From: a virus | Taxonomy: Duplodnaviria; Heunggongvirae; Uroviricota; Caudoviricetes | Strand: one strand, 5' to 3' | Virus record (IMG/VR): IMGVR_UViG_2728369607_000007 | Span: 1-50,260 of that record | DNA length: 50,260 bases | In this document: positions 1 to 50,260 of the stretch, piece after piece | How positions within the stretch are numbered: position 1 is the first letter of the stretch | How the letters are laid out: each line of letters begins with the position of its first letter | Translations under genes and position numbers: made by a program | Notes under the pieces: generated by a model | Databases searched by the model: none | Seen by the model: only the letters and a program-made list of their open reading frames with translations | What the model was told of the DNA's origin: nothing

Positions 1-1509
1 AGCCGTCTTAACCATCCGAAAGCGGACCTGTCAAAGGGGCAGTACGGAACCGTGGGGCAGGGGCTGCATATCGCCAAAAAACTGCTGCCGTTTATACCGG
101 CGAATGCGGGTATTCTGCTGGTTCCGTGCTGTCGTGGTGGTTCAGCGTTCACCACCGGAGCTGATGGCACATACAGTGACGCTGGCGGTGCCTCGGAGAA
201 TTCAGCGCGCTGGGGTGTGGACAAGCCGCTGTATAAGGACCTTATCGGTCGAACAAAAGCAGCACTGAAGAAGAACCCGAAAAATGTGCTGTTTACCGTG
301 GTGTGGATGCAGGGGGAATTTGATTTTGACGGCACGCCCGGAAATCACGCAGCACAGTTTGGTGCGCTGGTTGATAAATTCCGTGCAGACCTGACGGATA
401 TGGCAGGTCAGTGCGTTGGTGGCTCTGCTGGCGGTGTTCCCTGGATATGCGGGGACACGACGTATTTCTGGAAGCAGAAGAACGAATCCACGTACCAGAC
501 GGTGTACGGCAGCTATAAAAACAAAACGGAAAAGAATATCCATTTCGTACCGTTCATGACGGATGAGAACGGGGTGAATGTGCCGACGAACAAACCGGAA
601 GAAGACCCGGACATTCCGGGTATCGGGTATTACGGTTCGAAATGGCGTGACAGCTCAGCCACCTGGACGTCACAGGACAGGGCGAGCCATTTCAGCACCT
701 GGGCACGCCGGGGGATTATTTCCGACCGTCTGGCAACGGCGATTCTGATTCATGCGGGACGAACCACAGTAAAAGTCGATGCTCCATCTTCTGAAACTGG
801 CGCACCGACGCCATCACCGTCAGAAAATGAAGCGGTAAGCACAACAACACTGCTGTCTTACCGTGCCAGTGAGTCTGAAGGGAGGCTGACCGAACAGGGC
901 TGGAGTGCTGGCGGAGGTAAAGCGGAAATTGTTGCCGATGAAGGTGCAACAGGTGGTACCGCGATGAAGCTGAGCAAGGAGACAGGAGTGGGGTCATGGT
1001 ATCTGGAGCATGATGCCGGTACTGGCGCTGAACTGCTGAAAAATGGCGGTTTAATCAGCTGCCGCTTTAAGGCATCCGGTGAACTGGTAGCAAATCAGTA
1101 TGTCATTGCACTTTACTGGCCGGTTTCCTCTCTGCCGCAGGGTGTCACCCTGACAGGGGATGCAGGGAATAATCTGCTGGCAGCGTTTTACATCCAGACA
1201 GATGCAAAAGACCTGAATGTGATGTACCACAATGCGAAGGTGGCGACAAATAACCTGAAACTGGGAAGCTTTGGCGCATTTGATAACGAATGGCATACGC
1301 TGGCTTTCCGCTTTGCCGGGAATAACAGCCTTCAGGTGACGCCGGTTATTGATGGTCAGGATGGCACACCGTTCACGCTGACGCAGTCACCGGTCAGTGC
1401 ATTTTCGGCGGATAAGTTGCATGTGACAGATATTACCAAAAGTGCGACTTACCCGGTACTGATAGACAGCATTGCGGTGGTAGTGAATAACGCGGACGCC
1501 GCGGCATGA
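1..1509 (+). CDS. Prophage sialate O-acetylesterase-like protein (SASA/NanS-type), 5-prime truncated by window edge
   Basis: Reading frame open from nt 1 (no stop upstream of the GTG at 52); sequence resembles prophage esterases found upstream of lysis genes in lambdoid phages; position just before the holin. Confidence 0.5.
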   Translation, partial: SRLNHPKADLSKGQYGTVGQGLHIAKKLLPFIPANAGILLVPCCRGGSAFTTGADGTYSDAGGASENSARWGVDKPLYKDLIGRTKAALKKNPKNVLFTVVWMQGEFDFDGTPGNHAAQFGALVDKFRADLTDMAGQCVGGSAGGVPWICGDTTYFWKQKNESTYQTVYGSYKNKTEKNIHFVPFMTDENGVNVPTNKPEEDPDIPGIGYYGSKWRDSSATWTSQDRASHFSTWARRGIISDRLATAILIHAGRTTVKVDAPSSETGAPTPSPSENEAVSTTTLLSYRASESEGRLTEQGWSAGGGKAEIVADEGATGGTAMKLSKETGVGSWYLEHDAGTGAELLKNGGLISCRFKASGELVANQYVIALYWPVSSLPQGVTLTGDAGNNLLAAFYIQTDAKDLNVMYHNAKVATNNLKLGSFGAFDNEWHTLAFRFAGNNSLQVTPVIDGQDGTPFTLTQSPVSAFSADKLHVTDITKSATYPVLIDSIAVVVNNADAAA

Positions 1510-1644
1510 TAAAAAAAGCCGCCAGTTACCGGAATGGACTGGCGGTGGTAATACCTATGGAGAAAAAATAAAGGAACGATACTTTCGTACTCTGTTTTTT
1601 TAAATGAAAACAGTTCTTATTGTCAACTATCACGGTGAGAAACC

Positions 1645-1824
1645 ATGACATTTCTGAACCAGTTAATGCTGTACTTCTGTACGGTGGTCTGTGTGCTGTA
1701 TCTCCTTTCGGGCGGATACCGGGCCATGCGTGACTTCTGGCGCAGACAGATTGACAAAAGGGCCGCTGAGAAAATCAGCGCCAGTCAGTCAGCCGGAAGC
1801 AAACCCGAAGAGCCGCTCATTTAG
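1645..1824 (+). CDS. Small hypothetical membrane protein (59 aa)
   Basis: ATG start, hydrophobic N-terminal segment (LMLYFCTVVCVLYLL); below the ORF-track size cutoff; no strong RBS. Confidence 0.3.
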   Translation: MTFLNQLMLYFCTVVCVLYLLSGGYRAMRDFWRRQIDKRAAEKISASQSAGSKPEEPLI

Positions 1825-1864
1825 CGGCAACTTTCTTAATCACATCTTTCGACGAGAAAATCCC

Positions 1865-2110
1865 ATGTCAGAAATTACATCCCTGGTCACTGCTGAAGCA
1901 GTGAAGGAAGTCCTGCGCTCTGAAGAAGTCCGGAGCGCACTGAAACAGAAACTTCGCCATAACCTGGAAGCGCGTCTTGATGCAGAAGTGGATGCCATTC
2001 TGGATGAACTGCTGGGCGCACCGGCAGCTCCGGAGCCGGAAGGCATCGCGGGTGAGGGGAGTGCTTCAGATAGCGGTGACCCCACACCTGACAGCGACAT
2101 GATGATGTAA
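1865..2110 (+). CDS. Hypothetical acidic protein (81 aa)
   Basis: Internal ATG of ORF 1691..2110; acidic C-terminus; sits between esterase and holin. Confidence 0.4.
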
Positions 2111-2187
2111 GCATTCGTCAGGGACCATCGGTGTGTGCCGGTGGTCTTTTTTATTGTTGTGAGCTTCCGGATTGCGGGAGACGGGGT

Positions 2188-2403
2188 ATGTACCAGATGG
2201 AAAAAATCACAACAGGTGTGTCATACACCACGTCAGCGGTGGGAACGGGCTACTGGTTCCTGCAGTTGCTGGACAGGGTTTCCCCGTCTCAGTGGGCGGC
2301 AATAGGCGTGCTGGGGAGTCTGCTGTTTGGGCTGCTGACATATCTGACGAACCTGTATTTCAAGATTAAAGAAGACCGTCGTAAGGCGGCGCGGGGAGAG
2401 TAG
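2188..2403 (+). CDS. S: Phage holin (S21/Stx-phage type, class II), with dual-start motif M-Y-Q-M
   Basis: Protein [26 protein letters not shown]...[15 protein letters not shown] matches lambdoid S21-like holins; RBS GGGAG upstream; followed by lysis genes. Confidence 0.85.
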
Positions 2404-2406
2404 ACG

Positions 2407-3198
2407 ATGAATAAACAATACGAACTGGTTGTTAAAGGGATAAATATTTACCCGGATAAGATTACTGTTACTGTGGCGCTGGAAACTGGTGGGTATACGT
2501 CACTGTTGTTGCCAAATGTGGTGATTGATCTTGATCGTGTTGAAGGTGCCCCGCTGGAGTTTTACGAAGCTGAGGCGAAAAAGAAGGCGAAGCAGTTTTT
2601 CATGGATATTGCTGCCGGGTTATGTGAAGGGAACGAACCGTTGCCGGAAAAGCGCCTCTGTTCAGAAGAGCGGTATACCATACAAATTAACAATGCATAT
2701 AACACGATACAGTCAGAAAAAGATGATATCGAATCACGCATTGAAAAACTGGAGAACAGCGTCGTTGAACTGAATAAAAAACTGTCGGTGCAGATCCCTT
2801 CCGAAGGTGAAAAAAAACGCCGTGATGAGCAGTTCGCGGCGTTTTACGATTATTGCCGGAAAGTGATGAGCAGAAATCTCGCAGAGTGTTTCCGTATTCA
2901 AAAAAACAGAGAGCGCTCTGCAAATAGTGAGATTCTGGATAATTTTTTAAAGGGGACGCATCTCGCCAGTGATTGTTTCATTGCTCATTCTTTTGGTGGC
3001 TTTCATGAGGCCATCAAACATGATGTTGAGAGAAGTCCAGGTATCCTCTGTTCCATTCCCGTAAGCATCGAAATAGACACAAATACGATAACCGGTGAAC
3101 TCGTTACCGCCGGAGTCGGTATATTCCGTCATGAGGGGAACGATGCCAAAGGTTCCTTTACAAAAATCGGGCCGTTCTTTCTGAAGGTAGAGCGATAG
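2407..3198 (+). CDS. Hypothetical cargo protein (263 aa) with central coiled-coil segment, inserted between holin and endolysin
   Basis: ATG 4 nt after holin stop with RBS GGAGAG; AT-rich; no family recognised; 3-prime 252 nt overlap the convergent ORF below. Confidence 0.5.
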   Translation: MNKQYELVVKGINIYPDKITVTVALETGGYTSLLLPNVVIDLDRVEGAPLEFYEAEAKKKAKQFFMDIAAGLCEGNEPLPEKRLCSEERYTIQINNAYNTIQSEKDDIESRIEKLENSVVELNKKLSVQIPSEGEKKRRDEQFAAFYDYCRKVMSRNLAECFRIQKNRERSANSEILDNFLKGTHLASDCFIAHSFGGFHEAIKHDVERSPGILCSIPVSIEIDTNTITGELVTAGVGIFRHEGNDAKGSFTKIGPFFLKVER

Positions 3199-3579
3199 TT
3201 TGTTAAGTACCCATCCGACAGCTCGCTCATTTTGGTTTATTTTCGTATCGCGAAACAAAAATTCGAAGCGGCCAGATGACGCATGGGTGCAACCAAATAC
3301 CGGGGCGTATTCATCAACCTTTGGTGTTCCTGAAAACATGCAGTCCGTGCTCTCGAATGCAGATGAATTGCTGTTGATCCACTTAACAAAAGAAAAAAAG
3401 GTCTGAATCGCTTGTCTGTCTGAATATTCAACAAAATCCTCAAGGTGTGTCTCGATCAGTTCCGGGTGTTTACGAAAGTCATAATATTGACCGGGACGAT
3501 ATTTATGAGTGGTTGTTTTATCCCATGGTTGTGCTCTGCGTCCCTGTAAACGGAGGTCTGCCGCTGGATAGATAAGCAT
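2947..3579 (-). CDS. Hypothetical cargo protein (210 aa), antisense to the late operon
   Basis: Internal ATG at 3579 preceded by GGAG RBS (7-nt spacing); diverse composition; no family recognised. Confidence 0.5.
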   Translation of the reverse strand: MLIYPAADLRLQGRRAQPWDKTTTHKYRPGQYYDFRKHPELIETHLEDFVEYSDRQAIQTFFSFVKWINSNSSAFESTDCMFSGTPKVDEYAPVFGCTHASSGRFEFLFRDTKINQNERAVGWVLNKLSLYLQKERPDFCKGTFGIVPLMTEYTDSGGNEFTGYRICVYFDAYGNGTEDTWTSLNIMFDGLMKATKRMSNETITGEMRPL

Positions 3580-3709
3580 AAGTAATCTCCTGGTGGAATG
3601 TAATCCACGATCATCCGGGGAAATTAAGAACCCGCCAGTGCCCACCACTGGTGGGGTGAAGGCTTAACATATCCAGGGATTCGGAACCGATAAATCCTGA
3701 TAAATATCC

Positions 3710-4243
3710 ATGAACACCAAAATCAAATACGGCCTGTCGGCTGCCGTTCTGGCGCTGATTGCCGCAGGGGCGCCTGCGCCTGATATTCTCGACCAGTTTC
3801 TGGATGAAAAAGAAGGTAACCACACCACGGCATACCGTGATGGTGCGGGGATCTGGACCATTTGTCGTGGTGCCACCAGGGTGGATGGCAAACCTGTCGT
3901 CCCGGGCATGAAGTTGTCGAAGAAAAAATGCGACCAGGTTAACGCCATTGAGCGTGATAAGGCGCTGGCATGGGTGGAGAAAAACATCCGGGTGCCACTG
4001 ACTGAACCCCAGAAAGCGGGGATCGCGTCATTCTGCCCGTATAACATTGGCCCCGGTAAGTGTTTCCCGTCGACGTTTTATAAACGAATTAATGCAGGCG
4101 ATCGCAGGGGAGCGTGTGAAGCGATTCGCTGGTGGATTAAGGACGGTGGCAGAGACTGCCGTATCCGCTCAAATAATTGCTATGGTCAGGTATCCCGTCG
4201 TGACCAGGAGAGCGCGCTGGCGTGCTGGGGTATCGACAGATAA
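3710..4243 (+). CDS. R: SAR endolysin (phage 21 R-type lysozyme, GH24)
   Basis: N-terminal signal-anchor-release segment GLSAAVLALIAAGAPA; E...D...T catalytic triad spacing (EGNHTTAYRDGAGIWT); strong similarity to R21-type lysozymes. Confidence 0.9.
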   Translation: MNTKIKYGLSAAVLALIAAGAPAPDILDQFLDEKEGNHTTAYRDGAGIWTICRGATRVDGKPVVPGMKLSKKKCDQVNAIERDKALAWVEKNIRVPLTEPQKAGIASFCPYNIGPGKCFPSTFYKRINAGDRRGACEAIRWWIKDGGRDCRIRSNNCYGQVSRRDQESALACWGIDR

Positions 4244-4333
4244 GCAGAATATTTTGCTGAAAAATGACGTTGGCCAACGCGGACGGATAACACGAAATCC
4301 TGCGAACTGGCAAAACCTAAGTGAATAAAAGTA

Positions 4334-4366
4334 AAAACCCCGTTTGTTAGCAGCAGGTGGGGTTTT
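4334..4366. terminator. Hairpin AAAACCCC-N16-GGGGTTTT with flanking A/T runs (possible bidirectional intrinsic terminator)
   Basis: Perfect 8-bp inverted repeat followed by TTTTG on plus and A-run on the other side. Confidence 0.4.
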
Positions 4367-4441
4367 GTGTTTCCTGACTCCGGAAAAGTCAAAGGAGAAA
4401 GTGTGTTTGATTTTAGCAAACTGATTCGGGAGATTTGAGTG

Positions 4442-4540
4442 ATGGCTGAAAAATTATCTACCTGGAAGTTCATTCTTATCTGGCTGGTGTTTGTGATTAT
4501 GGTCTCCGGTTATTTCATCGGTCAGATACGCTGGTGGTGA
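4442..4540 (+). CDS. Small hydrophobic peptide (32 aa) between endolysin and spanin genes
   Basis: ATG with GGGAG RBS 8 nt upstream; [32 protein letters not shown]; stop 1 nt before Rz start. Confidence 0.3.
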
Positions 4541-4541
4541 A

Positions 4542-5009
4542 ATGAACCGCGTTCTGTGTGTGGTCATCATTGCCCTGCTGGTGGCCTGTGGTGCGCTTAG
4601 TCTGGGGCTGAATCATTACCGTGATAACGCCATCACCTACAAAGCGCAGCGCGATAAAAAAGCCAGAGAGCTGGAGCTGGCAAACGCAACCATTACTGAT
4701 ATGCAGGTGCGCCAGCGCGATGTTGCTGCGCTCGATGCAAAATACTCAAGGGAATTAGCTGATGCGAGAGCTGAAAATGAAACTCTGCGTGCTGATGTTG
4801 CCGCTGGTCGTAAGCGCCTGCGGATCAACGCCACCTGCCCCGGTACCGTGCGTGAAGCCACCGGCACCTCCGGCGTGGATAATGCAAGCGGCCCCCGACT
4901 GGCAGACACCGCTGAACGGGATTATTTCATCCTCAGAGAACGGTTGATGACAATGCAGAAGCAGCTGGAAGGGGCACAGGACTATATCCGCACTCAGTGC
5001 CTGAACTAA
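4542..5009 (+). CDS. Rz: Inner-membrane spanin Rz
   Basis: Strong similarity to lambda Rz (…[16 protein letters not shown]…[24 protein letters not shown]). Confidence 0.85.
4762..4947 (+). CDS. Rz1: Outer-membrane lipoprotein spanin Rz1, embedded in +1 frame of Rz
   Basis: Lipobox LVVSAC, proline-rich mature region, fully embedded in Rz as in lambda. Confidence 0.75.
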
Positions 5010-5421
5010 GTTTTGCGGATGCGCCGTATCGTCGCTGTATTCCCTCATTAACAGAGACCGCAGCCCGACAGGGAGACTCCTCTGCGCGAGTGTGCGGGGA
5101 TAATCAAAAACGATACACACCGGGGTTTACCGCGTTAACGGAGCGCGGCGTTGTCCCCTCATAGTCGCTGGTCCGGTGCGGTGGTGGAAGAAACCGGACT
5201 ACATTACAAATGATAACCATTATCATTTTGCGGGTCCTCCTGGTGGGGTGGGCCTGAACACGGGGCGGGCGGCGCGGAAAAAGGCGCATTTTTTGATTTT
5301 TATGGCACCATCACCACCAGTGTAAATCATTGATATATATCATAATAAAAATTTTTAGTGTCGAAGCTGATTGTTTTTTGTTCATCACTGGCGTGTATTT
5401 ACATAATTTTCAGGGGAAGTT

Positions 5422-5898
5422 ATGGATCGTGAATTAAAAAATCTGCATCTGAATATTTCCCAACTGGCTGCATTATCCGGTGCTCATCGACAGACTGTCG
5501 CGGCTCGGGTAAAAAACATAAGCCCAGCCGGTGGCCATGAGAGCAATCTCAAACTGTACCGACTGACAGATATCCTTGCCGAGCTGATGAAAGCTCCTCT
5601 GCCTGTAGATAACGAGGAAATGGATCCTCATGCGCGTAAAGCATGGTACCAGTCAGAACGTGACCGACTGAAATTTGAGCAGGAAACCGGTCTGCTCGTG
5701 TCAGTCAGTGATGTCAGGCGGTCCTTTTCTGTCGTGGTGAAAGCGATAGTTCAGGTACTGGAAACCTGGCCTGACCGGCTGGAGAGGGACAGGGGGTGGA
5801 CCGCATCACAACTGAATGAAGTACAGATTGTGGTTGATGAGATCCGCGACACACTGGAAAAGGCAGTCATTGACTGTTGTGATGAGGCCGATATGTGA
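5422..5898 (+). CDS. Terminase small subunit (HTH DNA-binding)
   Basis: Position directly upstream of large terminase with overlapping stop/start; N-terminal HTH-like segment. Confidence 0.75.
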   Translation: MDRELKNLHLNISQLAALSGAHRQTVAARVKNISPAGGHESNLKLYRLTDILAELMKAPLPVDNEEMDPHARKAWYQSERDRLKFEQETGLLVSVSDVRRSFSVVVKAIVQVLETWPDRLERDRGWTASQLNEVQIVVDEIRDTLEKAVIDCCDEADM

Positions 5899-8018
5899 AT
5901 CAGGTGAACGAGAGCCATAGCCGCGCATCCGATATCTGGCGCGAAGTGGCCTCGCTGTTTCGCCCACCTGGCCGGTTACCAGTAGCGGAAGCCATCAGGC
6001 GTTATATGCGGGTACCACGGGGAGCCAATACTTCCGGTCCGTGGGAGTCATCGCTGACGCCCTATATGATTGACCCCATTAATACATTATCAGCCCGTGA
6101 ATATGACGCGGTGGTGTTTGTGGGACCTGCGCGAACCGGGAAAACCGAAGGGCTGATTGATGGCTGGATTGTGTACGGCATCATCTGTGATCCGGCGGAT
6201 ATGCTGGTGGTGCAGATGACCGAGACAAAGGCGCGTGAGCATTCCAGAACGCGTCTTTCCAGGACGTTTCGCCACAGTCCGGAGGTCAGTAAGCGCCTCA
6301 GCCCTTCCCGTAATGACAACAACGTCCACGACAAAATGTTTCTTGACGGCTCATTCCTGAAAATTGGCTGGCCGTCGATCACTGTATTTTCCTCTTCGGA
6401 TTACCGTCGTGTGGCGCTGACGGATTATGACCGTTTTCCTGAGAACGTCGACGGTGAAGGGGATGCCTTCACCCTGGCCTCAAAGCGTACCACCACCTTT
6501 ATGTCCTCGGGGATGACCCTGGTCGAAAGTTCGCCCGGGCGGGATATCACTGACACCAAATGGCGCTGTGGCGGCGCACATGAGGCACCGCCAACAACGG
6601 GGATCCTGTCACTGTATAACCGGGGAGACCGCCGCCGGTGGTACTGGCCGTGTCCGCACTGCGGGGAATATTTTCAGCCGGTGATGGATAACATGACCGG
6701 TTACCGGAATAACCCTGATTTTGTGGCTGCCGGGCAGGCGGCCCGCCTGATGTGTCCGCACTGCCGCGGCCTGATTGCTCCGGAACAGAAGCGTGAACTG
6801 AATAACCAGGGGATCTGGCTTCGTGAAGGTGAACGGGCGGCGGCGGACGGCAGTATCACCGGAACGCCACGAAATTCCCGGATTGCGTCATTTTGGATGG
6901 AGGGGCCGGCTGCGGCGTTTCAGACCTGGGAACAACTGATTTTTAAGCTGCTGGCGGCAGAAGAAGAGTATGAGCGAACCGGCAGTGAAGAGACCCTGAA
7001 AGCGGTGGTGAACACCGATATCGGACGACCCTATCTGCCCCGTTCAGCCACGGAACAGCGTAAAAGTGAACTGCTTGAACAGCGTGCCGAGCCGTTTCCC
7101 CGGCGATCTGTGCCGGATGGTGTGCGTTTTATTGAGGCAACGGTTGACGTACAGGGCGGTAAAAATCGCCGTTTTGTTGTGCAGATCACCGGATACGGAG
7201 AGCAGGGGGAACGCTGGATTGTTGATCGCTACAACATCTGGCATTCACTGCGCTGCAGTCCCAACGGTGAAAGTCTGCCGGTTGATCCGGCGGCATATCC
7301 GGAGGACTGGGATTTGTTGCTGACGGATGTGTTCCATAAAACATGGCCGCTGGCTTCTGATCCGGATGTGCGCATGCGTCTGATGGCCATGGCGGTGGAT
7401 ACGGGAGGGGAAGCCGGGGTGACAGATAACGCCTATCGTTTCTGGCGTCGTTGCCGGAGTGACGGACTGGGCAACAGGGTGTTTCTGTTCAAGGGGGATG
7501 GTCTTCGCCGTGACAGGCTGATTAACCGTACCTTCCCGGATAATACCGGCAGAAGTGCCCGCCGTGCCAGAGCCAGTGGCGATGTCGCGCTGTGGCTGGT
7601 TCAGACGGATGCGTTTAAGGACCGTGTAAATAATGCCCTGTGGCGTGACACACCAGGGCCGAACTATATCCACTTTCCCGACTGGCTGGGGCGGTGGTTT
7701 TACGATGAGCTGACCTATGAAGAGCGCGGCAGTGACGGAAAATGGCGAAAACCGGGCAGGGGCGCTAACGAGGCGTTTGACCTGCTGGTTTATGCGGATG
7801 CGCTTGCCGTTCTGCATGGTTACGAAAAGATCCGCTGGCCCTCCGCACCGGACTGGGCACAGCGGGAAACGTGGCTCGTCTTCCCGCAGGAGCGTTCTGG
7901 TGAAACGGTATCCCCGGAACTGACGGCCGGGGCAGAAAAACGCCGTCGCCGGAAGAAAAAACTGCGGACGGAGCGTGCGGAAGATAATCCATGGATAACA
8001 TCAGGAGGCTGGTTGTGA
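5895..8018 (+). CDS. A: Terminase large subunit (lambda gpA family)
   Basis: 707-aa protein with GpA-like ATPase and nuclease regions; position. Confidence 0.9.
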   Translation: MNQVNESHSRASDIWREVASLFRPPGRLPVAEAIRRYMRVPRGANTSGPWESSLTPYMIDPINTLSAREYDAVVFVGPARTGKTEGLIDGWIVYGIICDPADMLVVQMTETKAREHSRTRLSRTFRHSPEVSKRLSPSRNDNNVHDKMFLDGSFLKIGWPSITVFSSSDYRRVALTDYDRFPENVDGEGDAFTLASKRTTTFMSSGMTLVESSPGRDITDTKWRCGGAHEAPPTTGILSLYNRGDRRRWYWPCPHCGEYFQPVMDNMTGYRNNPDFVAAGQAARLMCPHCRGLIAPEQKRELNNQGIWLREGERAAADGSITGTPRNSRIASFWMEGPAAAFQTWEQLIFKLLAAEEEYERTGSEETLKAVVNTDIGRPYLPRSATEQRKSELLEQRAEPFPRRSVPDGVRFIEATVDVQGGKNRRFVVQITGYGEQGERWIVDRYNIWHSLRCSPNGESLPVDPAAYPEDWDLLLTDVFHKTWPLASDPDVRMRLMAMAVDTGGEAGVTDNAYRFWRRCRSDGLGNRVFLFKGDGLRRDRLINRTFPDNTGRSARRARASGDVALWLVQTDAFKDRVNNALWRDTPGPNYIHFPDWLGRWFYDELTYEERGSDGKWRKPGRGANEAFDLLVYADALAVLHGYEKIRWPSAPDWAQRETWLVFPQERSGETVSPELTAGAEKRRRRKKKLRTERAEDNPWITSGGWL

Positions 8019-8227
8019 GCACAGAAGAAGCCAGAGAAATGATACAGCGGTACCGTGAAGCGGAAATGGCCGTACTGGAGGGGAAGTCTGTCACCTTCAA
8101 CGGGCAGCAACTGACGCTGGAAAGCCTTTCTCAGATCCGCGCCGGACGTCAGGAGTGGGAACGCAGGCTTGCCGCGATGGTGAGCCGCAGGCGGGGAAAA
8201 CCGGGATTTAAACTGGCGAGGTTTTAA
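7991..8227 (+). CDS. W: Head-tail joining protein W
   Basis: Similarity to lambda gpW C-terminus (…RRRGKPGF…); position between terminase and portal. Confidence 0.7.
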   Translation: MDNIRRLVVSTEEAREMIQRYREAEMAVLEGKSVTFNGQQLTLESLSQIRAGRQEWERRLAAMVSRRRGKPGFKLARF

Positions 8228-9729
8228 TGGCAATTATTGATGATGTGATAGGCGTGTTTTCCCCCGGGTGGAAAGCAGCCAGACTGCGTTCAAGGGCGTT
8301 AATCATGGCCTATGAGGCGGTGAAACCGACCCGGACACATAAAGCCCGGCGGGAAAATCGCTCTGCCGATCAGCTCAGTAAATACGGTGCGGTTTCCCTG
8401 CGGGAGCAGGCCCGTTTTCTTGATATCAATCATGACCTGGTGATTGGTGTGTTTGACAAGCTGGAAGAGCGGGTGATTGGTGCCAGGGGAATTATTGTGG
8501 AGCCTCAGCCATTACGAAAAAACGGGGAAATGGCGGCTGAGCTGGCTGCGGATATCCGCCGGTTGTGGGCTGAATGGTCCGTGAGTCCGGATGTGACAGG
8601 GCAGTATACCCGTCCCGTGCTTGAACGTTTACTGCTGCGGACCTGGCTGCGGGATGGTGAAGTGTTTGCGCAGATGGTCAGTGGTGCGGGAAACGGTCTG
8701 GAACGGACGGCGGGAGTGCCATTCTGGCTTGAGGCGATGGAGCCGGATTTTGTTCCCATGCGCACAGATGAATCCGCCGGACTGAATCAGGGGGTTTTTC
8801 TTGATGAGTGGGGAAGACCGAAAAAATATCTGGTTTATAAAAATTATCCGGTCAGCGGTCGGCAGAGTGATACGAAAGAAATCGCTGCCGGAAAAATGAT
8901 CCACCTGAAGTTCACTCGTCGTCTGCATCAGACGCGAGGCTCATCCATGTTATCGGGGGTGCTGATGCGGATCAGTGCCCTTAAGGAGTATGAAGATGCG
9001 GAACTGACAGCGGCGCGTATTGCTGCGGCGCTGGGACTGTATATCCGTAAAGGTGACGGACAGGACTATGAAGATCCGGGGATCAAAGAAACCGAGCGGG
9101 AAGTCCATATCACCCCGGGTATTATTTATGACGATTTGCGCAAGGGCGAGGATATCGGCATGGTCAAATCTGACCGTCCCAATCCCAATCTTGAAACTTT
9201 CCGCAACGGCCAGTTGCGTGCAGTGGCAGCAGGCAGTCGTCTGAGTTTTTCCAGTGCGGCGCGTAACTATAACGGCACCTACAGCGCCCAGCGGCAGGAG
9301 CTGGTCGAGTCCACGGATGGTTACCTGATCCTGCAGGACTGTTTTATTGGCGCGGTAACCCGCCCGGTGTACCGGACATGGCTGAATATGGTGGTTGCGG
9401 CAGGTCTGCTGAAAATTCCGGCGGATGTGGAGATGAAAACGCTATATAACGCGACGTATTCCGGTCCGGTGATGCCGTGGATCGACCCGGTTAAGGAAGC
9501 TGAAGCCTGGAGAATTCAGATCCGGGGTGGTGCAGCGACAGAATCTGACTGGGTGCGTGCCGGTGGGCGCAATCCGGATGAGGTCAAACGTCGCCGCAAG
9601 GCTGAAATTGATGAAAACAGCAGACTGGGGCTGGTCTTTGATACTGACCCCGTCAACGACAAAGGAGGCAACAGTGCCGGAACTGAACGACAGTATCAGC
9701 GCGACACCGAAAGCCAGCATGAAGAATAA
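8227..9729 (+). CDS. B: Portal protein (lambda B family)
   Basis: 500-aa protein, lambda-family portal similarity; gene order. Confidence 0.9.
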   Translation: MAIIDDVIGVFSPGWKAARLRSRALIMAYEAVKPTRTHKARRENRSADQLSKYGAVSLREQARFLDINHDLVIGVFDKLEERVIGARGIIVEPQPLRKNGEMAAELAADIRRLWAEWSVSPDVTGQYTRPVLERLLLRTWLRDGEVFAQMVSGAGNGLERTAGVPFWLEAMEPDFVPMRTDESAGLNQGVFLDEWGRPKKYLVYKNYPVSGRQSDTKEIAAGKMIHLKFTRRLHQTRGSSMLSGVLMRISALKEYEDAELTAARIAAALGLYIRKGDGQDYEDPGIKETEREVHITPGIIYDDLRKGEDIGMVKSDRPNPNLETFRNGQLRAVAAGSRLSFSSAARNYNGTYSAQRQELVESTDGYLILQDCFIGAVTRPVYRTWLNMVVAAGLLKIPADVEMKTLYNATYSGPVMPWIDPVKEAEAWRIQIRGGAATESDWVRAGGRNPDEVKRRRKAEIDENSRLGLVFDTDPVNDKGGNSAGTERQYQRDTESQHEE

Positions 9730-11698
9730 ATCCTGGTTCAGGATGCAGACTGGGGGGCCGGGTGACGCGGATATTTATATTTATGACGAGATTGGTTTCT
9801 GGGGAGTTACCGCGAAGCAGTTTGTCAGCGAACTGAATGCACTGGGTGATATCACCCACATTAATCTCCATATCAATTCACCGGGTGGCGATGTCTTTGA
9901 AGGCATCGCCATTTTTAATGCCCTGAAAAATCAGGGGGCGACCATTACCGTGTATGTGGATGGCGTTGCCGCCTCGATGGCATCTGTGATTGCGATGGCC
10001 GGTGATACGGTCATTATGCCGGAAAATGCCTTCATGATGATCCATAAGCCATGGGGATTCAGTGGCGGGGATGCTGAGGATATGCGCAGTTATGCCGATT
10101 TGCTGGATAAAGTCGAATCGGTACTGTTGCCAGCCTATGCGCAGAAAACCGGAAAAACCACCGATGAAATTGCCGCCATGCTGGCGGATGAAACCTGGAT
10201 GTCCGGTGCCGAATGTCTGGCACACGGATTTGCTGACCAGGTGACACCCGCTGTTGAGGCAATGGCATGTATTCAGTCAAAACGTACAGAGGAATTTAAA
10301 AAGATGCCGGAATCCATCCGAAACATGATTACTCCGCCACGCAACAGTGCCCCGCGTGATACCACAGTGACAATCCCTGCACCGGCGGTAACAGAACCAT
10401 CACCGGTACCGGCAGTGTCTGATGAGGCGACCATTCGCGCCCGCGTTATGGCTGAGCAGAAAGCACGCATGTCAGGCATTAACGATCTGTTTGCCATGTT
10501 CGGCGGTCGCTATCAGACGCTTCAGGCACAGTGCGTGGCTGATCCTGACTGTTCGCTGGAAATGGCCCGTGAACGTCTGCTGAATGAAATGGGCAAGGAG
10601 TGCTCGCCGACCAACAAAAACACACCGGCCCATATTTATGCCGGAAACGGCAATTTTGTGGGAGACGGGATCCGCCAGGCGATGCTGGCCCGTGCCGGAT
10701 TTGAAAATGTCGAGAAGGATAACGCCTATAACGGGATGACCCTGCGTGAATGGGCTCGTATGTCACTGACGGAGCGCGGTATTGGGGTGGCCAGTTATAA
10801 CCCCATGCAGATGGTCGGGCTGGCGCTGACGCACAGCACCTCTGATTTTGGCAATATCCTGCTGGATGTGTCGAACAAGGGGCTGATCCAGGGCTGGGAG
10901 GAATCAGAAGAAACCTTCCAGAAGTGGACCCGTAAGGGACGCCTGTCAGACTTCAAAACAGCGTATCGCGTGGGGATGGGCGGTTTTGGTTCTCTGCGCC
11001 AGGTTCGTGAGGGGGCGGAGTATAAATACATCACCACCTCAGATCGCAAGGAGACCATTGCTCTGGCCACCTACGGGGAGATTTTCTCCATCACCCGCCA
11101 GGCCATTATCAATGATGATCTGAATATGCTGGTGGACGTGCCGATGAAGATGGGGCGTGCGGCGAAGGCAACGATTGGTGACCTGGTTTACAAGGTGCTG
11201 ACGGATAACCCGAAACTGTCCGACGGTAAGGCGCTGTTCCATGCCGATCACAAAAATATTGCCACCGGGGGGATCTCCGTTTCCGGACTGGATGCGGCCC
11301 GTCAGATGATGCGCCTGCAGAAAGAAGGCGATCGCGCCCTGAATATCCGTCCGGCCTTTATGCTGGTACCGGTGGCACTGGAGACGGTGGCGAACCAGAC
11401 CATCAAATCGGCCAGTGTGAAAGGGGCGGATGCAAACGCCGGTGTCATTAACCCTATCCAGAACTTTGCTGAGGTGATTGCAGAAGCGCGTCTTGATGCG
11501 GCAGACCCGAAAACCTGGTATCTGGCGGCGGCACAGGGCACTGACACCATTGAAGTGGCCTGGCTGGATGGTGTGGACACGCCATACATTGATCAGCAGG
11601 AAGGTTTCACCACTGACGGCATTGCCACAAAAATTCGTATTGATGCCGGTGTGGCACCACTTGACTGGCGCGGTCTGGTGCGTTCGTCGGTGGCCTGA
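9674..11698 (+). CDS. Prohead protease (ClpP/S49-like) fused to major capsid protein (Mu gpT-like domain)
   Basis: N-terminal ClpP-like motif SPGGDVFEG…AASMASVIAMAGD; C-terminal capsid-like domain; GTG 9674 with AAGGAGG RBS (alternative ATG 9719). Confidence 0.8.
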   Translation: MPELNDSISATPKASMKNKSWFRMQTGGPGDADIYIYDEIGFWGVTAKQFVSELNALGDITHINLHINSPGGDVFEGIAIFNALKNQGATITVYVDGVAASMASVIAMAGDTVIMPENAFMMIHKPWGFSGGDAEDMRSYADLLDKVESVLLPAYAQKTGKTTDEIAAMLADETWMSGAECLAHGFADQVTPAVEAMACIQSKRTEEFKKMPESIRNMITPPRNSAPRDTTVTIPAPAVTEPSPVPAVSDEATIRARVMAEQKARMSGINDLFAMFGGRYQTLQAQCVADPDCSLEMARERLLNEMGKECSPTNKNTPAHIYAGNGNFVGDGIRQAMLARAGFENVEKDNAYNGMTLREWARMSLTERGIGVASYNPMQMVGLALTHSTSDFGNILLDVSNKGLIQGWEESEETFQKWTRKGRLSDFKTAYRVGMGGFGSLRQVREGAEYKYITTSDRKETIALATYGEIFSITRQAIINDDLNMLVDVPMKMGRAAKATIGDLVYKVLTDNPKLSDGKALFHADHKNIATGGISVSGLDAARQMMRLQKEGDRALNIRPAFMLVPVALETVANQTIKSASVKGADANAGVINPIQNFAEVIAEARLDAADPKTWYLAAAQGTDTIEVAWLDGVDTPYIDQQEGFTTDGIATKIRIDAGVAPLDWRGLVRSSVA

Positions 11699-11719
11699 TA
11701 ACCGCGTTATCACAATCAC

Positions 11720-11741
11720 TGCCCGAAAGGGCTTTTTTTAT
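11720..11741 (+). terminator. Short hairpin plus T-run after capsid gene
   Basis: GCCCGAAAGGGC followed by TTTTTTTA. Confidence 0.35.
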
Positions 11742-11785
11742 GCCTGAAAAACAGCCCCACAGGGGCTGTCCGGAGAAACAGCATT

Positions 11786-12112
11786 ATGGCGAAAAATTTT
11801 GTACAGGACGGTACCACCATTGAACTGGTGAATGCCGGAGATCAGACCATCCTGAGCGGTGCTGCGGTGGTGGTCGGCAGTATGGTGGCCGTGGCCATTA
11901 CCGATATTCCTGCCGGTGAGGCCGGTGACGGTTTTGCCGAAGGCGTGTTCCTGCTGCCCAAACAGTCTGCTGACGACATTCAGTCCGGCGCGGTGGTTTA
12001 TCTGAAGGACGGGGTTGTGCAGCTGGCTGCAGACGGTGCGGTGGCAGCGGGGGTAGCCTGGGAAAATGCCCCTGCAAACAGCGCCACTGTGGCGGTAAAA
12101 ATCAATGTCTGA
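11786..12112 (+). CDS. Phage head protein, DUF2190-like (possible decoration/cement protein)
   Basis: Gly/Ala/Val-rich 108-aa protein following the capsid gene; family assignment from memory. Confidence 0.5.
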   Translation: MAKNFVQDGTTIELVNAGDQTILSGAAVVVGSMVAVAITDIPAGEAGDGFAEGVFLLPKQSADDIQSGAVVYLKDGVVQLAADGAVAAGVAWENAPANSATVAVKINV

Positions 12113-12386
12113 TCTGTTTACGCGAATGTGTTGCCGGATGGACGTGGCGACCGTTCGGGTGATGGGCAAACAGGCGGAGATTAACGGCGTCGTGTACGAC
12201 GTGATGCCGGAGGAAGAGTCCGCGGAGATGGGGGCGCTTTCGGGCAGCCAGTTGTCACTGGTGGTGTTTTCAGCCCGGTACCGTCCGGCCCGTCATGATG
12301 TTGTTGTGTTTGCGGGGCGCACACTGACGGTGACCCGTTATGACACGTACAACGGTAAACCCCGGATTTTTGTCGAACAGGAATGA
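12105..12386 (+). CDS. Head-tail attachment protein (FII-like position)
   Basis: 93-aa protein between head genes and Z; family often mislabelled as ATP-binding sugar transporter-like. Confidence 0.5.
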   Translation: MSDLFTRMCCRMDVATVRVMGKQAEINGVVYDVMPEEESAEMGALSGSQLSLVVFSARYRPARHDVVVFAGRTLTVTRYDTYNGKPRIFVEQE

Positions 12387-13012
12387 GTATGGCAATAAAA
12401 GGTCTGGCGCAGGCCATGAAAAATCTGGATGCAATTGATCGCCGTGCCGTTCCCCGGGCCTCTGCCACGACACTGAACCGCGTGGCGGGGGCCATTATTG
12501 CGAAAACGGCCTCTTCAGTTGCCAGGGAGCTGGCCGTTCCCCGTCGTCTTATCCGTGCCCGCATCCGGTTAAGTCCGGCACGACCGGATAAGGTTTACGC
12601 AAAGGTTTACATCAATACCGGCAACCTGCCCGCCATCAAACTGGGGGAGGCCCGCGTTCGACTTTCCCGCAGAAAACGGAGAAAGAAAGGACAGCGTGCG
12701 GCCCTGAAAGGGGGCGGCAGTGTGCTGATTGTGGGGAAAAGACGGATCCCGGACGCCTTTATCACCCGGCTGGCTAACGGACGCTGGCATGTGATGCAGC
12801 GTATGCCGTGGGCATCATCGTCCACCGGCGCGGACAGCAAAGGGAGGCCGAAACGCCACCGTCTGCCGATCGAAGTGGTGAAGATTCCGACTGCCGGACC
12901 GCTGGCAGAAACCTTTGAACGTGAACGGGACCGGATGTACCGGGAAAAATTACCGGCGCAGATGATGAAAGCCATGACGCATCAGTTACGCCTGGTGCTG
13001 AAAAGAAAATGA
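12383..13012 (+). CDS. Z: Minor tail protein Z
   Basis: Very strong similarity to lambda gpZ (MAIKGL…SRRKRRKKGQR…LKGGGSV…GRWHVMQR…). Confidence 0.9.
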   Translation: MSMAIKGLAQAMKNLDAIDRRAVPRASATTLNRVAGAIIAKTASSVARELAVPRRLIRARIRLSPARPDKVYAKVYINTGNLPAIKLGEARVRLSRRKRRKKGQRAALKGGGSVLIVGKRRIPDAFITRLANGRWHVMQRMPWASSSTGADSKGRPKRHRLPIEVVKIPTAGPLAETFERERDRMYREKLPAQMMKAMTHQLRLVLKRK

Positions 13013-13024
13013 CTGGGAGGGTGT

Positions 13025-13423
13025 ATGAAACACCGTGAAATACGGGCGGCAGTTCTGTCTGCCCTGAAAGAAAATATTTCTGAGAGGGTGAGCTGGTTTG
13101 ACGGTCGCCCGGTTTTTATTGATGAACAGGAACTGCCTGCTGTTGCTGTTTACCTGACAGATGCGTCTGCTGCTGACGAGTTCGTTGATGAGGGAACCTG
13201 GGAGGCGACACTGCATATTGAGGTTTTTCTCAGGGCAAAAGAACCGGACTCGGCACTGGATATGTGGATGGAAGAAAAAATTCTTCCTGCGCTGGAGGCA
13301 GTTCCCGGGCTCAGTGCATTACTGCTGAAGATGAATCTTCAGGGGTATGACTACCGCCGGGATGATGAGTTTATGATGTGGGGATCGGCAGATCTCCTGT
13401 GGAAAATTACCTACGAGATGTGA
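13025..13423 (+). CDS. U: Tail terminator protein U
   Basis: Strong similarity to lambda gpU (MKH.ELRAAVL…LHIEVFL…GYDYRRDD…ITYEM). Confidence 0.9.
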
Positions 13424-13430
13424 GGACGAT

Positions 13431-14183
13431 ATGGCAACACCAAATCCCCTTGAGCCGGTAAAAGGTGCCGGTACCACTCTGTGGGTTTACAACGGCAAGG
13501 GTGATGCTTATGCAAACCCGTTGTCAGACGATGACTGGCAGCGACTGGCTAAGGTGAAGGATCTGACGCCGGGCGAGATGACGGCAGAACCCTACGATGA
13601 TAACTACCTGGATGATGAAGACGCGGACTGGACCGCGACCGGGCAGGGGCAGAAGTCTGCAGGAGATACCAGTTTTACGCTGGCCTGGAAACCGGGAGAA
13701 GAAGGTCAGAAAGGGCTTATAGGCTGGTTTGAAAGCGGGGATGTGCGGGCCTATAAAATCCGTTTCCCAAATGGCACGGTGGATGTGTTCCGTGGCTGGG
13801 TCAGCAGTATCGGTAAGGCCGTGACGGCGAAAGAAGTGATCACCCGCACGGTGAAAGTCACTAACGTGGGCAAACCTTCCGTGGCGGAAGAACGCAGCGA
13901 AATTACGCCGGCCACTGCAATTAAGGTGACACCGACATCCGGTACGGTGGCAAAAGGGAAAACAACCACCCTGACTGTTTCTTTTGAGCCGGAAAGTGCA
14001 ACCGACAAGACGTTCAGAGCGGTTTCCGCCGATCCGTCGAAAGCCACCATTAGTGTGAAAGATATGACAATTACGGTAAACGGCGTGGCGACAGGTAAGG
14101 TGCAGATCCCTGTGGTGAGCGGAAATGGTCAGTTCGCCGCAGTGGCTGAAGTCACCGTTACTGAAGCGGGCGCTGCAGGGTAA
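13431..14183 (+). CDS. V: Major tail protein V
   Basis: Strong similarity to lambda gpV including C-terminal Ig-like domain. Confidence 0.9.
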
Positions 14184-14196
14184 ACGGAGGTAATAC

Positions 14197-14619
14197 ATGT
14201 TTCTGAAAACAGAACAATTTGAATATAACGGTGTGTCCGTCACGCTTTCCGAATTGTCTGCGCTGCAGCGGTTTGATTATATAAAGTTTGTTTCAGACGC
14301 AGAACAACAGGAGACAACGAAGCATGATGTCGTGCACATTAACCAGCGATATCTGGAAACGGCATCCTTGCTTGTGGCGATGTCGCTATGGCATTCCCAT
14401 TCCCTCAAAGGCACTCTGGCCTCTCCGGAGACAGAGATGCAGCAGATCCGCCGTGAAGTGATGCTGGGATGGCCTGCTGATGCACTGAATCAGGCAACGA
14501 ACCGGGTGCTTTATCTTTCAGGTATGCTGGATAACCGGCACGATGCCGATCCTGAACCAACCGGGAAAGCAGAAGCGACTGAGCCGGTAACATCAAAAAA
14601 GCATTCGAAGGCGAGCTGA
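14197..14619 (+). CDS. G: Tail assembly chaperone G
   Basis: Strong similarity to lambda gpG (MFLKTE.FE.NGV.VTLSELSALQR…). Confidence 0.9.
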   Translation: MFLKTEQFEYNGVSVTLSELSALQRFDYIKFVSDAEQQETTKHDVVHINQRYLETASLLVAMSLWHSHSLKGTLASPETEMQQIRREVMLGWPADALNQATNRVLYLSGMLDNRHDADPEPTGKAEATEPVTSKKHSKAS

Positions 14620-14954
14620 ACTTTGTCCTGAAACTGGCGCGTGAGATGGGGAGAGCAGACTGGCGCGCCATGCTTGCCGGGATGACATCCACCGAATATG
14701 CCGACTGGCGACGTTTTTACTGCACGCATTATTTTCAGGATACCCAACTGGACGCTCATTTTTCCGGGCTGACGTACGCCGTACTCAGCCTGTTTTTTTG
14801 CGATCCGGATATGCATCCGGCGGATTTCAGCCTGTTCGCTCCGGAGGCAGAGGAAGGGCAGGCGGAGACGCCGGACGAAAATGATGTACTGATGCAGAAG
14901 GCGGCGGGCCTCGCCGGTGGAGTCCGTTTCGGGGAGGAGGGAAGGAGGTTGTGA
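14197..14954 (+). CDS. T: Tail assembly chaperone G-T fusion produced by -1 programmed frameshift at A_AAA_AAG (14595-14601)
   Basis: Slippery heptamer A AAA AAG in G frame 20 nt before G stop; -1 frame is open from there to 14954 (the T ORF, ORF-track 14646..14954). Confidence 0.75.
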
Positions 14955-14997
14955 CAGTTATTGATGGTATCAGAGGACATTTCAGGAGGTGACCACG

Positions 14998-17613
14998 ATG
15001 GCAGGTAATTTTGCCGATCTGACAGCCGTGCTGACACTGGATTCTGCCCGTTTTTCTGAAGAGGCAGCGCGGGTAAAAAAAGAGCTGGGTGAAACCAGTG
15101 CGCTTGCTGATTTGATGTCCGGGAAAGTCAGTCAGTCTTTCAGAAAACAGGCTGATGCTGCTGAGCAGAGTCTGAGCCGCCAGGCGCTGGCTGCACAAAA
15201 AGCCGGGATGTCCGTCGGGCAGTATAAAGCCGCCATGCGTATGCTACCCATGCAGTTCACCGACGTGGCCACGCAGCTTGCCGGTGGTCAGAATCCCTGG
15301 CTCATCCTGCTGCAACAGGGCGGTCAGGTGAAGGACTCATTCGGCGGGATGATCCCCATGTTCCGGGGGCTTGCCGGTGCGATCAGCCTGCCGATGGTCG
15401 GGGTCACCTCGCTGGCGGTGGCGACCGGTGCGCTGGCGTACGCCTGGTACCAGGGGGATTCCACGCTTTCAGCGTTTAATAAAACCCTGGTTCTTTCCGG
15501 TAATCAGTCAGGACTGACGGCAGAGCGCATGCTGACGCTCTCCAGAGCCGGGCAGGCGGCAGGGCTGACGTTTAACCAGGCGGGAGAGTCACTGGCAGCC
15601 CTGGTCAGTGCCGGTGTGCGTGGTGGTGAACAGTTTGATGCCATTAACCAGAGTGTGGCGCGTTTTGCGTCTGCCTCCGGTGTGGAGGTGGACAAGGTTG
15701 CAGAGGCTTTCGGAAAACTGACCACCGACCCGACGTCGGGGCTGACTGCGATGGCACGCCAGTTCCGCAACGTGACGGCGGAGCAGATTGCGTATGTTGC
15801 ACAGCTGCAGCGTTCCGGAGACGAGGCCGGTGCCTTACAGGCGGCGAACGATGCTGCCACGAAAGGCTTTGATGAGCAGACCCGCCGCCTGAAAGAGAAC
15901 ATGGGGACGCTGGAAACCTGGGCGGATAAAACAGGAAAGGCGTTCAAATCGATGTGGGATGCCATTCTGGATATCGGTCGTCCTGAATCCTCAGCGGATA
16001 TGCTCGCCAGTGCGCAGAAGGCATTTGATGAGGCGGATAAAAAATGGCAGTGGTACCAGAGCCGGAGCCAGCGCCGCGGTAAAACCTCCTCTTTCCGGGC
16101 CAACCTTCAGGGTGCATGGGATGACCGGGAAAATGCCCGTCTGGGGCTGGCGGCGGCAACGCTGCAGTCGGATATGGAAAAAGCCGGTGAACTGGCGGCA
16201 AGGGACAGGGCTGAGCGTGAGGCGTCACAGCTGAAGTATACCGGAGAGGCGCAGAAAGCGTATGAACGCCTGTTGTCGCCGCTGGATAAATATACCGCCC
16301 GGCAGAAAGAGCTGAATCAGGCCCTGAAAGACGGGAAAATCCTGCAGGCAGATTACAACACGCTGATGGCGTCGGCGAAAAAGGATTATGAATCAACGCA
16401 GAAAAAACCGAAGTCGTCAGGTGTCAGAGTGTCAGCCGGGGAGCGTCAGGAAGACCGGGCGCATGCAGCCCTGCTTGCCCTTGAAGCTGAACTCAGGACG
16501 CTGGAAAAACACAGCGGTGCGAATGAGAAAATCAGCCAGCAGCGCCGTGATTTATGGAAAGCGGAAAGTCAGTATGCAGTCCTGAAAGAGGCCGCCACGA
16601 AACGACAGTTATCCGGGCAGGAAAAATCCCTGCTGGCCCATGAGAAAGAGACGCTGGAGTACAAACGCCAGCTGGCTGAGCTGGGCGACAAGGTTGAATA
16701 CCAGAAACGGCTGAATGAGCTGGCACAGCAGGCGGTGCGGTTTGAAGAGCAGCAGAGCGCGAAGCAGGCCGCCATCAGCGCAAAAGCCCGTGGTCTCACT
16801 GACCGTCAGGCGCAGCGGGAGTCTGAAGCGCAGCGTCTTCGTGACGTGTATGGCGATAATCCGCAGGCGCTGGCCCGGGTCACCGGGGCACTGAAACAGA
16901 CATGGGTGGATGAAGACATGCTGCGCGGTGACTGGCTGGCCGGTCTGAAGTCCGGCTGGGGTGAGTGGGCGGAAAGTGCGACGGACAGTTTTTCGCAGGT
17001 TAAAAGTGTGGCCACGCAGACCTTTGATGGTATTGCACAGAATATGGCGGCGATGCTGACCGGTGCAGAGGCAGACTGGCGGGGATTCACCCGTTCGGTG
17101 CTGTCCATGATGACAGAAATCCTGCTTAAACAGGCCATGGTGGGCATTGTCGGGCGTATCGGCAGCGCCATCGGGGGAGCCATTGGTGGTGCTGGCGCAT
17201 CCGCTTCCACGGGGACAGCCATTCAGGCTGCGGCAGCGAACTTTCATTTTGCGACCGGCGGATTTACGGGCACGGGCGGCAAATATGAGCCTGCGGGGAT
17301 AGTTCACCGCGGGGAGTTTGTCTTCACGAAGGAGGCAACCAGCCGGATAGGTGTGGGGAATCTTTACCGCCTGATGCGCGGCTATGCGGAAGGTGGTTAT
17401 GTGGGTGGTGCCGGAAGTCCGGCGCAGATGCGGCGGGCGGAAGGTATTAATTTTAATCAGAACAATCACGTGGTGATTCAGAACGACGGTATCAACGGAC
17501 AGGCGGGGCCGCAGCTGATGAAGGCGGTGTATGACATGGCCCGCAAGGGAGCGCAGGATGAGCTCCGGCTGCAGTTGCGTGATGGCGGTATGTTATCAGG
17601 GAGCGGGCGATGA
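14998..17613 (+). CDS. H: Tail tape measure protein H
   Basis: Very strong similarity to lambda gpH along its length; ATG 14998 with AGGAGG RBS. Confidence 0.9.
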   Translation: MAGNFADLTAVLTLDSARFSEEAARVKKELGETSALADLMSGKVSQSFRKQADAAEQSLSRQALAAQKAGMSVGQYKAAMRMLPMQFTDVATQLAGGQNPWLILLQQGGQVKDSFGGMIPMFRGLAGAISLPMVGVTSLAVATGALAYAWYQGDSTLSAFNKTLVLSGNQSGLTAERMLTLSRAGQAAGLTFNQAGESLAALVSAGVRGGEQFDAINQSVARFASASGVEVDKVAEAFGKLTTDPTSGLTAMARQFRNVTAEQIAYVAQLQRSGDEAGALQAANDAATKGFDEQTRRLKENMGTLETWADKTGKAFKSMWDAILDIGRPESSADMLASAQKAFDEADKKWQWYQSRSQRRGKTSSFRANLQGAWDDRENARLGLAAATLQSDMEKAGELAARDRAEREASQLKYTGEAQKAYERLLSPLDKYTARQKELNQALKDGKILQADYNTLMASAKKDYESTQKKPKSSGVRVSAGERQEDRAHAALLALEAELRTLEKHSGANEKISQQRRDLWKAESQYAVLKEAATKRQLSGQEKSLLAHEKETLEYKRQLAELGDKVEYQKRLNELAQQAVRFEEQQSAKQAAISAKARGLTDRQAQRESEAQRLRDVYGDNPQALARVTGALKQTWVDEDMLRGDWLAGLKSGWGEWAESATDSFSQVKSVATQTFDGIAQNMAAMLTGAEADWRGFTRSVLSMMTEILLKQAMVGIVGRIGSAIGGAIGGAGASASTGTAIQAAAANFHFATGGFTGTGGKYEPAGIVHRGEFVFTKEATSRIGVGNLYRLMRGYAEGGYVGGAGSPAQMRRAEGINFNQNNHVVIQNDGINGQAGPQLMKAVYDMARKGAQDELRLQLRDGGMLSGSGR

Positions 17614-17939
17614 AAACCTTTCGCTGGAAAGTGAAGCCGGATATGGAGGTGAACTCGCAGCCATCGGTGCGTGAAGTGCGTTTTGGTGACGGGTACTCAC
17701 AGCGTATGGCGGCAGGGCTGAATGCTGACCTGAAAACATACCGGGTGATGCTTTCCGTGACCCGGGAGGAGGCCCGGCATCTGGAAGCGTTCCTGGCAGA
17801 GCACGGGGGCTGGAAGGCATTTTTGTGGAAGCCACCCTATGCATACCGGCAGATAAAGGTGACCTGTGCCGGGTGGTCTGCGCGGGTCGGGATGTTGCGC
17901 GTTGAGTTCAGCGCGGAGTTTAAGCAGGTGGTGAACTGA
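17610..17939 (+). CDS. M: Minor tail protein M
   Basis: Strong similarity to lambda gpM (MKTFRWKVKP…VRFGDGYSQR…). Confidence 0.9.
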   Translation: MKTFRWKVKPDMEVNSQPSVREVRFGDGYSQRMAAGLNADLKTYRVMLSVTREEARHLEAFLAEHGGWKAFLWKPPYAYRQIKVTCAGWSARVGMLRVEFSAEFKQVVN

Positions 17940-18637
17940 TGCAGGATATTCACGAAGAAACTCTTAACGAGTCGGTTAAGTCAGAGCAGTCACCGCGGGT
18001 GGTGCTCTGGGAAATCGACCTGACAGCGCAGGGCGGTGAGCGGTATTTTTTCTGCAATGAGCTGAATGAAAAAGGGGAGCCGGTGACCTGGCAGGGGCGT
18101 GAATATCAGGCGTACCCGATTGAGGGGAGTAGCTTTGAGATGAACGGAAAGGGCAGCAGTGCCCGCCCGTCGCTGACAGTGTCCAATCTTTTCGGCCTTG
18201 TCACCGGGATGGCGGAGGATTTGCAGAGCCTGGTGGGGGCCACGGTGGTCCGTCGCCGGGTGTATGCGCGTTTTCTGGATGCGGTGAACTTTGTGGCGGG
18301 GAATCCGGAGGCCGACCCGGAGCAGGAGCTGACGGACCGGTGGGTGGTGGAGCAGATGTCAGCGCTGACGGCCATGACGGCCTCGTTTGTGCTGGCGACA
18401 CCGACGGAGACGGACGGTGCGCTGTTTCCCGGTCGCATCATGCTGGCGAACACCTGTATGTGGGATTACCGGGGCGATGAATGCGGGTATAACGGTCCGG
18501 CAGTGGCGGATGAGTTCGACAACCCCACCACGGATATCCGGAAGGACAGATGCAGTAAATGCATGCGCGGGTGTGAGATGCGCGGCATGGTGGCTAATTT
18601 CGGCGGTTTCCTTTCCATTAATAAACTTTCGCAGTAA
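17939..18637 (+). CDS. L: Minor tail protein L
   Basis: Strong similarity to lambda gpL (MQDI.QETLNE…FGGFLSINKLSQ). Confidence 0.9.
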   Translation: MQDIHEETLNESVKSEQSPRVVLWEIDLTAQGGERYFFCNELNEKGEPVTWQGREYQAYPIEGSSFEMNGKGSSARPSLTVSNLFGLVTGMAEDLQSLVGATVVRRRVYARFLDAVNFVAGNPEADPEQELTDRWVVEQMSALTAMTASFVLATPTETDGALFPGRIMLANTCMWDYRGDECGYNGPAVADEFDNPTTDIRKDRCSKCMRGCEMRGMVANFGGFLSINKLSQ

Positions 18638-18647
18638 ATCCCGTTTT

Positions 18648-19391
18648 ATGACACAGACTGAATCAGCGATTCTGGCGCATGCCCGGCGGTGTGCGCCAGC
18701 GGAGTCGTGCGGCTTCGTGATAAGCACCCCGGAGGGCGAACGGTACCAGTCCTGCGTGAATATCTCCGCAGAGCCGGAGGCGTACTTTCGTATTGCGCCG
18801 GAAGACTGGCTGCAGGCACAGATGCAGGGGGAGATTGTGGCGCTGGTCCACAGTCATCCCGGTGGTCTGCCCTGGCTGAGCGAGGCGGACCGGCGGCTGC
18901 AGATAAAGAGTGCCCTGCCCTGGTGGCTGGTCTGTCGGGGTGAAATTCACCGCTTCCGCTGTGTGCCGCACCTGACCGGACGGCGCTTTGAACACGGTGT
19001 GACGGACTGTTACACCCTGTTCCGGGATGCATACCATCTGGCGGGGATAACGCTGCCGGATTTTGTGCGTGAGGATGACTGGTGGCGCAACGGCCAGAAC
19101 CTGTACCTGGACAACCTGGCGGAAAACGGCTTTTGCCGGGTGTCTCCATCCTGTGCACAGGCAGGCGATATTCTGCTGTGCTGCTTTGGTTCATCGGTGC
19201 CGAATCATGCCGCCATTTACTGTGGCAACGGTGACCTGCTTCACCATATACCTGAACAACTGAGTAAACGGGAGAGGTATTCTGAAAAATGGCAACGACG
19301 AACGCATTCTGTCTGGCGTCACCGCCACTGGTCCGCATCTGCCTTCACGGGGATTTACAACGATTTGGTCGCCGCATCAGCCTGTATGTGA
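18648..19391 (+). CDS. K: Tail assembly protein K (NlpC/P60 and JAB/MPN-like)
   Basis: Similarity to lambda gpK; internal ATG 18648 of ORF 18387..19391; 3-prime end overlaps I by ~100 nt in another frame. Confidence 0.8.
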   Translation: MTQTESAILAHARRCAPAESCGFVISTPEGERYQSCVNISAEPEAYFRIAPEDWLQAQMQGEIVALVHSHPGGLPWLSEADRRLQIKSALPWWLVCRGEIHRFRCVPHLTGRRFEHGVTDCYTLFRDAYHLAGITLPDFVREDDWWRNGQNLYLDNLAENGFCRVSPSCAQAGDILLCCFGSSVPNHAAIYCGNGDLLHHIPEQLSKRERYSEKWQRRTHSVWRHRHWSASAFTGIYNDLVAASACM

Positions 19392-19969
19392 ACACGGCAG
19401 CGGAGGCCATCCGTGCCCTGTCGCAGCAGGTGCCGGGATTCCGCTGTCAGATGAACGAAGGCTGGTACCAGATACGTATTGCCGGTGAGGATACCGCGCC
19501 GGAGGCGGTGTATGCCCGTCTTCATGAACCGCTGAGCGGGAGAGCCGTGATACATATTGTACCGAGGCTGGCAGGGGCCGGGGGAAATGGTGTTTTTCAG
19601 GTGGTGCTGGGGGCTGCAGCCATCGTGGGCTCTTTCTTCACCGCCGGTGCAACGATGGCGTTGTGGGGCGCAGCCCTGAGTGCCGGAGGGCTGACTGCCA
19701 CCACGATGCTGTTCTCACTGGGTGCCAGCATGATACTGGGTGGTGTGGCCCAGATGCTGGCCCCGAAGGCAAAGACGCCGGAGTACAAAAGCACGGATAA
19801 CGGCAGACAGAACACGTATTTTTCGTCACTGGACAACATGATTGCTCAGGGGAATCCGGTGCCGGTGCCTTACGGTGAAATGCTGGTTGGTTCACGACGG
19901 ATATCCCAGGACATCAGCACCCGTGATGAGGGCGGTGACGGGAAAGTGGTGGTTATCGGGCGGGGATGA
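19289..19969 (+). CDS. I: Tail assembly protein I
   Basis: Strong similarity to lambda gpI (…FGRRI.L.V.T.AEAIRAL…GSFFTAGAT…). Confidence 0.85.
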   Translation: MATTNAFCLASPPLVRICLHGDLQRFGRRISLYVNTAAEAIRALSQQVPGFRCQMNEGWYQIRIAGEDTAPEAVYARLHEPLSGRAVIHIVPRLAGAGGNGVFQVVLGAAAIVGSFFTAGATMALWGAALSAGGLTATTMLFSLGASMILGGVAQMLAPKAKTPEYKSTDNGRQNTYFSSLDNMIAQGNPVPVPYGEMLVGSRRISQDISTRDEGGDGKVVVIGRG

Positions 19970-20830
19970 AAAATAAAAAAAATCCCGCAGTGCTCTGTAG
20001 CTGCGGGAAGAGATACGAAGATTAACTTTAAGGAATTTTTCATTATTCTGGCAGATGAACTGTAACGCAGCGTGATTATGAGCACTACAGTCAGTGTGCG
20101 GAAATGTGAATAAACTCAGAATTTTTATTCACGGGAAGGGAGGGGCCGGATATCGGTGGCAGAGGACAGAAGGCATCATGCGGGTTCAGGGGATAAAAAA
20201 ATCCCGCAGTACTCCGTGCTGCGGGAAGAGAACGATGTTGACTAACCTGAAGGCGTTTTATTTTTATTGACCCGAAGAAACTGTAACCTGCCGGAATGCA
20301 CTCTGCCACGGAGAATGACGGAAAATGTGAAGAAAATCAGAGTTTTTATTTATCCCGTACATTCGTCTCTGGCGACAGAGTGGCGTCAGTAATGTCCGTG
20401 ATACTGAGGGGGGAATTAAAAAATCTCCCGTAATACACCTGGATATTGACGGGAGAAACGAATAGTCACCTTAAGGAGTAGTTTTGATTATTGCCTGTAA
20501 TCAGCGGGTGAATTGTAACGTATGGTGATTATGAGTGCCACAGGTAATTTGCAGAAATGTGAATAAATTCAGAATTTTTATTCACAGGAAGGGGCTGCGG
20601 GATATCGGTGGCAGAGGACAGAAAATATCAGGCCGGGTTTAAGGGATAAAAAAATCCCGCAGAGTCAGCGGAGCTGCGGGAGAGAACGATGAAGATTAAC
20701 GTTATGGAGTTATTTTTCAGGCATCAAAAAAGTAACGCAGCGTCATTATTGCGGCTACAGGCAATTTGCAGAAATGTGAAGAATTTCAGAAATTTTATTC
20801 CGTCATGACACAGGCACCCTCCGGGGTGCC
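19970..20830. repeat. Tandem array of four ~220-230 bp units between tail genes I and J; each unit carries an A-run plus GC hairpin (terminator on minus strand) and a GTGAATAAA-N10-TTTATTCAC palindrome
   Basis: Hairpins CCCGCAG…CTGCGGG at 19984, 20203, 20425 (variant), 20656; palindromes at 20106-20133 and 20559-20586 (degenerate in the other two units); conserved GGATATCGGTGGCAGAGGACAGAA in units 1 and 3. Confidence 0.8.
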
Positions 20831-20883
20831 TGTTGTTTTTGGGCATAAACAGATTCAGACATCAGACAGGAGAGGGGGACAGA

Positions 20884-23800
20884 GTGGGTAAAGGGGGCGG
20901 CAAGGGGCACACACCGCGTGAGGCGAAGGACAATCTCAAGTCAACGCAGATGATGAGCGTGATTGATGCCATCGGTGAGGGACCGGTGGAAGGTCCGGTG
21001 AAGGGACTGCAGAGTATTCTGGTGAACAAAACCCCGCTGACGGACACGGACGGTAATCCCGTGATACACGGTGTGACCGCCGTCTGGCGTGCCGGGGAGC
21101 AGGAGCAGACACCGCCGGAAGGCTTTGAGTCCTCCGGGGCAGAAACCGCACTGGGCGTGGAGGTGACGAAGGCAAAGCCGGTGACGCGCACCATCAAGTC
21201 AGCGAACATTGACCGTCTGCGGGTCACCTTCGGGGTGCAGTCACTGGTGGAGACCACCTCAAAGGGTGACCGTAATCCCTCTTCTGTCCGCCTGCTGATT
21301 CAGCTTGAGCGTAACGGTAACTGGGTGACGGAGAAGGATGTCACCATTAACGGCAAGACCACCTCGCAGTACCTGACGTCGGTGATTCTGAATAATCTCC
21401 CTGAGCGCCCCTTTAACATCCGGATGGTCAGGGTGACGGCGGACAGTACCACGGACCAGCTGCAGAACAGAACGCTGTGGTCGTCATACACCGAAATCAT
21501 CGATGTGAAACAGTGCTACCCGAACACGGCCATTGTGGGGCTGCAGGTGGATGCGGAGCAGTTCGGTGGCCAGCAGATGGTGGTGAACTACCATATCCGC
21601 GGCCGCATCATTCAGGTGCCGTCAAACTATGACCCGGAAAAACGCACCTACAGCGGTATCTGGGACGGGAGTCTGAAACCGGCATACAGCAATAACCCGG
21701 CCTGGTGCCTGTGGGACATGCTGACCCACCCGCGCTACGGCATGGGAAAACGCCTGGGGGCGGCGGATGTGGACAAGTGGGCGCTGTATGCCATCGGGCA
21801 GTACTGCGACCAGACGGTCCCGGATGGTTTCGGGGGCACAGAGCCGCGGATGACTTTCAATGCGTACCTGTCACAGCAGCGTAAGGTGTGGGATGTCCTG
21901 GGGGATTTTTGCTCGGCGATGCGCTGTATGCCGGTATGGAACGGCCAGACGCTGACGTTCGTTCAGGACCGTCCGTCGGATGTGGTGTGGCCGTACACCA
22001 ACAGCGATGTGGTGGTGGATGATAACGGCGTGGGGTTCCGCTACAGCTTCAGTGCCCTGAAGGACCGGCACACGGCGGTGGAGGTGAATTACACTGACCC
22101 GCAGAACGGCTGGCAGACCTCCACTGAACTGGTGGAAGACCCGGACGCCATCCTGCGCTACGGGCGCAACCTGCTGAAGATGGATGCGTTCGGCTGTACC
22201 AGCCGCGGTCAGGCCCACCGTGCCGGACTGTGGGTGATAAAGACCGAACTGCTGGAAACGCAGACGGTGGATTTCACGCTCGGGTCACAGGGGCTGCGGC
22301 ACACGCCCGGTGACATCATTGAAATCTGTGATAACGACTATGCCGGGACCCTGACCGGCGGACGCATCCTGTCCATCGATGCCGCCAGCCGCACACTGAC
22401 GCTGGACCGAGAGGTGACACTGCCGGAAGCAGGGGCATCGACGGTGAACCTGATTAACGGCAGCGGTAAGCCGGTGCGCGTGGACATCACTGCACACCCC
22501 GCCCCGGACCGGATACAGGTCAGCGTCCTGCCTGATGGCGTGGAGACATACGGTGTGTGGGGACTCTCCCTGCCGTCACTGCGTCGTCGCCTGTTCCGCT
22601 GTGTTTCCATCCGGGAAAACACGGACGGCACCTTTGCCATCACGGCGGTGCAGCATGTGCCGGAAAAAGAAGCCATTGTGGATAACGGGGCCCGCTTTGA
22701 GCCGATGTCCGGCTCACTGAACAGCGTCATCCCGCCGGCAGTGCAGCACCTCACGGTGGAGGTGAGTGCCTCAGACGGCCAGTATCTGGCGCTGGCGAAA
22801 TGGGACACGCCGCGGGTGGTGAAGGGGGTGCGCTTCAGTCTGCGCCTGACCAGCGGAAACGGTGAAAACAGCCGCCTGGTGACCAGCGCCATCACGGCGG
22901 ACACGGAGCACCGTTTCAGTGGCCTGCCGCTCGGGGAATACACCCTGACGGTCAGGGCGATAAACAGCTACGGCCAGCAGGGCGAACCTGCCACCACCAC
23001 ATTCCGGATTAATGCACCGGCGGCACCGGCCAGCATTGAACTGACGCCGGGCTATTTTCAGATAACGGTGGTCCCGCATCCTGCGGTGTATGACCCGACG
23101 GTACAGTATGAATTCTGGTTCTCAGAAAAACGCATCACGGACACGGCACAGGTGGAAACCTCTGCCCGTTATCTGGGGACCGGCAGCCAGTGGAGCGTCT
23201 CCGGCCCGCACATTAAGCCGGGGAAGGATTTCTGGTTTTATGTGCGCAGCGTCAACCTGGTGGGGAAATCTGCGTTTGTGGAGGCCAGCGGGCAGGCCAG
23301 CAATGATGGTGAAGGGTATCTGGAAATTTTCCGTGGGCTGATAGATGAGGCGCTGCTGGGGAAGGCACTGAAAGAGCGTATTGATGCGTCAGCCCTGCGT
23401 ACTGAGGTCACGCAACTGGAAGAAGACATCCGCCAGCGACTGGAGACGGATGTTGCGGAAGTGACCCGAAAAATCGGGGAGGCGGAAAACAGCCTCACGC
23501 AGCTGGTTGCGAAAAAGAATGAGGACCAGACGCTGGCCATCGCGCAGGTGAGTCAGCAGGTGGACCGGGTGAGCAGTGAAATCACACAGACAGTCAGCCA
23601 GAGCACGGAGGAAAACGCCAGGCAGATAGCGCAGGTCCGCCAGTACGTGGATGACAAAGGGAGTGAAATCACCTCGACCACGGATAAAAAGCTGGAAGAC
23701 CAGAGCGCGACCATACAGCAGATACAGCAGGTCCAGTCAGACACGAATGATGAGCTGGCAGCGCTGTACATGCTGAAGGTGCAGAAAACGAAAAACGGCA

Positions 23801-24570
23801 TTCCGTATGTTGCCGGTATTGGTGCGGGGATTGAGGATGCTGATGGCCAGACGCTGAGCAATATTCTGCTGCAGGCGGACCGTATCGCGATGATTACCCC
23901 GGAGAACGGCAACACCACGCCGCTGTTTGTGGCACAGGGGAATCAGCTGTTCATGAACGACGTGTTCCTGAAGCGACTGTTTGCGGTGAGTATCACGTCA
24001 TCCGGCAATCCCCCGACGTTCTCCCTGACGCCGGAGGGCAGGCTGACGGCCCGCAATGCGGACATCAGCGGACATATCAGTGCGAACTCGGGCACGCTGA
24101 ATAATGTCGTGATAGCGGAGAACTGCACGATAAATGGCACGCTGAAAGCGGAGAACATTATTGGTGATCTGGTGAAATGTGCCGGGGTGGCTTTTCCGGT
24201 GGATGGTAGTCACCTTGCGAACGGTACACGAACGCTGACGGTGTATGACGATCACAGCTTTGACCGGCAGATTATAATCCCGCCGATAATCTATGTCGGG
24301 TCAAAACAGGAATCCCGCACCAGTAATGACATCTGGACAGAGTGCTTCCTGCATGTTGATCAGAACGGACGCCGGATTTATTCAGGCAGGTCAGTGGAAG
24401 AGCCGGGAGTTTTCAGCGGGATCATCGATATGCCAGCTGGCGGTGGTCATATCACCCTGACTTTTACCGTGAGCTCACGGCGTCAGAATAACAGTTGGGG
24501 CAGTTCACGAATCAGTAACCTTCAGGCGATAGTGGTGAAGAAAAACAGCGCGGGGATCAGTATCCGCTGA
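20884..24570 (+). CDS. J: Tail tip/host-specificity protein J
   Basis: Very strong similarity to lambda gpJ from N-terminus ([19 protein letters not shown]) to C-terminus; GTG 20884 matches lambda J N-terminus (ORF-track start 20833 is TTG). Confidence 0.9.
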
Positions 24571-24768
24571 ACATCGCGCCCCGGGATTGCCGGAAGGAGA
24601 CAAAAACCGTACAGTATGCGCGGGTGCCTTTGGCTGATGGCCGGAGGGAACACCTGAAGGCCGGATGTGAAAAGGCCCCGGACAAAACATTCATGTTTAA
24701 CCCGAGGCCTGACCATTCATCCTAAGCAAGTGAAAGGTTAGCGCCTCTCCGTAAAAGGAGCAAGCGTT

Positions 24769-24909
24769 ATGTCGCAAAAACCGTTAAAAACCACCGTGAT
24801 TTGTATCACGGTAGTGCTCATTATCTGGATCACCCACAGTTCACTGTGCGAGTTCCGGTTCCGGATAGCGGGCGCGGAGATTGCGGCGTTCTTACAGTGT
24901 AAGCGGTAA
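24769..24909 (+). CDS. Hok/Gef-family type I toxin (46 aa)
   Basis: MSQKPLKTTVICITVVLIIWITHSSLCEFRFRIAGAEIAAFLQCKR fits Hok-family pattern (TM helix, SLCE.R.R, E.AAF); RBS AAAAGGAG; ~200-nt structured leader; below ORF-track cutoff. Confidence 0.6.
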   Translation: MSQKPLKTTVICITVVLIIWITHSSLCEFRFRIAGAEIAAFLQCKR

Positions 24910-25006
24910 GAAACCGTGGCGGGGGAGTGTACCTTCCCCGCCGACCGGTTGCTGAGGGTGATCAGCCGGATGGCACCTTTTTAACATCAATAAATCACAA
25001 ATTTTA

Positions 25007-25040
25007 CCGCAGGCCGGGAAACCGGTCCTGCGGTTTTTTT
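25007..25040 (+). terminator. Rho-independent terminator downstream of hok-like gene
   Basis: CCGCAGG-N13-CCTGCGG followed by TTTTTTT. Confidence 0.7.
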
Positions 25041-25053
25041 ATGGAGGAAATCC

Positions 25054-26322
25054 ATGGCAGTCAGAATATCGGGTGTGCTGAAGGACGGGGCCGGTAAGCC
25101 GGTACCGGGATGCACGATAGAGCTGAAAGCGCGACGCACAACGGAGACGGTGATTGTCACCACGGTGGCGTATGGTCAGCCGGGGGAAACCGGCAGTTAC
25201 AGTATGGATGTTGAGCCGGGTCTGTACCGGGTGACGCTGAACACGGAAGGGTACGCGCCGTCATATGTGGGTGACATTCTGGTGAAGGCGGAGTCTGCAC
25301 CGGGAACGCTGAATAAATTTCTGATGGACCAGGAGGACGCACAGTATTACCCGAAAGCCCTTGCAGAGCTGGAAGCGGTGGCCGCGGAAATCCTGAAACG
25401 TGCGGAAGCGTCAGCGGCGAGTGCAGAGGAAGCGAAGAAACGGGCAGAGAATGCGCGGGGACCGAAGGGGGATAAGGGAGACACCGGGCCACAGGGTATT
25501 CCCGGGCCAAAAGGCGATACCGGCGAGCGTGGGCCAAAGGGTGAGCGTGGTGAGGCAGGCCCACAGGGGGTACAGGGGCCACGGGGTGAAACCGGACCCG
25601 TGGGACCGCAAGGAGAGGCGGGTATTCAGGGGCCTGCTGGTCCTGCGGGCCCGCGAGGTGAAACCGGAGCCAGAGGCGAAAAAGGAGAGCCGGGAGATCC
25701 CGGAGGACCTCCGGGACCAAAAGGTGACACTGGCCCCAGAGGGGAGCCGGGGCCTCAGGGCCCGGCAGGTCCGAGGGGACCCGCCGGAGAGAGAGGGCCG
25801 CAAGGATTGCAGGGTGTGGCAGGGGAGAGAGGCGATACAGGTCCGGCTGGTCCACAGGGTATACCTGGACCTCCGGGGCCAACAGGTAGCGTCGGTCCTA
25901 AGGGGGAAAAAGGCGAGCCTGGTGATCGAGGTCCACAGGGTGCTACCGGCCCCAGAGGACCACAAGGGGAAAAAGGGGATAAAGGTGACCCCGGCCCGGC
26001 AGGCCCTGCCGGTGAGCGGGGGCCGAAAGGTGATACCGGGCCGACGGGCCCCGCAGGGAAGGATGGCGCAGATTCACAGGCGAACAGAGTGCGTATCAGC
26101 GAGAAAACAGAAGTCACCTCCAGTACAGTCGTTTTCCCCTCTTTTTATGGCGGTGCGCAGGGGGAAAATGCAGCCCCTGATGGCGCTGTGATTCTGAATA
26201 TCAGGACGGCTCCGGTATCACTGACGAACGGCAATTTAGGGGCAGCCTGTGTCACCGCTGTCACTTACGGCTTCCTTCAGGTTCATGATGGCAGCCAGTG
26301 GGTTACGGTGGAACATGAATAA
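25054..26322 (+). CDS. Side tail fibre protein with collagen-like Gly-X-Y repeat region
   Basis: ~200 aa of uninterrupted G-X-Y triplets ([16 protein letters not shown]…), conserved tail-fibre N-terminal domain; follows J. Confidence 0.8.
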
Positions 26323-26390
26323 CATGATTTTTCCGGGTGCGGAAAGCTTAAACGGGTACCCTGTCCTGAATATTCGTATGAGGAGAAGAA

Positions 26391-27062
26391 ATGAATCTTA
26401 AAAATCTGCAACGTTATACTCCTGAGAAGTCGGATGTTCCGGGGGCAATGTACCTGAAGGCAGAGGATGGCCGTGACTGGTATGAAAGCCAGTCGTCATT
26501 TAAGGCGGATACGCTGAAGCTGGTTTATGACAGCGAAGGCATAATCACGAGTATCAGTAAGGATGTGTCGATGCTGTGGCCAGTGGGACAGAGTGTGGTG
26601 GAGGTTGAGGATACAGAAGAAAACCGCAAAGCTGATATCTCCGGGCGCTGGAAGTTTGACGGGGAAAAAGTCGTTGATACTCTGACCGCGGAGAAAGCGC
26701 GCGGGATGAAGGGCGATGAAATAAACGCGTGGCGTAATGCGATGGAGGCGGCGAACTACACGTTTGAGCACAATGGCCGGAAATGGGACTACGGAAAGTC
26801 AACGCAGACGCGCCTTGAGCCATCGGTGGCGGCAGCGAAAGCGGGGAAACTGCCGGAGGCGTTTTTCTGGACGGATGCGGAAAACAATGATGTGCCGGTG
26901 ACAGCAGAAGAGCTTCTTGCGCTGAGTGAAGCGGCAGAGCAGGCGATGTTCACTAAAGGGATGGAAATCCACATTCGCCAGCGCACCATGAAGAAGGACC
27001 TGGAATCGCTGAGCAGTGCGGATGAGATCCTGGCATACAGGGTTGGCTGGGCACAGGAATAA
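26391..27062 (+). CDS. Tail fibre assembly protein (Tfa chaperone)
   Basis: Position after tail fibre; motifs typical of Mu/P2-type Tfa (WYE.Q..F..DTLK.VYD..G.I…DVS…ADISG.W.F). Confidence 0.6.
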   Translation: MNLKNLQRYTPEKSDVPGAMYLKAEDGRDWYESQSSFKADTLKLVYDSEGIITSISKDVSMLWPVGQSVVEVEDTEENRKADISGRWKFDGEKVVDTLTAEKARGMKGDEINAWRNAMEAANYTFEHNGRKWDYGKSTQTRLEPSVAAAKAGKLPEAFFWTDAENNDVPVTAEELLALSEAAEQAMFTKGMEIHIRQRTMKKDLESLSSADEILAYRVGWAQE

Positions 27063-27226
27063 CAGACAAAAAGATGGGGGACCATCACTTCCCCCATGAA
27101 CTGCGTTGATTATGTCATTATTGTGAAGAGACCTTACCTACACAGATAAAGAATGCCACGGAAAAGTTAATTCCGGAAGTGACGGAAATCTCATTTTTCG
27201 TGCATCCTGTTGATATGGATGATTTT

Positions 27227-27556
27227 TCAGATTTCCGGAAGTCCGTATTTTGCCCGGGCGCGGTTGCATGCTTCATTCGCGATGCCATTTTCTCCGGACA
27301 TTGCGAATTCCCGGCATGTGGACGGACGGTTTTTGTAAACAGAGCAATATGCGTTTTCACCCGGAGTTCCCGCCAGAGCGACACATCGGGGATTTTTCTG
27401 ACTTGTGCCGCGCATACAGCGATGAAAGGGGGATATTTGCTCAGTGAGACTGACCGGAACCTTTCCGCCAGCATCGTCAGCTTCTGCCCAGTAAAAAGAG
27501 ACGCGGAAAAATGCACAACAGGCACCACACGTCATGCATGGATTCGGATTGTTCAT
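27227..27556 (-). CDS. YkgJ-family Cys-cluster (zinc/iron-chelating, UPF0153) protein
   Basis: [11 protein letters not shown] motif plus additional conserved Cys; no obvious SD; located at prophage right end. Confidence 0.5.
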
Positions 27557-27654
27557 TTTTATACTATTTGTTGTTTTTTCAGCGATCAGATCAAAGGGCG
27601 CTGAAAAAAAACATTCTCCAAAATTAGATTATAACTATTTGATTTTATGGATAG

Positions 27655-27690
27655 AGGCATGCTTTTTACGCAAAAGTAAAAAGCATGCCA
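27655..27690. terminator. Perfect 14-bp-stem hairpin GGCATGCTTTTTAC-N6-GTAAAAAGCATGCC near prophage/chromosome junction
   Basis: Seen directly; lies just downstream of potB stop on the minus strand. Confidence 0.4.
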
Positions 27691-27721
27691 AATTTGCTAT
27701 TAACTCTTTGAATATTCAGCA

Positions 27722-28585
27722 CTAATCATCTATTTCGGTTGCCTTCTTATTCAGCAGACGAGAAGCGCGCCAGTAAACCAGCAACATCAGGCCCATTACG
27801 ATAGTCAGCGTAATGCTGGTGGCTGCACCAAACGGCCAGTCACGAATATTGAGGAACTGTACCTTGATGACGTTACCGATCAGCAGGTTTTTCGCACCGC
27901 CCATCAGGTCGGACACATAGAACAGGCCCATCGCTGGCAGCATCACCAGCAGACATCCGGCAATAATTCCCGGCATCGTCAGTGGAATAATGATACGGAT
28001 AAAAGTCTGTAACTTGCTGGCACCGAGATCGCGCGCTGCCTCAAGCAACGGCTTATCCAGTTTTTCGATACTGGAATACAGCGGCATCACCATAAACGGC
28101 AGCAGAATGTAAACCAGACCGATAATCACCGCACTGGGCGTGAACATGATGCGAATTGGTGTATCTATAACGCCCAGCCAGAGCAAAAACTCGTTGAGAT
28201 AGCCTTTGGTGCTGAGGAAAATTTTCAGCCCGTAGATACGAATCAATGAGTTGGTCCAGAAGGGAACAATCAGCAGAAACAGCAGCAGCGGACGCACCTT
28301 GTGTGGCAGCTTCGCCAGAAACCAGGCAAACGGGTAGCCCAGCACCAGGCAGGCGAGGGTGGCGATCAGCGCCATATTCAGCGAGTGCAATAGCACTTCA
28401 AAATAGAGCGGATCGAGCAGACGCGTATAGTTATCCAGCGTAAAGACCATTTTGACGAAACTGGCGTCGTCGCGGGTCAAAAAGCTGGTGCCAATGATCA
28501 TCAGGTTGGGCAGAAAGACAAACAACACAAGCCAACCGACAATAGTGACAATCACTACATTCTGGAACTTACTTGTGTTCTTCAT
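27722..28585 (-). CDS. potB: Spermidine/putrescine ABC transporter permease PotB
   Basis: Near-identity to E. coli PotB over ~280 aa; no potC downstream, so operon is interrupted by the prophage. Confidence 0.9.
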
Positions 28586-29705
28586 CAGCCAGTACGACCT
28601 CCCAGCTTTCTACCCAATTAATGGCCATTTTTTGGTCGAGAGAGTGGTCAAAGTCAGGATCGTCTTCATTGAAGAATTCGCTGACCATCACCATCTTGCC
28701 ATTTTCCAGTTCAACAACCGACTCCAGCGTCATGCCTTTGTAGTTACGCTCGCGAACGTAACCAATTAGCCCTTCAGCGTGGTTGTCGTCGTTAATCTCT
28801 TCAACACGTAAGTCTTCCGGGCGCAGCAGAACATGCAGTTTTTGCCCCGGTTCAACGGCGAAGTTAACGTAGATATTACATTCGCGGCCTTCAACGTTGG
28901 CGCGTACGCGCTGCTCGTCGAGACGTTCGATGACCGTTGCGTTAAACATATTGATTTCGCCAATGAACCCGGCAACAAACAGGTTTTTCGGCTCTTCGTA
29001 GATTTCACGCGGCGTGCCGTCTTGCTCGATGCGACCATCGCGCATCACCACAATCCTGTCTGACATGGTGAGTGCTTCTTCCTGGTCGTGAGTCACGAAG
29101 ACGAATGTAATGCCAAGCTTACGCTGTAACGCTTTCAGCTCGTTCTGCATTTGCTTACGCAGTTTGTAATCCAGCGCTGAGAGCGACTCATCCAGCAACA
29201 AAAGACGAGGCTTGTTAACCACCGCACGGGCAATGGCGACGCGTTGCTGTTGACCACCAGAGAGCTGATGCGGTTTACGTTGAGCGAAGGTTTCCAGCTG
29301 CACCATCCGCAGGGCTTCCATAACGCGGGGCGTAATTTCAGCAGCGGGGGTTTTTTGCATGCGCAACCCAAAGGCCACATTTTCGAACACGGTCATGTGG
29401 GGGAAAAGTGCGTAGCTTTGGAAAACAGTGTTCACATAGCGGTTTTCCGCCGGAACGTGGGTGATGTCCTCGTTATCCAGCATGATGCGTCCGGAATCAA
29501 CAGTTTCCAGACCTGCAATCAGGCGAAGAACGGTTGTTTTACCGCAGCCAGAAGGGCCAAGCAGCGTGAGGAACTCGCCATTGTTGATAGTCAGATCCAG
29601 CTGGGGAATGACCTCTTTACCATCAAAGCATTTGCGAATTCCCGCCAATTGCACCAGCGGTGAAAGCGAACTCGGTTGTTTATTCAATTTTTTACTCTGT
29701 CCCAT
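28569..29705 (-). CDS. potA: Spermidine/putrescine ABC transporter ATPase PotA
   Basis: Walker [13 protein letters not shown] signature LSGGQQQR; matches E. coli PotA. Confidence 0.95.
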
Positions 29706-29954
29706 GTAAACGCAACGGATGGCTTACCGATGCGGGGTTTGTGGTTAACCACCTTGGTGACTCTTAATGAGGGCGGTAATTCTACGGCAAACCGCTTGAA
29801 TCGCCAATCTTTGTTGTGAATTACTGGCTTAGCTTTATATTCATTAAGGTAATGCTGATAAATATTCCCGCTTGCAGGGGTAAAAGTGACCTGACGCAAT
29901 ATTTGTCTTTTCTTGCTTCTTAATAATGTTGTCACAAAAAGTGAGGGTGACTAC

Positions 29955-31184
29955 ATGGATAAACTACTTGAGCGATTTTTGAACTACGTGTCTCTGGATA
30001 CCCAATCAAAAGCAGGGGTGAGACAGGTTCCCAGCACGGAAGGCCAATGGAAGTTATTGCATCTACTGAAAGAGCAGCTCGAAGAGATGGGGCTTATCAA
30101 TGTGACCTTAAGTGAGAAGGGCACTTTGATGGCGACGTTACCGGCTAACGTCCCTGGCAATATCCCGGCGATTGGCTTTATTTCTCATGTGGATACCTCA
30201 CCGGATTGCAGCGGCAAAAATGTGAATCCGCAAATTGTTGAAAACTATCGCGGTGGCGATATTGCGCTGGGTATCGGCGATGAAGTTTTATCACCGGTTA
30301 TGTTCCCGGTGCTGCATCAGCTACTGGGTCAGACGCTGATTACTACCGATGGTAAAACCTTGTTAGGTGCCGATGACAAAGCAGGTATTGCAGAAATCAT
30401 GACCGCGCTGGCGGTATTGCAACAGAAAAACATTCCGCATGGTGATATTCGCGTCGCCTTTACCCCGGATGAAGAAGTGGGCAAAGGGGCGAAACATTTT
30501 GATGTTGACGCCTTCGATGCCCGCTGGGCTTACACTGTTGATGGTGGTGGCGTAGGCGAACTGGAGTTTGAAAACTTCAACGCCGCGTCGGTCAATATCA
30601 AAATTGTCGGTAACAATGTTCACCCGGGCACGGCGAAAGGAGTGATGGTAAATGCGCTGTCGCTGGCGGCACGTATTCATGCGGAAGTTCCGGCGGATGA
30701 AAGCCCGGAAATGACAGAAGGCTATGAAGGTTTCTATCACCTGGCGAGCATGAAAGGCACCGTTGAACGGGCCGATATGCATTACATCATCCGTGATTTC
30801 GACCGTAAACAGTTTGAAGCGCGTAAACGTAAAATGATGGAGATCGCCAAAAAAGTGGGCAAAGGGTTACATCCTGATTGCTACATTGAATTGGTGATTG
30901 AAGACAGTTACTACAATATGCGCGAGAAAGTGGTTGAGCATCCGCATATTCTCGATATCGCCCAGCAGGCGATGCGTGACTGCGATATTGAACCGGAACT
31001 GAAACCGATCCGCGGCGGTACCGACGGCGCGCAGTTGTCGTTTATGGGATTACCTTGCCCGAACCTGTTCACTGGCGGTTACAACTATCATGGTAAGCAT
31101 GAGTTTGTGACTCTGGAAGGTATGGAAAAAGCGGTGCAGGTGATCGTCCGTATTGCCGAGTTAACGGCGCAACGGAAGTCGTGA
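29955..31184 (+). CDS. pepT: Peptidase T (tripeptide aminopeptidase)
   Basis: Matches E. coli PepT from [10 protein letters not shown]20 peptidase motifs. Confidence 0.95.
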
Positions 31185-31329
31185 TTGCCCGATGCGTATG
31201 TGGACTGCCAATTACCGGGATGAAACCGTTATATTGACACTGGTCCACATACTTATCGTGCCTACAGGCGTTCAGTGCATGTAGGCACGATAAGGCGCAA
31301 TCAGCACCACATCCGGCTTAAATCCAAAC

Positions 31330-40679: not shown

Positions 40680-40702
40680 GCCGGAGCAATCCGGCTTTTT
40701 TT
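40680..40702 (+). terminator. Rho-independent terminator (GCCGGAGCAATCCGGC + T-run); second copy at ~41025-41047
   Basis: Perfect 6-bp stem, 4-nt loop, 7 T. Confidence 0.6.
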
Positions 40703-40797
40703 GCGTCATTTGAAATGGTATGGCGCACTACTGGCTTTTCGTCACGGTCCGGCATAGTTACTATCTGAAACAAACAGACACAACAGAGGAAAAAACA

Positions 40798-41022
40798 ATG
40801 CCGACGAAATTTGATGAGATATTAAAACAGCGTGATAAATACCATGCTGACAACATGGAGACGATGAACATCACTGATTACCGCGCATTCCTGGAAACGG
40901 GGGCGCTGATTGAAAAGGATCATCATGGTTTTGTTCGTTGCGCGCTATCCGGTGAAATGCTGGCGGTAAATCCTGAACAGACAGATGCATTGATAGAATT
41001 TCTGAAAGGGATCAGGGACTGA
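40798..41022 (+). CDS. Hypothetical protein (74 aa)
   Basis: Internal ATG of ORF 40720..41022 with GAGGAAAA RBS; followed by terminator copy. Confidence 0.4.
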   Translation: MPTKFDEILKQRDKYHADNMETMNITDYRAFLETGALIEKDHHGFVRCALSGEMLAVNPEQTDALIEFLKGIRD

Positions 41023-41313
41023 GCACCCATACAGCCGGAGCAATCCGGCTTTTTGTTATTTTTTGTAAATTATTTGTTCGTGGTTGTTCCACGTTGTTCA
41101 CTGAGCGGATCGGCATATTTTACCCGAACTGAATCATGATTATTCTCGCCCGTGGTGCCAGGACGCTGGGGCCACTTTCCCGCCTGTTAATGTGCTCGCC
41201 AATATTCATTACCAGGCGGGAAAACGATCGGTGCGATTGCTGATTCCCTTATGAAAAACGGTTGAGTTTTTGCCGCGTCCTGGAGTTCCTTACTTAACCC
41301 CAGGACTTTTTTT

Positions 41314-42471
41314 ATGCCGAGAATAATCGAATTACGCCAGCAGAAAACCGCCATTAAAAATCAGATGCGCGACATGCTGGAGAACGCGGAAAAAGAAAAC
41401 CGCAGTCTTAACGATGCTGAGGGCGCAAAATTTGACGAATTACGCGCTAAAGCTGAATCCCTCGATAAAGACATTTCCCGCCTTGAAGCCATTGCAGACG
41501 AAGAGCGCAGCAAGCCAGGTAAAAGCAGCCAGACCACTGACCCCGCAGAACTACGCAGCTACATTCTGACAGGTGAAACCCGCGCATTAAGTACAGGCGT
41601 TCCCGCTGATGGTGGTTATACCGTTATCCCCGAACTGAACACCGAAATCATGCGAATGCTGGCGGATGAGTCCACCATGCGCCGCATCTGTACCGTGAAA
41701 AAAATCAGCAGCAACGAGTTTAAGCAGCTTGTTTCCGCTGGCGGTGCGACCGTTAACCACGGTGAAGAGGGTAAGGCACGCGAACAGACCAGCACCCCGC
41801 AGATTAACGAGGTGAGCATTAAGCTGTATCCGGTCTATGCGTACCCGCGCACCACACAGGAAATCGTGGATTTTTCCGATGTGGACATCCTTTCATGGCT
41901 GACGGGTGAGATTGGCGACACCTTCACGGAAACCGAAGAAAGCGATCTGGTTGTGGGCGACGGTGACAAAAAAGCAAAAGGTTTTTTATCCGTACCCCGT
42001 GCAGAGAAGAACGACAAAGAGCGTGATTTTGGTACGTTGCAGGTAATTAAACCTTCCGAATCTCTGGCGTGGACATCTGCGGACCCGCTGATCGACCTGA
42101 AATTTGCATTACGTAAAAAATACCGCAAAAACGCGGTCTGGGTGGTTAACTCCACGACGGCGGCAAAACTCCAGAAGGTGAAGAACGCGAACGGTGATTA
42201 CATCTGGCGTGACCGTTTACAGGCGGGTGATCCTGATACGTTGCTGGGCCTTCCGGTCGAATATCTGGAGTTTATGCCTGATAACGTTATTGCCCTGGGT
42301 GACTTCAAACGCGGTTACTACATTGTTGATCACGAAACAGGTGTTCGCACCAGACCGGACAACCTCACAGAGCCGGGCTTCATCAAAATTTTCACGCAGA
42401 AATATTTAGGCGGTGGCGTGGTGGATTCGAACGCGATCAAGATTCTGGAACTGCCACAGGACGACGATTAA
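41314..42471 (+). CDS. Major capsid protein, HK97 fold/family
   Basis: 385 aa with N-terminal coiled-coil delta-like region and HK97-type capsid core; followed by protease and portal. Confidence 0.8.
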   Translation: MPRIIELRQQKTAIKNQMRDMLENAEKENRSLNDAEGAKFDELRAKAESLDKDISRLEAIADEERSKPGKSSQTTDPAELRSYILTGETRALSTGVPADGGYTVIPELNTEIMRMLADESTMRRICTVKKISSNEFKQLVSAGGATVNHGEEGKAREQTSTPQINEVSIKLYPVYAYPRTTQEIVDFSDVDILSWLTGEIGDTFTETEESDLVVGDGDKKAKGFLSVPRAEKNDKERDFGTLQVIKPSESLAWTSADPLIDLKFALRKKYRKNAVWVVNSTTAAKLQKVKNANGDYIWRDRLQAGDPDTLLGLPVEYLEFMPDNVIALGDFKRGYYIVDHETGVRTRPDNLTEPGFIKIFTQKYLGGGVVDSNAIKILELPQDDD

Positions 42472-42510
42472 CAGCATACAGAAGGGGCTTAAAAGCCCCT
42501 TTAGTGTTTT

Positions 42511-43083
42511 ATGGGTGAAAAAATTATGAAGAGTATGGAAATCCGGTCATCGGAAATCACCACCAGCGGCAGCAACACGCTTACAGGCTACGTTGTTCGC
42601 TGGGATAAGCTTTCAGAACTGTTATGGGGTGAGTTTTACGAAAAATTCCAGCGGGGGGCGTTTACTGAATGGCTTGCGGCGGGTAATGACGTTCGCGGCC
42701 TGTATGAGCATGACCACAGTATGTTACTGGGGCGCACCCGTTCCGGCACGCTGAAACTGGAAGAGGATGAAACAGGGTTACGCTTTGAACTGACCCCACC
42801 GGATACCAGTACAGGGCGCGACGTTATCGAACTGGTTAAACGTGGTGATATATCCGGCATGAGCTTTGGCTTTCGCTCCCGTAAGGATGTATGGGATACC
42901 ACAACAGATCCATGCGTGCGCACCGTGCTGGTGGCGGAACTGTACGAAATTACCGTTACATCGGTACCGGCTTACCCCGATTCCGGCGTGGAGCTGGCCC
43001 GCCGTTCCCTGTATGAGCAGCACCCCGAAAAAATGCCGCGTGCGGATAATCGCCGCTGGTGGGTGGATTTAGCGGGGGTGTGA
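42511..43083 (+). CDS. Prohead maturation protease (HK97 family)
   Basis: HK97 gp4-like pattern (…LYEHD.S.LLGRT…G.D….G.ISGMSFGF…); alternative starts at 42526 or 42535. Confidence 0.75.
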   Translation: MGEKIMKSMEIRSSEITTSGSNTLTGYVVRWDKLSELLWGEFYEKFQRGAFTEWLAAGNDVRGLYEHDHSMLLGRTRSGTLKLEEDETGLRFELTPPDTSTGRDVIELVKRGDISGMSFGFRSRKDVWDTTTDPCVRTVLVAELYEITVTSVPAYPDSGVELARRSLYEQHPEKMPRADNRRWWVDLAGV

Positions 43084-43084
43084 T

Positions 43085-44296
43085 ATGTGGCCTTTCAGAA
43101 GAAAAAAAGAGCAGCGCAGCATGACGCTTGATGAATTTATGGCGCTGGCTGGCACATCGAACACGGGGGCGGGTGAATACGTATCATCGGGGACAGCGGA
43201 ATCACTGCCTGCCGTCATGAACGCCGTTACGGTCATCTCTGAGGCGGTGGCTACTATGCCATGCTACCTGTACCTGGTACGCAATGAGAAGGGGAAGGAG
43301 GCCCGCGAGTGGCTTGATTCTCATCCGGTCGATCACATCCTCAACGAGCGCCCGAACGCATGGCAAACCCCCTACCAGTTTAAGCGAATGATGATCCGCC
43401 ACTGCCTGTTAAACGGTAATGCTTATGCGGTTATTCAGTGGGGGCGTGATGGTTTTCCGGCGGCTTTACATCCTTACCCGCCGCAGTCGGTGAACGTGGA
43501 GCAGACAGGCGAACACAACTGGCGCTATTGCATCACTGACGCCTACACCGGAAACACCCACAACTATTTACCGTGGGAAGTACTTCACCTTCGTTACTCC
43601 ACGGATGACGGCTTTATGGGGCGCTCACCTGTAACCATCTGCCGCGAATCGCTGGGGCTTGGGCTGGCCCAACAACGCCACGGCGCGAGCGTGATGCGTG
43701 ATGGCATGATGGCGGCAGGGGTTATCACGTCAGGCGAATGGCTGGACGGCGTGAAGGGCAAACAGGCATTAGCCGCACTGGAACGCTACAAAGGGGCCAG
43801 AAACGCCGGAAAAACGCCCATCCTTGAAGGGGGGATGAGCTATCAGCAGCTGGGCATGAGTAATCAGGATGCTGAATGGCTGGCCTCCCGTCGCTTTACC
43901 ATTGAAGACATCGCCCGAATGTTCAACGTCTCGCCGATTTTTTTGCAGGAATACAGCAACAGCACCTACAGCAATTTCAGCGAGGCAAGCCGCGCATTTC
44001 TCACCATGACGATGCGCCCGTGGCTGGCGAACTTTGAGCAGCAGATAAAAAACGCCCTGCTGGTGGCCTCGCCTGTACCTGGTATCCGGTATCAGGTGGA
44101 GTTTGACAGCGCGGACCTGTTACGGGCCACACCTGGCGAACGCTTTGCCACCTATGAGCGCGGCATCAAATCCGGCGTTATGTGCCCGAACGAAGCCCGC
44201 GAACGTGAAGGACTGTCACCGCGTGATGGTGGTGATGAGTTCAGTCAGGCATGGAAACAGGAAGTAAAAATCAGCGAGGGAGAAAAACCGGAATGA
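43085..44296 (+). CDS. Portal protein (HK97 family)
   Basis: 403 aa, HK97-type portal pattern; gene order. Confidence 0.8.
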   Translation: MWPFRRKKEQRSMTLDEFMALAGTSNTGAGEYVSSGTAESLPAVMNAVTVISEAVATMPCYLYLVRNEKGKEAREWLDSHPVDHILNERPNAWQTPYQFKRMMIRHCLLNGNAYAVIQWGRDGFPAALHPYPPQSVNVEQTGEHNWRYCITDAYTGNTHNYLPWEVLHLRYSTDDGFMGRSPVTICRESLGLGLAQQRHGASVMRDGMMAAGVITSGEWLDGVKGKQALAALERYKGARNAGKTPILEGGMSYQQLGMSNQDAEWLASRRFTIEDIARMFNVSPIFLQEYSNSTYSNFSEASRAFLTMTMRPWLANFEQQIKNALLVASPVPGIRYQVEFDSADLLRATPGERFATYERGIKSGVMCPNEAREREGLSPRDGGDEFSQAWKQEVKISEGEKPE

Positions 44297-44631
44297 ACAT
44301 AGGGCGACTGCGTGACAGGATAACGATTCAGACCCTGAAACAGACCAGAGCCATGACGGGCGAAATACTCGAAACGTGGGAGGACGGTCACACACTCTGG
44401 GCAAGCGTGAACATGATCAGCAGCAAGGAGGCCATTTCATCGGGCGCAGAGCTGGCGATTGGTACCGTAAGGATCTGGATACGGTACCGGAAGGACATCA
44501 ACGCCACCAGCCGGATAAAGGTCAGTACGGGGCCGCTGGCGGGGCGTGTACTGAATATCATCGGGCAGCCGTTGCCGGATGTCGCCAGGACACGCCTTGA
44601 AATTCTTTGTCGTGAGGGCGCGGAAAAATGA
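44293..44631 (+). CDS. Head-tail adaptor/head closure protein
   Basis: ~112 aa; conserved RDRITIQ … IRYR pattern; start overlaps portal stop. Confidence 0.6.
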   Translation: MNIGRLRDRITIQTLKQTRAMTGEILETWEDGHTLWASVNMISSKEAISSGAELAIGTVRIWIRYRKDINATSRIKVSTGPLAGRVLNIIGQPLPDVARTRLEILCREGAEK

Positions 44632-44924
44632 CAGAAGAACTTATCACCCTGGAAGAAGTGAAACTCCATTGCCGTATCGATGGAGACGAGGAAGACCAGT
44701 TAATCAGCGGATACATTGCCGCATCGCTTGAGGCGTGCCAGATACACATAGGCAGGCGCTTTGATGACGGGCTGGAGTTCACGCCAGCCATAAAGATTGG
44801 CTGCATGATGTTTATCGCTCACCTGTATGAGAATCGCCAGATTGTCGCGGATAACGCAAAAACACGCGTACCCATGACGATTGGCGCACTCTGGACGGCT
44901 TACCGTGATGTGGGGGTGTACTGA
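44628..44924 (+). CDS. Head-tail connector protein (gp6-like)
   Basis: 98 aa; position and N-terminal pattern of gp6-like connectors. Confidence 0.55.
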   Translation: MTEELITLEEVKLHCRIDGDEEDQLISGYIAASLEACQIHIGRRFDDGLEFTPAIKIGCMMFIAHLYENRQIVADNAKTRVPMTIGALWTAYRDVGVY

Positions 44925-45364
44925 TGCCGTGGCAACCATTAAGACGATGCACAGAACCAGGCTGTAACAGGCGCGTTAAATCCGGCAAGTGTGAGGAGCA
45001 CAGGCGGGCAGCATGGCGTGCAGAGGATGCCAGACGAGGACACCGCCGCGCGCGTGGATATTCCAGACAGTGGGACAAATACCGCGCCATGTATCTGAGT
45101 AAAAACCCGTTATGCGTGCGATGCCTTGAGAAGGGGATATATACGCCCGCCGTGGTGGTGGATCACATTATCCCGATTAATGGCGGTGATGATGTTCTCT
45201 TCTGGCCCGAATGGAACCATCAACCATTGTGCCAGGCGTGTCATAACCAGAAAACGAAATGGCTTGATCCGGCAACAAAAAGCAAGCGTGCCGCAGGTGG
45301 ATTTCGTGAAGAGGAAGAACGGGCCGCTAACCGCAATAACTGGATGTATGACGCTGATGAATGA
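44924..45364 (+). CDS. HNH endonuclease (terminase-associated)
   Basis: Cys-rich zinc-finger and HNH motif (…VDHIIPINGG…WN.QPLCQACHN.K); immediately upstream of terminase genes. Confidence 0.8.
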   Translation: MPWQPLRRCTEPGCNRRVKSGKCEEHRRAAWRAEDARRGHRRARGYSRQWDKYRAMYLSKNPLCVRCLEKGIYTPAVVVDHIIPINGGDDVLFWPEWNHQPLCQACHNQKTKWLDPATKSKRAAGGFREEEERAANRNNWMYDADE

Positions 45365-45653
45365 GCGGGAACAAAACCGCCTTATCCGTGGACTTATAAG
45401 GCAGCGTGACGCATGGAAGACACAGGAAACAGGGCATAAAGATAAAGCGTCAGGACGCGCAGAACGCATCACAGCGAAGCGATTAACCGACCGTGACCGC
45501 GAGGTTATGGAATGTTTCCGCAATCGCTGATGAGGCTGTATGACGGGGTGGGGGGCGTTTTCAGGACAAACCCGACCCCGCCGGGCACCGAACGCCTCCT
45601 CAAATTTTTATGCACGGGAATTTTTTGAAAAATAATCTGGCGAAAAAATAAGC

Positions 45654-46010
45654 ATGTCAAGACCACCGAAAGCCCCCGCCTACCTGGATGATATCGCCGT
45701 GAAGCAGTGGCGGGAAAAATCTAGGCAGCTTGCGGAACGGGGAGACCTGACCCCCGCCGACTGGAGCAATCTGGAACTGTATTGTGTCAACTACTCCATT
45801 TACCGGAAAGCCGTTGCAGACCTTGCGGCGCGCGGGTTCAGCATTGTTAACAGTCAGGGCGGTGAGAGCAGAAACCCCGCATTAAGCGCAAAATCCGACG
45901 CTGAAAGAGTGATGATAAAAATGGCCTCTTTGCTCGGTTTTGACCCGATAAGCCGCCGTAAAAATCCACCGGAAACAGAAGAAGAGGACGAGCTTGACCG
46001 CCTGGAATAA
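45654..46010 (+). CDS. Terminase small subunit (P27 family)
   Basis: 118 aa, P27-type TerS pattern; overlaps TerL start. Confidence 0.7.
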   Translation: MSRPPKAPAYLDDIAVKQWREKSRQLAERGDLTPADWSNLELYCVNYSIYRKAVADLAARGFSIVNSQGGESRNPALSAKSDAERVMIKMASLLGFDPISRRKNPPETEEEDELDRLE

Positions 46011-47655
46011 GTACGCAGAAGACGTAAAAACGGGCAAAATTCCGGCCTGTAAACGGCTGAAACAGGCCGTTAAACGGTACTTTTCGGACCTTGAAAGCCC
46101 CCTTTACACGTTCGATCGTGAGGTTGTGGAGCGGTTTATTGCCTTTTCCAGGGTGTGCCCGCACGTAAAAGGGCCGATGCGTGGCAGATCCATTGAGCTG
46201 GAGCCGTGGCAGCAGTTCGCCTTTGCGTGCATCCTCGGCTTTAAGGTTAAGGCCACCGGACGGCGCAAATACACGAGCGCCTTTATCGAAGTGCCGCGCA
46301 AAAATGCGAAATCCACGACCGCCGCGATTCTGGCTAACTGGTTTCTGATTATGGAGAACGGGCAGCAGGATATTTACACCGCAGCGGTGAGCCGTGACCA
46401 GGCGCGGATCGTTTTTGATGATGCGCGTCAGATGTGCCTTTTATCCCGACCGTTACGCAGGCGGGTGAATATTCAGGCCCACAAGGTGATGCACCCGAAA
46501 AGCAACAGCCTGTTAAAGCCGCTGGCAGCAAAAGCGGCAACCATCGAGGGCACAAACCCAAGCCTTTCCATCGTGGACGAATACCACCTACACCCCGATA
46601 ACGGCGTTTATTCCGCGCTTGAGCTGGGGATGGGCGCACGTCCCGAAGGGCTGTTATTTGCCATTACCACATCGGGCAGTAACGTCGTTTCAGCCTGTAA
46701 GCAGCACTATGATTATTGCTGCCAGATCCTGGACGGCGAAGAGGTCAACGATTCAATTTTTGTGCTGATTTACGAGCTGGACGACGAAAACGAGGTTGAT
46801 GATCCGGCGATGTGGATAAAGGCTAACCCTAACATCGATGTTTCCGTGGATCGTGAAAAACTGGCCTCAACCATCCAGAAAGCGCGGGGTATTCCGTCGC
46901 AATGGGTGGAGATGATGACAAAGCGATTTAATATCTGGTGCCAGGGGGCTACCCCGTGGATGGGTAACGGCGCATGGGCTGAGTGTGCCGGAACGTTCAC
47001 GGAGGAAGATTTACACGGGCAGGAGTGTTACGCGGGGCTGGACTTATCATCAACCAGCGATATTTCCAGCGTGTGCTATGCCTTTCCGGTCGGTAAAAAT
47101 ATCATGCTGGTTTCCCGTCATTATCTGCCGGAGTTCCAGCTACAGAACCCCGCCAATAAAAACCGCGCTGTCTATCGCCAGTGGGCTAAAGCGGGCTGGA
47201 TACGCACAACGCCAGGTGACTGCATTGATTACGACCGGATCAGAGATGACATCATGCAGGATGCGGAGAAATTTAATATCAGGCTGGTGGGCTTTGATAC
47301 GTGGAACGCCACGCATCTCAGGACGCAATTACAGGGGGCTGGTTTTGAGGTGGAGCCGTTCCCGCAAACCTACCTCAGATTCAGTCCGGCGGCGAAATCG
47401 TTCGAAGTTTTTGTTAACCGCAGGGTGATTGTGCATCGTGGCGATCCGGTGTTGTCCTGGTCGATGAGTAACGTCGTGATGCAGAGTGACGCGAACGCCA
47501 ATATCAAGCCGAACAAGAAAAAATCACCGAACAAGATAGACCCGAGCGTAGCGGCGCTGATGGCGTTTGGTACATTCCAGGCAGAGCATGAGGATTTTGC
47601 TTTTGATATAAGCGACAGCCACCGCCAGAAACTGGAAGAATTTAGCGGGGTGTAA
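45994..47655 (+). CDS. Terminase large subunit
   Basis: 553 aa, ATPase and nuclease regions; start is TTG in the ORF track (true start uncertain). Confidence 0.85.
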   Translation: MTAWNKYAEDVKTGKIPACKRLKQAVKRYFSDLESPLYTFDREVVERFIAFSRVCPHVKGPMRGRSIELEPWQQFAFACILGFKVKATGRRKYTSAFIEVPRKNAKSTTAAILANWFLIMENGQQDIYTAAVSRDQARIVFDDARQMCLLSRPLRRRVNIQAHKVMHPKSNSLLKPLAAKAATIEGTNPSLSIVDEYHLHPDNGVYSALELGMGARPEGLLFAITTSGSNVVSACKQHYDYCCQILDGEEVNDSIFVLIYELDDENEVDDPAMWIKANPNIDVSVDREKLASTIQKARGIPSQWVEMMTKRFNIWCQGATPWMGNGAWAECAGTFTEEDLHGQECYAGLDLSSTSDISSVCYAFPVGKNIMLVSRHYLPEFQLQNPANKNRAVYRQWAKAGWIRTTPGDCIDYDRIRDDIMQDAEKFNIRLVGFDTWNATHLRTQLQGAGFEVEPFPQTYLRFSPAAKSFEVFVNRRVIVHRGDPVLSWSMSNVVMQSDANANIKPNKKKSPNKIDPSVAALMAFGTFQAEHEDFAFDISDSHRQKLEEFSGV

Positions 47656-47668
47656 TGAGGTCAGCAGC

Positions 47669-47950
47669 ATGACAGAAGCCGAAATACTGCGATTAATCCG
47701 CCGCGTCTCTGGAATCAGCCAGCAGGCTGACGAACAGACCACGCAGCCGGACAGCGTGACAGCCGAAAATTATGCGCGTGTTGTTGCTGAGGTGATGCGC
47801 CGTGATGGTATCCAGCTTAATGATGCGGATATGCGCGACATACGGATCCGCGTTCTGGAAATGCTGGCCTACAATCGCCGCGTTGAACTGTATCGGGAGA
47901 AGGAGAAAATCACGTACCACTGGAAGAAGCCGGAGCGGTTACGGCGGTAA
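47669..47950 (+). CDS. Hypothetical protein (93 aa)
   Basis: ORF-track ATG directly after TerL. Confidence 0.4.
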   Translation: MTEAEILRLIRRVSGISQQADEQTTQPDSVTAENYARVVAEVMRRDGIQLNDADMRDIRIRVLEMLAYNRRVELYREKEKITYHWKKPERLRR

Positions 47951-48334
47951 CTTGTTGATTAAAAGGCGGCTCAATTCTGAGCTGGGTAGCTGACGGCGGT
48001 AACTGTTTGATATTCCCGATAACGCAAAATTGCGCTGGCTACATCCCTCACATCTGAGGACTGTTAACCAGCAGGCCGGAATATATTCACAAACTACGAA
48101 ATTTTCGTAGTTTAATTACTCGCCAGTTTATCGTTAACTAGTTGATATTTTCGGAAACCTCAATTTGAGGAAGTCGGCGCGGTAACTGTTTTATATTCCC
48201 GATAGCGCAAAAATGCGCGGTCGGGCAGAATGAGCACCACCTCAATCGTGACGGAGAGTGACAACCAGTGACACACCGTGACAAAAAGACGGTTTAACCG
48301 TTCATTAAAAATCGACGTGATTTTGTGCTTTCCG

Positions 48335-48362
48335 GATGACGTGGCCAACGTCATTTTTTAGC
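48335..48362 (+). terminator. Hairpin GATGACGT-ggcca-ACGTCAT followed by T-run
   Basis: Seen directly. Confidence 0.5.
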
Positions 48363-48693
48363 GAAAAATTCTGATTAAGGTCACTGGCTGAATGGTCATA
48401 ATGACCACGCAGACCATCGAGGCAACCATAGCGATCATCGTTACGGTTGGAGCTTTTCCGCCATTGGTGGAAAAGGTGCACATCTGGATCATCATTACGG
48501 TGATCAAGGGTATGTAAAACCCACCAGCCTGATTAAAGGTTAACCGGAAAAAAAATCCGGTAGCCCCGTTATGGGGATCCCCATATCGACATTAACGCCC
48601 CTCATGAATTGGTGCGCTTCCCCCTGGAAAGATTACCCGCCTGTATATTTCTTGTGTCTATTTGTTCCACGTTGTTTCATACAGTGCACCGAA

Positions 48694-48714
48694 CGGTGTA
48701 GTTAATGGTGTAGT
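48694..48714 (+). repeat. attR core direct repeat CGGTGTAGTTAATGGTGTAGT
   Basis: Identical to 32653-32673. Confidence 0.7.
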
Positions 48715-48799
48715 CAATTTGCGATTTTTGGCACTTTTTCAATGATAATTGTTTAATTAAATCAATGGCTTGACCTGGTGTAGTGATAAAAGGACATAT

Positions 48800-50260
48800 T
48801 TATTCATCTTTCGGCGCAGAATGCTGGCGACCAAAAATCACCTCCATCCGCGCACCGCCCAGCATGCTCTCTCCGGCGACGATTTTACCCTCATATTGCT
48901 CGGTGATTTCGCGGGCTACCGCCAGCCCTACACCTTGCCCAGGGCGTAAAGTATCAACCCGTTGACCACGGTCGAAAATGACCTCTCGCTTGCTTAATGG
49001 AATACCGGGGCCATCATCCTCGACCACAATATAGAGATGCTCGTCGGTTTGCCTTGCAGAAATTTCGACAAACTCGAGGCAATATTTACAGGCATTATCC
49101 AGCACGTTGCCCATCACCTCGACAAAATCGTTCTGCTCACCGACAAAGCTGATCTCTGGCGAAATATCGAGAGAGATATTGACCCCTTTGCGTTGATACA
49201 CTTTGTTCAGCGCTGAGGTGAGATTGTCCAGCAGTGGGGCGACCGGATGCAGCTCGCGGCTGAGCAATGTCCCGCCGCGCATACTGGCACGATGCAGGTA
49301 GTAGCCAATTTGCTGTGAAATGCGGCTGATTTGCTCCAGCATTACCGGCTCAGCATCACTGACGCTCATCTTTTCACTACGCAGAGAACGCAGCGTACTT
49401 TGCAGCACCGCCAGTGGCGTTTTCAGACTATGGGTCAGGTCGGTGAGCGTCGTACGGTATTTGTCGTAACGTTCGCGTTCACTTTTTAACAATCGGTTCA
49501 GGTTTCGTACCAGACTGGTCAGTTCTCGCGTTGTGGCTGGATTGAGCAATTCGCGGTTATGTTCTTCCAGTTCGCGGACTTCTTTTGCCAGGGCTTCGAT
49601 GGGGCGTAAACTCCACCAGGCGGCGACCCACAGCAGCGGGATCACTAACAGCAGATTGGCTGAGAGCACATAGATAAACCAGCTCCAGACCATATAGGAA
49701 CTTTTTAGCTCCACCGGAATGGTATCCACCACCACAATGGTTAATTTTGGCATCCGCGATGTTGCCGGGTAGACGTTTACTGCCACCGAGTGGGTCATCT
49801 CCGCGTCGTCATCATCTTCCCGCACTTCCTGCAACTGTTGCTGTATCGAATGATCTCCACTCAGCAAGAGGCTGGTATCGTTAACATCCGCTTCAATTTC
49901 ATGAAAACCATTCGATTTCAGCCAGTCAGGCTGGATCATCTTCATCAGCCAGGGCACGTCACGTTGCGCCCATAAAAGCTGCCCGTTCTCATCATAAATT
50001 AGCGTCATGGTGGGGCTTTGCTTGTCGATATTTTCGGGTAACTCGACATGCAACTTATTGTTTTCCCACTTCGCAAGGGTATAGAACAGATTGCTCTCGC
50101 CACGTAACAGCCGAAACGTAGTTTTATCGAAACTGACGCTATAACCGATCAGCGCGACCATTCCGTAGGCAAGCGAAAGCACCAGTACTACCGCAGCCGT
50201 TGCCAACAGAAAACGTACCCGCAGTGAGAGCGGGAAAAAAAGACGCAGTAATTTTTTCAT
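48800..50260 (-). CDS. phoQ: Sensor histidine kinase PhoQ
   Basis: Full-length match to E. coli PhoQ (486 aa), H-box and ATP-binding motifs; start codon at window edge. Confidence 0.95.

Follow-up and report, generated by a model that had tools for sequence, protein, structure and literature searches.

The first 1,509 nucleotides of the window, which is the whole stretch of 50,260 nucleotides analysed here, are almost certainly the 3' 1.5 kb of nanS-p, the prophage sialate O-acetylesterase gene of the Stx-type lambdoid phages. The gene is already known and lies in its usual place, and its allele is public at 99% identity. The identity of the product, its domain content and the conservation of its motifs were established on the window itself. 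All of the defining NanS-p features that can be checked within the window are present, and none failed.

Identity and domain content of the partial nanS-p gene

On the + strand, base 1 already lies within a frame that is open at its 5' end and contains no stop codon before the TGA at 1507-1509; it has 502 codons. The features of the gene are as follows:

1..1509, + strand: 3' 77% of nanS-p, 502 codons plus TGA; the first amino acid of the window corresponds to aa 147 of the 648-aa relatives
10..747, + strand: SASA/SGNH esterase domain, C-terminal two thirds (aa 4-249), aligned to NanS/YjhS
127..150, + strand: CCRGGSAF, conserved glycine block (SGNH block II), aa 43-50; also in NanS
304..324, + strand: WMQGEFD, conserved block III, aa 102-108; identical in NanS
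676..696, + strand: DRASHFS, the 'RASH' catalytic-histidine block, aa 226-232; RSSH in NanS
748..840, + strand: Pro/Ser/Thr-rich interdomain linker, aa 250-280; recombination breakpoint
841..1488, + strand: lectin-like jelly-roll C-terminal domain (DUF6645), aa 281-496; match to 6YP6

In the Pfam search, two families scored above their gathering cut-offs, SASA (PF03629) on window aa 10-133 (3.3e-9) and DUF6645 (PF20350) on aa 346-464 (1.2e-73). As the domain lacks its N-terminal portion, the SASA match is partial and reaches only from position 56 to 158 of the 226 in the profile. In PHROGs, the whole 502-aa product covers positions 139-633 of the 634 in phrog_143, which means that about 140 N-terminal positions are absent from it. 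An NCBIfam search of the same product found no model. Comparison with known structures placed aa 4-249 on the chromosomal NanS/YjhS (PDB 3PT5, chain residues 90-331; 6.7e-81), with 54% identity over 241 aligned positions, and aa 281-496 on the C-terminal domain of a NanS-p (PDB 6YP6; 1.4e-114). The earlier note had read an esterase-like gene here, upstream of the holin, and the frame together with SASA, DUF6645 and phrog_143 bears this out; the domain search led to the SASA family and to no unrelated one.

Three of the four SGNH blocks (Gly, QGExD and R(A/S)SH) lie within the window; all three are intact and differ little or not at all from those of NanS. The remaining one, the GQSN serine block, falls upstream of base 1 and reads LAGQSNGMSYGEG in all of the full-length relatives. 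In SGNH hydrolases, the nucleophilic serine belongs to this block, and the catalytic pair of NanS, according to what Rangarajan et al. reportedly described in 2011, consists of the GQSN-block serine and the block IV/V histidine. The four aromatic residues that have been proposed for the sugar site, Y510, Y515, Y540 and F611 in the 645-aa numbering, are all conserved in the window. Both RASH and RSSH are normal variants of the histidine block, and the block naming follows the same source (PMC10462455).

The product was compared with two known systems. The first is the NanS-p of the Stx phages, represented by L0105/z1466 of 933W and vb_24B_21 (gp84) of phi24B, with 6YP6 for the C-terminal domain. 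The window matches its conserved blocks, including the RASH variant, and its four sugar-site aromatics; its place upstream of holin S is the same, and the full-length relatives of the window share the three-domain architecture. The second is chromosomal NanS (YjhS, 3PT5), whose SGNH/SASA domain is homologous and has the CCRGGSAF, WMQGEFD and R(A/S)SHFS blocks in common with the window. However, NanS consists of one domain only, has about 326 aa and belongs to the nan regulon, whereas the phage protein is encoded in the late operon and additionally has the DUF1737 and lectin-like domains. Chromosomal NanS is exported to the periplasm, in contrast to the phage NanS-p relatives, which have no hydrophobic N-terminus.

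The 5' edge of the gene

The full-length relatives have 645-648 aa and the order DUF1737, SASA and DUF6645, with DUF1737 in every one of them. About 146 residues are absent from the window, namely DUF1737, a linker and the GQSN-containing first third of the esterase domain. Since the window is a complete IMG/VR 'provirus' record of 50,260 bp and the break falls at exactly base 1, that is, the record itself starts inside the gene, the gene most likely looks truncated because of the record or its assembly and not for a biological reason. That the 5' part lies beyond the window, as had been noted from the letters, was correct: the frame is open to base 1 and the window is the entire record. The nearest alleles come from complete records, which show the missing 5' end and have stx2AB upstream of it.

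Alternatively, the source genome may carry a real pseudogene here, truncated at its 5' end by a deletion or an IS insertion and producing no active enzyme. The window copy does lack a start codon, DUF1737 and the catalytic serine, and insertions of the IS3 and IS66 families in or next to nanS-p have been documented in other phages (PMC10462455). Among the loci that we compared, nanS-p is split or uncalled in two (L011 and L012), and phage CP-1639 no longer has any of the genes nanS-p, S and R. We nevertheless consider a pseudogene very unlikely. The break lies exactly at base 1 of the record, where the frame is still open, and does not mark an internal junction; no foreign sequence or foreign-DNA junction was found, and the identity with intact relatives reaches base 1. 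Moreover, the 502 remaining codons contain neither a stop nor a frameshift, and their dN/dS is low.

An assembly break at this place is also plausible in view of the copy number of the gene. Matches to nanS-p were found in 1007 of 5426 complete E. coli genomes, at about 2,700 places in total and with a median of three and a maximum of eight copies per genome, which agrees with the several alleles per genome that were described for EDL933 and O104:H4 (PMC8065619). Stx prophages often remain unresolved in short-read assemblies (PMC10462455). Because repeated nanS-p paralogues would break such assemblies, a break inside the conserved SASA part is the most economical explanation of the record boundary.

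Genomic context and relatives

Gene order was read directly on the window, the first 27 kb or so of which are the late region of a long-tailed lambda-like prophage. Downstream of nanS-p follow DUF1378, DUF826, the holin, endolysin, Rz, the terminase and the head and tail genes. This late region includes a DUF1441 small terminase, a GpA-type large terminase, a portal, a fusion of a ClpP-like protease with the major capsid protein, a phrog_122 head-decoration protein, a tape measure protein, gpJ and tail fibres. The elements that matter here are:

1519..1546, unstranded: 9-bp G+C-rich hairpin, 10 nt past the stop codon; weak (z about -2.2 to -2.5)
1645..1824, + strand: DUF1378 small ORF, 59 aa (2e-39), conserved between nanS-p and S
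1865..2110, + strand: DUF826 small ORF, 81 aa (3e-40), conserved neighbour
2188..2403, + strand: holin S, 71 aa, P21 holin S family (PF04971; 7e-33)
between holin S and the phage lysozyme: DUF1327 protein, 263 aa (Pfam order)
3710-4243: phage lysozyme, downstream of the DUF1327 protein
11786-12112: head-decoration/cement protein, phrog_122 (PHROGs)

The holin lies about 680 bp 3' of nanS-p and is not adjacent to it, as the DUF1378 and DUF826 ORFs intervene. The hairpin has a run of seven A before its stem on the + strand, which is a run of seven T after the stem on the - strand; because of this placement of the T-run, it looks like a terminator for antisense transcription only. Simple scans found no sigma-70-like promoter within 1-2500 and no + strand terminator after nanS-p, a result that is compatible with, but no proof of, late transcription reading through from pR'. 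An Rfam search of 1-4300 found nothing.

A nanS-p homologue was found in the same slot in 347 phage records, nearly all of them Stx-converting, which agrees well with the earlier view that this position is typical of sialate O-acetylesterase genes in Stx-type lambdoid phages. The best matches to the window are the chromosomes of human and bovine STEC and Stx2a-converting phages, and the relatives share 97.5-98.5% DNA identity with it over 1-2411 and up to 99.2% over 1-1700. The nearest phage alleles are those of 1720a-02 (KF030445), with 99% protein identity, and of the Stx2a phages Stx2_499, Stx2_14040 and Stx2_14744. The nearest prophage alleles are those of E. coli NCCP 13905, FORC_069, EH41 and 2014C-3097, which, together with the Stx2a phages, have 97.5-99.2% DNA identity. 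In most of these records, the flanking late genes and the head module are the same as in the window; 2014C-3097 differs in both the DUF1737 allele and the head module.

Matching on the nanS-p DNA yielded five relatives: Stx2_499, NCCP 13905, 2014C-3097, EH41 and the 933W-like VT2phi_272. In all five, stx2AB ends 0.3-0.5 kb upstream of nanS-p and the gene order is stx2AB, nanS-p, DUF1378, DUF826, S and R, so that the slot lies between stx2AB and holin S; upstream of stx2AB there are three tRNAs, a methylase gene and Q. A second panel of nanS-p loci, which covered four head types, was gathered using the neighbouring 263-aa DUF1327 protein. Two of its members (L009 and L014), found through this different protein, have the same arrangement of stx2AB and nanS-p. 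A sibling locus of this panel (L010) shares Q, the methylase, the D3-type nanS-p and the head module, but its methylase gene is followed directly by nanS-p and the 0.5-kb gap between them contains no stx genes. The toxin status of the source prophage can therefore not be inferred from the window, and the position of nanS-p at the left edge suggests, without proving it, that the prophage was Stx-converting. Q, the methylase and NanS-p, with 126, 352 and 648 aa, together match the QO111/11128-type group, which was described as the only carrier of the 'D3' variant of DUF1737 (PMC10462455). The closest full-length relatives of the window have the D3 DUF1737 of the QO111/11128-type Stx2a phages and not D1 or D2.

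Mosaic structure of the allele and selection

At the protein level, the window allele shares 99% identity with phage 1720a-02; with the common 933W-like type, the figure is about 87%. Against the 933W type, the divergence is distributed unevenly along the protein:

SASA part: 97.6% identity; dS about 0.11-0.12
Linker: 33-37% identity; dS 0.73-0.74 (jointly with the C-terminal domain)
C-terminal domain: 81% identity; dS 0.73-0.74 (jointly with the linker)

Because identity is 97.6% in the SASA part and far lower in the linker and the C-terminal domain, the window gene is a mosaic with its breakpoint at the linker. The blastn comparison with the 933W type showed a break in identity at nt 760-1057. 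The linker of the 933W-type NanS-p is unrelated (about 35% identity), and the C-terminal domains of the two are about 81% identical. The same distance separates the window allele from the crystallised phi24B-type C-terminal domain, to which it is only 81% identical and which is preceded by a different linker. Against nine relatives, dN/dS calculated on the window's own codons was 0.05-0.3 in both domains, a pattern that points to a gene under purifying selection.

Proposed function

We infer the expression timing, the substrate and the benefit to the lysogen from published homologues. Upon prophage induction, the late-operon nanS-p would be transcribed together with the lysis genes after Q antitermination. 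The protein would have no secretion signal and would be freed by phage lysis, which is suggested by the hydrophilic N-terminus of the relatives. Outside the cell, it would take 7-, 8- and 9-O-acetyl groups off the sialic acids of mucin glycans, for example Neu5,9Ac2, and thereby make Neu5Ac accessible to sialidases and to surviving sibling cells, which can catabolise sialic acid, while the C-terminal domain probably keeps the enzyme attached to glycans. For an enzyme that is made mainly at lysis, a benefit to the lysogen would be a population-level argument for this type of phage.

Homologues were shown to have esterase activity, to support growth on Neu5,9Ac2 and to de-O-acetylate mucin (PMC8065619; PMC8319020). 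Moreover, EDL933 and O104:H4 need their nanS-p alleles to grow on Neu5,9Ac2 (PMC8065619; PMC8319020). After treatment with mitomycin C, the expression of nanS-p in stx2a strains rose by 1-2.4 logs, together with that of stx2a (PMC10462455). The earlier suggestion that the gene is cargo for scavenging mucus sugars is supported, with a qualification. It corresponds to the published view of NanS-p (PMC8065619, PMC8319020, PMC10462455), but the phi24B homologue is also a virion protein, and in view of this capsid decoration 'cargo' may describe only part of the role of NanS-p.

It is also conceivable that the true substrate is the O-acetylated O-antigen or capsule of bacteria and not host mucin, with the enzyme editing receptors in relation to adsorption or superinfection. 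Other phages carry tailspike esterases, and such a substrate would be compatible with an enzyme that is displayed on the virion. A review raised it as an open possibility (PMC8065619), but the homologues studied act on Neu5,9Ac2 and mucin and support growth on Neu5,9Ac2 (PMC8065619). Furthermore, the catalytic domain is 54% identical to NanS, a dedicated sialate esterase, the gene is not among the tail genes, and the phi24B homologue sits on the head and not on the tail, which together make a bacterial polysaccharide a very improbable target.

DUF1737 alleles and head modules

In phi24B, gp84, which is a NanS-p, is among the strongest virion bands and the most abundant virion proteins; its DUF1737 is hexameric and occupies the central hexons of the T=9 capsid, where the Tyr42 loop anchors it, and the protein is cleaved after release (preprint 10.64898/2026.04.10.717836). 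By analogy, the NanS-p of the window phage might be mainly structural, a capsid decoration that is anchored by DUF1737 and shows the esterase and lectin domains on the head. Its target could then be mucus or acetylated bacterial surface glycans, for the benefit of the phage, with the nutrition of the lysogen being secondary. We regard this as possible, although on balance improbable. A decoration role adds to the enzymatic function and does not replace it.

The comparison of alleles provides several observations in favour of decoration. The DUF1737 domains of 12 full-length relative proteins were typed and fell into three types, which differ almost solely in residues 33-46, so that the differences between alleles are concentrated in the anchor loop. 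The 933W-type relative has Y42, G54 and SISSP as the preprint describes. D3 was found in 4 of 4 chromosomal loci with the ClpP-capsid fusion head of the window type, and D1 was found with the 933W-type head. In the phage collection, 12 records have a capsid fusion of the window type at an identity of at least 95%. Eleven of them carry D3, and the twelfth, CP-1639, is without nanS-p, S and R; hence D3 accompanies all 11 records that pair this fusion with nanS-p. Two exchanges are informative in this respect. One locus (L004) combines SASA and C-terminal domains like those of the window (99-100%) with another head and another DUF1737, and the stx-less sibling mentioned above (L010) keeps the window-type head and D3 but has a C-terminal domain of the 933W type. 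In these relatives, the DUF1737 allele thus goes with the head module, while the SASA and C-terminal domains are freely exchanged by recombination. Co-transcription of nanS-p with the late virion and lysis genes would also suit a virion protein.

Several points speak against decoration in the window phage. The N-terminal domain lies outside the window, and the direct evidence comes solely from phi24B, in a preprint. That phage is a podovirus with a different capsid protein (933W and phi24B are of the Sepvirinae podovirus type), whereas the window phage is long-tailed and lambda-like, with a ClpP-capsid fusion head and its own head-decoration/cement protein (phrog_122). The type B DUF1737 occurs with two head modules, the HK97-S78 fusion and lambda gpE, and D3 is found intact on podoviral genomes of the Traversvirus type, namely the Morioka Stx1 phage and HUN/2013. 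Finally, the association of alleles with heads may reflect the shared descent of whole late regions, as the sample is small and phylogenetically non-independent. A strict rule of one DUF1737 allele for one head was rejected, since type B occurs on two heads and D3 on Traversvirus genomes. The Morioka Stx1 phage is presumably of recombinant origin. HUN/2013 is called a recombinant in its own record.

A broader form of the decoration reading can be proposed tentatively: in the long-tailed lambda-like lineage of Stx phages, NanS-p would be a head-decoration enzyme in which DUF1737 serves as an exchangeable, head-matched adaptor, although we think this less probable than its opposite. In this scheme, the ClpP-capsid fusion head would go with D3, the 933W-type head with D1 and D2, and both the gpE and the HK97-type heads with type B. 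The variable loop at about 33-46 would be matched to the head, with the esterase and lectin modules shuffled independently behind DUF1737. If this were true, NanS-p would be a general, modular 'mucus-active capsid display' across unrelated capsids and not a lysogenic-conversion moron. The association of DUF1737 alleles with head modules offers a cheap and testable handle on decoration beyond the phi24B capsid type, and it is the sole point that we consider worth taking further.

Annotation

The main value of the analysis lies in the annotation. The gene should be named nanS-p, a sialate O-acetylesterase of the SASA family, and flagged as partial owing to the record boundary; it can further serve as a marker of the stx-proximal late region. 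In RefSeq, most of its close homologues are named just 'DUF6645 domain-containing protein', and the nanS-p of phage 1720a-02 is mis-annotated in its GenBank record as a 'mobile element protein'.

Recombination breakpoint within nanS-p, and the 3' flank of the gene

A recombination breakpoint was located within nanS-p (window 748-1057), at the interdomain linker, where dS relative to the 933W-type genes rises from approximately 0.11 in the SASA part to approximately 0.73 in the linker and the C-terminal domain. The linker reads TPSPSE in the window versus TSSPSE in NCCP 13905, its nearest relative, and because of this difference the window linker lacks the 'SSP' motif, which was tentatively tied to self-cleavage in a preprint (10.64898/2026.04.10.717836). 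Ten nucleotides past the nanS-p stop codon, the following feature was found:

1519-1546, 9-bp G+C hairpin

The hairpin is preceded by A7 on the plus strand, i.e., followed by T7 on the minus strand, and it would therefore terminate transcription only in the antisense direction, for transcripts that arrive from the DUF1378 side.

The public labels of NanS-p, which is a biochemically characterised family, are inconsistent: most of the near-identical full-length homologues in RefSeq are named 'DUF6645 domain-containing protein' rather than SASA esterase, while a 99%-identical gene in GenBank KF030445 is called 'mobile element protein'.

Downstream of the holin gene, two features were recorded:

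2407-3198, DUF1327 protein of 263 aa
2947-3648, minus strand, ORF of 233 aa

A counterpart of window 2412-2765 is absent from three close relatives (L002, L004 and L005), and NCCP 13905 has it in collinear order. The DUF1327 protein is very common: its exact 263-aa sequence occurs in 6353 indexed blocks, beside holin genes in many unrelated lambdoid prophages. No Pfam match was obtained for the 233-aa ORF.

NanS-p and head type among related phages

The Stx1 converting phage of Morioka V526 (NC_004913.3, 6501-8447) encodes an intact 648-aa NanS-p with the D3 allele of DUF1737 on a Traversvirus (podovirus) genome, and the same allele is likewise carried by an intact 648-aa NanS-p on the Traversvirus genome of HUN/2013 (KJ909655). 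In both, the DUF1737 allele and the head type are naturally mismatched, which would offer a ready-made test of the idea that DUF1737 is a capsid adaptor. The prophage in GCA_037957245.1 (5594-9102) is a sibling that shares the 126-aa Q, the 352-aa methylase, the D3-type 648-aa NanS-p and the ClpP-capsid head of this phage type, and no stx genes were called in the 0.5 kb that separates its methylase gene from nanS-p; it represents an stx-negative form of the type. In CP-1639 (AJ304858.2, 5040-5824), a cryptic Stx1 prophage with window-type head and tail genes, a single deletion removed nanS-p, the holin and the endolysin, leaving Rz almost directly after stx1B.

Host genes and a second element

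Only part of the record is prophage, as host genes begin beyond the tail-fibre genes (window approximately 27,100-50,260). The Stx-type prophage directly adjoins potB, and its insertion site is therefore probably potC. The features of this part are:

after the tail-fibre genes, host genes: a YkgJ-family gene, potB, potA, pepT and roxA
after these, between roxA and phoQ, a second element
36183-36259, isrK, Rfam match inside the second element
36281-36368, C4 antisense RNA, Rfam match inside the second element

The second element codes for an integrase, an Icd-like protein, a RepA-type helicase, SSB and PerC. It also has genes for a capsid protein, a protease, a portal, head-closure and connector proteins, an HNH protein, TerS and TerL. 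Since it carries no tail genes, the element looks like a capsid-forming phage satellite.

Follow-up and report, generated by a model that had tools for sequence, protein, structure and literature searches.

A portable cassette encoding a small membrane protein between the endolysin and Rz genes of an Stx-phage-like provirus, with a nonsense allele in the window's copy

The window, i.e. the whole stretch of DNA analyzed here, is an IMG/VR provirus record of 50,260 bases, and the region under study is the late lysis cassette of an Stx-phage-like lambdoid provirus. The S21-type pinholin is the true holin of this cassette and is separated from the endolysin gene R by a DUF1327 gene and a 233-aa ORF facing backwards. 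Downstream, 298 bp separate the end of R (4243) from the start of Rz (4542), in agreement with the original prediction of an insert of about 300 bp between the two genes. That insert had been treated as one unit. Approximately 200 bp of it do form a cassette, whereas the first ~90 nt (4244-4333) belong to the endolysin module and are common to 933W/Min27-type phages, whose gap holds ant instead. The features of the locus are listed in Table 1. A candidate second cassette at 48319-48373 was rejected, being a weak match to the gap (78% identity over 55 nt) that adjoins the host phoQ gene.

Table 1 Features of the lysis locus in the window.
Feature	Position	Strand	Remarks
Class II (S21-type) pinholin, 71 aa, MYQM dual-start N-terminus	2188..2403	+	phrog_9876; phrog_20 holin, E 2e-40
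Endolysin R, phage lysozyme with a hydrophobic signal-anchor-release-like N-terminal segment	3710..4243	+	PF00959, E 7e-25
R-linked segment (gap1), outside the portable cassette	4244..4333		87-95% identity to ant-type Stx phages
Hairpin of the intrinsic-terminator type, 5′ A-tract and 3′ T-tract	4334..4366	+	predicted to be able to act on both strands
Leader; UUUCCU 4370-4375 pairs with the first SD (AAGGAG 4392-4397) or the internal SD	4367..4402	+
45-codon gene (PHROG 6632): amphipathic helix, kink, TM helix, RWW end	4403..4540	+	broken at codon 12
Predicted antisense promoter: extended -10 TGCTAAAAT at +4410-4418, 17-bp spacer, -35 at +4433-4438	4410..4438	-
Internal Shine-Dalgarno GGGAG from codons 9-10	4428..4432	+	9 nt 5′ of ATG14
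TGA nonsense codon in place of the near-invariant Arg12 codon	4436..4438	+	CGA in 11/11 other lineages
32-aa short form from the near-invariant Met14, TM helix only	4442..4540	+	alternative start GTG 4439
Chi octamer GCTGGTGG from the Arg43-Trp44-Trp45 codons	4530..4537	+	also SD-like GGTGGTG for Rz
Rz i-spanin	4542..5009	+	PF03245, E 2e-50
Rz1 o-spanin lipoprotein, embedded in Rz	4762..4947	+	PF06085, E 7e-21

The original prediction described a 32-aa hydrophobic ORF in the gap, with a GGGAG ribosome-binding site and an end 1 nt before Rz. The ORF lies there (ATG 4442 or GTG 4439 to 4540), GGGAG is found 9 nt upstream of its ATG, and its stop codon (TGA 4538-4540) is followed by one base and then by the Rz ATG. 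From the window sequence alone, such an ORF is within chance, as 71 ORFs of at least 20 aa occur in 4 kb. The ORF proved to be a real conserved coding frame but not a separate gene: it is the remainder of a 45-aa gene cut by a nonsense mutation. The upstream frame in the window reads GTG(4403)-FDFSKLIREI-TGA(4436-4438)-V-MAEKL..., and the first SD ends 5 nt 5′ of this GTG. In phage CP-1639, Stx2_EH2201, and most relatives, codon 12 is CGA, which yields an open 45-codon ORF. The 45-aa protein of this CGA allele matches all 45 positions of the phrog_6632 profile (E 1e-28), and the window frame does so too when an X stands for the stop codon (positions 1-45, E 2e-27), whereas the 32-aa ORF alone covers only positions 14-45 (E 6e-19). 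The uninterrupted 45-codon frame that would make the window's copy a regular member of PHROG 6632 is lacking, given the TGA at codon 12. PHROG 6632 is a phage protein family of unknown function with a 45-position profile; searches of Pfam, NCBIfam, and PADLOC with the 45-aa protein gave no significant match. We also considered database entries of 32 aa as independent truncations and checked three proteins annotated with this length: L230 and L231 are intact 45-codon genes for which the gene caller had picked the ATG, and only the L233/L234 lineage is without the 5′ part.

Conservation of the ORF among phages sharing the insert had been proposed as a check, and the frame is indeed kept across lineages. 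Comparison of the window with copies from E. fergusonii (L133), Salmonella (L129), and phage SEN34 (L006) gave dN/dS values of 0.07-0.20 (pS 0.64-0.73, pN 0.10-0.26), all four copies having the full 45 codons without indels. The frame is open in 11 other lineages, with 45 codons and no indels across 12 lineages; besides the four copies compared, Citrobacter, Edwardsiella, Brenneria, Pantoea, and Symbiopectobacterium have intact ones. Searching 1.84 billion representatives with a profile retrieved 41 clusters (42-54 aa) with a conserved motif, the most conserved residues of the family being E10, R12, M14, and F23. Identity of the ORF among E. coli prophages is 97-98%, versus 90-94% for R and 77-93% for Rz, and the C-terminal RWW is kept although Arg43 uses 4 different codons. 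Judged by these substitution patterns, the 45-codon gene is real and under purifying selection.

The peptide had been predicted to be hydrophobic, which fits a frame that encodes a single-pass membrane peptide and tightly abuts Rz. For the 45-aa protein, AlphaFold2 produced two helices, residues 4-17 and 20-44, interrupted at 18-19 (mean pLDDT of 83.5). Helix 1 is amphipathic; 3.5% of shuffles reach its hydrophobic moment of 0.66. Helix 2 is the TM segment. According to this model, the gene product is a tail-anchored single-pass inner-membrane protein with an amphipathic cytoplasmic helix. RefSeq and most phage records carry no annotation of the 45-codon gene, and neither the peptide nor phrog_6632 was found in the searchable literature. 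The peptide is absent from the accessible portion of the supplements of an EHEC Sakai ribosome-profiling study, and the text of a microproteome preprint makes no mention of prophage or lysis.

Upstream of the gene, the terminator-like hairpin of the original prediction is present (4334-4366), with 15 pairs, 4 of which are G-U, and T/A tracts on both sides. In the window alone, the fold of the hairpin region has a z of -1.67 and the 2 terminator-like sites compare with 2.1 expected from shuffles, both within chance; it is the comparison among relatives, through stem pairing for the hairpin and the dN/dS values for the frame, that makes these elements significant. In a 15-sequence alignment of the hairpin and leader stems, 94.7% of the cells are paired and 17 cells are compensatory, a result that none of 500 shuffles reached, and slid controls of the stem alignment gave 32-65% paired. 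Helix 1 of the hairpin is 98% paired over the 15 lineages, with changes from AU to GC in 6 lineages, from AU to CG in 1, and from CG to UA in 1; the leader stems are too conserved for much covariation. The element thus has the GC-rich stem-loop and U-tract of an intrinsic terminator, in a structure conserved among relatives, termination itself being predicted. Its calculated stability on the + strand is -17.6 kcal/mol for the window variant versus -24.0 kcal/mol for the commonest haplotype, and on the - strand -12.6 versus -16.6 to -18.8 kcal/mol, the substitutions in the window converting two Watson-Crick pairs to G-U. Rfam has no family for the leader or hairpin RNA.

The leader between the hairpin and the start codon is predicted to occlude the first SD. 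Each lineage shows pairing of this SD, at a probability of 0.55-0.98, and the main partner of the same anti-SD in the E. coli lineage is the internal SD. All 14 lineages examined have the same elements 5′ of the ORF: an A-rich run, then a GC-rich hairpin and a U-rich tail, and finally a short stem that pairs with the SD (CCUUG/CAAGG, or, for the lineage of the window, UUUCCU/AGGAGA). GTG or TTG serves as first codon in 12 of 12 close lineages, ATG only in the two distant ones. A promoter scan of 3500-5500 found no sigma-70-like site on the + strand, and the distance from the hairpin to the start is about 35 nt.

The first codons of the gene are unusually constrained at the nucleotide level. 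The commonest codon has a share of 0.89 in codons 2-14, with 1.44 codons per site, versus 0.65 and 2.64 in codons 15-45; invariant codons include Asp3 (GAT, 11/11), Ser5 (AGC, 11/11), Glu10 (GAG, 10/10), and Arg12 (the rare CGA, 11/11). In 9 of 11 lineages, codon 9 is a rare Arg codon (CGG or AGG) and codon 10 is GAG; in a distant homolog the two form AAGGAG. ATG14 is invariant in close lineages and near-invariant in the family. The position of GGGAG 6-9 nt before ATG14 suggests a designed internal start for the 32-aa form. The same stretch may contain an antisense promoter, which could be written into codons 3-12. Its extended -10 motif, TGnTAnnnT, is kept in all 14 lineages (minus strand, codons 3-6). 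The candidate -35 (codons 11-12) is TCAAAT in the window and TCGAAT or TCGCAA in other lineages; it is weak, with 2-3 of 6 matches, and the promoter scan made no call there. From this putative promoter, a transcript of ~75-80 nt would run from about 4403, with complementarity to the first SD, as far as the hairpin, whose U-tract is good on that strand. Codon freezing in the first 14 codons would fit the internal-start and the antisense-promoter readings alike. Another promoter-like site on the minus strand (4525-4496) was called by the scan and set aside, as its conservation is limited to the E. coli lineage and it does not exceed chance.

The original prediction suggested that the peptide could act in lysis timing or as a membrane-active accessory, and a role in lysis timing is possible. 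The unit does recur before an i-spanin gene in lysis cassettes with unrelated holins, endolysins, and spanins, directly in four contexts and ~140 nt away in Edwardsiella. The small gene is joined by TGAnATG to Rz in E. coli (after an S21-type holin and a lysozyme), in the P22-like context of Salmonella (after Phage_holin_2_3 and a lysozyme), and in Citrobacter (after a lambda-S-type holin), and to DUF2514 in E. fergusonii (after Phage_holin_8 and GH19); in Edwardsiella, it follows a lambda-S-type holin and GH108, and the DUF2514 ORF begins ~140 nt past its stop. As a lysis-specific unit, however, the insert did not hold up: the cassette also lies between the baseplate V and W/J genes in SEN34 and Pantoea, 3′ of the gene for a 965-aa LPD38 protein in Brenneria and Symbiopectobacterium, and 5′ of a Rha gene, and the distant homolog P0057 is found in islands packed with toxin-antitoxin modules (ParE, RelB/YafQ, HicAB, and BrnA) that lie 5′ of terminase. 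Altogether, hairpin, leader, and ORF co-occur in 14 lineages and at least 6 genomic contexts. By this comparative evidence, the R-Rz gap holds a portable cassette found in many enterobacterial prophages. Because the cassette also occurs outside lysis genes, its position is no proof of a role in lysis.

We compared the cassette with several known systems. The closest functional precedent in an Stx prophage is hokW-sokW, a type I toxin-antitoxin of the Stx2 prophage Sp5; HokW is silent in the lysogen, reaches the inner membrane after induction, assists lysis, and increases phage release (PMC8621323). The cassette resembles it in specifying a small inner-membrane peptide in an Stx-type prophage, with RNA-level gating and plausibly a cis-antisense RNA, as predicted here, but it has no sequence similarity to hokW and no Pfam Hok match, no sense promoter or mok-like frame was found at the locus, and it sits in the late operon directly 5′ of Rz. 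With 45 aa and a TM helix at 20-44, the ORF has the size (<60 aa) and hydrophobic membrane character of a type I toxin. Classical type I loci have a sense promoter for the toxin, whereas no promoter of its own was found for the corresponding mRNA here.

The lambda S gene is a dual-start holin/antiholin gene with starts 2 codons apart, three TM helices, and an sdi stem-loop over the first SD; its expression is late and depends on Q reading through an upstream terminator. The cassette has two candidate in-frame starts (GTG1 with AAGGAG, and ATG14 with GGGAG, both conserved) that would likewise give a longer and a shorter membrane protein, an upstream RNA structure over the first SD, and a predicted late expression downstream of a terminator that Q would read through. 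It differs in that its starts are 13 codons apart, it encodes one TM helix, and its gene comes after the endolysin. A role as the holin timer gene does not suit a small gene that follows R in a locus already provided with an S21-type pinholin.

Mu gp25 (releasin, DUF2730) is a lysis helper other than a holin, with 99 aa, an N-terminal TMD oriented N-out/C-in, and an acidic cytoplasmic domain of ~70 aa (PMC9239132). The protein studied here is also a small, membrane-tethered, mostly cytoplasmic accessory protein in a lysis cassette with a SAR endolysin, but it has 45 aa, a C-terminal TMD, and no DUF2730 match, and hence lacks the characters of a releasin; moreover, the small gene also adjoins endolysin families other than that of the window (GH19 and GH108). 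Being an optional module at a mosaic junction, the cassette further recalls the lambdoid morons, such as bor, lom, and the ant of the 933W/Min27-type R-Rz gap, and the R-Rz gap of sister phages does contain the cassette in some cases and ant or other small TM ORFs in others. Classical morons have their own promoter upstream and a terminator downstream, in contrast to the cassette, with its terminator upstream and no sense promoter seen. The cassette belongs to neither the hokW family, the holins, nor the Mu releasin family.

In the window, replacement of the Arg12 codon CGA by TGA makes the full-length protein impossible. Among 123 IMG/VR copies retrieved by a flanking-pattern search, 108 have CGA at codon 12 and 15 (~12%) have TGA. 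The ORF region is carried by ~890 of 5,426 complete E. coli genomes (~16%), and the exact 61-nt TGA allele is present in 67 of these carriers, as well as in the Stx2a-converting phage Stx2_499. All TGA copies carry the hairpin changes A4349, G4356, and T4358 (14 of 120 copies). Sites 3′ of codon 12 vary among the TGA copies, which indicates one origin followed by recombination. What is specific to the window is the nonsense allele together with the linked hairpin variant.

As E10 and R12 are among the most conserved residues, the stop removes the most conserved part of the protein, and from its sequence the window's copy is predicted to yield the short form only. The Met14 codon lies 3 nt past the new stop and has its own conserved internal SD; in the L233/L234 lineage, the 5′ part and the hairpin have been lost while AAGGAG, ATG14, and the 32-codon frame have been kept. 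The TM-only short form may still be made in the window, by internal initiation or by reinitiation past the new stop, since GUG-AUG follows directly after the stop, behind a conserved SD. Two readings of the window's allele are a natural variant restricted to the short form and a decaying copy; the loss of the conserved residue and the weakening of the hairpin would fit early decay equally well.

For the cassette in general, the explanation that we find somewhat more probable than otherwise is a tightly gated, late-expressed membrane-active peptide, acting as a lysis helper or as a type I-toxin-like element, two roles that are not mutually exclusive. In lambdoid phages, Q-modified polymerase reads through terminators late in infection. 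Given the position behind a terminator and the lack of a sense promoter, the 45-codon protein would be expected only from the Q-antiterminated late transcript, and the SD-occluding leader, possibly helped by the ~75-80-nt cis-antisense RNA, would throttle its translation further. The missing sense promoter, the terminator, the weak start, and the occluded SD are features of a product kept off in the lysogen, and such heavy gating, combined with the shape of the product, suggests a membrane-active and potentially toxic peptide. This peptide could help envelope disruption at the end of infection, as HokW of Sp5 does. A P2-type baseplate operon without antitermination also holds the sense-strand terminator, which is hard to fit to a purely late-expression model.

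A selfish or defensive type I toxin-antitoxin-like cassette without a dedicated role in lysis, for which the R-Rz junction would be a tolerated landing site, would account for several of the same observations, and we regard it as rather unlikely. Its silence would be ensured by the cis-antisense RNA, the upstream terminator, and the SD-occluding leader, and it would explain the several non-lysis contexts, including the islands of P0057, as well as the minus-strand TGnTAnnnT facing a bidirectional hairpin in 14 of 14 lineages, the frozen synonymous sites in codons 2-14, and the gating through a GTG start and SD pairing. Against it, and unlike classical type I loci, no sense promoter was found from the hairpin to the ORF; PADLOC, Pfam, NCBIfam, and Rfam gave no match; the antisense RNA is a prediction; and the cassette strongly prefers to lie between endolysin and spanin genes, where an exact TGAnATG joins it to spanins of two unrelated families. 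Moreover, HokW is both a toxin and a lysis helper, so this alternative does not exclude the gated late-expressed peptide. That the region is non-coding, a terminator with a spacer or leader tuning Rz translation and a fortuitous ORF, is very improbable and close to refuted. The lack of annotation in RefSeq and most phage records, the last codons TGGTGGTGA doubling as an SD-like element for Rz, and the strong nucleotide-level conservation of the first 14 codons would be in its favor, but the low dN/dS with saturated synonymous sites in codons 15-45, a 45-codon frame free of indels in 12 lineages, a family spanning 41 representative clusters with a conserved motif, and the presence of the gene where no Rz follows all speak for a protein.

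It is also possible, though we doubt it, that the window's own copy is a dead pseudogene without a useful product, its 32-aa ORF being a leftover frame. Several observations would fit this: the near-invariant R12 is replaced by a stop and E10 is missing from any product as well, the three linked hairpin substitutions weaken the stem on both strands, the TGA mutation deletes the G of the putative antisense -35, and the allele is in the minority (~12% of copies). The TGA allele is found in phage genome records, so the full-length protein may be dispensable. On the other side, the 32 downstream codons are open in 15 of 15 TGA copies, an absence of further decay that weighs little because these copies are nearly identical. 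Also on this side are the conserved internal SD with an ATG 3 nt after the stop, an arrangement ideal for reinitiation, the retention of AAGGAG, ATG14, and the 32-codon frame by the separate lineage L233/L234, and the spread of the allele to at least 67 complete genomes with recombination downstream.

The gene is present in about one sixth of complete E. coli genomes; among its carriers are many Stx1- and Stx2-converting prophages as well as the classic phage H-19B. It is largely unannotated and sits within the best-studied type of phage lysis cassette. If it encodes a lysis modulator or a gated membrane toxin, the lambdoid lysis model would gain a component; the timing of lysis also affects how Stx lysogens release toxin. 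The nonsense allele of the window and the intact allele of sister prophages provide a ready-made genetic contrast. If the peptide is inert, annotation has nevertheless missed a gene here, and a separate entry for the 32-aa ORF would be wrong.

The R-Rz gap is itself a hotspot. PhiR12_1 and one EDL933 prophage have a pair of TM ORFs (60 aa and 43 aa) in this gap. The 45-codon gene is absent from EDL933; in another prophage of this strain, the hairpin and leader of the cassette precede an 8-codon ORF and a 37-aa TM ORF that ends in IRWW, again 1 nt before Rz. A more speculative proposal, which we consider improbable, is that PHROG 6632 cassettes, together with the look-alikes ending in (R/K)WW at the same site, form a class, so far undescribed, of small membrane proteins in phage late operons that are portable, lack a promoter, and have dual starts, in which the long form would restrain a short membrane-active form and thereby tune envelope collapse; gating would be by the bidirectional terminator, the SD-occluding leader, and a cis-antisense RNA with its promoter in the first codons, and the window's allele would be a short-form-only variant that has spread in Stx-type prophages. 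The E. fergusonii locus contains a second unit of hairpin, leader, and small TM ORF in tandem, which ends in KWW.

The 45-codon gene between endolysin (R) and i-spanin (Rz) is absent from E. coli O157:H7 EDL933. In one R-Rz gap of this genome, the hairpin and leader of the cassette recur at 85% identity, and 3' of the leader lie an 8-codon ORF and then an ORF for a 37-aa TM peptide (WP_000675931.1, phrog_4493) that has the C-terminus IRWW and ends 1 nt before Rz. This EDL933 gap carries different cargo within the same framework of hairpin, leader, and WW-stop junction. In the E. fergusonii locus (L133:3662-4000), the 45-codon gene is preceded by a second, tandem cassette comprising a GC-rich hairpin of its own, a leader, and a TM ORF of ~50 aa that ends VKWW and is followed by TGATATG.

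A distant homolog of the small gene (P0057, 44 aa, 36% identical) was found in islands (L225-L227:3001-3135), located upstream of terminase and neighbored by ParE, RelB/YafQ, HicAB, and BrnA modules. At these loci, AAGGAG still stands 5' of an internal Met-Met, the minus strand still reads TGCTAGAAT, and both the hairpin and the SD-occluding stem are kept. The 5'-less lineage (L233 and L234, 340-499) has lost not only the first start and the hairpin but also the motif on the minus strand; AAGGAG, ATG14, and the 32-codon frame are retained, the frame ending there in RWR.

Codon 12 (4436-4438), a stop in the window, lies just 5' of the internal start of the small gene, and in the 11 lineages with Arg12 at the homologous position it is always CGA. 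CGA is seldom used in E. coli and differs from TGA by a single transition. The -35 element of the predicted antisense promoter could account for this fixed choice, as could ribosome pausing or RNA structure.

Three Chi octamers (GCTGGTGG), all on the plus strand, fall inside 457 bp directly upstream of the terminase/cos region; the whole window contains 23, versus 2.3 expected from shuffles. In the E. fergusonii and SEN34 copies of the small gene, the Arg43 codon is CGT or CGA, and the Chi formed by the RWW codons is therefore absent.

Coordinates of further features (window positions unless a locus is named)
Feature	Position	Strand	Remark
EDL933 gap cassette	L223:1046-1311 = NZ_CP008957.1 1271945-1272210	-	hairpin, leader, and ORFs
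DUF1327 (ydfR-like) ORF, 263 aa	within 2407-3648		overlaps backwards-facing 233-aa ORF
Backwards-facing ORF, 233 aa	2947-3648	-	
Chi octamer GCTGGTGG	4128-4135	+	in R
Chi octamer GCTGGTGG	4530-4537	+	made by RWW codons of small gene
Chi octamer GCTGGTGG	4577-4584	+	at Rz start
isrK	36183-36259		Rfam match at gathering level
C4 antisense RNA	36281-36368		Rfam match at gathering level

Both the DUF1327 ORF and the backwards-facing ORF lie between pinholin and endolysin, and the latter matched no family in Pfam, PHROG, or PADLOC. Further along, the isrK and C4 antisense RNA matches (36183-36368) are part of a second mobile element that the window carries. The last ORF (48800-50260, minus strand) is, we presume from its sequence, a PhoQ-like sensor kinase; if so, the "provirus" record runs into host DNA at its right end.

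Follow-up and report, generated by a model that had tools for sequence, protein, structure and literature searches.

Prophage sRNAs and tandem sRNA genes

PasB of the EPEC O127:H6 strain E2348/69 is an 83-nt, Hfq-dependent small RNA (sRNA) that was seen in RIL-seq, where its partners are both core and accessory mRNAs (Pearl Mizrahi et al. 2021, PMC8550237, Table S6 and Fig. 3A). A 2026 preprint reports that pasB copies lie at least 28 kb apart and that a prophage region usually carries a single Pas sRNA gene (Zhu, Shabalina & Storz, doi 10.64898/2026.05.13.724894). In the O157:H7 strain Sakai, the ~85-nt RNAs EcOnc22, EcOnc23 and EcOnc24 are encoded by prophages Sp15, Sp14 and Sp11, respectively, and are destabilised in an hfq deletion mutant (PMC4104026, Table S2). 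EcOnc22 was still listed in 2021 without a known function (PMC7873438). We found no literature that links EcOnc22 to PasB.

Phage morons are autonomous promoter-gene-terminator cassettes that lie between late genes of lambdoid phages, and LhrC1-4 of Listeria are tandem sRNA paralogues. OmrA/OmrB of E. coli and PrrF1/PrrF2 of Pseudomonas are likewise arranged head to tail, each gene with its own promoter and terminator (doi 10.64898/2026.05.13.724894), as is predicted for the genes described below. The AgvB and AsxR anti-sRNAs of Stx phages resemble those genes in being prophage-encoded, in binding Hfq and in belonging to the same phage group, but they are 51-60 nt long, end in the terminator GCCCGAACCCAYUCGGGC and occupy another locus (Tree et al. 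2014, PMC4104026).

The I-J tail gene spacer

We analysed a 50,260-nucleotide stretch of a Caudoviricetes genome (IMG/VR record IMGVR_UViG_2728369607_000007), referred to here as the window. Positions 19970-20883 (914 bp) form a non-coding spacer between two lambda-type tail genes and contain four diverged head-to-tail units of ~220 bp each. The flanking genes are as follows.

19289..19969, plus strand: tail assembly gene I, left flank (Pfam Lambda_tail_I, E 1.1e-14)
20884..24570, plus strand: gene J, tail tip / host specificity, right flank, with a GTG start at 20884

Gene J carries the Pfam domains FNIII-A_GpJ, Ig_J, Phage-tail_3, Phage_Tail_Tip and Ig_GpJ_C, and in a 99.5%-identical locus (L001) the gene I flank is annotated as a tail assembly protein. 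These Pfam flanks and a repeat search, which recovered four-copy repeat families at spacings of 221, 232 and 217 bp, confirm the four-unit tandem array described in the initial annotation. The same annotation described I and J as close neighbours in lambda-like tail operons, and the lambda gap is indeed 60 bp and contains no unit. Tandem Repeats Finder detected no ~220-bp repeat in the window, because the copies are only ~60-80% alike among themselves. An A-run plus GC hairpin begins at 19975, 20195, 20418 and 20648.

Because of its repeats and of several overlapping ORFs (40-72 aa), MITE/IS fragments or small-protein genes were considered as the origin of the array. However, no terminal inverted repeats surround the units, and the unit or units lay between I and J at 21 of the 21 loci located and inspected. 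The unit lengths are not multiples of 3, the ORFs differ from unit to unit, and the array-overlapping ORFs have no PHROGs match. The missing repeats, fixed locus and non-repeated ORFs effectively refute this reading, whose IS/MITE part the initial annotation had named as a possible refutation of its proposal, and we regard it as extremely unlikely.

By sequence, the units are instead members of the known PasB/EcOnc22-24 sRNA family, each unit corresponding to one predicted gene. To find the family in the window, we used a covariance model (R1) built from 8 relatives, none of them from the window. Across the 50 kb, R1 gave exactly four matches; each is a minus-strand match at a predicted site, and that for unit 3 is borderline.

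19975..20052, minus strand: unit 1 predicted sRNA gene, 78 nt (R1 match 19976-20052, 73 bits, E 2.7e-12)
20195..20273, minus strand: unit 2 predicted sRNA gene, 79 nt (R1 55 bits, E 8.6e-9)
20418..20505, minus strand: unit 3 predicted sRNA gene, 88 nt (R1 match 20419-20497, 20.8 bits, E 0.039)
20648..20722, minus strand: unit 4 predicted sRNA gene, 75 nt (R1 83.4 bits, E 2.6e-14)

PasB and EcOnc22-24 themselves are one family at one fixed phage locus. PasB maps to NC_011601 1466343->1466261 on the minus strand, directly between a tail assembly gene and gpJ, and in Sakai Sp15 this same gene is matched by the Northern probe for EcOnc22/23/24. In the current Sakai record, the EcOnc22 peak as published falls ~130 nt off the gene, and the EcOnc22 link therefore rests on the probe sequence, whose first 23 nt also match window positions 20678-20700 exactly. 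The same antisense placement between I and J was found in E2348/69, Sakai Sp15 and six other prophages or phages. The usual spacer of single-copy relatives is ~240 bp, with the sRNA transcribed against the tail operon. The window units resemble PasB in locus (immediately downstream of gene I, ahead of J and opposite in strand to the tail operon), length class, terminator, -10 position and the upstream AAATGTGA-N6-TCAGA site. In contrast to the window, with four genes in 914 bp, E2348/69 has one gene in a 240-bp spacer, which is homologous to the window units, and EcOnc22-24 are present in single copy in each prophage.

Identity to PasB is 62-79% for the window RNAs, with the differences concentrated in the 5' part. 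Unit 1 (76% identical to PasB) has its closest relative in the phage 1720a-02 copy (82-85%), and unit 2 is 71% identical to PasB. Unit 3 is the most diverged (62%), has a different terminator stem (CUCCCGU/ACGGGAG) and is 85% identical to unit 3 of a three-unit array in STEC2018-553. Unit 4 is nearly the same as the EcOnc22 copy of Sakai prophage Sp15 (1 nt different, 99% identity). Each unit is closest to a single unit from a different phage lineage.

All four predicted RNAs fold with a GC hairpin at the 3' end followed by U6-8 (U8 in unit 1, U7 in unit 2), which agrees with the earlier reading of the A-run and hairpin as a minus-strand terminator; the unit 4 fold has a z-score of -3.1. A simple terminator scan picked up one of the four minus-strand hairpins, and missed the other three because their loops exceed 8 nt. 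The 5' parts are A/U-rich and mostly unstructured, and carry CUCCUU (anti-Shine-Dalgarno-like) and UUAAUCUUC motifs, the latter absent from unit 2. RNAalifold applied to 11 family members recovered the terminator stem only. The apparently broken terminator pairs of the unit-3 type are artefacts, because MAFFT misaligns that terminator, and therefore no covariation claim is possible. The idea of small non-coding minus-strand transcription units is upheld by homology to the verified Hfq-dependent sRNAs PasB and EcOnc22/23/24, although the predicted lengths are 75-88 nt instead of the ~150-200 nt first proposed.

The Rfam search suggested at the outset gave no match in 19800-21000 at gathering thresholds (Rfam 15), and relaxing the E-value to 10 yielded chance-level matches only; we were unable to find an Rfam model for PasB or EcOnc22. 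Identity with AgvB or AsxR was rejected, as there is no sequence similarity and the Rfam models of both families miss the window. The PasA and PasC probes are also absent from the window. Scanning for AAATGTGAANNNNNNTCAGANNTTTTATT returned one chance match, in a Flavobacterium, among GTDB species-representative genomes and no match in IMG/VR. In the collections covered, the element is therefore not seen beyond strain-level Escherichia data.

Predicted promoters and a conserved upstream site

Transcription starts were predicted from one RNA-seq-derived 5' end in another strain, E2348/69. In all 12 units and relatives compared, a TAnnnT hexamer is found 46 nt from TGTGA, and this offset rule, when applied to E2348/69, comes within 1 nt of the PasB 5' end reported in the literature. 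Matches to a -35 element are poor; a promoter scan reported GTGGCA-18-TACAAT for unit 3 (20541->20512, minus strand).

20059..20064, minus strand: unit 1 -10 box TACAGT, predicted transcription start 20052
20280..20285, minus strand: unit 2 -10 box TACAGT, predicted transcription start 20273
20512..20517, minus strand: unit 3 -10 box TACAAT, predicted transcription start 20505
20729..20734, minus strand: unit 4 -10 box TACTTT, predicted transcription start 20722

Upstream of each -10 box is a CRP-like site of 22 bp with 2-3 mismatches over 16 specified positions (no strand is assigned to these sites).

20102..20123: unit 1 CRP-like site AAATGTGAATAAACTCAGAATT, centre at -60.5, differing from AAATGTGA-N6-TCACATTT at two positions
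20323..20344: unit 2 CRP-like site AAATGTGAAGAAAATCAGAGTT, consensus match at the fixed spacing
20555..20576: unit 3 CRP-like site AAATGTGAATAAATTCAGAATT, consensus match at the fixed spacing
20772..20793: unit 4 CRP-like site AAATGTGAAGAATTTCAGAAAT, consensus match at the fixed spacing

The AAATGTGA-N6-TCAGA core is invariant in the four units and in all relatives examined, with constant spacing to the -10 box. The window contains four copies of TGTGA-N6-TCAGA, one in each unit, where 0.11 would be expected, and the repetition is therefore above chance. The CRP consensus with up to 3 mismatches likewise has four window matches, one per unit, against 0.25 expected. The site is centred at -60.5 from the predicted start and at -59.5 from the published PasB RNA-seq 5' end, both starts being approximate. 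Class I cAMP-CRP sites centre near -61.5, -71.5, -82.5 or -92.5, so the position is close to the first of these. The right half-site is always TCAGA, not TCACA, and the core can also be read as TGAA-N4-TTCA, a dyad of the LacI/GalR type; the site may therefore serve a regulator other than CRP. Binding of the conserved site by cAMP-CRP at a class I position is nevertheless the most likely reading of the motif. PasB is more abundant in overnight LB than in exponential DMEM, a comparison that also involves growth phase, and the CRP-repressed sRNA Spf behaves oppositely.

The initial annotation had singled out two other features of the units, a palindrome and a box (neither assigned to a strand).

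20106..20132: palindrome GTGAATAAA-N9-TTTATTCAC in unit 1, overlapping the CRP-like site
20559..20585: palindrome GTGAATAAA-N9-TTTATTCAC in unit 3
20148..20171: junction box GGATATCGGTGGCAGAGGACAGAA, first copy, array-specific
20600..20623: junction box GGATATCGGTGGCAGAGGACAGAA, second copy, array-specific

As first described, the palindrome is intact in units 1 and 3, but its spacer is N9 and not N10. Neither units 2 and 4 nor the single-unit relatives conserve its right arm, and the conserved candidate for a protein-binding module is instead the overlapping CRP-like AAATGTGA-N6-TCAGA site. The GGATATCGGTGGCAGAGGACAGAA box, thought to be conserved in each unit, is present in units 1 and 3 only and is an array-restricted junction sequence. 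It was found in 73 of 5426 genomes, all of them array-bearing and always in unannotated DNA, and no relatives of it were detected outside arrays in the E. coli genomes searched. The possibility that the inter-unit tails are relics of gene I 3' ends was rejected, as alignments to eight I ends were no better than shuffles. The tails gave two significant matches only: TTTATTCA(C/G)GGGAAGG, which strain CCUG 73778 also has ahead of J, and GGCGACAGAGTGG, which recurs at the ribosome-binding site and start of J.

Together, these results suggest that the I-J spacer probably comprises four separate genes arranged head to tail, each encoding an Hfq-dependent, base-pairing sRNA of the PasB/EcOnc22 family. 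In the prophage, these RNAs would be read from the opposite strand to the late (tail) operon, which is silent. Each minus-strand cassette would consist of an activator-type site, a weak -35 (GTGGCA-like), TAnnnT, the RNA and its terminator. The activator-type AAATGTGA-N6-TCAGA site at about -60.5 would most likely be bound by cAMP-CRP, and the 75-88-nt RNA would end in a Rho-independent terminator with the U6-8 tail that is typical of Hfq-dependent sRNAs. Homology, anatomy and conservation are established here, whereas expression of units 1-3, a CRP regulator and separate targets for the paralogues are inferred. The RNAs diverge mainly in the 5' (seed) part, so the array should widen the target range, raise the dose, or both.

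This organisation resembles that of OmrA/OmrB, PrrF1/PrrF2 and LhrC1-4, with common 3' parts and regulatory input and diverged 5' parts. Those are chromosomal core genes of unrelated sequence, whereas the window array is a prophage cassette within a structural operon, and the copy number of such cassettes is 1, 3 or 4 depending on the strain. Like a moron, each cassette is a self-contained unit between two genes that are adjacent in lambda, and a self-contained transcription unit could be expressed from a repressed prophage. Morons differ in that their cargo is protein; here it is RNA, and the cassettes point against the operon and occur in several copies.

Distribution, constraint and possible roles

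Four-unit arrays were found in ~80 of 5426 complete E. coli genomes, mostly of LEE-negative STEC serotypes, including the lineages O91:H21, O113:H21, O104:H21, O22:H8 and O178:H19. Array-bearing genomes often carry the array twice, in two prophages, and array-bearing LEE-negative STEC have up to 8-12 family genes per genome. Unit conservation in related phages, whose absence would have counted against the original proposal, is widespread. Although the sRNA family is established in the literature, we found no published description of its tandem arrays.

The array could also be mostly dead duplication, with one working gene (probably unit 4, of the EcOnc22 type) and decaying relics beside it, stacked by unequal recombination among the I-J spacers of co-resident lambdoid prophages. 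The partial similarity of the units, each nearest to a different phage lineage, fits such stacking, and unit 3 is weak in the family model while unit 2 has lost the UUAAUCUUC motif. The substitution contrast is also only weakly significant: among 11 arrays, variable sites make up 4.2% of sRNA and promoter segments against 8.1% elsewhere (Fisher p 0.02-0.09, arrays non-independent). However, all four units have a -10 box, an equally spaced upstream site and an intact terminator, and the whole array is kept in its many host genomes. The differently composed three-unit array of STEC2018-553 retains every element as well. The four-unit array is 95-99.5% conserved among the 11 arrays compared, whose lineages are not independent, with no change in any CRP-like core and one change in the -10 boxes. 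Of 44 insertion columns, 43 fall outside the sRNA and promoter segments, which are thus largely spared by indels. We therefore consider mostly dead duplication unlikely and favour four working genes.

Next, we considered a role in cis or against other phages, in which the minus-strand RNAs or convergent transcription would tune J after induction, or the RNAs would hit the late mRNA of incoming phages. In the anti-phage variant, the four diverged units would cover four phage lineages with a matching I-J unit. The RNAs are perfectly complementary to the I-J stretch of the late tail-operon mRNA, position and orientation are kept in all relatives, and every unit resembles the single unit of a different lineage. 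A conserved hairpin and T-run on the opposite strand, just before J, also fit this reading.

20810..20840, plus strand: GC hairpin and T-run just upstream of the J ribosome-binding site (terminator scan)

This hairpin (-26.1 kcal/mol, z -4.1) is kept in single-unit spacers and, in arrays, in the last unit only. Against a cis or anti-phage role, the mRNA partners of PasB in published RIL-seq are numerous, core and accessory, and encoded in trans, which is the pattern of a trans-acting sRNA, and lambda thrives although it lacks the unit. The four 5' regions paired with the 74 translation start regions of the window no better than shuffled controls did, so no pairing with start regions inside the window is favoured. 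On balance such a role appears quite improbable, and four base-pairing sRNA genes remain the preferred explanation.

A broader and more speculative extension, which we think unlikely, is that the I-J junction is a recombinational hotspot for stacking sRNA cassettes. Arrays of 3-4 units, with 2-3 arrays in some LEE-negative STEC genomes, would then form a sugar-responsive (CRP-controlled) multi-seed regulator, and each paralogue, besides acting on host mRNAs, may also be antisense to the tail-operon mRNA of a different competing phage lineage with the matching unit. If this is true, the antisense paralogues would amount to RNA-based competition between phages.

PasB and EcOnc22 are among the more abundant Hfq-bound prophage sRNAs in EPEC and EHEC and have no known function. 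The conserved, probably catabolite-responsive promoter provides a concrete condition and a mutant (crp deletion) in which to examine them. In LEE-negative STEC lineages, the family has expanded to tandem arrays of diverged paralogues. BLAST surveys with 28-nt words and >75% query coverage undercount such diverged sRNA genes, which bears on the published view that Pas sRNAs spread by repeated phage acquisition only, without tandem multiplication. Spacers with 1, 3 and 4 units constitute a natural series for the origin of new sRNA seeds.

Repeat units between tail genes I and J

The array lies between two plus-strand tail genes, and each of its four diverged units opens, read along the plus strand, with an A-run and then a GC hairpin:

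19289-19969, plus strand: tail gene I, Pfam Lambda_tail_I match
19970-20883: I-J spacer
19975, 20195, 20418 and 20648, plus-strand positions: starts of units 1, 2, 3 and 4
20884-24570, plus strand: tail gene J, GTG start and complete set of GpJ domains

An O178:H19 E. coli locus that is 99.5% identical to the window locus is annotated in the order tape measure, tail protein, L, C40 peptidase (K), tail assembly protein, a gap of ~0.9 kb, and J. The initial annotation describes I and J as close neighbours in lambda-like tail operons, and the gap in lambda is indeed only 60 bp; the extra 0.85 kb in the window is therefore an insertion relative to lambda. A repeat search of the window returned families of four copies whose starts are 221, 232 and 217 bp apart. 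The ~220-bp period is absent from the output of Tandem Repeats Finder because the copies are only ~60-80% alike. When the unit starts were folded as minus-strand RNA, all four gave a hairpin followed by U6-8, in agreement with the proposal that each unit carries a minus-strand terminator. That the units might be fragments of an IS or MITE had also been raised. We rejected mobile-element fragments and small ORFs as explanations, having found no flanking inverted repeats and no PHROGs match for the ORFs.

Relationship to the PasB and EcOnc22 small RNAs

By megablast, many Stx phages and E. coli prophages have one such unit, within a ~240-bp I-J spacer. The 83-nt sRNA PasB of EPEC E2348/69 is encoded in prophage PP6 between E2348C_1436 and E2348C_1437 (NC_011601 1466343->1466261, minus strand; Northern probe AATCCCGCAGTGATCGCGGAGCT; PMC8550237, coordinates in Table S6). 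These coordinates place it, in the RefSeq record, 6 nt past the tail assembly protein gene and 153 nt ahead of gpJ, and the 240-bp E2348/69 spacer can be aligned over its full length with each of units 1-4. In EHEC Sakai, Sp15 (the Stx1 phage) carries EcOnc22, and the homologues EcOnc23 and EcOnc24 lie in Sp14 and Sp11, respectively (PMC4104026, Table S2); EcOnc22 gives a Northern band of ~85 nt and is destabilised without Hfq (PMC4104026). Its published probe starts with GGGAGAGAACGATGAAGATTAAC (PMC4104026); in the Sakai Sp15 I-J spacer this sequence is on the tail-sense strand, and in the window it has one exact match, at 20678-20700. The published EcOnc22 peak coordinates lie ~130 nt off the gene in the current Sakai record, an offset we attribute to an older sequence version, and the identification relies on the probe. 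PasB and the EcOnc22 probe both map to homologous I-J spacer genes, and PasB and EcOnc22-24 are therefore one family. This link was not found in the searchable literature; the 2021 table lists no EHEC homologue for PasB (PMC8550237, Table S6), and a 2026 preprint on Pas sRNAs does not mention EcOnc (doi 10.64898/2026.05.13.724894).

Conserved blocks were read from a 12-sequence alignment and comprise the terminator, the RNA body (plus strand GAAGATTAA...AAGGAG; in RNA CUCCUU...UUAAUCUUC), a GTAAC block, a CCAC block and AAAATGTGAAGA-N-TTCAGAA-TTTTATT. The interval from GTAAC to TGTGA is gap-free in all 12 sequences. On the minus strand, the GTAAC block reads as a TAnnnT hexamer (TACAGT, TACAAT, TACTTT, TAGTGT or TACCGT) that is always 46 nt from TGTGA. 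Predicting the start 7 nt downstream of TAnnnT puts it 1 nt away from the PasB 5' end as published; the -35 region is GTGGCA-like and poor. The predicted RNAs of units 1-4 are 78, 79, 88 and 75 nt long, and folding gives each an A/U-rich, largely open 5' part with a terminal hairpin and U-run.

We built a covariance model, with the terminator stem as its structure, from eight family members, all from genomes other than the window (E2348/69, Sakai Sp15, BP-4795, 1720a-02, PhiR12_2, isolate AF10 and two units of E. coli STEC2018-553). Across both strands of the whole 50-kb window there were exactly four matches, each coinciding with a predicted minus-strand gene:

20648-20725, minus strand: unit 4, 83.4 bits, E 2.6e-14
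19976-20052, minus strand: unit 1, 73 bits, E 2.7e-12
20195-20273, minus strand: unit 2, 55 bits, E 8.6e-9
20419-20497, minus strand: unit 3, 20.8 bits, E 0.039

A single nucleotide separates unit 4 from the Sakai copy. Identity to PasB is 76%, 71% and 62% for units 1, 2 and 3, which share 61-79% identity among themselves. The closest relative differs by unit: for unit 1 it is phage 1720a-02, and for units 2 and 3 it is the correspondingly numbered unit of a three-unit array.

Two other RNA genes were detected in the window by Rfam:

36183-36259, plus strand: isrK, 66 bits
36281-36368, plus strand: C4 antisense RNA, 77.6 bits, directly after isrK

An integrase gene (32679-33929) precedes this pair, and an AAA_25 primase/helicase-like gene (37803-39212) and a large terminase gene (45994-47655) follow it. 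This context (32679-47655) belongs to a second integrated element, which is distinct from the lambdoid prophage and weakly similar to small satellite-like phages such as vB_KppS-Ant. The window itself starts inside a sialate O-acetylesterase-like ORF (52-1509, plus strand; SASA and DUF6645), followed by lysis and terminase genes. This esterase, holin and lysozyme neighbourhood is described as the flank of pasA and pasC (doi 10.64898/2026.05.13.724894); neither the PasA nor the PasC Northern probe matches anywhere in the window.

A CRP-like site and other elements of the spacer

Every unit has a 22-bp site that departs from the CRP consensus at 2-3 positions, and these four matches, one per unit, are the only ones in the window (0.25 expected). 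The CRP-like site, TGTGA-N6-TCAGA, is centred at ~-60.5 from the predicted start, near the classical class-I CRP position of -61.5, and all examples have TCAGA as the right half-site. A weak -35 with an activator site near -61.5 is the usual layout of CRP-dependent promoters. The core also reads TGAA-N4-TTCA, so a regulator other than CRP is possible. Overnight LB cultures contain more PasB than exponential DMEM cultures (PMC8550237), the opposite of the pattern of the CRP-repressed sRNA Spf across these cultures. This agrees with CRP control of PasB and points the same way, though it is no proof. Judged from the sites, the upstream regulatory input common to the four units is probably cAMP-CRP.

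Two elements described in the initial annotation fall outside the cassette. The palindrome, given there with an N10 spacer, is actually GTGAATAAA-N9-TTTATTCAC; in units 1 and 3 alone it lengthens the CRP-like site, and no conservation is seen elsewhere. The GGATATCGGTGGCAGAGGACAGAA box, thought to be conserved in each unit, is present in units 1 and 3 only, between the promoter of either unit and the terminator of the next. This junction box is limited to array-bearing genomes (73/5426), always in unannotated DNA, and occurs with three changes in a three-unit array. Local alignments against the I gene ends did not support its origin as a gene I relic. The 342-bp I-J spacer of E. coli CCUG 73778 (L009 773-1114) holds one PasB gene, an extra bidirectional-looking hairpin (AAAACCCCGGTATC...GATACCGGGGTTT) and a sequence, GGATTATCGGTGGGCATGA, that resembles the junction box.

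One further hairpin lies on the opposite strand to the predicted RNAs:

20810-20840, plus strand: hairpin and T-run, -26 kcal/mol, z -4.1, immediately upstream of the J ribosome-binding site

It is kept in all single-unit I-J spacers examined and, in arrays, in the last unit only. It looks like a terminator ahead of the essential late gene J, and Q-modified polymerase presumably reads through it.

Distribution, constraint and proposed function

Of 5426 complete E. coli genomes, 79 carry the array over at least 80% of the four-unit query, at 95-99.5% identity; the number is 86 when units 2-3 alone are the query. The hosts are mostly cattle- and human-derived STEC (e.g. O91:H21, O113:H21, O104:H21, O22:H8, O178:H19 and O43); all records of the phage collection searched lacked the array. 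Several genomes have it in two different prophages; NZ_CP027342 has arrays at 3593597-3594049 and 3914607-3915652 (3.59 and 3.91 Mb). Junction box copies per array-bearing genome have a median of 4 and reach 6, which corresponds to two to three arrays. Many array-bearing genomes, with the array in two (up to three) prophages, hold 8-12 PasB-family genes each. STEC2018-553 (NZ_CP075665; L015 672-1384) has a 713-bp spacer with EcOnc22-like, BP-4795-like and unit-3-type units, and the -10 box, CRP-like site and terminator are kept in all three. Because the composition of this array differs, arrays come in more than one build. The conserved promoter motif had no relevant match in species-representative genomes or IMG/VR, in line with published work that confines Pas sRNAs to strains of Escherichia and Shigella.

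The sRNA family is already known from work of 2014, 2021 and 2026. Tandem arrays, the diverged paralogues of units 1-3 and the conserved CRP-like promoter site were not found in the searchable literature. In the 2026 preprint, the smallest distance between pasB copies is 28 kb, and BLAST was run with 28-nt words and >75% query coverage (doi 10.64898/2026.05.13.724894). These settings would probably miss units 1-3.

We then asked how the segments vary among 11 four-unit arrays. The CRP-like cores carry zero substitutions and the -10 boxes one, which makes the match better. Within the sRNA and promoter segments 4.2% of sites vary, against 8.1% elsewhere (Fisher p 0.02; 0.09 without gap-only columns), and 43 of 44 insertion columns fall outside these segments. 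The 11 arrays are close relatives and their indel columns derive from few events, so this alignment is modest evidence of constraint on the sRNA and promoter segments. At 20250-20251, in the presumed seed within the single-stranded 5' region of its predicted RNA, unit 2 of the window carries a strain-specific change of two bases: it reads GCCUUCAGG, where the other ten arrays have GCCAACAGG. It is improbable that most units are decaying duplicates, given that every unit retains all promoter and terminator elements and that the array is conserved across genomes.

We consider it likely that the array comprises four autonomous, Hfq-dependent sRNA cassettes expressed from the repressed prophage. 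RIL-seq indicates trans action for PasB, and for this reason the RNAs of the units would be expected to act in trans; we regard as very improbable the alternative that they are chiefly antisense to the tail-operon mRNA of their own or competing phages. The four cassettes would be transcribed while the prophage is repressed, and their products would be Hfq-dependent base-pairing RNAs with diverged 5' regions under a common upstream input, probably cAMP-CRP.

Follow-up and report, generated by a model that had tools for sequence, protein, structure and literature searches.

The gap between the J homologue and the side tail fibre gene stf of a lambdoid prophage harbors a cassette of ~450 nt that is probably a hok/Sok-type type I toxin-antitoxin moron, equipped with its own promoters, a refolding toxin mRNA and control by the antisense RNA Sok. 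The cassette is located in the 50,260-nucleotide stretch of DNA analyzed here at its full length (IMG/VR record IMGVR_UViG_2728369607_000007, positions 1 to 50,260), hereafter referred to as the window. Both the kind of system and its protein are already known, and the finding is correct but ordinary, because the exact toxin peptide has already been catalogued and reported toxic. The additions made here are modest: the delimitation of the predicted hok mRNA and Sok RNA and of the tac/fbi and sokT elements, the absence of a mok frame, and a hypervariable segment for Sok recognition.

The window derives from an STEC-type E. coli chromosome, and its bases 1 to ~27,100 constitute the late region of a lambdoid prophage, a stretch sharing 96% identity with phage 1720a-02 and with the tail modules of Stx phages. 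The prophage is followed by ORFs matching potB, potA and pepT in size and order, and a near-identical RefSeq genome has potB/potA/pepT flanking this end of the prophage. The stop codon of the J homologue ends at position 24570, and stf (positions 25054–26322, + strand; PHROG 366, with collagen-like repeats) starts with the ATG at 25054, leaving a J-to-stf gap of 483 nt. The range 24571–25040, which an earlier note on this DNA had assigned to a toxin locus, agrees with these landmarks, since it runs from the J stop to the T-run of a terminator at 25040 and amounts to nearly the whole intergenic region. The same note had stated that lambda carries lom at this place, and lambda lom does sit between J and orf-401. 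The likeness to lom consists in the shared J/side-tail-fibre slot and in an accessory character, dispensable for virion structure; there is no sequence or functional relationship, Lom being an outer-membrane protein, whereas the slot is occupied here by a toxin/antisense RNA cassette.

The cassette is oriented in the sense direction within the late operon and ends in an intrinsic terminator (positions 25006–25040, + strand) consisting of a 12-bp stem, a GAAA loop and 7 T, whose end lies 14 nt 5' of the stf ATG. A consensus scan located the stem-loop and 7 T at 25015–25040, and reading by eye extended the structure to 25006–25040; the clean terminator described previously is therefore confirmed by both. 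Terminators found at the same place in relatives are non-homologous. The stf protein shows a run of collagen-like Gly-X-Y repeats (approximately residues 135–330) and matches PHROG 1806 ('collagen like minor tail') in addition to tail fibre families, and its gene measures 1269 nt here versus 1704 nt in the otherwise near-identical RefSeq prophage. Elsewhere in the window, within a second mobile element located after potBA/pepT and an integrase-sized ORF, adjacent Rfam matches to isrK (66 bits) and to C4 antisense RNA (77.6 bits), both above the gathering score, were observed at positions 36183–36368 (+ strand).

The hok coding sequence (positions 24769–24909, + strand; RefSeq WP_000078853.1) encodes a 46-aa peptide, MSQKPLKTTVICITVVLIIWITHSSLCEFRFRIAGAEIAAFLQCKR, which contains the SLCEFRFR and EIAAF motifs named in the earlier note as a Hok signature. 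The peptide matches the Pfam HOK_GEF family (PF01848) over residues 10–44 with 43.5 bits, the gathering cutoff being 22 (E 2.4e-11), and PHROG 251 ('MokW-like host killing') over its full length (E 3.4e-21). Its scores in two narrower NCBIfam groups, the HokA equivalog NF007290 (38.2 bits, cutoff 89) and the Hok subfamily NF007279 (37 bits, cutoff 73), remained below the cutoffs. Judged by its sequence, the peptide is a Hok-family member that stands outside both of these groups. A strongly hydrophobic segment spanning residues 8–22 (mean Kyte-Doolittle 2.5) and preceded by K4 and K7 corresponds to the single transmembrane helix expected. The seven positions conserved in more than 80% of the 1264 peptides of a recent Hok catalogue (M1, C16, T18, L30, C31, E32 and E41; bioRxiv 10.1101/2025.08.07.668861) are all retained, being M1, C12, T14, L26, C27, E28 and E37 in the alignment with Hok R1. 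Furthermore, the hok ORF is under purifying selection, with a median dN/dS of 0.27 and values below 1 in 278 of 278 pairs, and the 46-codon frame is intact in nearly all related loci. The ribosome-binding site AAGGAG (positions 24755–24760, + strand) is located 8 nt 5' of the hok ATG, which confirms the site named in the earlier note. A spurious similarity to Hok, which had been considered as a ground for refutation, was rejected on the basis of the Pfam score relative to its cutoff, the PHROG 251 match, the alignment with Hok R1, and the alignment of the leader with those of hokW and R1. Chance was likewise dismissed, in view of the Pfam score, the match to the Rfam hok-leader model (E 8e-10) and the mRNA fold (z = -8.6). 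The sequence thus supports the assignment of the locus to the Hok/Gef-family type I toxin loci.

In RefSeq, WP_000078853.1 is annotated as 'Hok/Gef family protein' and lies between gpJ and a tail fibre gene. Escalera-Maurer et al. (bioRxiv 10.1101/2025.08.07.668861) catalogued 32,532 hok loci and reported that hok is enriched in prophages; Table S2 of their preprint lists construct LRP163, which carries homolog 79_1563 of the 60%-identity cluster 79, a cluster catalogued as high-abundance. The coding sequence of 79_1563 is base-for-base identical to positions 24769–24909, and the encoded peptide is identical too. In that study 42 of the 45 tested homologs were toxic, and 79_1563 is not among the three named as non-toxic, so that the literature in effect provides the outcome of the overexpression assay that had been proposed as a check of the toxin. 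Relatives from cluster 72 (the L050 and L006 types) were also tested for toxicity there. The catalogue deliberately left mok, Sok and mRNA structure aside, and the J-to-stf position of 79_1563 is not described in it. A literature search for a hok gene described at the J-to-stf position found none, and in a preprint dealing with Pas sRNAs the mention is confined to Rfam Sok matches near PasA.

To delimit the hok mRNA, we compared 86 related loci, of which 79 were taken from viral contigs, 5 from genomes and 2 from annotated records; they comprise 52 unique mRNA-length sequences. Viral contigs were used as the main source because a scan of genome contigs gave 5 loci only. Conservation begins sharply at GCGGGTGCC (24620) and stops at GGCACC (24977), and these edges, apparent in 16–26 relatives, define a conserved hok mRNA module extending from tac to fbi (~24620–24979, + strand). 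Outside the module, the flanks found in one context bear no relationship to those in another, the P2-like phage 500465-2 being an example, and the module length ranges from 337 to 366 nt among the 52 unique loci. The full hok transcript presumably extends to the terminator at 25040. The transcribed leader is predicted to span positions 24620–24768 (~149 nt), and the ~200-nt GC-rich leader of the earlier note did not hold up: the 198-nt gap has a GC content of 55% versus 53% for the whole window, which makes 'GC-rich' an overstatement.

A putative hok promoter (positions 24587–24615, + strand), read from the sequence, comprises a -35 hexamer TTGCCG (24587–24592), a 17-nt spacer and a -10 hexamer TACAGT (24610–24615); relatives and hokW show TAGAAT, TAGATT or TAAATT at the -10 position. 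A simple sigma-70 scan yielded no promoter above threshold on either strand, and the hexamers of this promoter and of the putative Sok promoter match the consensus at 3–4 of 6 positions each. Both promoters are accordingly put forward as putative, on homology and conservation and not on consensus strength.

The 360-nt hok RNA is predicted to fold with a minimum free energy of -165.2 kcal/mol (z -8.56), with its two ends paired. A tac-like 5' element (positions 24622–24638, + strand), consisting of GGGUGCC (24622–28) and the extension GGCUGAU (24632–38), pairs with an fbi-like 3' element (positions 24961–24978, + strand) formed by AUCAGCC and GGCACCU, the GGCACC of which is conserved inside an otherwise variable 3' UTR. 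In a test set of 26 sequences with mutual identities below 97%, 97.6% of the cells of the 11 tac/fbi pairs were paired, versus 86.1% in shuffles (0 of 500 reached the native value), and slid-partner controls gave 28–44%. Compensatory changes were found at 4 of 4 pairs of the extension helix. The end pairing is the tac/fbi lock of the R1 paradigm. A stable hairpin in the 3' UTR (positions 24912–24950, + strand), recovered as an RNAalifold helix with compensatory changes at 5 pairs, is likely, by analogy with R1, to act as a stop for 3' exonucleolytic trimming.

Alignment shows the leader to be homologous to those of the hok mRNAs from R1 and hokW. The Rfam search that had been proposed for Sok/hok leader elements returned RF01794 on the hok-sense strand over the full model (positions 24622–24780, + strand; E 8.3e-10), although the score of 51.1 bits falls under the gathering score of 59. 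Bona fide loci are matched on the hok-sense strand and over the same extent as well, with 113.5 bits for hokW/sokW and 87.2 bits for an R1-type plasmid. Since the hok-sense strand is matched where sokW is annotated, RF01794 models the hok leader; therefore, the orientation found here is the expected one, and the strand called by RF01794 is not that of the antitoxin. The family is named 'sok antitoxin', yet where sokW is annotated it spans from tac to the hok start codon on the hok-sense strand (as noticed with loci L089, L003 and L001 and the window). Members of the 46-aa clade score 51–52 bits, just under the gathering score, and are therefore missed by default annotation.

On the opposite strand, a cis-encoded Sok gene is predicted that has a promoter and a terminator of its own and whose RNA is complementary to the hok leader. 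Its ends were set by homology with the annotated sokW of VT2-Sakai, which yields a predicted RNA of ~58 nt (from ~24727 to ~24670, − strand) with a ~19-nt single-stranded 5' tail and a long hairpin (24674–24709) followed by a short terminator U-run (UUUU); the predicted 3' end follows GGGGCCUUUU near 24670. The putative Sok promoter (positions 24735–24763, − strand) comprises a -35 hexamer TTGCTC (24763–24758), a 17-nt spacer and a -10 hexamer TAACCT (24740–24735). This -10 hexamer is identical to, and positionally homologous with, the annotated sokW -10, and no part of the leader is better conserved than the block that holds it, AGGTTAGCGCC (identity 0.97). Mutation of the sokW promoter has been reported to abolish antitoxin activity (PMC8621323). 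The earlier note had expected an overlapping mok frame and an antisense Sok RNA without being able to delimit either; a Sok-like antisense gene could now be delimited by sokW homology, whereas the overlapping mok frame is absent here.

The leader also contains a sokT-like target hairpin (positions 24704–24747, + strand), with a GAGGC...GCCUC closing stem, a variable inner stem and a loop carrying a YUNR motif (CUAA). The hairpin forms in 24 of 24 distinct alleles, with predicted energies of -15.5 to -22 kcal/mol, and inspection placed the YUNR tetranucleotide on the 5' side of the loop in every listed allele. Chimeras with swapped arms fold less well than the native combinations (p 2e-4), a result that is supportive only, because the sequences are related. 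In the predicted fold of a 3'-truncated mRNA the sokT hairpin is present and the 5' end re-pairs with AAAGGCCCC (24671–79). This predicted refolding, which is a thermodynamic prediction only, matches the activation logic of R1.

The Sok 5' tail and the sokT 5' arm and loop together form a hypervariable recognition segment (positions 24708–24729, both strands). It is the least conserved part of the leader (identity 0.50–0.56), and the region between GAGGC and GCCUC occurs as 24 distinct alleles. Among groups of contigs from one genome, 5 of 7 were observed to contain different recognition alleles. Tandem arrangements were also encountered: contig IMGVR_UViG_2757320580_000004 (locus L040, positions 1860–3208) carries three hok/Sok cassettes with a period of ~495 nt, which all differ in their Sok-recognition allele and, slightly, in their Hok, and loci L042 and L049 contain two tandem cassettes each.

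In the window, the hok SD is not traversed by any ORF that starts with ATG, GTG or TTG. The mok remnant (positions 24693–24725, + strand) consists of an ATG and 10 codons ending at a TAA (24723–25), 44 nt upstream of the hok ATG. In three relatives (L009, L011 and L026), whose Hok is 98–100% identical and whose recognition segment differs from that of the window copy, this ATG is the start of a 69-codon ORF that runs across hok. A mok-type ORF is present in only 14 of the 61 listed relatives, from three different start positions, and leader ORFs across the clade vary in start, frame and end, several alleles having none at all. We considered whether the 10-codon ORF at 24693 is a conserved leader peptide and rejected this, since relatives have ACG, CTG or TTG in place of its start codon and show no conservation of the peptide. 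A minimal ATG TGA ORF was also noticed at positions 24665–24670 (+ strand), at the 3' edge of the Sok-complementary region, where relatives read ATG TGG, which in some of them opens a 61–79-codon ORF across hok.

The hok SD is predicted to be sequestered in a local hairpin (positions 24738–24769, + strand), in which the anti-SD CUCC (24747–50) pairs with GGAG (24757–60). The mean probability over 20 alleles of the SD being unpaired was 0.00 in the full-length, 0.07 in the truncated and 0.00 in the Sok-bound mRNA, and in none of these states did the predicted pairing of the SD fall below 90%. A mok-independent hairpin-swap model, according to which the SD is released by truncation and sequestered again by Sok binding, was set aside: the direction was right in 18 of 20 alleles, but the effect was tiny and gave the model no real support.

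In R1, premature mok stops located upstream of hok abolish toxicity. The window copy carries such a stop, the TAA at 24723–25; native hok might therefore be translationally silent. The cassette would then be a relic: lacking mok, it would never yield Hok from its native mRNA, and only recent descent and hitch-hiking with the tail genes would maintain it. This explanation draws on the termination of the frame from ATG 24693 after 10 codons, versus 69 codons in L009, L011 and L026, on the suppression of toxicity by mok stops in R1, on the sequestration of the SD in all predicted states, and on the existence of decayed relatives, two of which (L037 and L039) lack the hok start codon, while in a third (L043) the ORF is cut to 13 codons. 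However, no other allele of its clade is as common as the TAA allele, which is found with 99% identity or more in 61 complete genomes, most alleles of the clade lack mok and yet retain an intact 46-codon ORF with a dN/dS of ~0.27, and the regulatory RNA elements are conserved with compensatory changes. A silent relic is thus, in our estimation, quite unlikely. Because the TAA allele is so common and so nearly identical among genomes, and because the hok ORF is intact and under purifying selection, we favor a live system in which hok translation is independent of full-length mok.

As no mok frame extends across the hok SD, coupling would be either mok-independent or mediated by a short leader ORF. 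An alternative leader ORF (positions 24667–24741, + strand) of 24 codons, with a GTG start and in the hok frame, ends at a TAG inside the 5' arm of the SD hairpin and is a speculative candidate for a mok substitute or coupling ORF in this allele only. Control could still be canonical and mok-like if translation of a leader ORF with a non-obvious start unwound the SD hairpin, the ORF from GTG 24667 to the TAG at 24741 being one candidate. The ORF has an AAGG 6 nt upstream of its start, it begins at the Sok-complementary edge and finishes at the base of the SD hairpin, and in R1 translation up to the hok SD suffices. Nevertheless, the GTG 24667 ORF is present in some alleles and absent from others, the leader ORFs of the various alleles differ in start, frame and end where they exist, and the putative SD lies in a paired region in the full-length fold as well as in the truncated one. 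We consequently hold mok-like coupling of this kind to be unlikely, and a live system that does without full-length mok remains the favored reading.

The hok/mok/sok (parB) system of R1 resembles the cassette in its toxin family, its tac/fbi end pairing, its target hairpin and its SD hairpin, as well as in having a short antisense RNA with a single-stranded 5' tail and a terminator hairpin, transcribed from a promoter between the target region and the hok SD. It differs in its protein (33% identity; 52 aa versus 46 aa here), in having a mok that overlaps hok, in its plasmid rather than prophage-chromosomal location, and in its RF01794 score (87 bits for the R1 type versus 51 bits here). The hokW-sokW system of the Stx2 prophage Sp5/933W, by experiment a toxin-antitoxin system of type I (PMC8621323), is likewise prophage-borne, has TAACCT at the homologous place and shares the conserved leader blocks. 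In contrast, HokW has 51 aa, belongs to another, HokD-like cluster and is encoded outside the late operon; an annotated mokW is in frame with hokW, and RF01794 scores 113 bits. Neutralisation of Hok by Sok, dependence on RNase III and post-segregational killing have been shown for R1 and for hokW-sokW (PMC8621323).

In VT2-Sakai (L089, positions 544–756), mokW starts 57 nt upstream of hokW and uses the same stop codon; therefore, it is in frame and specifies an N-terminally extended HokW, not an out-of-frame overlap. This is unlike R1 mok, an out-of-frame overlapping gene, with the mok and hok starts 58 nt apart. An in-frame ATG is likewise found 57 nt upstream of hok in an R1-type IncFII plasmid (L003, positions 444–659). 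HokB of E. coli K-12, in which C46 mediates dimerisation and pore formation, resembles the peptide studied here in having a Cys near the C terminus (C44 here). It belongs to a different cluster, and its Y31 is recoded by RNA editing, whereas the corresponding C27 is encoded directly here. A Cys at the C44-equivalent position occurs in 34% of catalogue peptides (bioRxiv 10.1101/2025.08.07.668861).

With regard to its distribution, 102 complete E. coli genomes match at least 80% of a 701-nt query comprising the J end, hok and the stf start, and the leader is present in 188 of 5426 complete E. coli genomes, being chromosomal in every case. The cassette is also found in other contexts, such as the P2-like phage 500465-2, where it has a regulator gene as its neighbor. 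Two Firmicutes-labelled cassettes, from a Planococcaceae MAG (UBA3378, L004) and from Vagococcus sp. WN89Y (L005), encode a Hok identical to that of phage 500465-2 and are probably the result of contamination or mis-binning.

We propose the following mechanism for the cassette. A weak promoter would give rise to a hok mRNA of ~360–420 nt, which would be untranslatable owing to the pairing of the 5' tac with the 3' fbi element, together with the local anti-SD hairpin. Slow 3' trimming would strip fbi, whereupon the 5' end would re-pair with AAAGGCCCC and sokT would form. The short antisense Sok, transcribed from a promoter overlapping the hok SD region, would bind with its single-stranded 5' tail to the sokT loop and 5' arm, leading to cleavage or decay of the duplex and keeping Hok off. 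When Sok synthesis stops, Hok would be made as a 46-aa single-pass inner-membrane peptide and would damage the membrane. Prophage addiction or maintenance, phage exclusion and help with lysis are possible roles, which are not mutually exclusive.

The location of the cassette bears on the last of these roles. Given the sense orientation and the terminator 14 nt before stf, late antiterminated transcription must traverse the cassette and would oppose Sok. Lysis could even be the primary function: Q-antiterminated late read-through would swamp Sok and hinder its synthesis, late-made Hok would speed lysis, and toxin-antitoxin behavior in the lysogen would be secondary. The sense orientation between J (ending at 24570) and stf (starting at 25054) fits this idea, as does a terminator so close to stf that stf expression needs read-through; moreover, hokW-sokW raises the release of Sp5 following mitomycin C treatment, and sokW RNA is lost (PMC8621323). 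On the other hand, hokW lies outside the late operon in its phage, and the same cassette occurs in non-late contexts (the P2-like phage, by a regulator gene) and in tandem triplets. A primary role in lysis therefore appears very unlikely to us, although a contribution to lysis like that of hokW is plausible by analogy for the Sok-controlled moron that we prefer.

A broader proposal, which we advance tentatively and consider unlikely as a whole, is that the 46-aa MSQK...AAFLQCK Hok clade (clusters 72 and 79) has dispensed with mok, so that Sok would act without blocking the translation of a leader peptide. Sok control could then operate through duplex-triggered decay, or through the return of the sokT 3' arm to the SD-sequestering hairpin. 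According to this proposal, the Sok tail and sokT would form a module that sets specificity, evolves fast and keeps co-resident prophage copies insulated from each other, and late read-through in the J-to-stf slot would override Sok, with Hok serving as a holin-like accessory.

The discovery value of the locus is small, as the gene is present in RefSeq and in PHROG 251 and its exact peptide has been catalogued and tested. The Rfam gathering threshold misses the RNA half of the clade, and pipelines therefore report a toxin without an antitoxin. Furthermore, the near-identical cassettes with and without full-length mok constitute a natural test of the need for mok coupling in the hok family. [quoted passage not shown]

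Follow-up and report, generated by a model that had tools for sequence, protein, structure and literature searches.

The DNA analysed here, referred to below as the window, is a 50,260-bp IMG/VR entry classed as a 'provirus', and no further genome stands behind the entry. Two genes of potABCD, which is described as one operon driven from upstream of potA, lie on its minus strand. The first, potA (29705-28569), encodes an intact ABC ATPase of 378 aa with ABC_tran and TOBE_2 domains. The second, potB (28585-27722), encodes a BPD_transp_1 permease of 287 aa, of which residues 1-281 are 100% identical to K-12 PotB and which is treated below as a hybrid gene. To the right of potAB lie pepT and roxA, arranged as in K-12. 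When K-12 potCD DNA was used as a query against the 50,260-bp record, potC was found to be absent beyond potB and nothing else matched. A preliminary description of this DNA had reported that potA and potB are intact and that potC does not follow, and the annotation and the query bear this out.

Leftward from potB there is a spacer of 165 bp (27557-27721) with 29.7% GC, compared with 50% for potB, and then a cargo gene of the YkgJ family (CxxCxxCC; PF03692, E = 5e-12) at 27556-27227, on the minus strand like potAB. These correspond to the AT-rich DNA and the phage cargo that the same description had placed after potB. Beyond them lie a DUF4376 gene, a gene for a collagen-repeat tail fibre, and J. 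From the ORF map and Pfam assignments, positions 1 to 27746 (plus strand) comprise the late, structural half of a lambdoid prophage, which runs from a 5'-cut SASA/DUF6645 esterase gene to J, the tail fibre gene and the DUF4376 gene; the left half of the prophage, with attL, int and xis, falls outside the record. A scan of 27000-28000 for consensus promoters returned none. An ORF of 63 aa on the plus strand (27534-27725) was rejected as a gene, because indels break its frame in related arms, and an inverted repeat (T6-CAGCG...CGCTG-A8; 27574-27609) was not retained, because it lacks conservation in the O157-type arm. A GC-rich hairpin at 27073-27097, ATGGGGGA...TCCCCCAT, separates the convergent DUF4376 and YkgJ-family genes; a T run comes after it on the minus strand, and it is probably the terminator of the cargo gene.

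The gene order of the prophage half is that of the Stx1a prophage of strain STEC1587 (NZ_CP129259.1), which belongs to a series described as carrying an Stx1a prophage integrated at potC (PMC10675304). The two sequences are 99.9% identical over window positions 27100-28600 and share the cargo gene (annotated in STEC1587 as 'YkgJ family cysteine cluster protein'), the hairpin discussed below, the size of the hybrid potB (864 nt) and the tail fibre and DUF4376 genes. In STEC1587, however, the esterase gene lies ~2.4 kb farther from attR, so that the late regions of the two differ. The first position of the record falls within the esterase gene (window 1-1509), whose STEC1587 counterpart lies directly downstream of the stx1 genes. 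The window therefore covers only the late half of the prophage and begins past the position of stx. In other prophages at this site the place of the cargo gene is taken by espK, by DUF1076 and chaperone genes, or by a methyltransferase gene. In the O157:H7 strain F8797 (locus L007, ~1350-1400, aligned to window 27530-27556) the first nine codons of the YkgJ-family gene (MSNPNPCMT...) and the region upstream of it are kept before the sequences diverge, and the nearest annotated gene past this divergence in O157-type prophages is espK. This pattern of alignment indicates that the cargo was replaced in the O157-type prophages by recombination just inside the old cargo gene.

A second mobile element occupies 32679-48700, between roxA and phoQ. 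Its genes include an integrase (32679-33929), an AAA_25 helicase-like protein, the C4 and isrK RNAs (36183-36368), an HK97 capsid protein, a prohead protease, a portal protein and TerL, and no tail genes were found within 32679-48700. It is a capsid-forming phage satellite. The 'provirus' record is therefore a composite that combines half a prophage with ~5 kb of host genes and this separate satellite.

The att core, the crossover and the 3' end of potB

Alignment of K-12 attB with the attR of the window and the attL of STEC1587 revealed a shared block, CCTT(C/T)TTATTCA, at window 27742-27753. This identity block, CCTTCTTATTCA in the window, is common to attB, attL, attR and attP; it was found in K-12 attB, in the window attR, in four attL sequences and in three attP contigs. 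The 12-bp core occurs once in the window, compared with 0.02 occurrences expected by chance. The potB side of the junction has a match in every complete E. coli genome. In K-12-like genomes the match begins only at window 27742, but in STEC1587 it extends over the full 1.5 kb at 99.9%. The intact attP sequences came from a pattern scan of IMG/VR that yielded 16 loci, three of which (L019, L028 and L031) proved to be uninterrupted attP sites; on these three contigs the order is P arm, CCTTCTTATTCA, and then TAAGGCGG of the P' arm. The attR/attP pattern had zero matches in GTDB species representatives. The shared block and the 99.9% match to the STEC1587 junction support the claim, made from the window alone, that a right prophage junction here separates potAB from potCD. 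The alignment with an uninterrupted locus that had been proposed as a check both defined the att core and revealed that the 3' end of potB is supplied by the phage.

The position of the crossover within this block can be approached through a polymorphism of the host. Empty attB sites are dimorphic, reading CCTTC...GCAAACG in K-12 and CCTTT...GCAGACG in ~1334 genomes, including E. coli B and one O157:H7 strain with an empty site. The change (window 27746 and 27757) is a synonymous one at a Lys codon of potB. The GCAGACG flank is found in the window and in all four lysogens that were examined at both junctions. In these four lysogens, which carry the GCAGACG haplotype, the host T is retained at attL, while a C stands at this position in all the attR and attP sequences read; the C at 27746 is thus the phage allele. 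A host T at attL together with a phage C at attR and attP places the exchange rightward of 27746. The alternative, in which the T at attL is the phage allele and the crossover falls within CCTT, is ruled out by the C in the intact attP contigs and by the T in the ~1334 empty sites. The overlap is accordingly placed at 27747-27753 (TTATTCA), a 7-bp interval, which is also the overlap length of lambda-type integrases, and on these alignments the true right boundary of the prophage is 27746/27747. In lysogens of the T haplotype, with the phage C at attR and the host T at attL, the site therefore records the side of the overlap from which each base came.

The 25 nt at 27722-27746 (minus strand) are on this basis the phage-supplied 3' end of potB, comprising the third base of the K280 codon, K281, the residues A-T-E-I-D-D and a TAG stop. 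In translation, the PotB tail of the window reads ...NKKATEIDD (287 aa) and that of K-12 ...LLNKKVELE (285 aa). The target ORF thus stays open with a phage-encoded C-terminus, ATEIDD*, in place of VELE*, as expected when a prophage reconstitutes the gene into which it inserts, and potB is intact because its 3' end is supplied by the phage. The differing annotations of potB, 287 aa in lysogens and 285 aa in K-12, are thereby explained. The TGA of K-12 potB overlaps the ATG of potC (ATGA), and the 7-bp overlap of the att site lies 15-21 nt upstream of this native stop. The insertion, which had been assigned to the potB/potC boundary, is therefore inside potB, as both the alignment and the translations make clear. 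Among the other arm types found at this site the PotB tail is ATEIDN (O157), ATEIDD (type C) or VSELDD (type D), with the stop at an identical position. The sequences compared here point to a copy of the potB 3' end in the phage attP that is diverged and has nevertheless been conservatively maintained.

The lambda site lies between gal and bio, and no gene is reconstituted there. Phage 21 and e14, which integrate at icd, and the phages of tRNA genes carry a duplicate of the target's 3' end in attP (Campbell's insertion-site reviews). The present prophage resembles these latter elements in that it has integrated in the 3' end of a gene and provides a substitute 3' end that keeps the frame open. 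Unlike the icd and tRNA targets, potB is internal to a four-gene operon and shares a 4-bp overlap, ATGA, with the next gene. Because of this internal position, integration also uncouples two downstream genes from the operon promoter.

As a whole, we regard it as very probable that window 27560-27760 is the attR of a prophage with a lambda-type tyrosine integrase, integrated in the last codons of E. coli potB. In the proposed mechanism, a phage attP with a diverged copy of the potB 3' end would recombine with attB within TTATTCA (27747-27753). This exchange would swap the native ...KKVELE* for ...KKATEIDD* and leave potB open. The genes potC and potD would be displaced to the other end of the prophage, ~46.6 kb away in the closest complete genome, where they would lie directly downstream of xis-int and in the same orientation.

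The other end of the prophage and the occupancy of the site

The gene order in STEC1587 is potB, a 46.6-kb Stx1a lambdoid prophage, xis, int, potC and potD. An exo-xis-int module stands at the far end of this prophage, with int 166 bp upstream of potC and transcribed in the same direction. Likewise, in F8797, in strain 127 and in Sakai, as in STEC1587, xis and a gene for an Arm-DNA-binding integrase lie directly beside attL and potC. The Shine-Dalgarno sequence and start codon of potC are untouched at attL; the PotC protein accession is that of K-12 in each of six lysogens checked, and the same holds for PotD in STEC1587. From these near-identical junctions elsewhere we infer the positions of attL, int and potCD in the genome from which the window derives, and the predicted junction at its other end would be int-P'-CCTTYTTATTCA-potC. 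In strains EL361 (L016, 572-1220) and 7_12_15B (L018, 400-1048), the P' arm of attL is separated from int by ~1 kb of additional DNA, in which a DUF2335 gene and a hypothetical gene lie on the opposite strand; direct adjacency of int and potC is thus not universal. O157 strains are known in which an inversion has taken place between the potC prophage and a second prophage (PMC10925052).

A further feature of attL is that a phage base, A, joined to the TG of the core creates an ORF of eight codons, ATG AAT AAA AAG GTG GAA CTC GAA TGA (MNKKVELE*). It lies at 47728-47754 of the STEC1587 locus (L006) and is identical in L015, L017 and L018, and hence in all four attL sequences read. Its stop codon overlaps the potC ATG exactly as does the native stop of potB. 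No obvious Shine-Dalgarno sequence precedes the mini-ORF. It may be a by-product, or it may maintain translational coupling to potC.

The site is empty in 3800 of 5426 complete E. coli genomes, one O157:H7 strain among them, and the exact attL type is present in 1624 of the same 5426 (~30%), including Sp6 of O157:H7 Sakai. Taken together, these counts imply that one att/int family explains essentially all interruptions of the locus. Sp6 and the 'PP_potB' or potC-site prophages of O157, O145 and other STEC share with the present prophage the site, attL and the xis-int module, and in the Sakai record the feature 'prophage Sp6; lambda-like phage' starts 11 bp from the start of potC. The integration site at potB/potC is in fact long known and common, and the mechanism is textbook. 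It is cited as a site of prophages and of Stx phages in a passage of PMC8065619 that refers to Steyert et al., it is the 'PP_potB' of PMC9997748, and it appears also in PMC7067040, PMC11052207 and PMC10925052. What the present analysis shows directly is where the junction, the core and the crossover interval lie, that potB is reconstituted, and how often the site is occupied.

The P arm and its hairpin

The P arm comprises ~140 bp of AT-rich DNA left of the core and contains one candidate arm-type site, an IHF consensus, a 51-bp spacer and a core-proximal block. The candidate arm-type integrase site, TTTTGGAGA, lies at 27615-27623 on the minus strand and is the sole match in the window. In attL, the P' arm beside int contains three direct repeats, TTTTGGGGA, TTTTGGAGA and TTTTGGAGA, and with respect to these the P-arm motif is inverted, its plus-strand reading being TCTCCAAAA. 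The motif is invariant in all attR and attP types, although a given 9-mer is expected about once per window by chance. At 27632-27644 (minus strand) AATCAAATAGTTA fits the IHF consensus WATCAANNNNTTR exactly and is a putative IHF site; the consensus is kept in divergent arms, as AATCAAACAGTTG in O157 and as AATCAATCAATTG in type D. These motifs are what would be expected of Int and IHF sites, and binding of the two proteins is inferred. The core-proximal block (27702-27741) is conserved between the otherwise unrelated arm types A-C and D and contains the phage copy of the potB 3' end. This attP thus resembles that of lambda in having an arm-binding tyrosine integrase, putative arm-type repeats on both sides of a short core, a putative IHF consensus in the P arm and a 7-bp overlap. 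The O157-type attR arm (type B) is ~86-95% identical to that of the window, and the two differ in their cargo (espK versus the YkgJ-family gene), in the hairpin, which in O157 has one mismatch and another loop, and in the last residue of PotB, N versus D.

Between the arm/IHF block and the core-proximal block, within the 51-bp variable spacer, lies a perfect inverted repeat of 14 bp with a 6-nt loop (27656-27689), formed by GGCATGCTTTTTAC (27656-27669) and GTAAAAAGCATGCC (27676-27689) with 100% complementarity. The hairpin had been noted before at 27655-27690; the perfect 14-bp stem is as described, but each of these limits is one base too far out. The repeat is real and non-random. Across the whole window only one other perfect inverted repeat of at least 12 nt, within 40 nt, was detected, and when a 171-nt segment spanning the spacer was folded the z-score was -4.6 and the 14-bp stem appeared in the MFE as well as the centroid structure. 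The exact hairpin sequence is single-copy and occurs in 83 of the 5426 genomes. In the lysogen it lies 32 nt past the hybrid potB stop, and in attP it lies ~55 nt beyond the core on the int strand. The surrounding spacer is the least conserved part of the arm; its length is exactly 51 bp across arm types and its sequence is not conserved. The type C hairpin has two mismatches, and in type B the change in the loop adds a base pair. The type D spacer is unrelated and contains, in the same place, a weaker hairpin of 7 bp that decays in variants. With an imperfect hairpin in types B and C and a different, weaker and decaying one in type D, these comparisons do not demonstrate selection for it. A rho-independent terminator was taken to require a GC-rich stem with at least 5 U in the 8 nt after it. 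No U tract follows the hairpin on either strand, and of the four terminator-like sites called in a scan of 27000-28000 none is at 27656-27689. A search of Rfam 15 found no family at the junction, and its only hits in the window were the C4 and isrK RNAs of the satellite. A literature search for Term-seq work on EHEC yielded no usable table of 3' ends.

To judge from its position and fold, the likeliest role for the hairpin would be as a barrier or as the 3'-end element of a transcript. After integration it might define the 3' end of the potAB' transcript and insulate it, blocking host read-through into the cargo gene and into antisense transcription of the tail genes. The hairpin is suitably located for this, since it follows the hybrid potB stop on the strand of potAB and precedes the cargo start; the fold is stable, and a hairpin occupies the same place even in the unrelated spacer of type D. 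The absence of a U tract and the silence of the terminator scan speak against termination, however, and since the cargo gene is on the same strand, its co-transcription with potAB' would do no obvious harm. We consider this proposal tentative and, on the evidence above, somewhat unlikely. A role in the free phage, analogous to that of sib/tI in lambda, is a good deal less likely. An int transcript that crosses attP would meet the hairpin, with termination or RNase III-dependent decay of int mRNA as the outcome, and integration would carry the hairpin away to the far end of the prophage, behind potB, and free int from this control. On the attP contigs int, the P' arm, the core and the hairpin are indeed collinear on one strand, integration separates the hairpin from int, and there are zero terminator-like sites from the int stop to the core. 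The sib/tI hairpin is likewise on the P-arm side of the lambda attP, on the int strand. But in lambda the hairpin is outside the arm sites and has a U run, whereas the present one is between the IHF and arm sites and the core and has none. A 14-bp stem is also short for RNase III, and the structure has neither the extended stem nor the form of an intrinsic terminator. Furthermore, the stem mismatches in types B and C are uncompensated, variants of type D lose the hairpin, and no Rfam family is recognised.

It is quite possible, although we stop short of calling it probable, that the palindrome has no function of its own and is present by chance or by hitch-hiking in a spacer whose length, and not its sequence, matters for the geometry of attP. 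The constant length of so poorly conserved a spacer is what this predicts, and the mismatches have accumulated without compensation. The excisionase, WP_000003742.1, is identical in prophages of types A, B and D despite their differing spacers, which also implies that the spacer is not a sequence-specific Xis site. A perfect 14-bp repeat is nevertheless expected by chance at only ~1e-3 per 50 kb, on a rough estimate, and the rarity of such repeats in the window and the base pair gained in the type B loop also speak against this reading.

Expression of potCD in lysogens

The preliminary description had also proposed that the insertion makes the transporter operon polar. In EDL933 the prophage genes Z1764-Z1829 lie between potC and potB/potA, and expression data for the flanking pot genes are available from an array study of this strain (PMC2907692, supplementary file 1). 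The log2 signals in the wild type and in an rpoS mutant were, respectively, 11.7 and 13.4 for potC (Z1763), 10.1 and 12.0 for potA (Z1831), and 7.8 and 10.9 for potB (Z1830). It follows that potC is clearly transcribed in this lysogen, and its strong signal, in the one expression data set located, contradicts the proposal.

A model in which the prophage silences potCD draws on the ~46 kb of DNA that intervenes and on a search of the 2 kb before potC in STEC1587, in which no sigma-70 consensus promoter was found on the potC strand. The array signal for potC exceeds those of potA and potB, however, and rises with both in the rpoS mutant. In addition, int is co-directional with potC and no terminator-like site was predicted between them in STEC1587; the potC Shine-Dalgarno sequence and start are intact, as are potC and potD themselves in lysogens, and 30% of genomes have an occupied site. 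Silencing is therefore improbable. A polar effect on the operon is not supported, and reduced or altered expression of potCD is conceivable. With neither a promoter nor a terminator recognised between int and potC, read-through from the int region is the simplest guess as to how potCD are transcribed.

A more elaborate proposal, to which we give little credence, has the att arms rewiring the split operon. In this view the hairpin of the P arm would act as the 3'-end element of potAB' in the lysogen and as a sib-like limiter of int in the free phage, while the P' arm would put potCD under read-through from the int region, with the mini-ORF keeping the coupling to potC for which potB is normally responsible. 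If this were true, the supply of PotCD in 30% of E. coli would depend on prophage transcription.

The value of these results lies mainly in annotation. The boundary of the prophage is fixed, and the 12-bp core, together with the host C/T dimorphism, provides a typing marker for the site. Some occupied sites carry Shiga-toxin phages, and whether the expression of PotCD is altered in lysogens is a fair, if unsurprising, physiological question.
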